A stretch of DNA of 64,000 nucleotides from Utricularia gibba (GCA_002189035.1 NEEC01000010.1:868001-932000); one strand, 5' to 3'; positions 1 through 64,000 are shown, counted from the stretch's first letter. Notes: generated from the letters alone by a model not told the origin. Numbers and translations: made by a program.

Positions 1-2393
1 GAGCTCGAGGAATAGGCCCAGTGTATCTTTTCCTTGATTCTGTACTGGTTCAATGTAACCTGAACTCCAATCCCAGGCTCTCAATTCATCAAAGACCACG
101 TCTCTGCTAATTCTTATTTTCATGCTCGACAAGTCCAATACCCTGTATCCCTTGGTTATATCACTGCATCCTAGATGGACACCTACTAGTGCTTTCCTGT
201 CTAATTTCCTTCTTCTTTGTTTTGGGATGTGAGTATAGCATACACAACCGAAGATGCGGATGTGATCAACCCGTGGAATTCTCCCATGCCACATCTCAAA
301 TGGGGTTTTCTTTTCGATCAGTGCCTTGGTGGGCAGTCGATTCAGGAGGTACACGGCGGTGTTGACTGCTTCACCCCAATAGGTCATTGGTACGGTTTTC
401 TCATACATCAGACATCTGGCCATTTCAATTATAGTTCTGTTTCTTCTTTCACTTACGCCATTCTGCTCGTAGGGTGCAGTAAACTGGTGAATAATCCCTT
501 CTCGTTCACACATTTCAGTGAACTCATACGGTATGTATTCACCACCGTTATCAGATCTAATGTACTTAATTCTTTGCCTGCTTTGGTTCTCAACTTGAGC
601 CTTGAAGGCTTTGAAACAGTTCACCACTTCTGATCTGCTAGGGATGATAAATATCCAGCAGTATCTAGTGTAATCATCTACGAAAATTAAGAAATACCTA
701 TTTCTTGTAGATGTTGAGATGTTTATGGGTCCATATACGTCACTGTGGATTAGCTCTAGCTTCTGGGTGGTGATCCAGGTGCGTTTTCCGAACGGTCGTC
801 TAGAGAGTTTACCGATTTGGTAGATTTCGCATATCCTATGGTCTTGTTCCAGTTTTGGTATTCCCTCCATCAGGTTGGATTTTGACGCATGAGCCAGTGA
901 GGAGTAGTTCACATGGCCAAACCTTTTGTACCAGAGTGAGGCATCATCTTTAGCTGCAAAACAGGTGTCAGTTAGGTTTTTATCAGTTTGAAATCTTATA
1001 GGAAAAATTCTGCTTTCCATCTTGACTTCAAGAAGAAGTCTTCCAGATGATGAATATATGCTACAAAGAGCTCCATTGAAGGTGACGTTCAGCCCTTTAG
1101 AGGTAAGCTGTCCTACACTCAGAAGGTTGTGGGAGGCTTTGGGTACGTAGTATACATCTTGTATCTTTAGTATGTGCTCGCAAGTTTCAAGTTGTACAGT
1201 CCCTATCCCATGTGCTCTTATTAGTCGTCCATCAGTGACTTCTATTGATTTCCCATTCAGTGGCTTGTAGCTTGTGAATGCGCTGAATTTGTGAGTTAAG
1301 TGGTTGCTGCATCCACTGTCTATAAGCCACGTTCCTTTGTTTGTGATGTCGTTAGTGATTGAGAGTATGTGTCTTTGTGCAGCTTGTAGATATCAATGAC
1401 TTCCTTGGCATCAGAAAAATAGCATACAGAGTTCAATGCAGTAGAGTTTGATTCTTTCTTGTCATCATTTTTCTGTGCGAATTTTTCTTCAAATCTCTTC
1501 TTGCATACCCTTTCGATGTGGCCCTTCTCCTTGCAGAAGTTGCAGATCTTATCTGGGTTATAGAAACAACTCGAAACTGGATGGTTCCTCTGCTTGCAGT
1601 GTGGGCATTCAGGGTATGCTCCTCGTTTTTCAACTCTTTTTTGAGACTTTGCCTGGAAAGCTTGCTCAGTTTCGTCATGCCTTTCATATGTCTTCTAAAC
1701 TTGCTCAAAGTTGTAGAGTGTGTCCAGCAATTTTTCGTAGTTGTATGTGGTTAGAAGACCAGTTGTGGATAGCATCCCAATGCATGCTCTGAAGTCCTTT
1801 CCCACACACTTAAGGATTTTGTCTTTAACTCTACCATCGTCAACAGGTTGTCCCAGTTTTTTTAGCCGCTTTGCCACTGCACTCATAGAGAGCGTTAAAT
1901 CACTGATGGACTGACCTGGTTTCAGGCTGAGGTTGTTGAGAATATGCCACTGCTTTGCTATTTCCTTTTGTCGCCTTTCTGTTGTCATGGCATAATTTTT
2001 CGCAGTATGTTCCAGGCTTTCTTAGGAGATCGCAGTCCAGAATGAGATCATAGGCCTCATCAGTCATGGCCAAGGTAAGTGCATGCATTGCCTTTTTCCT
2101 CTTTTTCTGTGCCTCTTTTCTGCTGCAGTTTCCATATCTGAAGAAGAAGATTTTCGTTCTTTTGATTGAGCCGTATCCGCTTGCTCTTCTTCTTCATTTT
2201 CTTCAAACAGGTCCCAGAGGTCCAGATTGTCTAAATGGACAGACATCTTGTCCGCCCAGGCATCGTAGTCACCTCTGCCATCGAATGTAGGAGGAGGCAT
2301 GAAGTATGATGAGGCCATGGAGTGTGACTTGCTAAAGATTGGTAGGATCTGATTTGTAGCCGAACTTGAATCTATGCTTGTGATTTCTCAAGG

Positions 2394-2413
2394 AAATCCC
2401 ACAGCTGTCACCA
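2394..2413 (-). other. Primer-binding site complementary to the tRNA-Leu 3' end
   Basis: Plus strand AAATCCCACAGCTGTCACCA matches the 3' end (with CCA) of plant cytosolic tRNA-Leu(UAG) as recalled; zero spacer to the LTR. Confidence 0.75.
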
Positions 2414-2669
2414 TGTAAGAAGTCTGTAGCTCACTAACTGGGAGCCTTAGTGCTCGAGAGATTAGGCAAGAATTCTGGAAGAAAACTGTATAAAAAAATA
2501 TATTTGGTTACATATTTGTCTTTCTATTTATAGACCCCTTTTTTGTGACCGTTGAGCACAGGAATGCTTTGCAGGTTACCGTTGCCGTCAATCGGGGCCA
2601 TCTTGGATTTGGTCCTTCTCTTGGGCACAGACTTGGGCTGCTTACGAAGGGCCCGCATGCAATCTTACA
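2414..2669 (-). repeat. 5' LTR (256 bp) of the Copia element
   Basis: 7-bp terminal inverted repeat TGTAAGA...TCTTACA, a TATA-like TCTATAAATAG on the minus strand, and the PBS directly abutting the inner end. Confidence 0.85.
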
Positions 2670-2924
2670 CCATTTGAAGCTGGTATTTGGCCCAGCATCT
2701 GCTGATTCAGCCATCAGTTCTTTCCCATCCCCTTTCGTTCTTCTTCCTCGTCGCACACAGCATATTCAAACAGCACTTCAGAATCTTCAGCGGGTCTCAT
2801 AAAATTGTCCAAGATTAGCTTATCATCAGCCAACAATGATTTCCATCATGATCATTGATGAGGAGGGTATGCAATTTTACGTGTTTTTCAAATTTGAGTA
2901 TTGCTTTTGAATGATATGTTCTAG

Positions 2925-3144
2925 GTTCCTAGCGGCTTACAAGGGGTGCGCCTGCATCGTATAGTCGTGATCCTCGAAGTTATCGTCAGGTTACTCCGAC
3001 GATGACATCGATGTGGGCGATGGGGAGCCATCCCATGATATGCCACCTCAGATTCATCCTATGCACCGGGATCAAGAGGTGGATGAGTGGAGGAGAAAGT
3101 ATATGGAACGCGATGAAGCGCTCCTTCAAGAGGCGGGCACGTAG
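2925..3144 (+). pseudogene. Possible collapsed C-terminal exon of a PIF/Harbinger transposase
   Basis: After an acceptor (ttctag) reads FLAAYKG(V)RLH, like the Harbinger GFLAPYRGxRYH motif, with a frameshift. Ends in an acidic tail ...DQEVDEWRRKYMERD...stop. Confidence 0.4.
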
Positions 3145-3693
3145 TGAGGGTCTCCGAGTGAGTGTAGAGGGAGCATTTCTTGTTGGTTGTCTTCGCATGC
3201 TACTCGTTTCGTGATTCCTTGTTTTTTTCGGTTGGGCTGAATCTTGCTCACATTTTTTTCTAATAAATTATGCTTTACTACCAATGGGTTGCGATGGAGG
3301 TGTCATGGTGAGAGGATATGGTGAGGGACCTTCGTACGCCCCGTTCCTTGCTGCGAACAAGCCGTCATGGATCACTGCGTGTCGAGGACAAGTAGTTTGG
3401 CGAGGGAGCATGCACCCAAACACATGTCCCTAGCCCATCTCCTTCAATGAGGTGACACCCGGGGCATGGTAGGATGTCGGTAATGAACTAGCGTCTAGGG
3501 TGCAGGTTGCGGGTCGTTACATTGTGGCGCTGCATAAGCAAATTCGCAACAGTAAATCTGTGTATTGGTTCATCCTCTTCAATACAAATCTGTGGGTTTT
3601 TGCAGGTACATGGTGAGTGAATTCGAATTCTGATATTTCGACGAAAACCCATACTTCAATTTAAGTCAAGAGTTCTTATTTTTTGTTTCGCAT

Positions 3694-4547
3694 ATGATGG
3701 AGTCGGGTGATTTTTTTCCGAAAATTGCAGTAGGTTGTGCGTTGCTTATTCAGGCTGTTGCAATGGTTTCAAAGAAGATTATTTTGGCTGCCCTTGCTGC
3801 GGCGCATTGCGTTGGTCAGCACTTATGTGTTATGCGAATTATGATTGTTATAATGTTGCATTTCTACTGTACACCAACCGATAGGAGAATTCGGTTCTCA
3901 TACCGAGAAAAGATATCGCGACAAATAGAGCATTTGACTGCTTTGTTATTTGATTCAAGGAGTGCTTGTCTTGAAAACTTACGATTAAGTGTAGATGTTT
4001 TCAACAAGTTGTGCTATGTTCTTCGAAGTAATGGTAGACTATCCACTTCAAGGTATGTCAATGTTCCAGAGTAAGTTGCATTGTTTTTGGGTATTTTAGG
4101 TCATCACAGGAAAACAAGGCAACAAAAATTTGAATTCATGCGAAGCAGCTGATCAGTGTCCAAATATTTCAATGTGGTATTGTCAACGGTGCTGTCATTG
4201 CACCAAAATTTACTTAAGACACCTATGCCAATTGATGTTTTTGATCCTAATTCTAGCTTCAGATTTTTCAAGGTATGCAAGGAGATTTTTCATTATAGTT
4301 GTGAATTTGCAATGTGTATTCTGCATGCTGTAATTTTCTGCTCTATTTTTCAGAATTGCTTGGGCGCATTAGATGGTTCATATTTCTAGGTGGAGGAATC
4401 GTAAAGGAATCGTGTCCACTAATGTGCTAGGAGTGTGTGATGAGAAGCTCAAGTTCATCTCTTTGTTGTCCGGTTGGAAGGTGTCCGCTGCTGATAGCAT
4501 GCTGCTTGATGTAGTTTGTCGACAAAGAGCATTCACTGTATGCAAAG
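3694..4547 (+). pseudogene. PIF/Harbinger DDE transposase, 5' two-thirds, disabled
   Basis: CLENLRLSVDVFNKLC...VPE*VALFLGILGHH...SVSKYFNVVL; GT-AG intron 4273-4353; NCLGALDGSY (first catalytic Asp); RWRNRKGIVSTNVLGVCDEKLKFISLLSGWKVSAADS; donor GT at 4548. Contains stops and a frameshift. Confidence 0.9.
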
Positions 4548-4587
4548 GTAAGTGCTTACAATGTGTATAAGTCCATAGTTATGAGTG

Positions 4588-5019
4588 ACTTTCATGCATC
4601 CACAAAACCGACACAAGCCTCTTGTCTTCAAGGATTTGAGGAAAGTATGGATGGCATATCCGACTTACGACACTCAGAATACGCTACTCATAGATGACTC
4701 ATCGGAGAAGGGATTCATCAACCCAGTGAGTTATAGTTCACTAATATAGCTTTTATATTAACTTTCTTTTTCTCACTTTCATTTTATCTTATAGCGGGGA
4801 AATTTCATATTTCCCTATACTTGCGACTACATGGATTGTCACGACAAAGCACTAGAATTCGGGGCTACTTATGGATTTCGTATTTGGTTGGGCGCTGCCG
4901 ATGATGTCCCATCGTATGTGGAGCGATGCCGTGTCGGACAGCCGTGGATTGACAAATGCAATCCACACTTTGCTTACTATTCAGATGTAGTTAATGCCCT
5001 ACTCAATGGAGGAGAATGA
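4588..5019 (+). pseudogene. 3' exons of an FCP1/NIF-like HAD phosphatase gene, joined by deletion to the Harbinger transposase intron
   Basis: QNRHKPLVFKDLRKVW...NTLLIDDSSEKGFINP, phase-0 GT-AG intron 4726-4794, then RGNFIFPYT...DVPSYVERCRVGQPWIDKCNPHFAYYSDVV...stop. Both exons are open. Confidence 0.85.
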
Positions 5020-5149
5020 AGTGTCATTAATCATTTTGGTTATTATAAATCTCAAAAAACCGGACCAAAAAGACAGTTTGGTTATATGAGTATAATAATG
5101 AGGTATATTATATTTATAAAATGCGTTATTTGAATTATTATACACGTCT

Positions 5150-6240
5150 GTATGTTCTTTTGCACCATATGCTTCTTTTATACATAAGCCACGCCCATAT
5201 GCTTCTTTTACACTCCACAGGCGTGGATGATGCGTAAGCCACGCCCGTATGCTTTTTTCACACCATATGGGTGTGAAAACGATGTTGTCCTTTGGATTGA
5301 CTCGAAAATGATGACATGCCTGCACATGAATACAGTGTTGTGTTTTATATATGAAACCAACGTATACTAATGTATAGGACATAAATGGATCGAGCAGTAG
5401 AATCATATTTACTGCTCGATATGAATGTGGGATTAAAAAATATTGTATTTATTAAAATACGGTATTTATACATCATGTAAAATATAAATCAAATAAAAAA
5501 ATAATCAATTCTAACATTTTTCTGGCACATGATACGCCTTTGGAAGAGTTTGCGGAGTAGGGTCCATCAACTCAGTGCCTGTGGATGCAATCTCAAGACG
5601 ATATTCACGTTGGATTTGGTATTTTAAAGCGAATTTTCTCAATTGCATCCATGCATGTGATCGAGGTTACTAACGTGAAAGGATCGACTGGAAGGCTAAT
5701 TTTGGCCCGATTGTGCTCCTGTTCGACACTACCGGTGTGTTTGGATCTCGATCCTCACGCTCCAGGTAGCTCGAATGCATTAAATAATACATCCGAAATT
5801 CTTGGAATAAATATTAGAGCGTTCGACCTTTCCTTGTTGATTTAGATCGAATGTGGTTATATATTTTTTTAACAAATACGAAAACACGCACGTAGGTTAG
5901 GCATAACCCACGGGCGCATTTACTTTAGACGGGTGATGTTAAAAGTAAAACATTATTGTTGTTTTTTATATGTGAACTTGTCCTATCACTAACGAAAATC
6001 CACACGAACGCCATTTAGGCTTAACCCATGCCTGCACGGTGAAAAAAGGTTGCGAAATCGCACACGGGCGTGGGATATGGCCGTATGAGGAGACGGCGTG
6101 AGTTGCTTTTAGGGGTTAGTCGTATTTTCGTTTACTAATATTTTAAGTCATAGTAAATGGTGATGTAATGTATTTTACCCTTAATTAAAAGAGATATAGA
6201 AATTATCTCACGAGCATGGAATATTAACTAGATATTTGAG
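5150..6240 (+). repeat. Copy of the modular foldback-like repeat family (family X), forward orientation
   Basis: Aligns by eye to the reverse complement of 26110-26880 and to 60230-60700, 33100-33260 and 63540-63716. Carries repeated CACGCCCRTATG motifs (about 5190, 5240, 6062). Confidence 0.8.
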
Positions 6241-6777
6241 GTAACCACTACTAGTCTCATACGATACTTAGATCCCTAACATCATACACAAAGGATCCAT
6301 GAAGCAATCCATTGGACTCTCATGGCGACCCTAAGGTCTCATTACTCGATTGATGCCCCTTGATTGGACTTGAAGATCCTCCCTTGAACGATCTACCAAT
6401 CACCTATATGCCCAAAGGCCCCTTCAGTGGCGTGGCTCCCGTGAGAATCACGTTGCCTTTGGATTGGGGTGGCCATCTCCCCTCCTGTCCTTTGATTGCA
6501 TTGATCACACATCTCTAGACTTAATTATGCACTTGATCTATTCCTTGAGACGATGGAACTGTTGAAATAACTGAATTTTGGTGAACGCTTTGGGTTGTAC
6601 TTAGTGGTTACAACCGTACTGTACGTCTAAATCTGCGATTTAGTCCCAACTAAGACTAAAATAACACAACTACGGTACTTATACGCAAAATTATAGAACT
6701 AGGTAGTAAAACTTAATTTGTGTGGCACAATATAAATCTTTTCAATGTGCTTAATCACTCAAAAAGATGTGTTATCA

Positions 6778-9038
6778 ACGTCAGCTAAACTCTGCTATAT
6801 TATCTGAGCTAGCGGATGTTTTTGAAACAACAGAAATTGAATTTTGTTTCCAATATCTTTTCTTCTTCGTTTCTATCACCGGCTTACGTTCGCACATGGT
6901 GCAGTGAGCGTGGAGCAAACTTCTCCGATTACTCGGTGATTTCTGTTCGTGAAGATGACTAAAGCAACCGGTGAACCAATTCTGTTCGACTACAGTAATG
7001 GCGCCTTCATTGATCGTTCCGATCGGTTGGTGTTTAGCGGCTTCGATCACCGAGCATTGCTCTGGTAAATTCACCGTTAACCACACTAAACTACTTCGAG
7101 TGGCGACACAATGTGCGTCTAGTGCCCGGTTCTAAAAATAAATTAGGTTTCATTGATGGAGAGATTAGTTGTCCACCCATGACTGATCCGGCCTATAGTC
7201 TCTGGATCCGAAACGATTATATGATTATGTCTTGGCTTTTAGTTTCAACAATGCTTCCAGTTCACATGATCTATGGGTCTCTCTACAGAATCACTACGGG
7301 AGACTGAATCATAGTCAGTTTTACCAGATTCAGCATGACTTGTATCACTTGAAGCAGGGTGCTCTTTCTGTTGCAGAGTATTACACCAAACTCAGTGGCT
7401 TGTGGAAGGACTTAGAGACAGTTACGCTAGATATTGGATGTCATAATTGTTCTTTCCATGTCTCCACTGTAGTTGTTTTTGGCCCCATGAAGTTAACGAA
7501 GTTCCTACGAGGGCTAAGTGATCGATATGAGTCAATCAAGAATCAGATTCTTGTGATGGATGATCTCACGGTGGACAAGGCATACTCAATTCTACTTAAT
7601 GTAGAACAAGAAAAAGGGAAAGGCTCCATTCATCCTGAGGAGGCCTTCACTCATACTGCTATGTACTCTAAAGCTTCTGATCTTAGACATGATAATCCAA
7701 TGGCATGTCAGGTTTCTTCCAATAATTCTTTCATCGGAAACATTAAGAAGAGAGATGGAGGTTATTGCGATCATTTTAAAAAACAGGGCCACACACGTGA
7801 GACGTGCTTCATTCTCACTGGTAACTACCCATCCTGGTGGAAGAAAAGGGACTCTTCTGAGGGTCCTCGTTCTGCGGGACATGCTAAGCCCCTTTCTTGT
7901 CAAATGATGAATCTAGGCGACAACCGGTAGATGATTTTCACTCCGCATCTGTCACCCCTGCCTCTGAGGCTGCCATTAACCCTTTACGCCAGGAACTTCA
8001 TGCCTTGCAATATGAATTACGGAAATGGAATGCCTCTGGACAGCCCTCTGTGGCCCCTAGCCATGCCCCATCACAATCTTATGCTAACATGAGCATCCCT
8101 CATTATGTAGGTACATTACCTCTTGCACTCTCCATGCATATTAGGGTGACTGATGGCTTTGTGTGCCAGCCTTAGGGAGTGGATCATTGACTCAGGGGCG
8201 ACCACTCACATTTCTTTTACCATGCGTAACCTTGAGTTATTACCACATATTTGTGACATTTTTGTTTCTCTACCTGATGGATCCTCATGTCATGCTGGTG
8301 GGATTGGCACGGTTACTTTACAGCATGATGTGTGCTTACATCGAGCCCTCTATATTCCTTCATTTAAATTCAACTTACTCTCTGTACCTCGATTGCTGCT
8401 GACTTGAAAGTTTCTTTCCATTTCCTTGATAATGGTGGCTTATGTAGGCCCCGGACTCCAATAAGGTGCTTGTTGTGGGGCAAGTCCGCGATGGGTTATA
8501 CATCTTGGATGGGAGATCATGCTTGCCACATTTCACAGCCACCGCTTCTAAAGCTGTCTTCGCTTGTGATGACACTTCTTTGCATTCCTTATTCTCTGTA
8601 TTGTGAACCAAAGTCTCTTTCTTTTGTGGTTCCTCTTCACTTCTTGATAACTCTTTTTTGTGGCATTGTCGCTTGGGCCACATCTCTGAATCCAAGGCAA
8701 AGCACATGCCCATATCTTGTGGCATTCATTGGAACCATTGTGATATCTGTGAATTTTCTAAGTTTCATCGGCCAATGTTTCCCCATAGTGATTCGATTGC
8801 ACCCTCTAAATTCTTCCTTATTCATTGTGATTTGTGGGGGCCTTACAAGGTTGCTACCACCTATGGCACACGGTGTTTTCTAATGGTTGTCAATGATCAT
8901 ACACGTAGTACCTGGACTTTCTTACTCGCCTCAAAATCTGAGGCTTGCGTCCACATTGCTTGCCTACTTTGTTATTTCTCTCATAAGTTTGGGGTTGATG
9001 TCAAAAAAATCCATTGTGATAAAGGGGGTGAGTTCCTT
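6778..9038 (+). mobile_element. Ty1/copia (Ale/Retrofit-like) element, 5' part: partial LTR, PBS, gag, protease, integrase N-terminal half; degenerate
   Basis: SKNKLGFIDGEISCP...WIRNDYMIMSWLL gag; LTKFLRGLSDRYESIKNQILVM; knuckle CDHFKKQGHTRETC; protease EWIIDSGATTHI; LWHCRLGHIS; LIHCDLWGPY...IHCDKGGEF, then interrupted. The 5' boundary is uncertain. Confidence 0.9.
6897..6914 (+). other. Primer-binding site complementary to the tRNA-Phe 3' end
   Basis: TGGTGCAGTGAGCGTGGA directly after the LTR-terminal CA. This is a 17/18 match to the complement of the plant tRNA-Phe(GAA) 3' end (TGGTGCGGTGAGCGTGGA) as recalled. Confidence 0.75.
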
Positions 9039-9353
9039 TGTTGGAATAATGGGTATTGGAGAAGGGAGGCTCTATCCTATATTGCTGGTTAAACACATGT
9101 TTAACTCGTTTATAAGGGAAGGCAACCCAATAACCTTGATAGATTTGAGAGTGAGCTGGGCCTCGCGCGCACGCAGGGTCTTAATTTATTAGATCGGATT
9201 GGGCTTCCGGAGGGCCCCGAAACCCAGAAATGGCTACGCGCAAGGGGGGGGGAGGGTGTGCAAATCCACCCTAAAAGCCTCTCACGTGTGTGCAGCCCAA
9301 GCCCATGTTTTGCTCCGTTTTGTCTCGAGCCCATTAGGGTTTACGATTCAACA
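9039..9353 (+). repeat. 5' LTR (315 bp) of the nested Copia element
   Basis: TGTTG...CAACA termini; starts exactly where the outer integrase frame (KGGEF) breaks; TATA-like TTTATAAGGG inside. Confidence 0.75.
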
Positions 9354-11828
9354 TATATTCGACTGATTTCTGAGACTGAGACGGACAGTTCTCGAAGGGC
9401 CTCTTGAATCCTAGGGGATCGTGAAATCCTTTAGGACATCGTGTTTATATGCCTGAGTTCTTCATTTGTGTTCGATTTTCAACAATCTAAAGGATATTCT
9501 GGATGAATCCGATCGGTGCCTCTTCGGAAAATGCTGTGCCACCGCTGCCCGCACCTCCGGTGACCCGCACACTGTTCACCGACGCCACTCCAACACCGAC
9601 AATCTTCCCTGCTGCAGATCTGGTTGCTGTGCCACCGCTGTAGAAAAAGCATGTCCATCCAGTTCAAAATCTGCTCGCCTCTATGCCACAGGTCACCTTT
9701 GGTATCCGCGATCTGTCCCTGAGCCATCCAATTGTGGGACACCAATTTCCTGACATTGCGAAAATCGAGCCCTTTGATTGAATGAATTTTCGGCACTGGA
9801 AAGATCGAATCTTTGAGTTGATGGATATGCACGACGTTGCCTTGGCTCTTGATGTTTCCAAACAGGATGCCACTGACTCTGAGATCCTCGGTGTGGGCTG
9901 GGATTTAGTGAATCGGGTATGTCGTCACACCATTATTACCACCTTTGCTGATAGTCTCTTCGATGTGTATGTAGTCTACAAGGATGCTGCCTCCATATGG
10001 AAATCGATGACTGCCAAGTACACTGTAGAGGAGGCCATTACATCCAGATTTGCAGTCACTAATTTTCTACAGTGGCAGATGATTGATGACAAGGAGGTGG
10101 TTATTCAGATCAACGAATTCCATCGCCTCTTGGACAATATGGCTGCTCAAAACATCAAGTTGCCTCTAGAGTTTGTTATTGATGCACTGATCCACAAGCT
10201 GCCACGAGGATGGGATGACTACAAGGCAAGGATTCGTCAATCTGATCGCAAGAAAAAGGGCCATTGTTTTTTCTGTGGTAAGCTAGGGCACTAAGCAGCA
10301 CCGTGCACGCACAGGAAGATTGGCAAACCTGGTAGTGAGCCTCCCAAAGCCAATGTTAACATGGCTTAGGGGGATGATAATGATGAGATGATTGTCACCA
10401 TGCTCGGTTACTTGAACCTAATTGAGGCCACTGGTGATTGGATCATGGACTCTGGAGCAAACCGTCATGTTTGCTTAAGGAAGGAGTACTTCTCCTCCTA
10501 TAGTCCTCTTGGGGGTGACAATCACGTGATCAAGTTTGCTGACAAGTCTACTACTCCAGTGCCTGGAAAGAGAGAAGTCACCCTGAAGTTCACCTCAGGG
10601 AAGACTGTACTTCTGAGAGATGTGCTGCATGCTCCTGCCATAAAGACCAATGTCATCTCAACTATCCAGAAGGATAAGTGTGGCCTAAATATCAACTTAG
10701 GCAATGGGGCTGCTGTGGTGATGAAGAACAATGTCTTTGTTGGGAAAGGATACATCGGTATTCAGGAGCTATATGTAATGAATGCTACTGTTATTTTTGA
10801 GAATAAAGTTGATTCTACTTATATGATGTGTTCTTTTGCTATCTAGCATGCTAGACTATGTCATGTGAACTAAGCCTACAATTAGCCTTGATTCCTAAAT
10901 TGCATGAGCTACTTGCTAAGTGTGAGACTTGTGTAGAGGCAAAGATGACTAAGAAATCCTACTTTTCTGTGACTAAAGAATCTGAATTGCTTGCATTGAT
11001 TCATTTAGATGTATGTGATTATAAGACGTGTGTATCTAGAGGTGGCAATAAGTTTATGGTTACTTTCATTGATGATTGCTCTAGATATACTCGTGTGTAT
11101 TTGCTGAGACATAAATCTGAAGCATTTGAGAAGTTTTTGCTATTCAAAGCTGAGGCAGAAAACCAACTTGACAAGAAAATAAAGAGAGTCAGATTTGATA
11201 GAGGGGGTGAGTATGTATTATTCAAGGACTTCTGTGAGAAGCATGGAATAATACATGAGACTACTTCTCCCTACTCCCCTGAGTCAAATGGAGTTGCTGA
11301 GAGGAAGAATAGGACATTGAAGGAAATGATGAATTCAATGCTTATTACTTCTAGCACTGCAGATGAAATGTGGGGGGAAGCGATTCTCACAGCTTGTCAT
11401 GTTTAGAACAGGATCCCACATAAGAAAACAGGCAAAACTCCATATGAGATATGGAAAGGCTATGCAACAAACCTAAGTATTTAAGGGTGTGGGGGTGCTT
11501 AGCAAAAGTGATGTTACCTGATCCTAAGAAAAGGAAGATTGGATCAAAAACATCTGATTGTCTGTTTATAGGATATGCACAAGGGAGTGCTGCATATCGA
11601 TTCCTTGTGATCAAGAGTGATGTCCTTGATCAGTATACAATAGTGGAAACAAAGACTGCTGAATTCTTTGAGCACATCTTTCCTCTAGCAGGAAAACACC
11701 AAGATGATGGTGATGAGACACCTATTACTGAACCTGTTGAAACTAGTGAACCCTTGGAGGAAGTGCCTCTGAGACGAAGCAAAAGGTAGAGGACAGAGTC
11801 TAGCTTCGGCGATGACTTCTATGTGTAT
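9039..11828 (+). mobile_element. Second Ty1/copia element (TAR/Ikeros-like) nested in the integrase of the Ale-like element; 5' LTR, gag, protease, integrase; truncated before RT
   Basis: LTR 9039-9353; gag IEPFD.MNFRHWKDRIFELMDMH; WIMDSGANRHVC; VTLKFTSGKTVLLRDVLH; FIDDCSRYTRVYLL...RFDRGGEY...SNGVAERKNRTLKEM; YLRVWGCLAKV; ends RRSKR*RTESSFGDDFYVYLI. Confidence 0.9.
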
Positions 11829-11990
11829 CTCATTTCTTGGCGAACAAAAAAACAGGCCACCGTTTCTCACTCTTCCACGGAAGTGAAGTACAGGAGCCTA
11901 GCGTCTGCTATGACTGAATTAATGTGGATCTCGTATATTCTGTAGGATCTACAGCAGCCACTGACGACACCTGGTTCACCTACTATCATT
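11829..11990 (+). pseudogene. Copia RNase H fragment (Ale-type)
   Basis: LISWRTKKQATVSHSSTEVKYRSLASAMTELMWISYIL*DL, matching the SWxxKKQxxVxxSSxEAEY motif. Confidence 0.85.
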
Positions 11991-12369
11991 CTCATACTTC
12001 TCTCAGACATCCCCCAATCCAACAGCCCCTTTCCACCCCAAAGGTATAAGGAACGAGTCAAGTTCGAGAAAAAGGTTGGTACCTTGTCCCAGGAATGCCA
12101 CATCCTCCCTTGATTGTATGTGGTGTTTCAAATACTACTCGCCCTATGAGGCTATGTAGATCTCCTTGTACACGCTACTTATCAACCTCCACTCTAGGCA
12201 TTGACCACACCAATCACCAATCCACCACCACGAGTACTCAAGTTCCACATAGTAACATTCTTTGTATGACTACTTGGGTGATCGATCTCACCTCATCCTT
12301 ATCATTACATTCACCTCCACTGCACTAATCCCAGACCAAGTCCTCATCACCTCCATTGCGCTAATCCCA

Positions 12370-12674
12370 GGTCGGTAATGACCTGCAACCTAGGCCATTA
12401 CCGACACCCTCCCACGATCGGGGTGTCCAATCCTCGTAGGGGATGGACTACGAAAATGTGTGTGGGTGCATGATCCTTGCCATACAACCTCTCCTGGACA
12501 CCTAGTGATCCCTAAATACATTCGATCTAAATCAGCAAGGAAGATCGAGCTCTGTGGGATTTTTTCCACCATTTATACCATGTAATTTATGCATTCGATC
12601 CAAATGCACGGTAAATTCAAGCGCTCTAATTTCAGATGTATTATTTAATGCATTCGAGCAACCTATGTGTCAGG
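12370..12674 (-). repeat. Family X fragment (internal module plus reversed arm)
   Basis: 12380-12470 resembles 61070-61170; 12490-12660 resembles 26480-26600 and 32945-33060. Confidence 0.65.
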
Positions 12675-13420
12675 TAGAGGTGGGCTCGATTCCGGTTGTG
12701 GTTCTGGTTCAGTTCTAGGAAATTAATGTCCATACGGTTTTGATTCCGGTTCGATTCGAAATAATTGGAATCGTGGAACCGACGGTTCTGACCCATGTTG
12801 AACCATATTGTTCAGGGTTCCGAACTGTGAACCGTACGGTTTGGATTAAAAAATTAAAAAAAATTATAAATATTGAATAAATATATATGGTTTCAGACAT
12901 TTTTCTAAGACATCCACATGAGGGAAATGGATAACTGGAAAATCTTCTCAAACTCCCCTACACAGACATGCTCACGAGAGATGTGGGTGTTAGGGGAATG
13001 GTCTTAGACATTATTCCCAGACACACATATTGCTCATATAGGTGTCTGGAAAATGTTTCCCGCTCGAGGCAGGCAAACTCGAAATGCAAAAATTTGTTAT
13101 TTATATTTTTTTTGTGATTTGATTTTGTAAATTTTATCAATTTGATTCTTTTTACTCTTGGTTTTTAAAATAGATGAAGTTTAGGAAAAATTTATGAAAT
13201 AGATGATATTCTGATTTTAATTTGAAAAATACAAAATATTTATAAAAGATTATATAAAATCTATCTATTAAAATGTAAAATTTATATAAAAAATAACTTT
13301 ATTGGTTTTATATGATTTTTAATCTTGTTGTATTTATTTCAAAAAATTTAATTTTATCATATGTATATTCAAATGCTAATAATTTAATTATTTTAATAAT
13401 TTAAGTAACAAATTAAATTG
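12675..13420 (+). mobile_element. hAT-like non-autonomous element, 5' end (copy 1)
   Basis: Starts TAGAGGTGGGC (hAT-type TIR) followed by GGTTC/GAACC subterminal repeats; collinear with 29105-29760. No partner TIR or TSD found. Confidence 0.6.
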
Positions 13421-14691
13421 ATTTTGATTATACTTTATTGGGATATTTTATCAAGTAATTTTTGGCAGGTTTGTATGGAAGTTCTACCCCTAGAGAAGTC
13501 AACTCAAATGCCCCTGCTTCTGCAACCTCCAAGCACAACAGCAAGGGATGTTGCTGCCCATAAATGATCAAAGATTTGAGTGAAGTGCAAGAAATGAAAA
13601 GGGGAGTGATAGACTCCTCCCTTAACAAGTAACCTGCTGCTGAACTTATTTCATGTATTTTTATTTTTATTTTTATTTTTAGCTTTAATTTTCCTTAGGA
13701 TCTTGTACGTGTATGTGTCTATTAGTCTATGCTAGGAGTAGTCAATGCTTGTTTGTTTGTATTGTTTAATGTCAGTGAACTACTTTGAATGGCCATATGA
13801 TTGAACATTGTAATTATGAGATGATTTGGATGTATGAGCTTTCTATGCCTTTTATATACTTGGGAGAATGTTTTTACCTTCTATTTTATGAGAGCATGTG
13901 CATGAATAGAGGAACTTAGGGAGTGTTATCTAGATTAGCTTAAATTGAGCTGCTGGACTTCATCATCGTCTTGGGACAGGTTGCTGAAAATATGATGAAT
14001 GATCTGGGTAGACTTAGGTTATTTGAAGTTGTGAGTGTAGGAACATGGTAAATTAAATTAGGAACCTTAGCATGAAACCACCTAAAGATTCTTAAGGCAT
14101 CTTCGTATTATTCTAAGTTAGAACCAGTACCTGTTACTTTAGCATTAAGACCTGATATTGTTTACTAATCTTGTTTACCGAACTTGTTACCTTAGCGTTA
14201 AGATCAAATTATGCATTTACTAAAACACTTAGCAAACACAAGCTCTTCGTGATTGACCCTGACATCCACTATACAAGTTTTCTAAATTTGTATCTTGTGT
14301 AGATTAGGGATTATAAATTTATTTGATACAGAAGTTTTCTTTAATTGCAACGATATGCTAAAATTTCCGTTTATCAGCACTCGATCCAAATAACATCGAA
14401 GGAATGAGTGTAATAAGATTTTAAAATAAAAAAATATGCACTCAATCCAACTAACACTTAGGGCGTGTTTGGGTGCTGGGCTTGGCCTAAACACAGGTTT
14501 AGTTTATTTGGGTTTAGGTAACCCGGTTTTATGGGCTTAGGGGGTGTAAATCTTGTTTGGTTGATGGGTTTACATTATTTGGGTTTAAATGAACCCATGT
14601 TTTGAGTGAATTTTACGATTTACTTGTTGTAAGTGCTCGGTGTAGGTGCTTTGTTCTTGCTGTTTTCTTTCCTCCAACACAGATTGCAGGT

Positions 14692-15729
14692 ATGCATAGT
14701 CCAATCGTGGTGGAAGACTCTCACAAAAAAACGAAACGCACCTGGAAGCTAGATGAGGAGAAAGACTTGTTGCACGCTTTGAAGTAGATAGTGAAAGAAG
14801 GCTGGAAAATTGAGAATGGTTTTAGGGGTGGGTATCACCGAGTGTTGGAGACAGAGTTCTTGAAACTGCACCCTACAACCGACATCCGCACACACCCGCA
14901 TATATCTAGCAAGGTGCATACCTTGAAAAAAGACTACTACCTTCTTGTAGATTTTTTATCAAGGGCGGGCACCGGTTTTAGTGAGCTGACCTAATCGTAG
15001 ATGCAAATGAGGAGGTTTAGAAGGAGATTGATCAGGTATGTATGCCATGTTCTCGCGGTGTTATATTCAGTGCTTACCGTGTTATTATGTCAGCACGCAC
15101 CTAGGCTGCGCTTGCTAAGACACAAAGCGTGGCCATATTACATGGAGTGGCAGGAAATCTTTGGAAAGGATCGGGCAACAGGAGATAGAACGATGAGCTA
15201 TGTAGTCGCGACCAGGAAGAGGAAATTCACGGAAGATGTTGGGGAGAATCTGGAAGTCTCTTCAGATTGCCCTCTGTACCCAGATAGCACTGGACAGGAT
15301 ATGAACTTCTCGTATGCTGACCCAATTGGTAATGCTACGGAGGGTGTGAATCTCACGTCTAGTAGGGACTTCGAGTCACACAACAGCACCGACTCGTCAC
15401 GGTGGACTGGACGAAGCGGCAGGGGACCCAGGGGAATTGATGATGATGTGCAGTTCCTTAAAGAAATGAAGGAGCTGAACTTGCGCACATGTGAAGAGCT
15501 ACGTCACTTGGGGTTAACAGTGGTGCAGCAAGCGCGGGAGTTGGCGGACAATCAGCATCAAGCAGGGGAGATCATTAGAGATATGCCGTTGCAATTAACT
15601 GCCATCGAACATTTTACCATAGCAGAGACGATTAGTTCCAACCCTGCGAGGTTGCGCTACTTCCTTACCTCCAGCGACTTTGAAAGAGAGCTTATTGTGC
15701 GTGGTTTAGCATCCGAATGTAGATCTTAA
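14692..15729 (+). pseudogene. Harbinger ORF1, Myb/SANT-like DNA-binding protein, disabled
   Basis: KRTWKLDEEKDLLHALK*IVKEGWKIENGFRGGY...HPHISSKV...GTGF...KAWPYYMEWQEIFGKDRATG; in-frame TAG at 14786-14788, a further stop/frameshift near 14990, and one probable intron (about 15035-15093). Confidence 0.9.
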
Positions 15730-16225
15730 ATCTGTTGTGCGGTGCTTCGCCTTATGTTGGACTCATGGACTAGATGTATTTCATCTTCTAATCATCCTTT
15801 AAGCAAATATACGGTATTTCACATGAAAATATAGGCGAAGGATGACTACATGTAACTGGTATGAGCACTGCGAAGGGTTCCTCGTTGGTATGAGAACTGC
15901 AAAGGGTAGACAGTGTTCTAACTTCGTATGTGGAAGCATCACGTATGAACAAGCGCGGTGATTCGTTGTTGAGCACTCTTCCGCAAACGCGGTGCTGCAA
16001 CTACCGCCACATTCTGTGCGGTGCTATCGAGTAGTGATGGACTAGCACCACGTTGGTGTTTCATATTACGAAGCACCACGTTTAGACACAAGGTTTCAAA
16101 TCCAGTGATGGTGCAGGATGTTACAACATGCGGTGCCACCGCAATCAGTGGTCGATCAAAAACTAATAAAGTCAACATACGATAGTTCACGTAAGATCCA
16201 TGCAATTTCAAAGGTACATCATCGA

Positions 16226-17150
16226 TCACACAATACTCTTGTAATGCTTCCACAATGGGTGTTCCTCATCTATTGGACGTTGACCTACCCGACGGAGATC
16301 GACGTGCGTGGGTACATCCATTACGTCAATGAGAGCTTCCAAGAACGACCTAATATCTCCCCCTTGAACTAGGGAACAATCATTGACCGTGGTGTACTTG
16401 AAGGTGGTTGGGAATATGGCATTTTCAGGCTGTCCAATGAAAGTAAACAATCATTGGATGCAAGATGGTGGAGAATGAGCGCGACCAGAAACTCACCGGG
16501 TTGTGTAGTGACTTGTACGATGCATCATCGATGAGTAGTGTATTAAGACGGTGATATTTGCCCTTGAACTCAGTGTTGGCGCCCCATACATGATTCAAAA
16601 GCTTAAGCTTAACCGTGTTGTTCCTGTTGTCGTGCACCGGATAACCTGTGTCCACACACCTTGATCCATCCCATTGGAAGACAACCTTGCTGGCTGCTGC
16701 AGGCCCTAGTAACCACTGAACCACATCATGCAATTGTTCACTAACACATGTTGTAAGAAAAAAGAAAGGTCAGCAGGAATGTGGATCCCCTTGCCTGCAA
16801 GGTGGTCAATCTTACCGTCCCCTTGAAGACCAGATGGCGACATCAAAGTGTTCCATGCAAAACTGTATCAACTCACGTGCACTTGGTCGAATATACACTA
16901 CAACCATAATAAATAGTACTGACATATGCACCAAATATTAAATGCATATCAAATACACCGCATTACCATTTCGCTCGTAGATGACGGCATCCGGCTTCGG
17001 CGCTCCCCACCTGACTTCGTGAGGATACACAATGTACGCAAGTACGCCATTCACGTCAAATATTAACAACTTTCGTGGTGGGAGCTGTGTTATCACTCGA
17101 CACTCCACCATATGGCCAGCTTTGTTCATATCATGCAAGCCAACCACAGA
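16226..17150 (-). CDS. FCP1/NIF-type HAD-superfamily phosphatase-like domain (3' part of the Harbinger third gene); four exons, open frame
   Basis: Exons about 17150-16967, 16897-16816, 16740-16497 and 16429-16226, with GT-AG introns of 69, 75 and 67 nt that splice in frame without stops. Reads RKLLIFDVNGVL...VYIRPSARELIQFCMEHFDVAIWSSR...WDGSRCVDTG...NTLLIDDASYKSLHNP...AIFP...GGDIRSFLEAL...stop. Confidence 0.88.
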
Positions 17151-18060
17151 GTTCAAGATTCTTTGCGTACAATCTCTTCACTTCGATATACTTTGTAGTG
17201 GCAGCACCGCACCCATCGTCGTGTGTCTAGATCGGTGTTGGCCCATCCGTGTTGCCCCTGACTTCTGGTTGTACTTCTTCATCCTCTTCATGGGTCACCT
17301 CCTCAGGATCTTCATTCGTACTCCTACGTTGTCTACGGTGTCGAGGGGTTCCAAACCACGGATGTTGTGTCCTAGGGGCATTGACAAAGGGGGGCCATAC
17401 GTCCTCCAGTGGGAATACCTCTATGCCTACAACGACAACAGCAAAAAGCATGAGTACTGTTAGAATATCCGAAGTAATTGTTTGTGATCACTTGATGGGT
17501 GTCCCACATTCTCTGAGACTATCAACGCTGTTGGTCATTCTGGAGCGGTGGGTGGGTATACCCATATAAAACTAGTCCACCAATCATCATATGCGCTTCT
17601 TACGTCTATAACCAGAACCACTCCTGGTTTTCCATGAATCGAGTAGTGCGGACTTCCCTTACGTTGCACACAAACAGAAACCGCAAAGAAGATGCATTTC
17701 CTGGGGTATATCCTCCTCTTCACAGATGTGCAGAAATGCGAGTACGTGCGCCACATAACGTGGTGTGAGGTGGGAGAGTGGGATATGGAGTGCAGCAAGT
17801 ATCTGCACCAAGAAAGGGGGCGGGGGCAGTCGCAATCCACACCGAAAGTGCTTGGTGCTTACGGCGAATCCCAATGCTCCAACTCTGGATGGGGGTTCGC
17901 CGTCGGCCGTTTCACCCGATAGTTTATCCCACATAGCGTAACCGTCGGGAATTGAGAAGCGGGCAAAGGTTCCTATCGTCGCGACCCTATTCTAGAGAGG
18001 TTGTCAACGAGATTGTCTTCACGGTGCTGTTGCGCGGTTGCTGAAAGGGTGCAGTTGGAT
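17151..18060 (-). pseudogene. 5' part of the third gene: Transposase_28 ('putative gypsy-type') like domain plus acidic/Pro-rich linker, disrupted
   Basis: RFSIPDGY...KHFRCGLRLPPPPFLVQILAALHIPLSHLTPRYVAHVLAFLHICEEEDIP, then (frameshift) HYSIHGKPGVVLVIDVRSAYDDWWTSFIWV. Fits the FxxGLRLP..F..LL...QL.P...AF..C / W..F..R.G...S...W...F..V pattern. Linker EDPEEVTHEEDEEVQPE at 17227-17451. Confidence 0.65.
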
Positions 18061-18565
18061 GGGCGAAATTAATGAAGTTGTTTTGGAAAGTGTTCAATGT
18101 CAGGCGCCTTTATTGTGCGCAAAGGGGTATTAATAGCGCTGGGCGGTTGTCAACCAAATGGCGCATTGTTGTACTACCAAATGCCCTCACTACTATGCAC
18201 CAGCGTCACACTCATCTACTTTTTAAATTTTGACAGCACCGGATACGATGAAACACGTGGTGCTGCTAATAACTTTGGTGTCATACAAGCCTCTGTAGCA
18301 CCTCGTCTAAAGATCGCGGTGTTGGCTCCAATGATCCACCTTGTGGTACCATGTTACCCATGATAAGACATGACACTACGGTACAATCCCAACATTTTTT
18401 GCAGCAACCACCAAATACGATGGAAACAGGTGTTCAAGTTGGAGTATCAACTAGAGATTAACTTGTTGTGACTTTGCTGAGCAAATCCAGTACAAACGAC
18501 ACGATAGGTTCTGAATGGGAATTTAGGAAAACCACTAGCATGACAATGTGTAAAGCAGTGCTACA

Positions 18566-19659
18566 CTAGGGGCGTTTGTGGGATTCCAGCCACTTGGTGT
18601 ACATCCGCTCAGCTTGCTGGTCACGCCACCTATTCCATGCCTGATTGCCTTCGGCAGATGTCGTGATGTCTTCTCTTTCACTCGTGTCCCCAGTTTTATC
18701 CTGAAAGTCCAATAGGACCTGATCCTCCAGGGGATCGACCACCATCTCCTTTCGAATGTGGTTATTGAGCAAAGCACATGCCAATACAATGCGGTTCTGT
18801 ATGTTTACCAAATAGTAGCTAGCCGTCCATAGTATACCCCACTGCATTTTCATCAAGCCCCAAGCTCGTTCGATCACATTTCTGGCTGATGCATGCCACA
18901 TGTTGAATAGCTCCTTCGCATTCTGAGGTGCTCCATTTCCGTGTCCCCACTCCTTCAAGTGGTAACGGACTCCACGGTATGGTGCCAAAAAGCCCTCCCT
19001 ATTGGCGTATTCATTGTCACATAGGTAATATGTTCCTGTGTCATCACGTATACATGATGCATAAAATCATTGGAATCACATGCGCACAGACTAAACAAGT
19101 GAAATACCTGGGCGTACACGGAAGCCGTCGGATCGTGAGAGTGCATCGTTTAGCACTCGACTATCTGCAGCAGACCCCTCCCAGTCAGCAAGCACATATA
19201 TAAATTTCATGTGTTCATCACATACACCCAAGACGTTGTTGGAGACACAGTCTCGGTTCTCCTCCCATAGACATCCTTCTGCACCCACATTTTTTTATGA
19301 TGACCTAATATTCCTAAAAACATACAAACCATCTCTGGAACCATTACATATTTTCCAACTTTTAAGTTAGAACGATTTTCTAATAGGCTACATAAAATAC
19401 CCAAGGCATCTCGGTTGATTCTTAAATTCTCAATGGATGCGCTATTCACATCACTCACCAACCTACTAATATACTCAACTTGTCTAGGAATCTGGTGTGT
19501 AAGTGAATACCTGCGTCTCAACCTATATCCCCTACGGTATTTCCTCCAATATAAGTATACTAACACATTCATCTGTAGTATTCGGTCAAAACTGCAGCTG
19601 CCGCACTCAAGATGACATGACCCTCCGTGAAAAAATCCATGTCCCCTCAAAAGTCGCAA
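18566..19659 (-). pseudogene. PIF/Harbinger DDE transposase with an internal deletion
   Basis: ENLRINRD...EMVCMFLGILGHH...TETVS jumps straight to NNVLGVCD...WEGSAADSRVL (GAxDG motif missing); intron after VRPG; last exon open YYLCDNEYANREGFLAPYRGVRYH...ELFNMWHASARNVIERAWG. Confidence 0.92.
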
Positions 19660-20117
19660 AAATCAAGCAAAATAAATCCACACACATAGCACCACAGATT
19701 CTGAAATTGGAAATTCACAGATAAAAACCCACTATTTGGTGCTGCCGTGCTTGGCCTCTCGCGGTGTTACCGTGGACCAACCCACTAAGAACAGAAAGCA
19801 TACTTACCGAAAGACCCACTCTTTTTGCGCTCAAAGAACACGCGACGCCACCGGCAAATCACGAATGTAGATCTGGGTTGTTGATCTGCGTTCAAATGTA
19901 GTTCATGCGAGGGCAAAAGTGGAAGTGCCGGGCTGGGTTTAGCTAAACCGACCCCCCCCCTCCCCCGGGTTTAGCTAAATCCAGCTCCACGGGTTCCCGC
20001 CCAGTTTATGATCAATAGGTGAGTTTATTTTTACCGACCTGAAACCCACGAACCAAACGTGGGTTTATGTTTAAACCCACGCCGCAAACCACCTAAACCC
20101 AACAACCAAACGCACCA

Positions 20118-20680
20118 TTAAGGATCGATTGATGAGTAATACAAATTTAAAATACGGGCATGGGTTAACTATAACCCACACCATGCGATTTCTTAAAGAC
20201 ACCACGAAATCACATACGGGCGTATGTTATGGCTAATCCACGCTCATAGTTGACAAAGTGGTGGCTTAACAGATTCCATTCGGGTGAACCTCACCAGCCG
20301 GCACGATTGATCAGTGATTTTCTTCATCTCAATTTTGCATCGCCTGAGGTTTTCTTCTTGGGAATGAGGGATTCCATTGCAGAAGGGAGGGAAAAAGAAA
20401 TAATCGACTCAGATTGTAAAACACATTAATTTAGAGTATTTGTTTCCATTAATTATTAATAATTTATATTTTTTCTCTCAATAGAACATTACATGTTACT
20501 TGAATCAAATGTATATTTTTTTATTTTAAGTTTTTATTATTAGTCGATGCTTACATATTATTTGAATCAAGTATATATATTTTTATTTTAAATTTGCATT
20601 GCTCATCAATCGAACATTACGTGTTCTTTGGATCAAGTGCATGTTTTGTTTTATTTTAAATTTGTCTTATCCATCATTAG
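20118..20680. repeat. Family X: remainder of a compact two-armed copy with approximately 60-bp tandem subrepeats at both outer ends
   Basis: Forward units at 14350-14460 and 20118-20170 (split by the Harbinger), reversed units at 20480-20680; 20300-20460 matches 25960-26110. Confidence 0.65.
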
Positions 20681-22175
20681 ATCCTTAGTTGCTATTTATA
20701 TTTGGAAAATACCTTAATTTAGAAATAATTTACAAATTATATTTGAATTATATTTAGTATTTTTAATAAACATATTAAAATTATTTGATAGTTAAATTTA
20801 ATCATCAAAATTCAATAAAATTAACATTTGACTTTAAATTATGTATATATTGATATTGTAAACCATATCTTTTATTTTTAAATTTCGAAAAACTTAATTT
20901 AAATTATTAAGTATTCTCTAGAAGTGATAAATTTAAATATATATTATAAATAATGTTAAAGAAATTTCAAATTTGTTATCTATGATCGTTGTTCAGATAT
21001 TGTAAAGCGGGATTATTGAATCAGGCAAAACATAAAAAAATATGTGATTTGCAAATTATTAATAACTTGTAAATATTTATAAAATAAATTAAAGTTGAAG
21101 TGATTCAATATATAAACTGAAACACATAAATTTATGTATGTCATTGTTTTCTATTGTAAAACAGTTTCAATAAAATTAAATTAAATCTCTAAAATTCATT
21201 AAATATGCAATATGAATATGATTAACTGAGAATGAAATATATGTGGGATATTATTGTTTGAAAAATAATCATTAAATTGATTAAAATCATAATTTATTTT
21301 TATTGAAATTGTATATTAGTATGTTTATTAAAGATATCAAAAGTAGTTTAATGTTCAAAAACAAGGTGTTTTACAAATGAAATTGTGTAAGTAAATGTAT
21401 ATAGCCAATGTGTTTCAAACTCAGGTATTTTGAAAATGAATTTATAAATGTTACCTATTCAACTAAATTTCTCTCCAATGAGGTGTATAATATGTTTATA
21501 CTAAATAAAAAATATACATTTGAACCTAATTAGGATTAACCATCGAATGCTAACCAAATTCGTAATAGACGAAAAATAAGCACTCGATCCAACACAAAAA
21601 AATGATGAGTCCAAAATAAAAACCAAGCCACCAAATGATTGAATGGCAATACCTCAATAAACCGTTAGCCGTCACTCATTCGAGTCCTTTGTTCTATTTT
21701 GATCGAGTAACTATAATTTATCAATTTTAAATTTCTGTTAAGCTTTCATTCGATCTAAAAAACGCGTAACGCTCGAACGCCTTCCTTCTGTCAATGTGAT
21801 AGGGGGTGTGTGACGATCAGCCAAGACACCCTAGTCGGGCAACCATCACCGCGCACGTGCAGGTAGCGAGACCGCGCAGCACACTCCACCTGTGTGGGCG
21901 TCATGTGCCATGAGTCGTGGGCGTGCACTTGGCACCGCCTCGCCCGTGTGCGGAGTTCCGTCTCGCCATATCGATCGCGTGCGGGGTTCTGGGTATAGAG
22001 GTTAGCGCAGCGCAAAAGACCAACTTTTATTCATTACGAGCAAATACTAATCAAGTGAGAAAGCAGAAAAAGTGCACGAAAACAAGTAAACGAGAAGAGT
22101 TCGATGTTGCGCTCTAGTCCGCCCCTTGACTCCACTTCTCGGCCACTCCACCCTCACCATCCGCCCCTACCATTC

Positions 22176-22519
22176 ATTGACCAGATGCTGGAAGAAGCCA
22201 CTATTGTTTCTTAGATGGTTACTTTGATTTCCATCACATACCCGTGGCACATGAGGATCAATCAAAGATTATTTTCGTTTGCCCTTTTGGTAATTTTACT
22301 TACCATAAAATGCCTTTTGGATTATGCAATGCACCAGCAACATTTCAAAGATGCATGGTTAGCATTTTTTAATTGAAAATATTATTGAGATTTTTATGTA
22401 TGACTTCACGGTTTATGGAAATAATTTTGATGAATGTCTTGCTAATTTTTCATTGATTTTGAAGTGTTGTGTTGAGCCTAACCTTGTTTTGAATTATGAG
22501 AAATGTCACTTCATGGTAG
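22176..22519 (+). pseudogene. Ty3/gypsy (Athila-like) reverse transcriptase fragment
   Basis: IDQMLE...MPFGLCNAPATFQRCMVSIF...IFMYDFTVYGNNFDECLAN...LVLNYEKCHFMV; frameshifted, with the catalytic DD mutated to YD. Confidence 0.85.
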
Positions 22520-23259
22520 TGTTAGTGTATGTGTTTTATAGACAATTAACTCATTGGCAAATTTTATCTTTTGATATTTACTTTGAATTGTGATCAAATT
22601 TATATCATTGATAAAATCCTCTACTTGATCTTTGTGCTATAAAAATTATGATGAGATCATAATGTGAGATTCATCAACCATTTATGTTCAAGTTAAAAAC
22701 TCCTTGGTTAGAGTATCTGTGAAATGAGGATATCACAAATACGGATAAGCTAGCACACATTGAGTTTCCTAAACTATTTATGCAATGGTTTCTCACAAAT
22801 GATGTAATGAGATTACTAGAACCTATGTGTTGGTGTCGATTAGAGAATCGATTCTCTGGATGACTCATCTTCGAGATGCTACTATGGGAAGCTAACCAAG
22901 TGTTAGTAGCAAAATCTCGAAGTTATCTTATCTTAACAAAGTTATCTTATCTTAAGCTCGTATTTTCGCTCATTACTAATGTGAATTTAACCATGGCTTG
23001 CCTAGTATGGATGAGTAGGAATGTGATTCATTAAGATTGGAAATAGTTGATTGATCAATAAATGATTCATCACTCATGTTAGCTATGAGATATTATCTCA
23101 AGTAATTGCATCAAAGCCTAACAGTAAATCCTAGATTCAAGGTAATGACACTTAAAGAGTTTGAGTAGGTCATTGATTGTTAGTGCTTAAATGCAATTAT
23201 AAGTTCGATACATCAGAAAGACACACACCCATGTTCTGGTATCAAATGAGATATAAGTA

Positions 23260-25400
23260 TGATTACACGGGATCTCCCATGTCATCCTCATGTTGCATTG
23301 TCCGTATTTGCTCCAATAAATTCATCCCTACTTGAAGCATAGTTATGCTAGTGGTTGTATCCATGCAAATCTTCATCCTTGCCAATTCAATTGCGAAGTC
23401 TTCATGCACCACCACTCGGCATAGAGCATCCGCCATGACATTAGTATTGCTAGGGTTGTAATTTACCTCCAATTCAAAATCCTTAATCAGGTCTAACCAT
23501 CACCTTTACCGCAGGTTGAGCTCCTTCTGGGTAAACATGGACTTCAAGCTTTGATGATCCATAAACATCTTGCACCATGCTCCATACAAATAATGTCGCC
23601 ATACCTTCAATGCGTGCATGACCACAGCTAGCTCCTGATTGTTCATGGGATAATTCCTCTTGTGCAGCTTAAGTCATCGTGAGGCAAAGGCAATCAGATG
23701 TCCATCCTGCATTAATACCATGCCTAGACCCATACCACAAGCATCCGTATATACCGTGTAGTCCTTGCCTGACCATGGTAAGCGTAGAATAGGCAAGGTG
23801 GTGAGTTATTCCTTGAGTTGGTCGAATGAGCCTTGGCACTGCCCCGTCCATTCAAACTTGGCTTCCTTCCTTGTGAGGCTTCTTAGTAGTGTGGCGATTT
23901 TGGAATAGTCTTGTATAAACCGCTGATAGTATCCAGCCATTTCGAGGAAGCTTCGTACTTTGCCTGGATTTGCGGAACTGCCCATTGAACCACAACCTCA
24001 ACCTTATTTGGGTCGACCTCCACCCCTTTTCCGTTTGTAACGTCTCCTAGGAAGGAGATACTTTCCAAGTAGAACTCGCACTTGCTCATCTTTCCATATA
24101 GCTTTTTCTCACACATGCATTGCAATACCATCCTCAGGTGTTCATGGTGCGTCTCGATTTCAGGCGAGTATATCAGAATATCATCGATGAACTCGTAATG
24201 CCCATAGCATGTCCAAACACACGGTCTTCACAATATCCTCTTCCTTTATTTTCAGTTTGTGATACCCCGATCTTAAGTCTATCTTCGAGAATACTATTGT
24301 CTCACTTAGTTGCTCAAATAAGTCATCGATTTGGGATGGAGGGTACTTGTTCTTAACGGTGATCTTGTTGAGTACCATGCAATCTGTGCATAATCTCATT
24401 CTTCCATCCTTCTTCCGCATGAATAATACCGATGCACCCCAAAGAGAGTGACTAGGCCTGATGAATCCCTTTTCCTTCGGTACGTCTAGTTGCTTCCTAA
24501 GTTCCTTTACCTCGGTAGGGGCTAGGTGATAGGGTGCCTTGTAGATCGGTGCGGATCTGTCTACCAGTTCTATCCTAAAATCCAGCTCCCAGTTTGGCAT
24601 ATTCCCTGGTAGTTAATCCGGAAATATGTCCCTATACTTGTTCAATAAACCCCTGATTCATCCATCAGTCCCTGTTGGTGCGTCGACAACGTAAGGTAAC
24701 ACATACTAATCCCATTTGAGGCGTCATCCCTGTCTCGGCACATGCCCGTGCTTGCCTCATAATTCCATTGTGTCCACCCTTGTCTCGCCACTCGATAGAT
24801 CTCGTGCAGCATCCAATACACACGGAGTGTGCACTTAGCCAGTCCATCCCGAGTATGACATCAAACTCCACCATGTCCAGTAGTCTCAAATCTGCCTTGG
24901 TGGTTGATTCTCCTATACTCAATACAACCCCTGCACACAGTCCTGTTACGGCAAGCACACCCCCACCTGGAGTTCGTTCCCGGTACTTGGTGTCTCGTAA
25001 CTCCCGTAGCCCCACCCGTTTCCGTGCATGCTCTTGAGATGAATGAGTGTGTGGCACCTGTAATGGTGTTTGCGTCTTGCTCCTAGAGAGATTGAATACT
25101 TGTGGCTGGCCCGTGCCCGTGATGCAAGGCATGGCCGGGGCACCCTATCTTTCTGCTCCACCCATCTTCTTCAGACACTCTGGTGCAAGGTGTCCTTTCT
25201 CTCCATAGTGGAAGCATCCGCCCGTTAATAGGCAGCACTTTCTCGAATGCACTCTTCCACATGTTGCGCACAATGCACGCTTCGCGACATTTGGTTCGAT
25301 CGCACCTGGGTTTGCCTTGCGAGTTCCATCCATGTTCCTCTTTCCTAGCACCAAATCCCTCCTCTGTAATTCCATTTCCACCATAATTGTCGTTACGACC
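23260..25400 (-). mobile_element. Ty3/gypsy chromovirus (Tekay/Del-like) internal fragment: gag knuckle, protease, RT, RNase H; degenerate
   Basis: CFHYGEKGHLAPEC; LLDMVEFDVILGMDWLSAH; [15 protein letters not shown]...[11 protein letters not shown]; KCEFYLESISFLG; YTVYTDACGMGLG; ELAVVMHALKVWRHYLYG; VMADALCR. Confidence 0.92.
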
Positions 25401-25419
25401 AGTCCGCCAGTCGATGTTG

Positions 25420-26960
25420 TTAGGGTTTCGGGGTTTGATGTATTTCAGTTTACTTATATTATAATTCTCAGTAAAATGTGATATAATTGATTTTACTGGT
25501 AATTAAAAGAGATATAAAAATTATCTCACGAATATAAAACTTTGTAAGTAAACTAGATATTTCTCATGGAATGGAGAGAAAAAATATAACTTATTAATGA
25601 TTAATGGAAAAAATACTGTAAATTAATGTGTTTTACACTATGTGTTGATTAATTCCTCTTCTCTCCCTTTTGCAATGGAAAATCAAGATGAAGAACATCG
25701 CCAATCGAGCGAGCCGGAAGGTGACGTTCACGAAGGACCACCAGTGACTTTTCAAGAAAGCCGTGGAATGCAGCCTTCTCTGCAACACCAAGACAACCAT
25801 GAACCATCTATGCCAAGTCGCCTATCAGGAAGGTCTTCAAATTGAAGACCTTCCCGCTAGAGGACTTGGCGTAGATGGTGATCCCGGTGCCGTAGAGAAT
25901 GCTACATTTTCGTGGCTTTCTTGAAAAGTCCCAGGTGATGCTTCGTGAACGTCACCTGCTGCGATCGATAGGCGATTTTACTCATCTCTATTTTGCATCG
26001 CCCAAGTAGTATTCTTTTTTTGAAGGTGGGAATCCATTGCAAAAGGGAGGGAAAAGGAACTAATCAACTCATATCATTAATAAGTTATATTTTCTCCCTT
26101 AATTCCATTACAATGTTTTAAGTTCGTGAGATAATTTCTGTATCTCCTTTAATTACCAATAAAATACGTTATATCACCATTTATTATGAATTATAATACT
26201 AGTAACCCGACTTACGTAAAACCATTAACACCAACTCAATCCGTCTCCTCATATGTGCATATCCCACGCTCGTATGTGATTTCACAACCTGTTTTCACTG
26301 CACGGGCATGGGTTATGCATAAACAACGTTCGTGTGGCTTTTTGTAAGTGATACGACAATGTTCACATAAAAAACAACAATAATGTTTTATTTTTAACAT
26401 CACTGGTGTGAAGTTAATACACACGTTGGTTACACCTAACTCACCTTGGTAGTTTCATATTAGTTAAAAATAATTTAAACCCTTCGAGCTAAATCAGCAC
26501 GTAAGATCGAGCGCTGTGGGATTTTTTTTCCCGCAATTAATAACACGTAATTTATTCATTCGATTCAAATGCACCGTAAATATCGATCGCTACAGTCATA
26601 TTGTTCTTCCATTTACCGTTATCCAATCGATCCATACCCCCCGGTATTGTCGAAGGGTAACTACGGTTCCTCCAATCGATCCTTTTAGTTTAGTAACCTC
26701 GACCACACGCATGGATGCAATTGAGAAAATTCGCTTTGAAATACCAAATCCCACGGGAATACAGTCTTGAGATTGCGTCCAGTGGCAGGCACTGAGTTAA
26801 ATCTTAGATATGATATGACTATTTTTTATTTGATTTATATTTTACTTGATGTAAAATGAATACAATACTTCTTTGAATAAAAATTTTTATTTTTCAAATA
26901 CAATTGGTATGAAAAATATTAATAATGTTGAGTAGATCGGTGATATACCGTTTTCCCACA
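25420..26960. repeat. Family X head-to-head foldback centred at about 25840
   Basis: 25440-25840 and 25842-26230 are diverged inverted copies. The centre GGAAGGTCTTCAA-A-TTGAAGACCTTCC is a perfect 13-bp inverted repeat. The right arm continues to about 26960. Confidence 0.85.
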
Positions 26961-27196
26961 TCGAAAGCGACGTGTGGCTAATCCTATAAGGGGTAACCGT
27001 GGATTGTAGGGTTTACTTTAATTTATTTTAATTGTTTTATAAATTAATTTACTTCATTTCTAATACCCATAACTATTTTAATTACCATTAAAATACATCA
27101 AATAAAATAAATTTATCTATTTAAATAACTTATGGTGATTCTGCAAGTTCACAGAAACCGTCGAAGTAATAAAATAATATCGTATTCATAAGGAAT

Positions 27197-28231
27197 TGTT
27201 ATTGAAATTTTCTTTTCAAAATAAAGAGTTAAAAAGATTGGAAACAAAAGAAAGATTTGGTTTTTGAAGACAATAAGAAAAGTGGACTTGGATCTAAGAT
27301 CCACCTTACTTGAAACTCACCTTTGCGTGTGTGCAAACCTTGAAGACTAACCTGTTTGCGCAAGCTTTAAGGGTATTATGCTAAAGTAGTGCTACTCGGT
27401 GACCGTTTTAGCACCGTCCCTTGTTTTGTGAAATTATGGAATCAACCACGCCACAAGAGCCATTTCACCTCTTGTGATAACCCATGTTTTCCCTACACCC
27501 AAATCTAACCTCACATCTCACACCTCGCAGACAGATTAGACAGAATGTGCCTTACCAACGATGTCCGATTGAGCCCTTCTCCTTAGGTGCTTGAGGCTAA
27601 CTTTTGATTCTCCCACACTCCCTTAGGGTTATATGGTACTAAAGATCACGTTGGTAAAGAAAACGTTACGAAAAAAAGAATCAAACTTCAAATTAAATGC
27701 TGAAAAACATAGTAAGACAGTCACACGCGCAGAACTTGCACAAGCAATGCTTCACTGCAGATCCTCAGCTGCAAGCGCTCACACGCGCATGCTTGACTTT
27801 AAACAACAAAAGTTGATGAAAAACGAAAGGAAAGGAATCCAAAACATGCTAGACTCGACTCTAAACCCTAGATTGACTCTCTGGTCGTCCACCACTTGAC
27901 TCTCCTTTAGGTCTTTGCGTTTGGATTTTTATATAATGGTGGGGGTTTGTCGGGCTTTCTTGATGGGCTCATATCAAATCTTCTATCCGAATCTTTTAAG
28001 ATTTGATACAAATCTTCTAGGATAAGACCAACTTTTCTAAGATAAGATGCGAATCTTATCTTATCCGAGAATCTTTGACCGAGTCTTTATCCGGATAAAC
28101 CAAATCTTAGCCTTCATCAAAGTAGCTCGAAAATCCTCCAAATTATGCCAAAATTATCTTGAAAAATCACAAAACGTACTTTCCTTCCAAAAAGATCAAA
28201 GTGGTATGAAAGATATAAAATTCTTCTAACA
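27197..28231. repeat. Probable LTR-derived segment (about 1 kb), family unassigned
   Basis: TGTTA...TAACA candidate ends, TATA-like TATATAAAA on the minus strand, and dense TTATC/GATAA motifs; no matching TSD. Confidence 0.3.
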
Positions 28232-28689
28232 ACATAAGGAAAGTGGGATAAAAAGAATGCAAAATCTATCTAAGTGTATTCTAAAAAGCACAAATATAAG
28301 TGACACAAAATCACTTATCTATAACACATTACCCCTGGGTTATTTTAATCACCCACGTTAACCATGTCCAAATGCAGTACATTCAAAGTGTATAGTGTTT
28401 ACCTTTTCTTATTTTTCTTAATTTGTTATTGTATTTTATATTGACAAGATTTTTTTTTCCATTTATTCGTTTTTCAAATAAGTGGAAGTGTGACATATGA
28501 AATGAATTGTATAGATTTTTTTTTATCACATTCATATCTCATATTAATTTTATTGGTGATTTTTTTTAAAGATTAGGAACCAAATATAAAATTGGGGGTG
28601 GGCACTGGGCACAGAGCAGGGAAAGCAGTGCACGCTGCGACTGCGACGCAGTGCAATTTAATTATCATGGATATTAATGGAGACTGAGA

Positions 28690-29035
28690 GCACCCATTCC
28701 TCGTCCTCCCGCATTCATCGTGGTGCGGGTAAGTAACATGGTTATGAGTGCATCTTTCCCTCGTCCAATGGGGGTTACACGTAAGTCGGCCCAGTAATGT
28801 TATAATTCACGAGTTGGACCCCTGCCGAGCTATTTATAAAATCTTGACTCGCCGTATACGGGTTGACGGATTATGACTCTCAACTCGTCCCAAATAAGCA
28901 TAATAAAAATTTATAACTATGTATGTGTATGCAGTGCCCGGTAATTAGACAAACCATCTTAAAGAATTTTATATCCATTTTGTTAAACACAATGAATTTA
29001 AAATACGTTTGGGATATTCAGACTTAAGAATTTAA
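28690..29035 (+). repeat. Repeat module shared with 61120-61490 (probable internal part of family X)
   Basis: Collinear similarity, e.g. ccctgccgagctattta, gcccggtaattagacaaa.catcttaaagaatttt, ttcagactta.gaatttaat. Confidence 0.75.
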
Positions 29036-29104
29036 TTTCCAACATGAACGGTGAGAAGCAAATACACCAGTTGGTTATGCCTAAGCCACGTGTGTAGATT
29101 CGTG

Positions 29105-29760
29105 TAGAGGTGGGTTTGGTTCGAACCGAAACCGTCGGCTCCGGTTCGAAACGAAACCGTGGGTTCCGGTTCAATTCCATGAAATCAATGTCCGTACGGT
29201 TTCGATTCGGTAAGACATAATTGGAACTGTGGAATTGATGGTTCCGAATCGTGAACCGTACGGTTTGAATTAAAAAATTTAAAAAATTAAATGAATATAC
29301 ATGGTTTCATACATTTTTCACGAGGAGAGTGGGTGTCTAGAAAATCTTATTAAACACCTCTTTCCAGACACACTCATCAGAAATATGGGTGCCTGAAAAA
29401 TGGTTTCAAGCGCCCTCACAAAGACTTACATGAGCAGATGTGGGTTGGTCGAGGAATGGATTCTTCCTAGACACCCACGAGCCAATGCGGGTGTCTGAAA
29501 AAATATTTCCATTATCTATAAAAATAAATAATATTTTGATTTTAATTTGAAAAATGCACAATATTTACAAAAGTCACAAATTAAATTTTATATGATTTTT
29601 AATGTTATTGTATTTGTTTCAAAAAATTTAATTTTATCAAATGTATATTAAAATGTTAATAATTTAATTATTTTAATCATTTATTTTATTCATTTTTACA
29701 AATTATATTTATTTTAATTATATTTTATTAGAGTATTTGATTAAATAATTTAAATTAAGG
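29105..29760 (+). mobile_element. hAT-like non-autonomous element, 5' end (copy 2)
   Basis: TAGAGGTGGG start, GGTTC/GAACC subterminal repeats, and collinearity with 12675-13420 including the AT-rich block. Confidence 0.6.
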
Positions 29761-30149
29761 TATTTTATAAATTAATATAGTATATTATGATACATGATTT
29801 TGTGTCGTTTCAAAACATGTTCTTTCACTATTCTTGAGTGTTGTTTTTACTTATATTAGACCCCACTTTTTCATTATTCTCAATTGATTTTGCATCTTTT
29901 ACACTAATTTGATCTTTTTGGAGAGAAAGTGTATTTTGTGAATTTTTAGGATACTTTTAGATCAATTTGAGGAGAAATCAAGACTCACCAAATTATGGAC
30001 TTAATGGGCCACGAATCTCAATCCAAGACTCAGTCAAACGATGAACATTTGGTTCAAGATAGAGATATGAAGAAGATCTTTGAAGATTTATCCAATGGTT
30101 GAGAACGTGGGGTATTTATAGGAGATTTATCCAAGGGAATTCGTGGATA

Positions 30150-31571
30150 AGTTCATGGCTTCAATTCCAAATTAATTGCTGTTGTAGGAAAAGTAATGCA
30201 GTGCCCTCGGTAAGTATGATCGGGTGACTCATACTCTCCAATAGTCTTCTCTAAAATGTTTACAAGCTACTGATTTTTTGGTGGGTTGTCAGCCACCATC
30301 GCTATGCCTCTCAACTTAGCCTTTTCCTGATGTTGTTTGCACTTCTTTCTTAGTAATTTTGCTGTCCTCTTGATCCTCAAATCTAGGGGTTCAAGTGAAC
30401 CTACAGCAGAACATAAATGCATTAACAACATAGAAATTAACAAACACCATTCCCGGCAATGATGCCATTTTGATGAACGTTGGAATGTGTTTGCTAAATG
30501 TCACGGTCTAACACATTCAACTCATCAAAAGAAATTTATAAACCTAGCTATTCTACTACACAAATCATAGGAATTAATGTAGTGTGGTAAGTAAGAGTCG
30601 AATCCACAGGGAATGGTTGCAATTTCCTGAAGCCCTTTACATTTACTGAAAATAGGGGGTTTCTACGCATAAGACATAAAATAACAACAGTTGAGATGAA
30701 TAAGTTGTAGGGATGAAGAAGCACAAAAATTAACATGAATGTGCAGAAAACATAAAGTGAAAGTGACTTGGCTGAGTTTTACATTAGGATCTCACTCTTG
30801 TGTCATTCAAGAGAGCCATAGGCTTAAGCTCAATTTTAACACACTTAAAAACAGGGCAGAGGGTGCAGTAAACATGTTGAAACTTAAAACCAAACATGAA
30901 GAGCTTAAACATAAACAAGTTCATAAGCTAAGATAGAGTTCAACAAGAGATTTTTCGTTCACAACAAAGCATCAGAAACATAACAGAAAGCATAAACGCA
31001 GAAAGTAACGATGGCAAGTTCAACAACAAAAATGAAGTGCAGAAAATGAAAATAAAAGTATCAGGCTGCTTTTCTGGGTGTAGATTCGGTCTAAAAAACG
31101 CAGATATGAGGCTGATTGGAGCTGTTCGCCGGAGAAACATAGTTCTCCTTTCTCACGCTCCTCACTATTCTCTCTCTTCTTCCTCTTTCCTTTTCCCGTT
31201 CAAAGTAAGAGTATTTCCATCTTTTTCATGTGCTTTTAGAAGGAACATCTTTGCTCCACATCTTATCTTTTCAAAAAAAAGCTGCTTTCGGTGAAAAGTG
31301 GATTTTCTCAACTTTTCTACTCCTTTTGACTTGTCAACATGAAAAATGTGATGTCGATAATAACTCTTACCTTGTTAAGACTTAAACACAGACTAAAGGA
31401 AAAAATGAAAGTTTAAGGCTCAATTGTTGTCAATTGGGCTCGCTTTTACCATAAACACATTTCAACAAACTAAATACACAAAAGGATACAATTTAGCACA
31501 TTAAACAATATTTAACTCTACAAAACACACCTAAAAATACATATAAAAACACAATAAAAATAGTGTTATCA
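30150..31571 (-). mobile_element. Athila-like Ty3/gypsy 5' end: LTR (30471-31571), tRNA-Asp-type PBS (30450-30467), gag N-terminus
   Basis: LTR termini TGAT...ATCA; PBS TGGCATCATTGCCGGGAA resembles the Athila TGGCGCCGTTGCCGGGGA; minus-strand EPLDLRIKRTAKLLRK...KTIGEYESP...NLELKP. A second LTR copy lies at 61676. Confidence 0.85.
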
Positions 31572-31829
31572 AATTAACACGTAAGGTTCTCACAAAAATT
31601 AATATCATCGACATCACTTTTTTGCGAAACTAAAAATTTAGTAATTAACCAAGTCGAACAACGAGGAAGGTACCGATTGAGCACTATCTTGTTGTGTGTA
31701 GCTCAAGGTGTACACATGTTGGTTAAGCCTAACCTACATGAGCAGTTTTGAATTTTATTTTTTAAAAAATTAATCCATTCCATTTGTATCAACAAGGAAG
31801 ATTGGGCATTGTAGGATTTTTTTCAACGA

Positions 31830-32939
31830 GTAAAACCAGTGTGATTGATTTAATTCATTCTTATCTCCAGCCGACATATAAAGGATTTTCTAGGAAAAAA
31901 ATTGCTTTGATCGAGTTTAATATTTTTAAGCAAAAGTTGATTTCTGACTTTGATTCTTTGTCATGTAAGTTTGCTAACATGTGATATTTGGACCGGAGTC
32001 AATAATGAGAGCTTCATTGTTGTCACTTGTTCTTGGATTGATAATGAGTGGTATTTACAGAAAAAGATTTTAGCTTTCAAGCAATGAGAGCTTCCACATT
32101 CAGGTTCATCCATCTATAAGGTAAATTTGAATATTTGACGTGAATTTAAATTTTCTTCTCGAAATTTTTTAATTTCCTCAGATAATGCTTTAGTTAACAA
32201 TAATGCTATCTCTCTTTTGAAAGTAAGTTGTTTACCAATTTTGGATGGAATTTTTTTTCCATAATAGATGTATATGTCATATTTTCAATTTATGCATGCA
32301 AGACTGTTTGAATATTATGGATTATATTATTAAAACTTTTCGTGATATTGTTTTGCATCTTAGGCGCTCAGGTATTAGGAGAAATGAAATGAAACATTTA
32401 TGTTTGGAGCATAATTTACCTTTTAAATGTTTTTAACTTGATTGTAAGACTAGGTAGAATTCAACCTATGATATGTTGGCAATGTTGATTAGTTACAAGA
32501 TTCCTTTGATTCAATTTCAGAAGAAGAATATGAAGAAGGCGAATAGTATGAGGTAATAGGAGTTTGTGGTTATGTTTTGATTTTTATTTTCAAAGATTTG
32601 TATTATGGTAATTCTCTATCAAAAAGTGAGGGTAAATTAATAAAATGAGAGGCATAGTCCTCTTTTATATATTTTATAAAAATATTAATTTTATAATTAT
32701 TGCAATTTGAAACTAAAAATATGAACTAAAAAAATACATTTTTTTTAAAATATTGGATCGTCCATCGTGAACCTATTGATTGATATTCGGGCCATGGGTT
32801 GAGCCGGGTTTAATTAAAACCCATCCGACCCACATATAGGTCCAAACTAAATTTTGACCCGGAGGTTAGACCCGTTGGGCTGACAAACCCGCGGCGCCTG
32901 GCCCACAACCCGTTGGGCCCACCCCGTGCCCACCGCTAC
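31830..32939 (+). mobile_element. hAT transposase core pseudogene plus 3' terminal region
   Basis: TCDIWTGVNNESFIVVTCSWIDNEWYLQKKILAF...SDNA...FFHNRCICHIFNLCMQD...TR*NSTYDML; GGGCC/GACCC subterminal repeats 32780-32925; terminal GCCCACCGCTA (reverse complement TAGCGGTGGGC) at 32929-32939. Confidence 0.85.
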
Positions 32940-33280
32940 GGCACGTAATTTGTCCATTCGATCAAACTGCAGCGTAATTATGGAACGCTTTAGTCTGCAT
33001 TCCGCGAATTTCAGATGTATTATTTAATACATTCAAGCTACGTGGTGCGTGAGGATCGAGCGCTATACTCATGTTATCCTTATTTATGCGATTTCCCTTC
33101 AACACACCTTCCCCATACGGGCGTGGGATATGGCCCTATGAGGAGAGGGGGGGGGGGGGGGTTGCTGTTAAGGTTAGACGTATTTCAGTTTACGAATATT
33201 ATAATTCATAATAAATAGTGATATAGTGCATTTTACAGGTAATAAAAAGAGATGTAGAAATTCAGTTTACGAATATTATG
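32940..33280. repeat. Family X fragments next to the VPS13 3' end
   Basis: gatgtattatttaat, gatcgagcgct, catacgggcgtgggatatggcc and aaaagagatgtagaaatt modules match 5760-6200 and 26130-26600. Confidence 0.75.
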
Positions 33281-33845
33281 TTGTTTTGAAAAAAAAAAAC
33301 CCATTTAAAAAAGAAGTATAAATAGTACATAATTACAAGTAACCAACATGTCCCATGAAACATTTCCACATCATCATTACATCTTGTTCAAATACGCAGA
33401 AGCATTATATTAATTCTGGTAACAGCTGTTCTCCCAGGTTCCAGATTACTCATACTTGAAAACATGGTCGTTCCTTGGAGCAGAGACAAATTGAGCTATA
33501 CAGAAACTGGATTCGGGGTTCTATTTTTCTGAATGCATTTCATTTGACCAATCGCATCAAATCTTTAGAGTGAACAGAAGGACTAATCTCCGCATCCGGC
33601 CTACGGGGAAGTTCCTCTTCGGGGGATCTGCTCGCACGGTTGACGAGTCTTGTGTAATGCCGACAAGAAGTGTGTTGGTGTATGTATATACTGATGATCA
33701 AACAGGCAGATTTTACGCATTTTCGCCATGCTAAAATGGGGAGAGTGGGTGAAAGGGCTCACCAGTATTTCTTGTGGTTGGGCTGCTTGGCAGGTGAGCA
33801 AGCGCGCTTACGAGTCCCTTGAGCCTTCAGCTACCAGTGCCTGCA

Positions 33846-36800
33846 TCAATCAATGTGAAGGGCTCCTAGAGTCGAGCTAAAGGATACAGATGAAGGAAGC
33901 TGAGGGGAGACGCCAAATCCTCCTCTTGAATTTGGAGCATCGATGATGGGAGAGTATGGTTTTGTCACTTTCCTCCGCAGCAAGGCCTGGGCACCCAGAA
34001 TGTTAAAAATCATATTAGCTGGAACAGCTCCATAGGTAAAAATTTTCTTCATTCTTCTAACGTGAAAAGCAGAAAGATGAACCAAGTTCTGTTCCTAAGA
34101 CGAATGAGAACCATACCGTGGGCAGTCCGGATCTATATGTTGATCTTGCTAGCTCAATTGCATTATACACATCAAATGCTTGACTAGTATCTCGGGAACA
34201 CTTTATGGTGCGGGTTTGATCCTTTGCATCCACGGTTTTAATGTGGAAGTAGAGGAGAACCTGAGAAGGTGGCGCATGTGATGGATCTTTCTTCCCATGG
34301 ACAAGTTCCATCGTCGCCAGGTCGTCCCACATCATCTCCCAAAGTACTGAACATGGATCCCTGGCGGGGTTGAACTTTTTCTGTGCTATAAGGTTCGATG
34401 GTTGCTGAAACAGGTAAGAGAGTTGCGTCATGTGACAATTCATGCAGATTGCTAGGGTAGATATTCCTTGAAAACAGGATAAATTTGATCTCATTCACTT
34501 ACTTGCAACAGTATAACCCTTTGATTGGTGATTATAATGATTCGCCCTTTAGGAAGCATGAAATGGTCCTCGTAGGCATCCGTCGAGGCAAACTTACCAC
34601 GTACCTTAAACAGATCAACTTGACCAAAAAAAGAGCTTGATTCGGCTGTCTGCATTATGAACTGCATCACAATAAATAAAATTGTACCGTTTGAGTGCTA
34701 AATCAATATGAAAAAGAAGCCATTAAGGTCGATGTAGCCAAAAAATGATAGTGGTGCAACGAAGGAATGATTTTGAAGTAGAAAAATTCCTCTTTAAGAA
34801 CCATGACACAAATTATGTCATTAAAAAATGAAAGAACTTCAATTAACAGAGAAACTTTCTTCGAAACATTTCATCTTTGATGTTCCAATTTAAAACGTTT
34901 CACATAAAATGACTATGCCACATTTTGCTGAGGACACTAATTGTGGACGCTTATTACTTATACTGCATGTATTGCATAGGAAAACGAGACGTTTACCTGT
35001 CCTTGTGCCTTCCACTCATCATACGGCCTAAGCAAATGGTCACCACTGATTGCACGAGGTAGTCTTCGGCGAACAAGTTGATCTTCAGAAGCAATCGCTG
35101 AGGTTATTTTCATTCTCATCGCATTTGCACCCTCTGTAGTTTTTGATAGAAGATCAAGAACACCACTAACAGGTTGTGCAGCAGCACCTATCAAACCCTT
35201 TCCAACTCCCTGAACAAAGCCTTCAACACCTGATGCTTTTGCTCCTTCAAGTGGTTTTGTAAGAATGCCAGTAACTCCTCGGAAGAGGCCTTTAGCCAGG
35301 GCCCCTCCACCTTCTCGAATAACATCACCAAAATCCTCTACACCTTTGTTATCCTGAAATGTTGATGTTAAGTGGAAAATGAAACATTGTCAAGACATGT
35401 TAAAGTGAGAGAAATTGACAATACGGATAGAATGATGCTGTGAAGCGTATACAAAAATAGAAGAGAATACATTTACAGGAAGCTAGATAACATCCAACAA
35501 TTTTTCTCTCAGCTGAAAACCAAAGACACAACCATGGAAAATGCCAAAGACAGGAGCTTTCATATCGATGTTATCTTACTAAAAAGAAAATATTCAGCAT
35601 TTTCATATCCCGAATTCAAGAACATAGGAAGAGGACTCCCAAAAACTGCTTGGAAATATGTTTGGTCTTGAGATTGTTTTCCCTAAAAGGTGAAGACAGT
35701 TGCAACCATAAGCCCCAGCCAATAATGAATGTTCATGCTTCTTTGTTAACTTTGGCCACATTTTTTTTGGGAAGTAGGACCAACAGAATAAAATGAGAAT
35801 CAAAAAATGTGAATGTTAAAAGGGATGAGAAGCCATGATGCTAGGAGCTGTTTTATAAATACATGATAGTTATAGGAGTTCCTGTCCCCCAATAGGAAGA
35901 CATGACATAATCAAGTTATGCAGGTCAAGTCAGCTAATTCAACCACAAACGATATGAATGAGTAAACAAATGCCTAAATGAACGTGTCACGACCTTGCAG
36001 TTCAATTTATGGCATCACGAACCATTAGTACTTGGCACGTTGCCTAAGTTTAAATAAAAATGAAACTAAAATTCTAGTAAACTTTGGAAAACATTATAAT
36101 CCAGTTACATCAGACTGGCCACAAGAATGGCAGAACTTCTCACCTGCCTTTGCCGACCTTGTATGAATTTCTTGTCCATTGATAAAGCCGCAACACCTTT
36201 GCTCATGTGCCCAAGTGCACTACTTGCATTCCCCAAAATGTCAACCCCAGAGAGCAGCTGCAATGGCTGGCTGAGAATATCTTTTTTTATATTTGAGATA
36301 GCATTGCTGATGAGCACACTTTGCCTCATACAAACATTTTCTTGGAATCTCTGATTTATCCGAATCTGATTATGTAGGGCAAAGTCCATAATTAGCAACA
36401 TCTTAACAACATCAAGATATAATAATTAATCATATTGCAGAGAGAAGAATCAGGTGATATGTTTACCGGCATATTTTCAGTATTTCCAAGGGCAGTCATT
36501 AAGCTTGCCCAGAATCCAAGGACACCCACTGGTCGTTGAGTAGGAGACATTGCCATGGTTAATTTGAAGCGGACCTCTGATATACTAAGAACACTGCAAA
36601 ACAGAAGTGTTTTCTCAAGAAGATTACTGTGTATTAGATCACTTAGGGACATTGCATACTGCATACCCAATTTGAATGACTGGATCAACCGAAACAGATG
36701 TTGTCTGACTGCCAAAGTGTCTTGTGATATTTGCCTGCTGGATAAGCTCATGAATGCGCCAAATGATTGGTTCGTGAATATTTACAAAAAATGCAATGTT

Positions 36801-39800
36801 TTCTGGCCCCTGAAAAGACAATTTTCACGTACAACCCAGGGAAAGGTAAGAAAAAAAATACAGTTTTCATTATTCTCACTTGCAAACTCATGTAACGATA
36901 TATGCATAAATCCGAAGATCCAGTAGACTGCTGTGTGATGAAGAGCTTCAAAATAGAATCAGTGTCCTCCCCAATTCTCTGAGGTCGAACGAGGACAGGC
37001 ATTGGAGTTAAAGGCAACTGATTGTCAACCTGAATTCCTCCCATTCTAATGTTCAGTCTACAAAAGAAGATCCAGAATTATATACCAAAAAATCTTTTAA
37101 AATTAGAAAAAAAAAAAAGAACCTTCAAATGATGAATAGTAGATTCAATAACCTAGAGAGAACAAATCTTTTCCCTGGTTTAGAGCTTAGGAGATGTGAT
37201 GAAAATCAATCCAATTAGCAAAAGAGCTTAAATCAGTCAATGAGTTCTATGTTAAGAAAATTTACCGATTGATTCCTGAGCCCACTCCAGTTGAATATGA
37301 CAGCAAAAAGTTCTGCAATGACAGATATAATATCTCCTGTGGTGTGTGATCGACAATGGATAACCCAAGCTCTGCAACTTCAAGGGTGAGATGAAATTCA
37401 GCATCTGGGGCAACTGATGGGTCTTGAAGCTGAGACTTATTATCAGACGTTTGTTGTACAGATGAAAGGCTTCGGGATAGCAGGGTGGGTAATTCATTTT
37501 CTGGCATCCAGTCACTAATTTTAACAACGTTTACTTTCTCATCCCGAATAATAGTAACTCTGAGACCACGCTTGGGTCCACTGGAGACTAGGAGGGGCAA
37601 ATGGTCTTTCACCTCATCAATGTCATATTTCTGTGATGTCATAGAATCATTTTCTTCTAGCAGCAGTTCCAACTTTCGTTCTCCACCAAGATCTTCAAAT
37701 GAAAAGGAAGCAGCAGAATTTGGAAGTAGAGGTCTCCATGATGCCTTGGAACTGCCAGCTTGCCGAAATTGCAATGGTAGAAAAAAGGAACGATTTTCAA
37801 TCCTGCCAAGTTTTCAAATGGTTGACTACCACGATGAGAAATTAAAGTTCATGGAATCTATACCACAGTTGCATATAACTAACATGTCTGTTACTGTTAA
37901 TAACTATACACACTTCTTGCAAAGAAAGCTTCTGAGATAGCTACACATCCTTAAAAAAAAAATTAGTTAGCATGTTACCTGTAAGGGCTTGAGAAAGCAC
38001 ATGGGCGGAATATGACTTCATATCTCGAGGCCTTTGTACCACCTCTTACCTCAATAATGAGACTCATTCCTTGATTTCCGACCTCAGATCTCATGAATGT
38101 AGACATTGTACCTTCAGAATCAATTGTAAAAGGTGTGCTCCACAAGTAACCATCCACCCTCAACTACAACAATAGCATATGAGTCAGGTGTTTTAATTTT
38201 GTGTAATTGAGCATGTATGATAAATAATAATGATCACAAAACCTTGAGCAGTTCAGCTTTTCCAGATTGCCATCCAAGATACAAGGAAGGGCCAGTAGGA
38301 TAAAGCCAATTTAAGGACTGCGTACCACATTGTTGTATGCATATCCCAAAGCCAATTCTGTTAATTAACACCGAGTGTGGCTGAACATGTATAACCTGAA
38401 TATAAAATGGAAAGTTCTCTTGAATATGAAACTGAGTTATATTCGAAAATATACTGGAATTTATTCCCGAGCAAAGCAATACACAAGGAAAAGAAATACA
38501 CCTTAGTCCTGTCTGAAGTCATGAGGAGTACAGCTGAGAGCTTGTAGTAACTTCCATCACGACAGTATGCCTTTAATTCAACTCTTTGCTGAGAGTGACA
38601 TTAAATTCATAGATTCAGAGACCTAAATATAAGCTGAACCTATTCAAAGGAAATCTGATTCGTGTGTATCACCTTTTTCTCCAACTCAAGAAGTGATACA
38701 CCAAGACCAAAATTCACAGAGTTTCGAAGGGCAACAGAAATTCCAACCCGTGGAGACAAATATGTGTCATTTCGTGGAGAGAATAACATGACACCACCAC
38801 GACCGATGTAGTCTTGAGGAGAAACCATGCAAGGTGTTGGACTAGTATCTTCAATTTCTTCCAGCACTTGAATATTTTTCCTTACACTACTCTGTCTCCT
38901 CACTAAGGAAGTTGAGGAATGCTTTAACCTTGTGGACTTCACTGCTTTGGGGTTTAGAGGAGAATCACCATCCACACTCTCGAGTGGTTCAATTTCCACT
39001 ACTCTGTATGCCAGGGATAGAAAAGTATCATTAACAATCCAGTACGGGACAAAAAACCTAATTGTTTTAGGTGCTGCTTCTGATCCTCCCATGTCACGCT
39101 CAATGCTCACCCGTAACCTCCTGCATGCAAGTGACAAAGAAGAAAAAGGTCCAAATTGGATCAACTGCGCCCAAAACTGAATCATCCACACTAGCAAAAA
39201 AACCAAAACTGATGGCGAGTTTTAACAAGCCTTGAAGGCAGTGTGATGTTTAATATTCCCTAGCAGTGAATAATGCAATATTAATCATGAAAAGTAGGCA
39301 TCAAACTAAATGAACATGAAATGGTTCATATATCACGAGGTGTCGCACATAATTACATGAACAGCATGACAAATTACATGAGGCTATGGTTAATCAACAA
39401 TAGAGTGTAGTCATATTCAAGAGAACTTGGTAAACCTTTTTGTTCGCTCTTGAAACATCCAGAATGAAGAAACATGGTTGCCAGATGCAATATCCAAAAT
39501 AAGAACAGGATCCTGACATACCAAAAAAGAAAAATGGCACCGTTCAATGGTTTTTTTTTTTTTTTTTTTTTTTTTTATCAGCAAAACAATTTCATTAGTA
39601 AAAAATTAGGGATAAGCCAGCGTATAAACATGATTAAGACGACAACTAAATGAACAAAAAGAGATAACCTTTTCCATAACCCAACCACCTTGAACAGAAA
39701 TCATTAGAAATATCGGATTGCGTATATCAGCAGAATAAATGTGAATCGTCCCTCGTGCTGAAACCAAATCCTGCCCCCTTTCTATGTTTTTACCTTCTCT

Positions 39801-42800
39801 TAACCTTTCCCAGATTTTGAATTCTAAAGAACAAGGAAGTCTATTCTCCAACCTCAGAGGAGAACTTGCCGATATCTTCCAATCAAAGACAGGAAGACTA
39901 AGATCAGTATAAAGCATGGATGCATCAGTGCCAATAGAGAGCCAAAATAATTTTCCATTTGATCCAGCGCAACACCAAAGGATGTCCCTCTTCTCAAGCT
40001 GATCCAATCTTAAAGGATTAATTGATGCCTTAATTCCATGTCTTGAGGAACTCTGATGAGAAGGCAAGCCTTCAGCAGTAGATAAAGAACCGTTATTTAC
40101 AGAAATTGGTTGGCCCCAAGAATATGACGTTTGAGAATTATCAATGAGTGGACGGAACTGAAGACATTTAACAGAATTTCTGGACAGACTACTCAAGGGA
40201 AGAGAATATGTGCATCCAGGGCATAACATCGTGTCAATGTTCTTTCTTATTGTGGAACCTTCATCAACTGCTTGCCTTGTACGGATCCACCGCCTTCGCC
40301 GTACCATATCATGTGCTGACTTTATTCCTGATCTCAGAGAATTTGGTGGCCACTTTAAACTTTGAAAATCAACCGCATAAGCCCATCCATCAGCATCAAC
40401 AAACTGAGATTTTTCAATAGCCCATGATGATGATTCAACCCACACCCATCCCATGGGAAGAGGAGGCTCAAAAAATTCCTTCAAGGAATCAATACAAGCA
40501 AATGTTACTGTAAGCAAAAAGTAAAATAGACGAAAGTCTAGGAGATGCTCACTTCAAAAGAATAACTGAAATCTCTATTGCTCCAATGACCTACATCACA
40601 TTCATTGCTTCCCCAGCCTGATACTGGATGATATTTTTGGTTTTCAAAAATCTCTTCAACATCAATGTTATGGCATGTCCTGGCTGAACTATCATGACCC
40701 GTGACCATGGAGATGTTGCATGTCGATATATTCAATTTGGCATCAGAATCATTTGAAACCATGGCAAGCGTCCTGAAAACTGCATGCTTGATGCCGTTTT
40801 TCATAGAAACCTCCATTGCCACAAAATCCTCTTGTACTTTCCGAGCAATAACTGATAGGGGAAGCAATGAGCGGAAACCATCCCATGGACCTTCGGGCCT
40901 TAGTGCAATCCAGAAACCCATCTCTCCACCTAAATGACTTCCATCAGTCTCACTAGGGCAGGCCGTTGTCACGCTCTTCCCCACATAACAAGTTGAGACA
41001 AAAAGGCAACACTGTGAATGTACTTCATCAAGCTCTTGGCCCTTGAAAGATTCAAACCAAAAAAAATAAAATATAATTATACCATACTCAGCTAAGAGAA
41101 ATAACAATGAATTTCTCTAAGTACCTTTCTTTTTAGTGGATAAGATATAAGGCCTTCACTATCGGATGCTTCATGAAGTGATTTCACAGAAGTAACCTTT
41201 CTTAGCATGCTAGTACTATTCACCACAGAGAAAGAACAAGACCCCACAACCTCACCTAATATTCATCAGCAATACAGTGTTAGTACAAATAGAAAGACCA
41301 GACAAAAAAAGCACAAAAAAAAATGCAGTTTTAGTTAAACTTTCGACCTGGTACCAACACTTGAATAATCCAGTTCGAAAATTATGGGATAAGAAACAAA
41401 ATAAATTATTTACGTGGATTAGAATACCATGAAAAAAACAGTAAACATCAAACTACCCATCATTTGTCAGATGAAAATGAAAAGGAAATGCGGAATTTAT
41501 GATAAGTGCCCACATCAAAGAGTGAAGCCATGGGAAAAAGAGTGGAAGATTATTAGTGAAAATCGAGATCTGGAATATTGACAATCTATGCACTACACAC
41601 AATACCTTTACCAGCCTTAGCAGAAAGATTTGTAATTTCCACCTCCAGTTTAGCACTTGCCTGCAACAATAAAAAATTTCTCTTTGTACATAAGCACATA
41701 CTGAAAGATCTGTTGGAAAGATAACAAGCAATCAACTTCATGATGTATAACACAAATAACTTATTACATATTTGAGTTTTACTACAGCTAAAACCATGTG
41801 CACAATTTGAAGCAGCAAATGCACTTTGAAATTGAAAGAGCATTTATGTATACCCATCATAGCAACTGGAAATCAAAGCCACTTAATTAAGATAAAAATT
41901 TTATTCTTCTATTTTTTAAAAAATTGGCTGTAAATCCATCCAAATGTAAGATGAACCAGGATTCCACTGTATTCCAATTTTCAGCACCCTTAAAATGGCT
42001 TGTTTTATCATACATTAGTGTGTCTGAAGGCCAAACAGCTTTCAAAATTTATACCTTTTGAGGAACTTCAAAAATGAACAATTCATTCCATTCAGCCGTG
42101 CCTTCATGCAAGCCATTCACTTCGGTAGTTGACATTTTGACACATTTTGTTCTTGCACTTTGAGGAAAAGGCTTTGGCAAATTTGCGTCTTGATTCTCAA
42201 CCAGTAAACGCAAAGCACAGAAAATGTTTTGACTATTTCCATCATCAACCAGAGGTAAAGCCTGAAAGGTCAAAAAATATAGAATCCAAATAAAGTTCAC
42301 AACTCTAAATTAAATGCTTTAAGTGACCTACCTTTGCTTTTACTACTTGGACACTGATATAGCATCTAGGTTCCCTTGATTCATCAGAAACATTTAACCT
42401 GTTAGAATACTTAGAGGGTGGCATACATAGAGTTGCATGATTATCATGATGTAGTAATTCAAAGTCTTTGAAGTCCTGCTGACTTTTCCTCAGATATAAA
42501 TCACACCCAAGTTCATTTTGCACTATCACGGTCTGGAAATCATCTTCATCCAAAGCACGATAGCATGACTTTGGTTCAGATATGTTTGGAACAGCAGAAT
42601 CCTGAATGCATATAAACAATAAAAAACAGTACAAAAAGCATAAACTATAATCAGCACTAGGATGTAAGTTTTCTTGCAACCTCATACAGCATAATGGCTT
42701 TCTCTTCAAATTCCCTCTGTTTTCTCCAGGAATCCAATGTTAGACCTAAAGTATCAAAATTGGCAGCACTAAGATTCACATTAAGAATACTTGTCACAGC

Positions 42801-45800
42801 AATTCTCATCCTTTTATCAATTCTTGCTGATTGGCTTGAACTGTTATCATACATTTCAATCCTACGATATGAAACAATAATCGTTTAGAGTAGTAAGATT
42901 ATCAATAGCATAGCACGAAATCACCAAAATGTGGTGAATATAACTCAAATCCGAATGTAGAAAACTCAATAAGAGAAAGATAAAATGGGCCTATAATTCT
43001 TACTTCAAAATCCCATCAAATGGCTCGATAAGTGGCTCCCATGCTTCTAACTGAATATTAAAAATTGATGAGGCAAAAGAGGAAATCAGCACAGCATTCA
43101 TTGCCTCAAGTCTTCCATGTGTTGCTAGTTTGATGTTTGTAATTGTGGCATCAAAAAGTGGAGTAATCTAAAAAGAGCATACGAGACATAGAAGATCAAC
43201 ATATTGGCATTTAAAGAAAAAATCTAGATTAAGGACAATATTAATATGCGAAGAGTAACCATGCCACACAAGCTGTCCAATATAGTCAAAGATAGGCATC
43301 TGATTTTCATCTCTGCTGTTATATTGTCCTTTGTTTTTGGCTTCGCTGAGTACCCTATAGAAAATGCTAATTTGTTTGATGGCTTCTTCAGATCTGATCG
43401 AGCAAGAAATGTGCTGGCCTGCAGAAATAATGGAAACTGGGATCAAGGGAAAAATGGATCTTCTGTTTAGTGGTAAAGGTGACATAAATTAATAAAATCC
43501 ATGAGGTCATGTGTCAAAAGCAATGATGCTGCTGATCGAAATCTAGTTTTTTTATGGAGCTTACTTGGTTTCCAACTTTCCAAATACTCAACGTCTGAGC
43601 AGCTTTTGAATTAGGTACTCTTGAGATAGGTATGTCAACGATATCAGCTTGGTTGACAAAATCCATTCTTGGACAGCACAACAATTCTAGAGATGGTGCT
43701 TCATCCTGTTGAGTCACCACACATCCTAGAGAAGCATAACCAGGAGGGGCAATAGGGTACCAGAAGAAAGCTTCCTTCTGGCCCCTCTTCCCAATTTGAG
43801 CAACTTTTGTAAATTGAACAGGTTTTGCAGAAATCTCAGAGTTATCAGACTTGAAAATGATGCCTGATGTAGGAGGTTCCAGGCTGAGAAGTGAAGTTGA
43901 CAGAATGGACTTTAAGTACTACAGGATTGAGAAGATGATACTGACATGAAGGCATGGTACACAAAAGTGTCCAAAGGGATATATAAAAACCTTACCCTTC
44001 AGTGATGCAGTCACCCAGTATGGCATATCCTACATGAGGTATAGGTCTCCAAATAGAAAATGCTCTCTGGAAGTCACTCCCGGTGTCCCACCATATCTTC
44101 TCAAAGTTTGGTGTTGACATATAGCATGCACTTAATTTAGAAATAGATCTTAAAACATCCCAGCCAGTAGATACCGGACCCTGGCTGCGAGTCAGATGCA
44201 ATTGATTTTCCTGCTCATTTTTATAATCCAGAAGGGATCCAGTGAATACTGATGTACGCAGGCTATTGTACCATAGAAGAAGATGATTCAGGTCAAAGCA
44301 AGAGGATTTGGAAGGACAGCCAGCAGATGCATGAGCATAAAATGACCCAACAGAGTTGTCTAGCCTCCATATGCTGAATCCGTTTTCAAATGAATCATTA
44401 GGAGAAGAATTACATAGACACTCCAAACACATGGTTGAGGTAACAAGATCATAACGAAGGCAATGAACAATATGATTTGGAGGAGGCTGGCTTCCAACAT
44501 TAGCAACACATCCTAGAGCAATATATCCTGGGGTGCAATTGGTTGCCAAATGGAACACTGGGCGCTAATATCAAGAGGTACTTCTTGGGTTATTCGCCCT
44601 TGAACCCCCAAAATGAAGCAATTAGCTTGAACCCAAGAGGTTTCAGTGCACGGCCATAAGCATTGCTTACTGCAAGCACTGACTGAGATGGTGGGTTCGG
44701 CCTGAGAAGCAAACAAGCAATCTAATTAGCAGACTCAGAAACATATCTCAGTAGAATACAAGAAAAGATAGTGACATAGAAAAGCAAAAACCTTGTTAGA
44801 TTGTGTCTATGGTTCGGAATGCAGAAATTAGCACATGATTGTTACAAAAAAAAAAAAAAAAAAATTAAACACATTAAAATTTTTCTGATGTTTCATCCAA
44901 AATACTAACAAAAAGGAAATGCAGCAGTACACTGTACCGTGATGTTACACAATCACCCAAAACAACATAGTTTGAAGGAGCCCTAGGCCTCCAAAACGTT
45001 AGATTGCTGAGATGACCATTATCTGTGAAAAACAAGCTACCTTGATATTAATCACTTGTCAAGATATTCTCAATATTACTCATTGTGGAGAATGAGATGT
45101 TGAGTAGGGATAGTAGAAAGGGTAGCATCGTTGAAACAAATTGAATGGGAAAGGTGATACCTTTAGGAGACACCCATATTTGATCAAAGTTTGTACATGC
45201 TGAAATGACATCAGCAGATTGAAACTGCAGTGCTGTGGATGCCTGACTATGCAGATTAAGCAGAAGGGAGATAACACCTAGAGAAAGATGAAAATATAAA
45301 TCGCCAGACATAACTGATATGCTTGTTTTATCTTTAACAGAAGTATATCCCCCAGAAATATCGACTGGATCAAGAACAACAAGCCCAGAACCAGCTTCCA
45401 TGGTTAGATCCTTTACACAGCCCCTTATCCATTTATCCTCTTCCTTTGATGCATACCTATTTAGTAACATACAAAATAATAAAAACTAAAGTTTAATAAA
45501 ATCTACCGTGATGATAAATAATTTTTGAATCAGCAAATAAATTGAAAGATCAGCGAGCTGCAATATTGAGTCTTATATCATATTTTTACACCGAGGCTGA
45601 ACCAAATGGGGAGCACAGCACACATTCAACGTAACATAAAAGGTCTCTATCAGTACCAAGTCACGAAATATTTCAATAGGGAGCATAGTGTTCACCAGTC
45701 AACATAGCAGGTACAACTTACATGAAGCTTAAGTCAGCCTTTGCACGAAGAATCTTTTCACCATGGGTAGAATCATCAAGGAATGATTTGCCACTGTCAT

Positions 45801-48800
45801 AGAAGGTGAAATCTGGGGAAACAACCTGAATCGAAGGGAAAAAATATGAATGATTATGACATCAAGAGTTGGCAACTCTATAGGAGAGAAATCGCAACAA
45901 TGTTAAAAATCTACCTGCACTTCAAACTTAAGACTTTGAATTCTAGTTGATTCACAGCGACCAGTGCCTGATGAATTTTCATCTGAAGGATCCAAATCTT
46001 CATGATTTCTATCGAGGACGTGATCATCCTCAAAGGATATTTCAACACCATCTTCTGGAGAGACTGAATATGAGCTTTCATTGCTCAAGTAAGTATATTT
46101 TTTCAGCAGCAAGCCATTCTAAGAATAAGCCGATATCAGAAAAAATTATGAAAATTAATTTTTACATAACCAGATACTGGGAAAAAATTAGGAAAATGCT
46201 GCCAACATGGGTAGAACAAAAAGAAGGTTGAACTATGCTAGACATAAATAATTATGTACCTCAATTTTTACATTTTTGAAGCATAACTTCTTCCCTCGCC
46301 CGATGATGATAATGGGATGGGAAAATGGAAACTGAAACTCCTCACAAATGAGATGAATGGTTTTACCACAACCATCATATAAATATTCATCAATCCCAAA
46401 AGCATCTGCAACAAGCTGCTTAGTTGGAGATAAATGCACTACTTCTTCAATCTGTTTATATATGGGCACTGAAAGAACTATACTACTCTTAGAAATTGGA
46501 TCATTATGTGGATCCATCATTTCCTCCCTGCCAGTGATGGCACCCAAGGCAGGCACAAAAAATTCACCCACAGCAAGAAGAAACTCCAGAACAAAAAGAA
46601 TACGAGGCTGCTGCACCCGGATTACAAATGATTGTGATGAGGTGCGCCACCTTCCATCCATCAATAACATCGTTGAACTAGAACGGTCCAAGGAAGGCCC
46701 AGGAGAAATCTGCCTTGGGGCATCTGTACAGGACCCAAGCATCAACCTCATCTCTGTTTTTGTATTGGGGCGAATGTCTAAAATAGAGAATTTAGGAATA
46801 GTGACATATAACTCAGCTTCTGATAATGATGTCATTCGATATGAGACCCAAAGGCCTTCAATCTGCACAATATAAACTAATTGAAAAAGGACATCCCTTT
46901 TTTGAAAAGCAGAATATTTCAACAAGAACACTCACCAAAACATGCGCCAGTGGTGATTCTTTATCTGCCCCATAACATAGCTCTAGCAACGCATGGTCAA
47001 CTTCAACTGCCATTATTGTAACAGTGCGAGAGAAAAGGATCTGGCCATTCATGTTCATCTTAACGGCCAGCATTTTAATAGTGTCTTTGGCGGATGACTG
47101 GCTATTTCGGAAACTAGGAGGAATATTTGGTGGTTCACACAAGTTTGTATAGAAACAACTAAGAATAACATTATACTCTCTATCAGACATTACTGCATGC
47201 ACTGAAGCCACCTGCTCCACAAGAGAATGAACTTCAGCTATTGATGGTGAAATCAGGAGTTTTAATTTACTCGAAAGGAAAGACAGGAAAGAGACGCATT
47301 TGAGGAATAGAAACTGAGAAATTACTTTAATTTCCAAGAAGAGTGTAGGGACTTTGCGAAAGACATCTCTCAAACTGCGCCTAACATGCAATTTAACTTC
47401 TCTTCCTTCACGTATCATAGGTTTGCCAACACATCCATTTATTCCAACAGTCACATTAATCCCAAGAATCTGAATGGAAAAAAGAAACAGCATAAGGTCA
47501 TTAACAAATTTCAATAAATGAATGCCTGTAACAACCTCAGCATCAAGAATCTCAAGATGGACAGCAGAAGCATCCTTCTCTGGATTTCCATGCCATCTAA
47601 ATGTATTTCTGACTCGTAGATGACCAAGATCAAGTTGCATGAAACTGCAGAAATGTAAGATGGGAAAACATCCATAAGGGGCTACATGAGCAAATAAGTG
47701 TGTCCATGCAAAAAAGTGAAAAGGCATCAAATTTACCCTGAGCAAATTTTTAAGGTTTGTAGCATGCATAGACAGAAAAAGGCATCAAAACACATTTCAG
47801 TGAATTAAAACAACAGATTAGCCAACCGCATAAAAGGTGATAGTCTATTCACGAAGATTGCTAAACCTTAATTATAAGATAAACAAGATGGAATATATTC
47901 CAAGCTGTAAGAATGAAATTAACATCCAAGAATGTATAAAAGTGAGGGCGGTACCTAAGAAAAATATAGAAGTGGTAAAAAGAAAGTTCAAAGCAGTTGA
48001 ATCCATTGTTAAACGCACATTTTGGGAATCCAATCAAAAAAAATTGAAAATCAATTGATAAAAATAAGAATTTGAGAACAGCAATCCAATAATGCCAAAA
48101 ACACATTCCCCAACACAAGAAACTTGAAACAAACACCCAGAACCAAGATTAATTTGAAAGGCAACTATTTCAACTCTTCTTAGAAGAAAAAGATGAAATT
48201 GACTAATAATTTCATCGAAGCTCAGCTATCACATACAAACATCATATTATCATATCACAGTGCAAAATTCAGCATAAAAATGGAGGGAGCTAGAAAAAAC
48301 TAACTCTTTGCTATGCGAGTTCTGGGGAACTATTATTATTGGAGTATCCAGGGAAAGGTCAAGTTTAATAGCCGATGCTCCATCAACCTCGTTTTTCTGA
48401 ATAAGCCATTCTATTCCTCCTACTTTGTCAACAAGTTTAATTGCTTCTTCAGTATGTGGAGTAGCTAACTCCATAAAGTATGCAACTATCTGCAAATTCA
48501 TATTTGGTGAATGAAGTTTGGGAGTACCAACTATATCAATTTGCTGTGAAGTAGAAGAAGATTGAGGAACACTTTGCCAAGTACCTTACCACACAACTCA
48601 AAAGCAAATGAGAGTACAAAGAAAAATTGAAGTTAAAACAATCACAAGTCTATTTCTTTTTCCGTATAAATCGTTTCAAAATAAAATGTTCACCACATGA
48701 TCATTATTAATATGAATTAGTTAGCAGACTTTCTTAAATAAAATCTATAACTATCTGAAATGGCCTTGTTACTATGACTGTTAAATCAAGCTTATAAGTT

Positions 48801-51800
48801 TGGCATACTAGAAATATAAAAAAGTAAGAATCCAAGAAGAAAATTCTTGCCAATGGTGCAAATGAAATCACCTCCTGAACGAATCTGTAGAGGAACACAA
48901 TGCGAACTGCAGAAAGATGGCCACTCAAGCTATAGTCATATCCTTCGTAATCTTCATCCTGATTGCTATAGGAATTGAATTTGAACTGCAAATCGCAGAC
49001 AAATAAAAGAAATACAAATCAGTAGAAGTTGAGAGGAAAATCCCCAGTAAAATTTCAAGAGGACCTGAATCAGTGACTCTGCCACTTGGTCACGCAAATC
49101 ACAAAGCCAACCCCAGCAATGCCCACATCCAAGGCCTAGATCGCACAATCTCAAGTTGCCCAAAGTTCCCTCAATGGAGTTTGAACTTGGGTGTACCTAA
49201 TTATGCATAACAATAAGTGGTCCAGTAGTAGAGTCCAGAACGTACAAAAAACAAAATCAATAATAGAAACCACCTTGATATCCAACTGAAAACTTTCTTG
49301 AATGAACATAGCAAGTTGAGAACCATCCTCTTTGTTTAGAAACACAGTGACGCTGTCAACTTTCATATACATACGAAAAACAACCCTACTTTTGCCATAA
49401 CCCAGTAATCCTTTCACAGATGAATCATGTAATTGTTGCTCAATCCTTTCTTTAGGTTCAGCATCAAGATTTTCTTTGTCTGAACTATCACCTAAGTTAT
49501 GTGCAGAGCTCATATCAACACCAAAATTGATCAAAGCAACAACAGTAGGCCGGTTGAAATAAAATTCCAACTTTGACATCTGGATACTCATCTGTAAATT
49601 AAGAATTGAGACACAATAACATGCAAGATCATTTTTTGAAATAAGCAGTATGCAGGATCAATTTAAAACAAATGGATATTCAATTTTCTAATTTGATAAC
49701 AAATAGTTACCTGTGTATCAAGACCGTCATAGTTAGGGGAGCCAGGATCCCTTCTCAAGAATAAAAAAGAAACAAAATCAGACCCATCAGATCCCATTGT
49801 CTCGTAAAAAATATCATGTAAACCACATTCAGAGGGATCCTGTGAAGACACAAAATCTGACAAAGCATCTTTAAAGTCATCATCCTCTTCCATTGGCAAC
49901 AAAATGGGCTCAATTCCTAGAAATTCCGAATTCAAAGGTGAATCATGTGCATGTGCGTCAACTACTGAGCATGCTAAAAACTTGTCTCCAGACAAATCCT
50001 CAAGCTGATCCATAATTTTCAAGGAATTCAACTTCATCTTTACGATTAAGTCGCTAGCACAACTTGAAACATGAACCTGAAGAAAATTATCAGCGCGCCT
50101 GATGAGATACAATAATATCACAGTGTGCAAAAGATGGAAATAATGTCCACAATTCTTAATTTACTTTTGGTGTATGTACTTACTAGGTCACGATTTGATG
50201 ATAGCAATTAAAAATCATAAGAGAAAAACATATACAAACCTTTCCACCATTAGCAAGAATTTCAAGGATCAGCTTCTCCTGCATGTCATCATTTTTGTCA
50301 TCTCCAAACTGAAAAAGGCAGATTTACACATCAAAATGCTACACTCACTCCTAACAAGAAAAAAGACACAATCACAAGTAATGGTCTTGTGATAAAAGCA
50401 CATGGATGTTTTTAAATAACATAACCGAAACAAAATTGCTGACCTTTCCGTATAATGAAATTTTGGTTTCTATCACACTTCCAGTGATAACAAGATCACC
50501 CGCCTTCAAGATACTGTCATGAGTTACAGTGAGTTCTACATGGTCATCCATTACTTCATCAAGTATATTAACTGAAGGTGGGGCCTATCAATGAATAAAG
50601 TGAATGTTGATTGCCTAGGCACATCCAAGATAAAAGAACCGACCACAGGATCTAACTTCTTACAGAAGCTCTGTAGGTACACTGGACAAGTCCCCTTATC
50701 CAAGCTTGTTTTTCCTCCTCCTTTTGGAACTCAATTATCAAAGTACTAAAAGACTCCAGAGTCTGGGATGAAAAAGAGAGAATTTAAGAGTCAAATTCAA
50801 TCACGAACCAGATTTTGTCCTAATGCACCCCGCAAAGACAAGCATACTAACATTTTGCGTCATTCAACCTAGACTTCACATGAAACAGAAGGGCATTGTT
50901 GTTTTAAATACAGAAAAATTTAATATGAACATACTCAACCACAGTGCTAAAAGGAACGACTAGTTGCAGAATTAGTAAAATATCACTACCTTTTTTATAT
51001 CCATGCCCCTAGGGCAGATAGCAATACAAGTGGGAGAACCACCAAGACTTGCTGGGGGAACATCAAATACTTGTTTCCCTGCCATGCTGCAATTCCAGAT
51101 GTAGAAAGATTGCTTAAAAAAAATCTACACCTTACTTGGGGGGGGGGGGGCGGAGTGGCGGGGATATTGAAAGACCTTGAGCACCGTTGATAGCTATGTG
51201 AATTTTCAGATTCCAATACATAAAAATAAAATCCAGACAAGACAACATGGCAAGGATGCCACGCAGCAACTGAATATCCAATTCCCTGTAATAAAAAAAA
51301 CTATAATAATGAGAAAAGAGCAACAAATCATTACAATTATATGGTGTTAACAGCCAACCTGTTGTGTGTTTGAGTAAGTTTCTAACCTTCCAGACTAAAA
51401 TTCTTGCATCACTTGACAGATCTGGATGATGCCATGGGAGGGTGTGTTTTCGGAGATTCTCTTCTGCTAGCTGCTCATCATCAGCCATTACACCCCAAGT
51501 AGGGCCATCAACTTAATAAGTCTCTGATACCTCCAAGGCGAGAAATGCACACCAAGGCTGAGAATTTTAACAGATATTCTTGTGGATGGATGATTTGGAT
51601 GAGGCACCTTTATCTTCATGACATACATGTAGTACTAGTAAATGTCTCGTTGACAAAAAAAGAACATTTGATAATCTGTACCTACCTGATCAACGATTAC
51701 ACCCATTCCACACCTATCTATAAGAAAAGGGGAGTTTTCAAAATCTCCGGAAGGTACAGAGACTGCTGTTGCAAAACTCGAACTGCTTGTTAAACCCTTA

Positions 51801-54800
51801 GAATGGTCATCTGTAAAAAAAGCCGCCATATCTCTTCCAGATATGTGAAAACGAGAATACATACTTTGGCTTTCACCATCTGGCTGAAAATCTTCCTGTT
51901 ATCCACAATAAATTAATTTCATAGAAATCAAAATTTTAGTGAAAAACATGAAAAAACAGGTATAAATTACTTTTGTTTGCAAGGTGAAGTGACCAAAGTC
52001 CAATAAAAGATGGTTCACATCTTCAGTGGAGCTAGAGCCTATAGGAACTCTGACTTTGGGGGCATCTATATCAATGTCAAGAGCAAATCTGTAGGCGTAA
52101 AAAAAGAATTATTTTGAGATAATGCAAATGCAGATAAGAAATGACCAATCATCTGTGATTAAAAACTGAAACTTAGGATAAGATTCCAAGAGATTCTGTA
52201 AAATGGTAATGCAATTCATTTGTCATGTCATGTGTCAAAAAGGGATAAAAAAGTCAACGAGTATAAAGCCACAGAGATACTAAACACCAACTGAGCCATT
52301 GTAAAGATGATGAATAAATGAAACTGAGATGGATCAAAAGGAAGAAAACACTGATGTGAGAAATAATGAACGTTAACTAAAACAAAAACAAGTCATGCCG
52401 TATCAAAAAGCTGTTTCATTCACATGTATCAGGTACATGAATATGACCTGCTATGCTCTTCTAGCACCATCTGCAGTTGTTCCTGAGCTTTACGTGTCAC
52501 TTTTCCAATTCTATTCTGTAAATCATGTTATTTCTTGAACGCTTAACTCGGGCTCTAGAAGAAAAATCCTACATAAATATCATGTGACATGAGTGTCACC
52601 TGGAGAGCTGTGGCAGTTTCTAGGGCAATTGTAGGGCTAATAGCGTTGCTCCTCTTCATGAAAAGTGAAAAGCGCTTATAACTTTCAATAAGCACCTAGA
52701 AGATTGACACAAAAAGTTAAAACGACATTATAATACTATAAAAAATGAATTCAGTAAAAAAAAAAAATCACAGGATGAAAACTTTGCAAATTAGGCCTAT
52801 GACCAATTCGTTGTTTGAACATGAAAGCATAGGTCATGTGACTATGAAACACAGGCACAAACTACCCAGTTGAATCTGGGCATACGAAAAATGCAGGAAC
52901 ACTAACAGTTAATAAGGAGTGAGTAGGATAAGCAATAACTTCACAAGATTTGACTACACAATTGCATAGTAAAGGTAAATGAAAAAATAAAAATCCTTAG
53001 AAATTACATGGCATCAACACCACAAAAAGACAATAGCACTCAAATGGAATTGAAAATATTAAAGTCTCTAGCAAAGTTACTGTGACATAGCAGGGAGCAA
53101 TTGTTGCTGAAAGCGTCCAGTACACGTTTTCACCCACTGGAGTATGCAGAAAGCTAGCTTGCAAAGCATTCATTTTCAGCTTACTTGAGACACTCTGTGG
53201 AAAAAAAAAAAAAAAGAATCAACTGCAGTTAAGACTTAAATCCAAGTGCATAAGTTTCACAATACACAATAAAAAGACAATGAAAAATACATTTTCACTT
53301 TCTTAGAATTAAAATCAAACTTCCTGTCCGCATGAATTTGATCACACACAAAAAATGATAAAACCCCGAACACACACCTCGGCAAGTGATCCTTCTGGTG
53401 AAGTGAAACCATAATATTGCAACTTAACATCATAGCAGGTGCTTCGAGACATGAACTTCATCAATATACAAAGATTTCTGAAACTACCACAGACAATCTC
53501 GATGTTTTGGATACTGACAATCCTTGCAGCTGCTTTGCTGATTGATATAGTCACCATATAATGTATCATTTTATGCATGTCCTTTGTATTGCCAATCAAA
53601 TCTTCCTCTGGTTGGTAGCTTAGCAGTTTATTGACAGCTTCCCACTCTTCTTTAGTAAACTTCCCTTCCACTGTCTCAGATGCATATGATGAATCCATTG
53701 GGAGGTCATCCTCAGAATTGTTACGCCTGCTTAGAGAAAATACAATAGGCAAGATGCTAAAATCAGTCTTGGAAAATCTTGAAATAACCTCTTTCCAAAA
53801 AGAAAAAAGAACAAATGTGTTCAAGATGACTAGAAAAAATCGGCTAGTAAACCTCATTTACCATCTTAAAGGAAACCAGCTTCTCTTCCTAAGCAATTTC
53901 TCCTCAGAAGCTTCCCTAGATTTCACTGATTCAGCCTTTGCACGAGCAAGAAACCTATATGTTGACAAGGAAAAAAAACTCATGATGATGAGCATCATCA
54001 ACCAAAACAGAAACCAAAATGAAGTATAAGAAACTCAGCATCCCAACACATGGAACTTGCAAGTATTTATTAGATTATATGGACTTAATATAATTGAGAA
54101 GACAGATAATGTGTTCACTAAGCTTTCTCTGCATACTAACAATTACTGATGGTTAACATCAATTAAAAAATAAATATGTGCCCAATGCAGATTGAACACA
54201 AAATCTCATCGATACCTCCATAGCAGAATAATTTTGGGGTCAAGGTCCTTCTCAATGTTTCTCAAAATTGACTTATCGATGCATGATTGCTGCAAGGAAT
54301 CAGCATAAATCTGTACATAGCGCCTCCGAAGATTACACATATGCAGGACCTTTTCCCAAGAATATCGGTAGCTGTAAGCAGTAAAGAATAAATAACATTA
54401 CACAACCACAACATAAAATTGCACTAATCTTGCATACAAGTTTTAGACAATTTCAATAGCTACACTGAAATGCATTCAACTGCAACCCCCAAAAATGTTT
54501 CACGTATTCACTTCTACTTAATTAATATTAATCATAGTTACACAACGAATTTCATAGTTTACACAGCAAAACTACCACAATCTTTTTTGCTGCAATGTGG
54601 CATGAGCTGCATAATGCCACCATAATGAGGCATTCTCCAATACTGGTACAACAGGCCTCAAGTGTGAGACTTCAACATTTGTTTTGTATCTAGATATTGC
54701 TTCCATGAGTTTAATCCAATCATGATATTGAACCTAATGAAGAAAGCATAGTGAATGTTTGAGGGAAAATTCAGCATAAGGAACTGCTACTGATTCAGTA

Positions 54801-56750
54801 CAAAAAATTTAAAAGCTCAGCTTTTGTTCAACAACGGAGAGAAAGATGTCCCGAAAAATTCTGGAGTACATCACTAGGTAGAAGACAATTACCAAGAACA
54901 TTGATACAACAAAATAAAATTGATACCTCTGTGATGGTTAATGAAATATCATCAATTAGCAAAGAAGCCTTCTCGAAAGGAATATCTGGATCATTTCTTT
55001 CCAGGTTCCCAAGACGGTGGTACCTTAGAGCTCCATTGATTGGAAAAACAATGTAGTTTCTACCCCGAGCCCACGAGGAAACTGAACTGCCGGACTTAGA
55101 AGATTCATTGATGCCATCTTCAAATATCTTTAAGAAAAAAAGGGGAAAACGAGGTGTGATAATTTAAAAACAATAAAAGACAGTGCCATCTGATCAGCAT
55201 GCGACAAGTTATCAATATGGGAGAGATATGCTATATGACAGAATGGAGAAGAGGTTTCAGATGTACTTCAATCCACTCTCTTGGATTCAGATCCTCCCAT
55301 CTCTTCTCCACCTTCCAGGGTTCACGATGGGAATCATGGTACATAGCTAGTCTTTCAAGTTGCAGTGACTATACATAGACAAGGAAGAACAGACACTTTC
55401 ACCGATAATAACCAAGGCAAGATTTGAACATGCTTAAATAAATGCATTCTCCAGGGCAATCATTACAATCCAACAGGTTTAAACAAGGATATAATTACAA
55501 TCACTACACACGGAGTACAAAGATGCTGGTGAATTGAGAAAAAAAGTCTTAGAATTAAAAATGTAAAAGAACATTATTCCGACCTTACGCAACTTATCCA
55601 AAGCACCACTTGTGTCAAAAGTTTCATTCCCATGCTCATCCATTGTCACTGCTGCCAGCTTTGAAAGAGTAATACCACAAGAAAATGGATACCCTGGATT
55701 GCTGTCATAAAGAAAATTCAACATGAAATGGACACCTAAACAACCAAATGGACCCTTCCGTAACTGTAGTTATGCAAGACAATTTTTTTCAAATTCCCCC
55801 CTTAGCGTAATTACACAATTGGAAGAGTTAGTTTGCACGAAAAATGACCTCACAGAATCTTCATATCGAATGTGAACATTGCTAATAGAGATCTTCAGAT
55901 TCCCGATTACAGTGGCAATAAGTGATCCCAACCATGAATTTCCAGCAGGTGGCTGCAGAGGAATCAAAGTGTAAAAAATGTAGAAACTCTGAATCTCAAA
56001 AGCAACCCTTTATCAAGTATATCAAAGTATAGTGAAACAGGGGGCTTTATCAAAGTATATTTTCTATCACAGAGAAAGAGGCTTTTTCTGATAGTGGACT
56101 CTAATAATGAAAATCTGCAAGAACTAGAAAAATCCAAGTCACATAGAGAGCTAAAATCACTGAAGAGATAATAAGTGAACCCATGTAAATAGCCTAATCA
56201 AGTTGGACACATGAACGCAATCCATGCAAGAAAATTCCCTACATGTCCCTCCCTTGATCTTGATATTGCTTCAAGAGTCGCGAGCTCTGCTTCCTTGGAT
56301 AAAAAAAGAAATTAAAATGAGAAGATTACAGGGAGAGACACAAAGTATAAACCTGGATAGAGCCATGGAGAGTCTGATGGGCCAATAATCTATGTATTTC
56401 ACAAAGAGAATGACGAAGGAAAAACGTACATGGAAAAAGTCACATGTAACTTACTTCAATTTGCTGAAGTTTGGCTTCAAAAATTTTTTCCTTGTCTTCT
56501 TCCTTAAGAGAAAAACACAGTAGTGTCAAGGGATACAAAGGCAATTTCACTGATGAAAGATTCATTTCTAGTTACTGACGTGCAGTAGTAAACAAAATCA
56601 ACCTTAAAAGACCTCCCACAAGGTGCAACATTCGCAAGAATAAACACTTGATCAATCAGAACAATAACAGGCTCCTTCCCAAGACCTTTCCATGGTACCT
56701 TATCATGAAGAAAAGAGAGAGAGTAAAAAAGTTATCTTACCAATCACGTA

Positions 56751-56790
<40 letters not shown>

Positions 56791-57958
56791 TAAACTTTTC
56801 TTTCTCACTGGACAAACGACAGAGGGTAAACAGAGAACTTAGAAGGACCAGCATATCTTTCCAGATAACTATACTCTTGGGGATACAGAGAGCACAAACC
56901 AACCAAAAAAATGTATTTACCTTCAATGTAATTGTACCAACAAAGCCAGCTTTGACTTTAACTGGAAGCTTCAATGCATTTAATGCTTCTGCCTTTATTT
57001 TCAAATCTTTTAGAACTACATCCCCTGCATGAGTATGAGAGATCATAAATTTCAGATTACAAACGTATGCATAAATTTGAAAGAATCTGCTCGACATCAG
57101 GCAAAAATTGGTGTAATATGCAAAAAACAAGCGAAGGATAAAATATTTTTTGAAGCATAGACGGGTCATGCATAGATTGTATTTATGGAATCTTGATGGG
57201 CATGCACAAAACATTTTATCATGAAGGTCTATAGGGCTACATTGAACACATAGCATGCAACCATGCGTAGAAATCCACAAGAATAATCAACATCACCTTT
57301 CCACACACTTATCCGTAAGGCCTCTGATGACAACCCGTGGACATACTCCCCCAAATACTTCCGAAGAAGATGCAAAACCTAAGGAAATTTTCAAATAATA
57401 TTAGCGCAGAGAATGGATCAATAATCGCATAAACTAACTGCAAGCACTTCCAGATTTATGTTTCATCGAAATACACTGACGACGATAGACTGACAGCCAC
57501 TTAGACCCAGAAAAACATGTATCAGAGACTATCTCATTGTTGCAGGTACGCTACCCTGATTGTTGATCACAAACGATTCACCACATAATTCGCAGACCCC
57601 TAACAACAAGAACCAAATAATACAAAGCACGAACCCTTGGGTTATTTTGCATGCAATCTCTGGCGTATCATTCAAGAACACGCACCTAAACCAAACACAT
57701 ATCCGATATACACTAATAAATCACATGACGAATGCAAGTTGCTACAACCATGAAAAACCAGTGCCATAACGTCATACTCTGAATCCCAATATTAGAGTCC
57801 ACCCATTACCCCGATTTCTCCATGGAAAAATTGAGCAACAAAAATTCACCCACATATTCTTCTGATATCCAGCCACGAAACAGAAAGATTAAACCACCCG
57901 AAGAAATCAAAAACGAAAAACAATGAAACGAAAATCCACGTACATGTGCTTCGAACAT
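33846..57958 (-). CDS. VPS13M: VPS13M-type bridge-like lipid transfer protein (At4g17140-like); dozens of exons, appears intact
   Basis: Exon 1 MFEAH (57958-57944), exon 2 VLHLLRKYLGEYVHGLSSEALRISVWK (57378-57297), exon 3 (57024-56921), exon 4 (56698-56603), all GT-AG. Then chorein-N PPAGNSWLGSLIATVIGNLKISISNVHIRYEDS, PH region, Vps62-like repeats (STPNFEKIWWD), C2 (WNELFIFEVP), VAB (LENRLP; RFFVPYWIVND), C-terminal GAAAQPVSGVLDLLSKTTEGANA, and last exon VTKPYSP...stop at 33846. Exons checked by hand spliced in frame; not all were checked. Confidence 0.95.
39669..41041 (-). CDS. VPS13M: VPS13M exons 41041-40553 and 40478-39669 encoding a DysF/peroxin-like insert and the start of the VAB region
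   Basis: IFENQKYHPVSGWG...EFFEPPLPMGWVWVESSSWAIEKSQFVDADGWAYAVDFQSLKWPP...VRRRRWIRTRQ: the DGWxY...RRRRWxR signature of DysF domains. Confidence 0.8.
56753..56784. repeat. (GA)16 microsatellite in VPS13M intron 3
   Basis: Direct count of GA units. Confidence 0.95.
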
Positions 57959-58013
57959 TGTGGAATATCGCAACGCACGATCTTTTCACTCCTCCGGGTT
58001 CACAACATAGTTT

Positions 58014-58231
58014 CTGCAGAAAACAATGATCGGACTCGCAAAAGCATCATCGATGAACACACCGAAAACCTCCATCGACACAGAGATCCGTTAGTTTGAC
58101 CAAGTTGGTCGGAAGAATTAGCAAGTTCAAAAATAAAAGAAATATAAAATAACACAGGTGGAAACATGTGCTAGCGAGAGCGTGGCGAGGCAGCCGGAGA
58201 GGTGAGTGTGGTCCCCACAACGGCTCCTTAC
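58014..58231 (-). promoter_or_regulatory. Predicted 5' UTR intron of VPS13M (218 nt)
   Basis: Donor AG|GTAAGG at 58231 and acceptor TTTTCTGCAG ending at 58014, 55 nt of exon before the start codon. Confidence 0.6.
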
Positions 58232-58331
58232 CTAGAATAGAAAGGACAGTTCAGGCTCGGCTTTTAACGGCCGGATATGTCATTGCGCCAACAAGGCGCT
58301 TACTGGGTTTCGATATACAGTCCAATTTGTT

Positions 58332-58354
58332 TGGGCCTCAAAATAAGATGGGCC
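58332..58354. promoter_or_regulatory. Two site II (TGGGCY, TCP-type) elements in the VPS13M proximal promoter
   Basis: TGGGCC at 58332-58337 and 58349-58354, just upstream of the inferred leader exon. Confidence 0.5.
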
Positions 58355-59049
58355 TAGGCTTTCATAACGAAAATATTTGTTAGACTCCAAAAAAAAAAGA
58401 AAATAATAATAATAATTCATCAGGTTAAAAAGGGAATTATGATTCATACAGTTTCCCTCTGTCCAAATTTTTCATGCAATCCACAAGAAGGCTGAAACCG
58501 TACGAATATGTTAAATAAAAATGTTAGAAAATAAATATGGTACACATGTAAGCATTTTATTATTGTGGCGGAATTTTGTATATTTGGAAATAAATTTAAG
58601 AAAAAAATACCTAATTTTAATTTGAAAAAAAAAACATCAATCACAAGATTACCAATTGGGCTACGTTTTGTTTCAATACAAACGTTTGACAAAAAACATA
58701 CAATTCTATATTAACATTTGCATAATGTGATTTTTGGTACATATATTGTTTAATTTTATAGATTTTACATATGAACATTTTTAAAATTTTTATTTTGAAA
58801 CTAATGTTTTGAAAAATAGTATATCTTCAATACCAATGTTTTTTGAAAATTTTTTTTGGTACATACGTTTGTAATTTATCTTTTAAATAAAAACACACCT
58901 TCTAACACCTACATTATGAGAACAAACGTTTATTAATGGGCTTCTATTTCAATACTGTTAAGGGTTAAAATCGATGTGTCAGATTAGGCCGATTTTCGTG
59001 TTGCAAATGGTGTCGTTTTCTTTTTTTGTCTTCTGTCTGACTGGATTGG

Positions 59050-59468
59050 ATGGAGTGGGAGTAGGCGGGGATTTTTTACGTGGAAACCACCATGAGACAG
59101 AAAAACCACGGAGTTATCGGAGCCCGCCAGAGAAGGTTTTTACTAGATGGAGATGGCTATCGGAGCTATAGGAAGATATGGGTCAGGAGCCCTCCTGTTA
59201 TGGCCCCTTTTATTTATAGGGGAAGCCAGCCTAGCCGATTCTCTGCCCCTACGGGTGTCGGTTACTTTTGTGCCTGCTACGCGACCTTGCTTTCCAGATA
59301 TCGTACATCTGTTCTGCCGTAATTCGGCCGCTTTTTAGACTGCGCCATACGACAGCCGCTGCAGGTTTCTGATACACATCGGTCTGTCGGCAGGCACTAT
59401 CTCCTCAGAATTTCCTTTGGCAGTTTTTTCAGGGGCCGATTATCTTCTCCCGATTTACACCCCCATCA
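59050..59468 (-). repeat. Tat/Retand-like LTR fragment
   Basis: Minus strand begins TGATGGGG and contains CCCCTATAAATAAAAGG; GC-rich island. The other end and TSD were not found. Confidence 0.4.
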
Positions 59469-60239
59469 AGTACATATATTTAGTTGGTTCATTCCCAAAT
59501 TAAAAAATGCAATATAATTAGGGTTACAGTTATTGCTAGCCACCATGATGAAATCCTCTGATTTTTATTAGCCATTATGATCCACCACAAGCCACCTTGA
59601 TTATTGACCCGTCGCCCTCTTGACCCATCACGATCGTCCTCGTGTAGTAGCCCATTGCCCTCTTGACTCTGAGTCGGTGTTCTTAGATTTTGGGTTTTAT
59701 TGCTAGTAATTTTAGATTCATCTTCTTATATCATTCTTCTTTGAATCGTAAGTTTATTAGACATATATAGAATCGTATCGATTTAATTTTATTGTAGCTT
59801 TTCAATTGATTTGGTGCCACAGGTTCTAACCATGAGTGATTCAGATACCACGGAATCATACGTTTATTCAGAGGAGTAGTTTCAATATGAATCTAGTGGG
59901 TTGCAACCTCCGTGCTCGTTCGATGTTGAACCGATATCTAAAATTGAGTAGAAAGAAGAATGCATACTTCAAGCACATGAGTCTGTCACTCAAGACATTG
60001 AGTTATATGATCATGAGGATAAAGAAATTGTATATTATAACTTGAAAAAAGGATGGAAAAGATTAAATCTTAGGTAAATCCTAAACTATTTTTTTATATT
60101 AATAATAGGTAGGGGTTAATCTCTAATTATTTCTTTGAATATCAATAATTCTTTGCATCTATTTCTAGATGTAATTGATATATATTATTTTTATAATTCT
60201 TATGACTTTTACTTATAGTGCATGTGAGTTGGTTCCTAA

Positions 60240-63130
60240 TACGCTCTCGATCCAAATAACACGTGATTTAAAATGACGTCCCTCACAATGTGACAAGAGG
60301 TACTTTGGGGAAATGGTATATCATCCATCTACTCAACATTATTAATAACGTCAAACTATATATGTGCATTAAATAACACACCGAAGCTCATGGAATAGGG
60401 TTCGATATTAACGGCAAATTTGGATCGAATGAACAAATTGTGTGGTATTTATGGTGGAAAAAGTCCCACACTGCTCATCTGTGCTTATTGATTTACGTCG
60501 AATGTATTGAAATGTTTTTTAACAAATACGAAACTGCACACGTAGGTTAGGCATAACCAACAGGGGTTAGACATAAGTCGGCCTAGTAATATTATAAGTC
60601 ATAATAAATGGTGATGTAATGTATTTTACATGTAATTAAAAGAGATATGGCAATCATCTCACGAACATAGAACATTAACTAGATATTGGGAATGGAATTA
60701 AGAGAAAAAAAATATAACTTATAAACGATAGGTGTGTTTACCATATGATTGGATTAGTTCCTTTTCTCTCCTTGTTGTAATGGATTCCCGTGTTCCGAAA
60801 GAGAAACTATCGGGTGATGCGAAATCGAGATGAGAAGATCGTCGATCGATCACGCTAGCAGGTGACGTTGATGAAGCATCACCCAAGACTTTTCAAGAAA
60901 GCCATAGAATGTAGCATTCTCTACACCAAGTCCCTTCAAATTCTCTTCAAATTCACGCTAGCAGGTCTTCAAATTCTCTTCCGCCACTCCAGCCGGTGTG
61001 CCGATCTGTTTTCGATAGAGTGAACCCTTCATCCAATGAAAATCGGGCCACTTGTTGTAACAACCCGCAACCTGCACCCTAGACGCTAAGGCCATTACCG
61101 ACACCTGAACACTCAACAAGGTTGTCCCAATCATCGTGGTGTAGGCTAGGAACATGGTTATGGGTGCATCTTTCCCTTGTTTTAGCGACTTGGGAGGGCA
61201 ATGTAGGAGTTAGGAATGAACATGGGCACGGGTCGGATCCCTGCCGAGCTATTTATGAAATCTTGACTTGTCGGATAAAGGTTAACGGATTATGACCCTC
61301 AACTCATCCCAGATACGGGTGAACTCCTGTATCCGTGTTGACTCAACCAGAATAAACATAATAAAAATTTATACCCATGTACGCAATGCCTGGTAATTAG
61401 ACAAATCATCTTAAAGAATTTTATACTCATTTTGTTAGACACAATGAATTTGAGATAACTTTGGGGTATTCAGACTTAGGAATTTAATAAAAAATAATGC
61501 AATAAAAGAATCTAATCCCTCCTTTAAAAGATCGAAGCATAGAATGCATCATTTTTTTATTAAAAAAAGCACTCTATCCTTAAAAGGCATAAGGATGCAT
61601 TATTTTTTTTATTAAAATACTATTGCACTCACCCTCCACTTGGGTATGCCACCCACCACATGGGCACGGGGTACGTGATGAATGTTGGAATGTGTTTGCT
61701 AAAAGTCGCGGTCTAGCACATTCAACTCATCAAAAAAAATTTATAAACCTAGCTATTCTATTATACAAATCACTGGAATTAATCTAGTCTGATAAGCAAG
61801 GTTAGAATCCACAGAGAATGATTGCAATTTCTTGAAATCTTTTACATTTACTAAAAATATAGAGGGGTTTTTTGGGGGTTTAGCTCTCATGTGTGTAAGA
61901 CATAAAATAACAACAATTGAAATGAAAAAGTTGCAAGGATGAAGAAGCACCGGAATTAACATGAATGTGCAGAAAACATAAAGTGAAAGTGACTTGGCTG
62001 GGTTTTACACAATGGTCTAACTCTTGTGTCACTCAAGAGAGCTCATAGGCTTAAACTCAGTTTTAACATGTTAAAAACAGGGCAGAGGGTCGTGGGAGTA
62101 GTAAACATGTTAAACTTAACCAAACATGAAGAGCTTAAATATAAAGAAGTTCATTAGAGATTTTTCGTTCACACCAAAGCATCAGAAATGTAACAAAAAG
62201 TATGGAAAGAAAAAAGTAACAGTAGCAAGTTCAACAACATAAATGAAGTGCAGAAAACGAAAATAAAAGTATCAGGCTGCTTTTGTGGACTGTAGATATG
62301 CTGAATCTGAAGTTCTGGGTGTAGATTTGGTCTAAAAAACGTAGATCTGAGGCTGGTCGAAGCTGTTCACCAGAGAAATACAACCTTGCTCACGCTCCTC
62401 ACTGTTCTCTCTCATCTCTCTCATCTCTCTCTTCTTCCTCTTTCCTTTTCTTGCTCAAAGGAAAGGTATCTCCATCTTTTACATGGGCTTTTAGAAGGAA
62501 GATCTATTCTCTAGATCTTATCTTTTCAAAAGGTGGCTTTTTCTCAACTTTTCTACTCCTTTTGACTTGTCAACATGAAAAATGCGTTGCCAGTACTAAC
62601 TCTTACCCTGTTAAGACTTTAACATAGACTAGAGGAAAAAATGAGAGTTTTCAACTCAATTGTTGCGAATGGAGCATGTTTTCACAATAAACACATTTCA
62701 ACAAACTACACAAGAGGAGACAATTTAGCACACTAAAGAATATTTAACCCTACAAAATATGGTTTGAAATACAATTGGTATTAAAAATATTACTTTTGAA
62801 ACATATATAGTTAACGTTATTGATAATGTGGGGTAAATGGGTGATGTACCGTTTTCCCAAAAATTAGTTCGTAAAATACCCCCTGTCGCATTGTGAGATG
62901 TACATCGTTCTAAATCACATGTTATTTGGATCGAGAGCCTATTTTGTTTTATTTTATTTTGTATTATTTGGATTCTTAGTTGTTATTTGAAGCGAAAGCA
63001 TATTTTATTTTATTTAAAATTTGTATTACCCGTCCATCCTTGCGCGTTATTTGGCTCGAGTGCGTGTTTTTTTTATTTTAAATTTGTATGACTCGTCAAT
63101 CGATGCTTAATTGTTATATGGATCCTATGC
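60240..63130. repeat. Family X two-armed copy: forward arm 60240-61000, internal module 61050-61490, reversed arm plus 60-bp array 62757-63130, interrupted by an Athila LTR
   Basis: 60245-60360 is the reverse complement of 62800-62940; the modules match the other copies listed. Confidence 0.7.
61676..62757 (-). repeat. Athila-like solo LTR, slightly truncated, same family as 30471-31571
   Basis: Starts TGATGAA(T/C)GTTGGAATGTGTTTGCTAAA exactly as at 30471 and is collinear for about 1.08 kb; no adjacent PBS. Confidence 0.85.
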
Positions 63131-63409
63131 ATATTAGCTATGAACACTATTCCCGCATCGGAGGAATTTGGGAATCCCCTACGGACGTTGGTTCCGGTTA
63201 ACCCACGCCCGTATGGAATCTACTAATGGTCAGACAGGGGCGTCGGTTAGCCCAACTCACGCCCGTATGTGATTTATTAGTGCCTCTTAGAAATCGCATA
63301 CCGGCACAGCCTGTGGCTAACGCACGCCTATATGTTTTCTTTTGCACCCCACGAGCCTAGCTTGTGCATGTACTATATGAGTTAAATAACGACGGTTTTT
63401 ATTCTCACA

Positions 63410-64000
63410 ATGCGATAGGAGGCACTTTACTAACTAATTTTTGGGAAAACGTTATATCACCCATCTACTCAACATTATTTATAAAGTCAACCATATATGT
63501 TTCAAAACTAATATTTTGTATACCAATTGTATTTCAAAAATAATTTTTTATTCAAAGAGAGTATTGTATTTATTTAACGTCAAGTATTATATAACTCAAA
63601 TAAAAAAATCATTTCTAAAACTTTTCTGGGCACAGGATCGCCTTTGGAAGGGTTTGAGGAAGCGGTAAATTGTGATCGATCCTCACGCACATGTTAAATA
63701 GAATGCATTAAATAATTTAAGTATTATATAACTCAAAGAGCGTAGCTAGTTTATGCGTGCATTATTTAATGCATTCGATTCAACAGGTGCATGAGGAGCG
63801 AGCGCAATTTACCTGCTCCCCAAACTCTTCCTGTGCCCAGAAAAGTGTTGAAATTGATTTTTTATTTATTTATATAATACTTGATGTTAAATAAATACAA
63901 TACTTTCTTTGAATAAAAATTTATTTTTGAAGTACCATTGGTATTAAAAATATTAGTTTTGAAACATATATAGTTGACGTTAAAGTGCCTCCTGTCGCAT
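63410..64000. repeat. Family X long inverted repeat (hairpin), running off the window end
   Basis: 63410-63429 pairs with 63981-64000 (1 mismatch); 63480-63716 pairs with 63761-63980; innermost 16 bp perfect (GAATGCATTAAATAAT / ATTATTTAATGCATTC); 44-nt loop. Confidence 0.9.

What the first reader, a model, noticed from the sequence alone, without database searches (positions are those of the whole stretch)
14461..20117. PIF/Harbinger transposon carrying a third gene: an intron-containing FCP1/NIF-type HAD phosphatase
Seen: a complete element (TIRs, TTA TSD) with Myb/SANT (+) and transposase (-) converging, and between them a spliced gene on the transposase strand whose four 3' exons encode a full FCP1/NIF-like domain. 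Established: plant PIF/Harbinger elements normally encode only two proteins; FCP1/SCP-family enzymes dephosphorylate Ser/Thr substrates such as the RNA polymerase II CTD; some plant transposons (VANDAL, via VANC) encode dedicated anti-silencing proteins. Inference: this may be an undescribed three-gene Harbinger lineage whose extra protein modulates transcription, silencing, or the phospho-state of the transposase/Myb complex. I do not recall a description of it but could not search.
Basis: partly seen in the sequence, partly recalled or inferred. Interest (0 to 1): 0.88.

Follow-up and report, generated by a model that had tools for sequence, protein, structure and literature searches.

The report
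Three-gene Harbinger transposon, decayed copy
This is a real but dead copy of an abundant plant cut-and-paste transposon family. Besides its two usual genes, the family carries a third, intron-containing gene that joins a retrotransposon-type domain to a host-derived phosphatase-like domain; I found no description of this arrangement.

Summary
Window 14461-20117 is a PIF/Harbinger insertion with an exact TTA duplication. Paralogous "empty" copies of the flanking repeat prove the boundaries. It has a Myb-like gene (+), a DDE_Tnp_4 transposase (-) and, between them on the transposase strand, four GT-AG exons that splice into an open 214-aa NIF/FCP1-homology domain.

- A Transposase_28 (TRP28) exon lies upstream of the NIF exons.
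- The domain has D-x-N, not the catalytic D-x-D-x-T, as does the whole plant clade it belongs to.
- This copy is dead: the transposase has lost its first catalytic block, the Myb gene has a premature stop, and the third gene has frameshifts and stops.
- The cargo is not private to this copy. DNA runs of the same organism hold thousands of diverged contig pieces covering all three genes about evenly. A second, diverged, deleted copy at 3694-4998 shows the same transposase-to-NIF order.

The NIF part keeps 41 of 50 host-invariant residues, and its three introns sit where a host gene has introns. This indicates old DNA-level capture followed by selection.

The nearest database relatives (Lamiales) are two-gene elements. 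No RNA evidence was found and the function is untested. The scan has flagged this family repeatedly elsewhere in this genome.

The parts
14458..14460 (.). left target-site duplication TTA
   Evidence: a single TTA in the paralogous empty sites
14461..14480 (+). left terminal inverted repeat (GGGCGTGTTTGG...)
   Evidence: 15 of 20 match the right end; subterminal pair 14555-14581 / 20085-20111
14692..15729 (+). Myb/SANT-like gene (Harbinger ORF1) with a premature in-frame stop at 14785-14787. Further stops at 14992-15000 probably lie in a short intron.
   Evidence: frames; tblastn to Myb genes of related elements (E 6e-19 to 3e-18); that neighbour carries PF12776; an RNA contig of a related copy reads C at 14785, which removes the stop.
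16226..16429 (-). third gene, last exon (NIF exon D, stop at 16226-16228)
16497..16740 (-). third gene, NIF exon C (motif IV: LLIDD)
16816..16897 (-). third gene, NIF exon B (motif II: WSS)
   Evidence: PF03031, E 0.0027, below the cut-off on its own
16967..17426 (-). third gene, putative exon 2: acidic linker plus NIF motif I (FDVNGVL, from 17081). In this copy it is broken by TAG at 17229-17227, TGA at 17133-17131 and one extra base at 17083.
   Evidence: all DNA contigs read C (+ strand) at 17131, turning TGA into TGG, and most lack the base at 17083. The upstream extent is inferred.
17663..17934 (-). third gene, putative exon 1: Transposase_28 (TRP28) domain starting at ATG 17934. There is a 2-nt deletion near 17691 relative to a third to a half of family contigs. 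Candidate donor AAC|GTAAGG at 17662.
   Evidence: PF04195, E 3.6e-9, 37.2 bits against a cut-off of 26.2. (AC inserted at 17691/17693)..
18566..19659 (-). Harbinger transposase gene (DDE_Tnp_4) with an internal deletion of about 250-300 nt, junction about 19243-19267, that removed the first catalytic Asp block. The second D (LCDNEY) and the E (VIERAWG) are kept.
   Evidence: the two flanking segments abut here but lie 230-306 nt apart in four relatives; 8 contigs diverge at 19243, and their reverse complement reads ARYRNRKGVI followed by SNNVLGVC.
20098..20117 (-). right terminal inverted repeat
   Evidence: contigs of run X5 diverge into unlike flanks at 20113.
20118..20120 (.). right target-site duplication TTA
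3694..4998 (+). second, diverged, internally deleted copy of the same arrangement: transposase N-terminal half (keeps CLGALDGSYF) joined directly to NIF exons C-D
   Evidence: tblastn 37-49% aa, E down to 6e-20. frames; host NIF proteins also hit 4591-4998.

Best explanation
Window 14461-20117 is a decayed, non-autonomous-by-mutation copy of an abundant PIF/Harbinger family of this plant. Its closest database transposases are from Lamiales.

The family's internal region holds three genes: the usual Myb-like gene, the usual DDE transposase, and a multi-exon cargo gene on the transposase strand. The cargo gene has a Transposase_28 (TRP28) exon, a domain otherwise known from antisense ORFs of Retand LTR retrotransposons. 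It is followed by an acidic linker and a complete NIF/FCP1-homology HAD domain of the plant 'D-x-N-G' clade.

Shown:
- The NIF part entered as genomic DNA of a host gene, because its three intron positions coincide with host introns.
- It has since been carried inside Harbinger lineages long enough for synonymous sites to saturate, while the residues that define the fold were kept.
- It is as abundant in the family as the two core genes.

Inferred (about 25% confidence in the specifics): the product is an accessory factor of the element. The TRP28 part would bring it to DNA, chromatin or the element's own proteins. The NIF-like part, which lacks the general-acid Asp, would bind or only slowly dephosphorylate a phospho-Ser/Thr partner such as the RNA polymerase II CTD or the Myb-transposase complex. 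This would resemble the plant PMD-PP7 modules.

In this particular copy all three genes are broken.
For: - Boundaries and TSD.
- Domains.
- Exon structure: exact GT-AG exons giving 214 open codons.
- Capture as genomic DNA: 3 of 3 intron positions are shared with the Canna indica host gene P0009, which has two more.
- Family-wide presence: 768, 1528 and 3719 Logan contig pieces from three DNA runs of the same organism lie on the element at identities from 80% to above 99%. Summed word depth over the third gene is about 0.7-1.3 times that over the Myb and transposase genes.
- Second diverged copy with the same gene order. Between the two copies the NIF is 40% identical and the transposase about 42-43%.
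- Transposase tree: the two copies group together against three two-gene relatives, support 91/92.
- NIF tree: the tree with the two NIFs held as one clade is 62.7 log-likelihood units better than the free quick tree, AU p 0.97.
- Constraint: 41/50 host-invariant columns are kept, against 38/100 moderately conserved and 13/57 variable ones. The remnant keeps 21/29.
- Codon-position identity between the two copies is 55%, 64% and 32%; dN is 0.61 and dS is saturated.
- Not a described architecture: no PF04195 in 114 NIF relatives or in the sequence check of all 150; no mixed cluster in the Atlas; no paper. The PHIS review gives two ORFs (PMC4482050). The Retand paper reports no sequence similarity outside TEs or to other known TEs (PMC11963269).
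Against: - No transcript evidence. The RNA runs of this organism were available only as Logan contigs. Four such contig pieces, all under 90% identical, lay on the element, and none lay on the third gene.
- The join of the TRP28 exon to the NIF exons is not proven. No open model could be built from this copy even after two family-supported corrections, so they could be two genes.
- The three nearest relatives inspected lack the cargo, so it is dispensable for Harbinger transposition as such.
- Both TE-borne NIFs sit on very long branches (1.9 and 2.5 against a median of 0.25). Long-branch attraction could create their apparent clade.
- Independent capture from two diverged host paralogues is not excluded. 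In that case part of the constraint signal was earned in the host.
- Contig depth is not a copy number.
- I had no access to the rest of the genome or to related plant genomes.
Confidence: 0.72

Rival explanations
1. Passive cargo. A host gene fragment and a piece of a Retand element were transduplicated into one Harbinger progenitor and hitch-hiked as that lineage amplified. The cargo never served the element and is simply decaying.
For: The nearest relatives are two-gene elements. There is no RNA signal. The gene is broken here. Branches are long, meaning fast evolution relative to host genes. C>T and G>A changes dominate among copies, as in silenced repeats.
Against: Decay is not uniform: 82% of host-invariant columns are kept against 23% of variable ones. 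Third codon positions are near random while second positions are 64% identical between the two lineages. All six splice sites of the NIF part and its 214 codons remain open in a copy whose other genes are damaged. The arrangement survives in two lineages about as far apart as the transposases themselves.
Confidence: 0.2
2. There are four genes, not three. The TRP28 ORF (17934 to about 17535) and the NIF ORF are separate transcription units that merely lie head to tail.
For: No open spliced model links them in this copy. With the family's 2-nt insertion, the TRP28 frame runs on to a stop at about 17535. The window's own frame offers an ATG upstream of NIF motif I.
Against: They lie on the same strand, and about 85 nt closed in all three frames sits between a good donor and a strong polypyrimidine acceptor at 17427. 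The phase-1 donor at 17662 fits that acceptor. Family contigs turn the TGA at 17131 into TGG, which opens the linker frame into NIF exon A. Other first-stage notes on other copies read one five-exon gene (unchecked).
Confidence: 0.25
3. Nested or chimeric locus. The TRP28-NIF segment is an independent insertion or a host gene, and only this locus juxtaposes it with Harbinger parts.
For: Nested insertions are common in plant repeats, and this element itself sits inside another repeat.
Against: Depth and contig counts are similar over all three genes in three runs. A second copy has the same order. No internal TSD or TIR brackets the segment. Many other notes record the same architecture elsewhere in this genome (unchecked).
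Confidence: 0.03

Closest known systems
Canonical two-gene PIF/Harbinger elements (Ping/Pong type); the nearest here are Lamiales elements in Salvia splendens (L004), Sesamum calycinum (L005) and a Logan contig (L006)
   Same: DDE_Tnp_4 transposase 50-57% identical, Myb_DNA-bind_3 partner gene, TTA target duplication, GGG..GTTTGG-type inverted ends.
   Different: Those relatives have nothing between or beside the two genes that matches NIF or TRP28. Here about 1.7 kb of a third, spliced gene lies between them.
TRP28 (Transposase_28, PF04195) antisense ORFs of Retand (Tat-lineage) LTR retrotransposons (PMC11963269)
   Same: The same Pfam domain, scoring above the curated cut-off. It is carried by a mobile element and its function is unknown; the paper predicts DNA binding.
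   Different: Here it sits in a DNA transposon, on the transposase strand, and is apparently joined to a HAD-fold domain. The paper reports no similarity to other known TEs. No protein of 50-159 aa shared enough words to score, so the domain is very diverged.
Plant 'D-x-N-G' NIF/FCP1-homology host proteins, e.g. Erigeron XP_043635805, Helianthus 'putative FCP1 domain, HAD superfamily', Canna indica WOK99680, Sphagnum KAH8970694 (often auto-named TIM50)
   Same: Same domain from end to end, the same D-x-N-G motif I, 41/50 invariant residues and three shared intron positions.
   Different: At most 45% identity and a branch about eight times longer than the host median. It has a TRP28 N-terminus instead of the host N-terminal regions or DUF724. 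It is embedded in a transposon.
Canonical FCP1/SCP/UBLCP1 phosphatases (nearest solved structure to the host clade: UBLCP1, 3shq)
   Same: HAD/NIF fold signature: nucleophile Asp, Ser of motif II, Lys, and DD of motif IV.
   Different: The second Asp of D-x-D-x-T, the general acid/base, is Asn (one search aligns LDIDYTL with LDVNGLL). From memory, the Scp1 D98N change is used as an inactivating mutation. Activity is therefore doubtful.
PMD-PP7 modules (MAIL3 fusion; MAIN/MAIL1 with PP7L) in Arabidopsis (PMC7156037)
   Same: A transposon-derived domain of unclear biochemical role is coupled, in cis or in trans, to a phosphatase-fold domain and linked to transcription and TE silencing. Such fusions arose more than once.
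   Different: Different domains on both sides (PMD rather than TRP28; PPP rather than HAD). Those are host genes, whereas this one is still inside a mobile element. The analogy is one of logic, not homology.
DNA-transposon lineages that keep a host-derived or extra gene: ULP1-protease MULEs/CACTAs and VANDAL VANC (recalled from memory, not checked here)
   Same: A cut-and-paste family propagating an additional protein beyond its transposition machinery.
   Different: Different superfamily and different cargo. No sequence relationship was tested.

Membership tests
PIF/Harbinger superfamily | DDE_Tnp_4-type transposase | tested here: met
   PF13359, E 1.3e-7 and 1.3e-4 on two pieces; 329 homologues, all with PF13359
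PIF/Harbinger superfamily | Intact DDE catalytic triad (autonomous copy) | tested here: not met
   The first-Asp block (GA[IL]DGTH) is deleted at about 19243-19267. No D[GAS][TSC][HYFQ] motif occurs in any frame of the - strand (the transposase strand). Relatives hold 230-306 nt there. Family contigs carry the missing sequence.
PIF/Harbinger superfamily | Second gene for a Myb/SANT-like DNA-binding protein | tested here: met
   tblastn E 3e-18 to 6e-19 onto partner genes of three relatives, one annotated PF12776. Direct Pfam scan of the pieces found nothing. There is a premature stop at 14785.
PIF/Harbinger superfamily | 3-bp TTA/TAA target-site duplication and short terminal inverted repeats | tested here: met
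   TTA on both sides and a single TTA in the paralogous empty sites. TIRs match at 15/20.
NIF / FCP1-homology HAD phosphatases (PF03031) | Match to the family profile above its curated threshold | tested here: inconclusive
   Only exon B alone hit PF03031 (17.8 bits, cut-off 21.8). The spliced protein has no reference, so it could not be scanned. Membership rests on homology: E 3e-18 with exon C and tblastn E down to 5e-29 to proteins that hit PF03031 at 1e-14 to 1e-42.
NIF / FCP1-homology HAD phosphatases (PF03031) | Catalytic motif I D-x-D-x-(T/V) | tested here: not met
   The element reads F-D-V-N-G-V-L. The Asn aligns with the second Asp of UBLCP1.
NIF / FCP1-homology HAD phosphatases (PF03031) | Motifs II (Ser/Thr), III (Lys) and IV (DD) | tested here: met
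   WSS, the conserved Lys, and LLIDD are present and aligned with host-invariant columns
NIF / FCP1-homology HAD phosphatases (PF03031) | Phosphatase activity | not testable with these tools
   Needs an enzyme assay
Plant D-x-N-G NIF-like clade | Invariant D-x-N-G and the clade's roughly 50 near-invariant positions | tested here: met
   115 of 119 scored motifs in the 150 nearest proteins are DxN and none is DxD. The element keeps 41/50 invariant columns and the remnant 21/29.
Transposase_28 / TRP28 (PF04195) | Profile match above the curated threshold | tested here: met
   37.2 bits against 26.2, E 3.6e-9, profile positions 3-62 of 69. The nearest Atlas clusters are all PF04195.
Transposase_28 / TRP28 (PF04195) | [quoted passage not shown] | tested here: not met
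   It lies inside a TIR/TSD-bounded Harbinger, on the transposase strand
Pack-type transduplicate (Pack-MULE-like gene-fragment carrier) | Non-autonomous element without its own transposase, carrying a recent host fragment at high nucleotide identity | tested here: not met
   Transposase and Myb genes are present. The best host identity is 45% aa. The cargo is shared by the family and by a diverged lineage.

The most novel reading that the evidence does not exclude
The TRP28-NIF-like protein is a working, transposon-encoded regulator. TRP28 targets it to the element's DNA or to chromatin. The D-x-N HAD domain captures or slowly dephosphorylates a phospho-Ser/Thr partner, such as the RNA polymerase II CTD or the Myb-transposase complex, and so promotes the element's transcription or blunts silencing. 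By Rosetta-stone logic this would also predict that stand-alone TRP28 proteins of Retand retrotransposons work with host D-x-N NIF-like proteins. That would give both orphan families a first functional handle.
Probability: 0.15. Interest if true: 0.85.

Novelty: new variant of a known kind. Interest (0 to 1): 0.58.

Why it matters
PIF/Harbinger elements are textbook two-gene transposons. A lineage that has kept a third, spliced gene under constraint would be a natural experiment in how DNA transposons acquire accessory functions. The cargo joins two poorly understood plant protein families. One is TRP28, so far described only in Retand retrotransposons and of unknown role. The other is the D-x-N branch of FCP1-homology proteins. 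The physical fusion suggests that the two work together, and that can be tested directly. It parallels the PMD-PP7 modules that act in plant gene regulation and TE silencing. For genome annotation, the family is a source of spurious 'FCP1/TIM50-like' and 'gypsy-type transposon' gene models.

Tried and rejected
- Self-comparison by blastn found no other nucleotide-level copy in the window. Only protein-level search found the remnant.
- Myb C-terminal ORF and TRP28 exon against 5.8 billion proteins: no scoring hit.
- Looking for TRP28, transposase or Myb segments inside the 150 nearest NIF proteins and by Pfam census of 114 of them: none.
- Atlas searches for a mixed PF04195+PF03031 cluster: none.
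- Context of a short legume NIF gene (L003): a host gene with no Harbinger parts.
- Helianthus and Bidens host loci: no DNA was served. The Sphagnum locus is an intronless transcript.
- RNA contigs: nothing on the third gene.
- Enumerating spliced models from ATG 17934 to NIF exon A, with and without two family-supported corrections: only models that skip motif I came out, so the exon 1-2 join stays tentative.
- The free quick NIF tree did not join the two TE copies. The constrained tree was better. I treat this as compatible with one clade, not proof.
- dS between the two copies could not be computed because it is saturated.
- I could not identify which NIF relative carries a PMD domain.
- The spliced 214-aa protein was not sent to Pfam, PDB or structure prediction because it has no reference.
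- Rejected readings: single-copy capture, recent Pack-type capture, assembly or nesting artefact.

Full report
**What is there.**
- The stretch 14461-20117 is flanked by TTA at 14458-14460 and at 20118-20120.
- Its ends are imperfect inverted repeats of the PIF/Tourist type, 15 of 20 by eye. The repeat finder listed only a subterminal 27-nt pair.
- The boundaries do not rest on the repeats alone. The element sits inside an AT-rich repeat unit, and paralogous units at 20580-20672 and 63070-63145 run straight across the junction with a single TTA. This is an empty-site proof of a 5,657-bp insertion with a 3-bp duplication.

**The two core genes.**
- On the minus strand, two pieces match DDE_Tnp_4. 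The C-terminal 166 aa find 329 homologues, the best 50-57% identical. These come almost entirely from Lamiales: Salvia, Sesamum, Buddleja, Perilla and Striga.
- On the plus strand, 14692-15729 is the Myb-like partner. Pfam saw nothing in its pieces. They do align at E 1e-17 to 1e-19 with the partner genes of three related elements, one of which is annotated Myb_DNA-bind_3.

**The third gene.**
- Between the two core genes, on the transposase strand, four exons are separated by GT-AG introns of 69, 75 and 67 nt. They are 17081-16967 (the NIF part of a longer exon), 16897-16816, 16740-16497 and 16429-16229.
- They splice into 214 codons without a stop. The product is colinear from end to end with plant NIF/FCP1-homology proteins.
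- Exon C alone scores E 3e-18 against 1.84 billion cluster representatives. The top hits are PF03031 proteins from Asteraceae, Canna, legumes and Sphagnum.
- Upstream, an ORF starting at ATG 17934 matches Transposase_28 (PF04195) above Pfam's cut-off. A first-stage note on the same stretch had suggested this, and I confirmed it.
- According to PMC11963269, TRP28 is the hallmark of antisense ORFs of Retand LTR retrotransposons. Its function is unknown, it is predicted to bind DNA, and it shows no similarity to other known TEs.

**Not a canonical phosphatase.**
- Motif I reads F-D-V-N-G-V-L. The Asn replaces the second Asp of D-x-D-x-T, which serves as general acid/base. The alignment of a host relative with UBLCP1 (3shq) shows this.
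- This is not decay. In the 150 nearest proteins, 115 of 119 scorable motifs are D-x-N and none is D-x-D. D, N and G are invariant or nearly so in both alignments.
- The cargo therefore belongs to a plant-wide D-x-N-G branch of the family, often auto-named TIM50. Motifs II-IV are present. Catalytic competence is doubtful and cannot be tested here.

**This copy is dead.**
- Transposase: the two segments flanking the first catalytic Asp block abut at about 19243-19267. They lie 230-306 nt apart in the remnant and in three relatives. No DGTH-like motif exists in any frame of the minus strand, the transposase strand. Eight DNA contigs diverge from the window exactly at 19243, and their reverse complement reads ARYRNRKGVI in frame with the window's SNNVLGVC.
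- Myb gene: an in-frame stop at 14785-14787. A related RNA contig reads C at 14785, which removes it.
- Third gene, relative to family contigs: a 2-nt deletion near 17691 that shifts the TRP28 frame, one extra base at 17083, and a TGA at 17133-17131 that every DNA contig reads as TGG. A TAG at 17229-17227 has unknown status in the family.
- With those family states, a five-exon model becomes plausible: donor at 17662, acceptor at 17427, then one long exon into motif I. I could not obtain an open model from this copy and there is no RNA support. The TRP28-NIF fusion is likely but unproven.

**A family trait, not a private capture.**
- Three DNA runs of the same organism yield 768, 1528 and 3719 contig pieces on the element, spread from above 99% to below 90% identity. 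C>T and G>A changes are in excess.
- Summed depth over the third gene is comparable to that over the Myb and transposase genes, about 0.7-1.3 fold. Depth is not a copy number, but the evenness along the element is informative.
- Inside the window, 3694-4998 is a second copy that is unrecognisable at the nucleotide level. It has a transposase N-terminal half, with its CLGALDGSYF block, running directly into NIF exons C-D. It is an internal-deletion derivative with the same gene order.
- Between the two copies the NIF is 40% identical and the transposase 42-43%.
- On a small transposase tree the two copies group against the three two-gene Lamiales elements, 91/92 support.
- For the NIF domain, the tree with the two copies held together is 62.7 log-likelihood units better than the free quick tree, AU p 0.97. 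Both sit on very long branches, so attraction cannot be excluded.
- The scan's notebook lists many further notes of the same architecture elsewhere in this genome, and one earlier follow-up reached a similar verdict. I treat these as leads, not evidence.

**Origin and selection.**
- All three introns of the NIF part coincide with introns of the Canna indica host gene, which has two more. The domain was therefore taken up as genomic DNA, not as a retrocopy.
- The capture is old. The best host identity is 45%, and no protein among about 15 billion is closer than 38% to exon C.
- Divergence is strongly non-uniform. The element keeps 41 of 50 host-invariant columns, 38 of 100 moderately conserved ones and 13 of 57 variable ones. 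The remnant keeps 21 of 29 invariant columns.
- Between the two copies, identity by codon position is 55%, 64% and 32%. dN is 0.61 and dS is too saturated to compute. This is the signature of long purifying selection on the fold.
- Caveat: if the two copies stem from independent captures, part of that signal was acquired in host genes.

**Distribution and novelty.**
- The three nearest relatives for which I could fetch DNA (Salvia splendens, Sesamum calycinum, one Logan contig) are ordinary two-gene elements without any NIF or TRP28 match. The cargo is therefore lineage-specific and dispensable for transposition as such.
- I found no protein combining PF04195 and PF03031.
- I found no paper linking Harbinger with either domain. 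A survey of the superfamily describes two ORFs.
- The nearest conceptual parallel is the PMD-PP7 module of plants.
- I rate it a new variant of a known kind: a real, abundant, three-gene Harbinger lineage with an unusual chimeric cargo. Its function is open, and this particular copy is a fossil.

Noticed in passing
window 20119-20687, 14411-14456 and 62950-63135: AT-rich MITE-like or tandem inverted-repeat units (36-46-nt arms, 80-89% complementary). The Harbinger is inserted into one unit. DNA-run depth at 14300-14498 is several-fold above that of the element, so this is a high-copy repeat.
   Followed up: partly
window 7232-11789 (+): Copia-type retrotransposon ORFs (gag with zinc knuckle, integrase core) in several broken frames.
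   Followed up: no
alignment A1 (host-type NIF proteins): One of 71 D-x-N NIF proteins also carries a Plant Mobile Domain (PF10536, E 1.3e-8). This would be a second pairing of this NIF clade with a transposon-derived domain. I could not identify the member.
   Followed up: partly
proteins P0001-P0006 (Asteraceae and a JGI contig): The closest host relatives carry two tandem D-x-N NIF domains, and in two of the six (P0005, P0006) a C-terminal DUF724 as well.
   Followed up: no
window 17535-17662 (- strand): After the family's 2-nt insertion, the TRP28 frame stays open through what the five-exon model calls an intron. Two family-versus-window differences there (17655, 17601) are synonymous in that frame. 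It is either a longer TRP28 exon or a relic of the captured ORF.
   Followed up: partly
run X5 ('plant metagenome'): It holds contigs identical to the window over 384-518 nt (17571-17954, 18062-18578, 18564-19041), so DNA of the same or a very close plant is in that sample.
   Followed up: no
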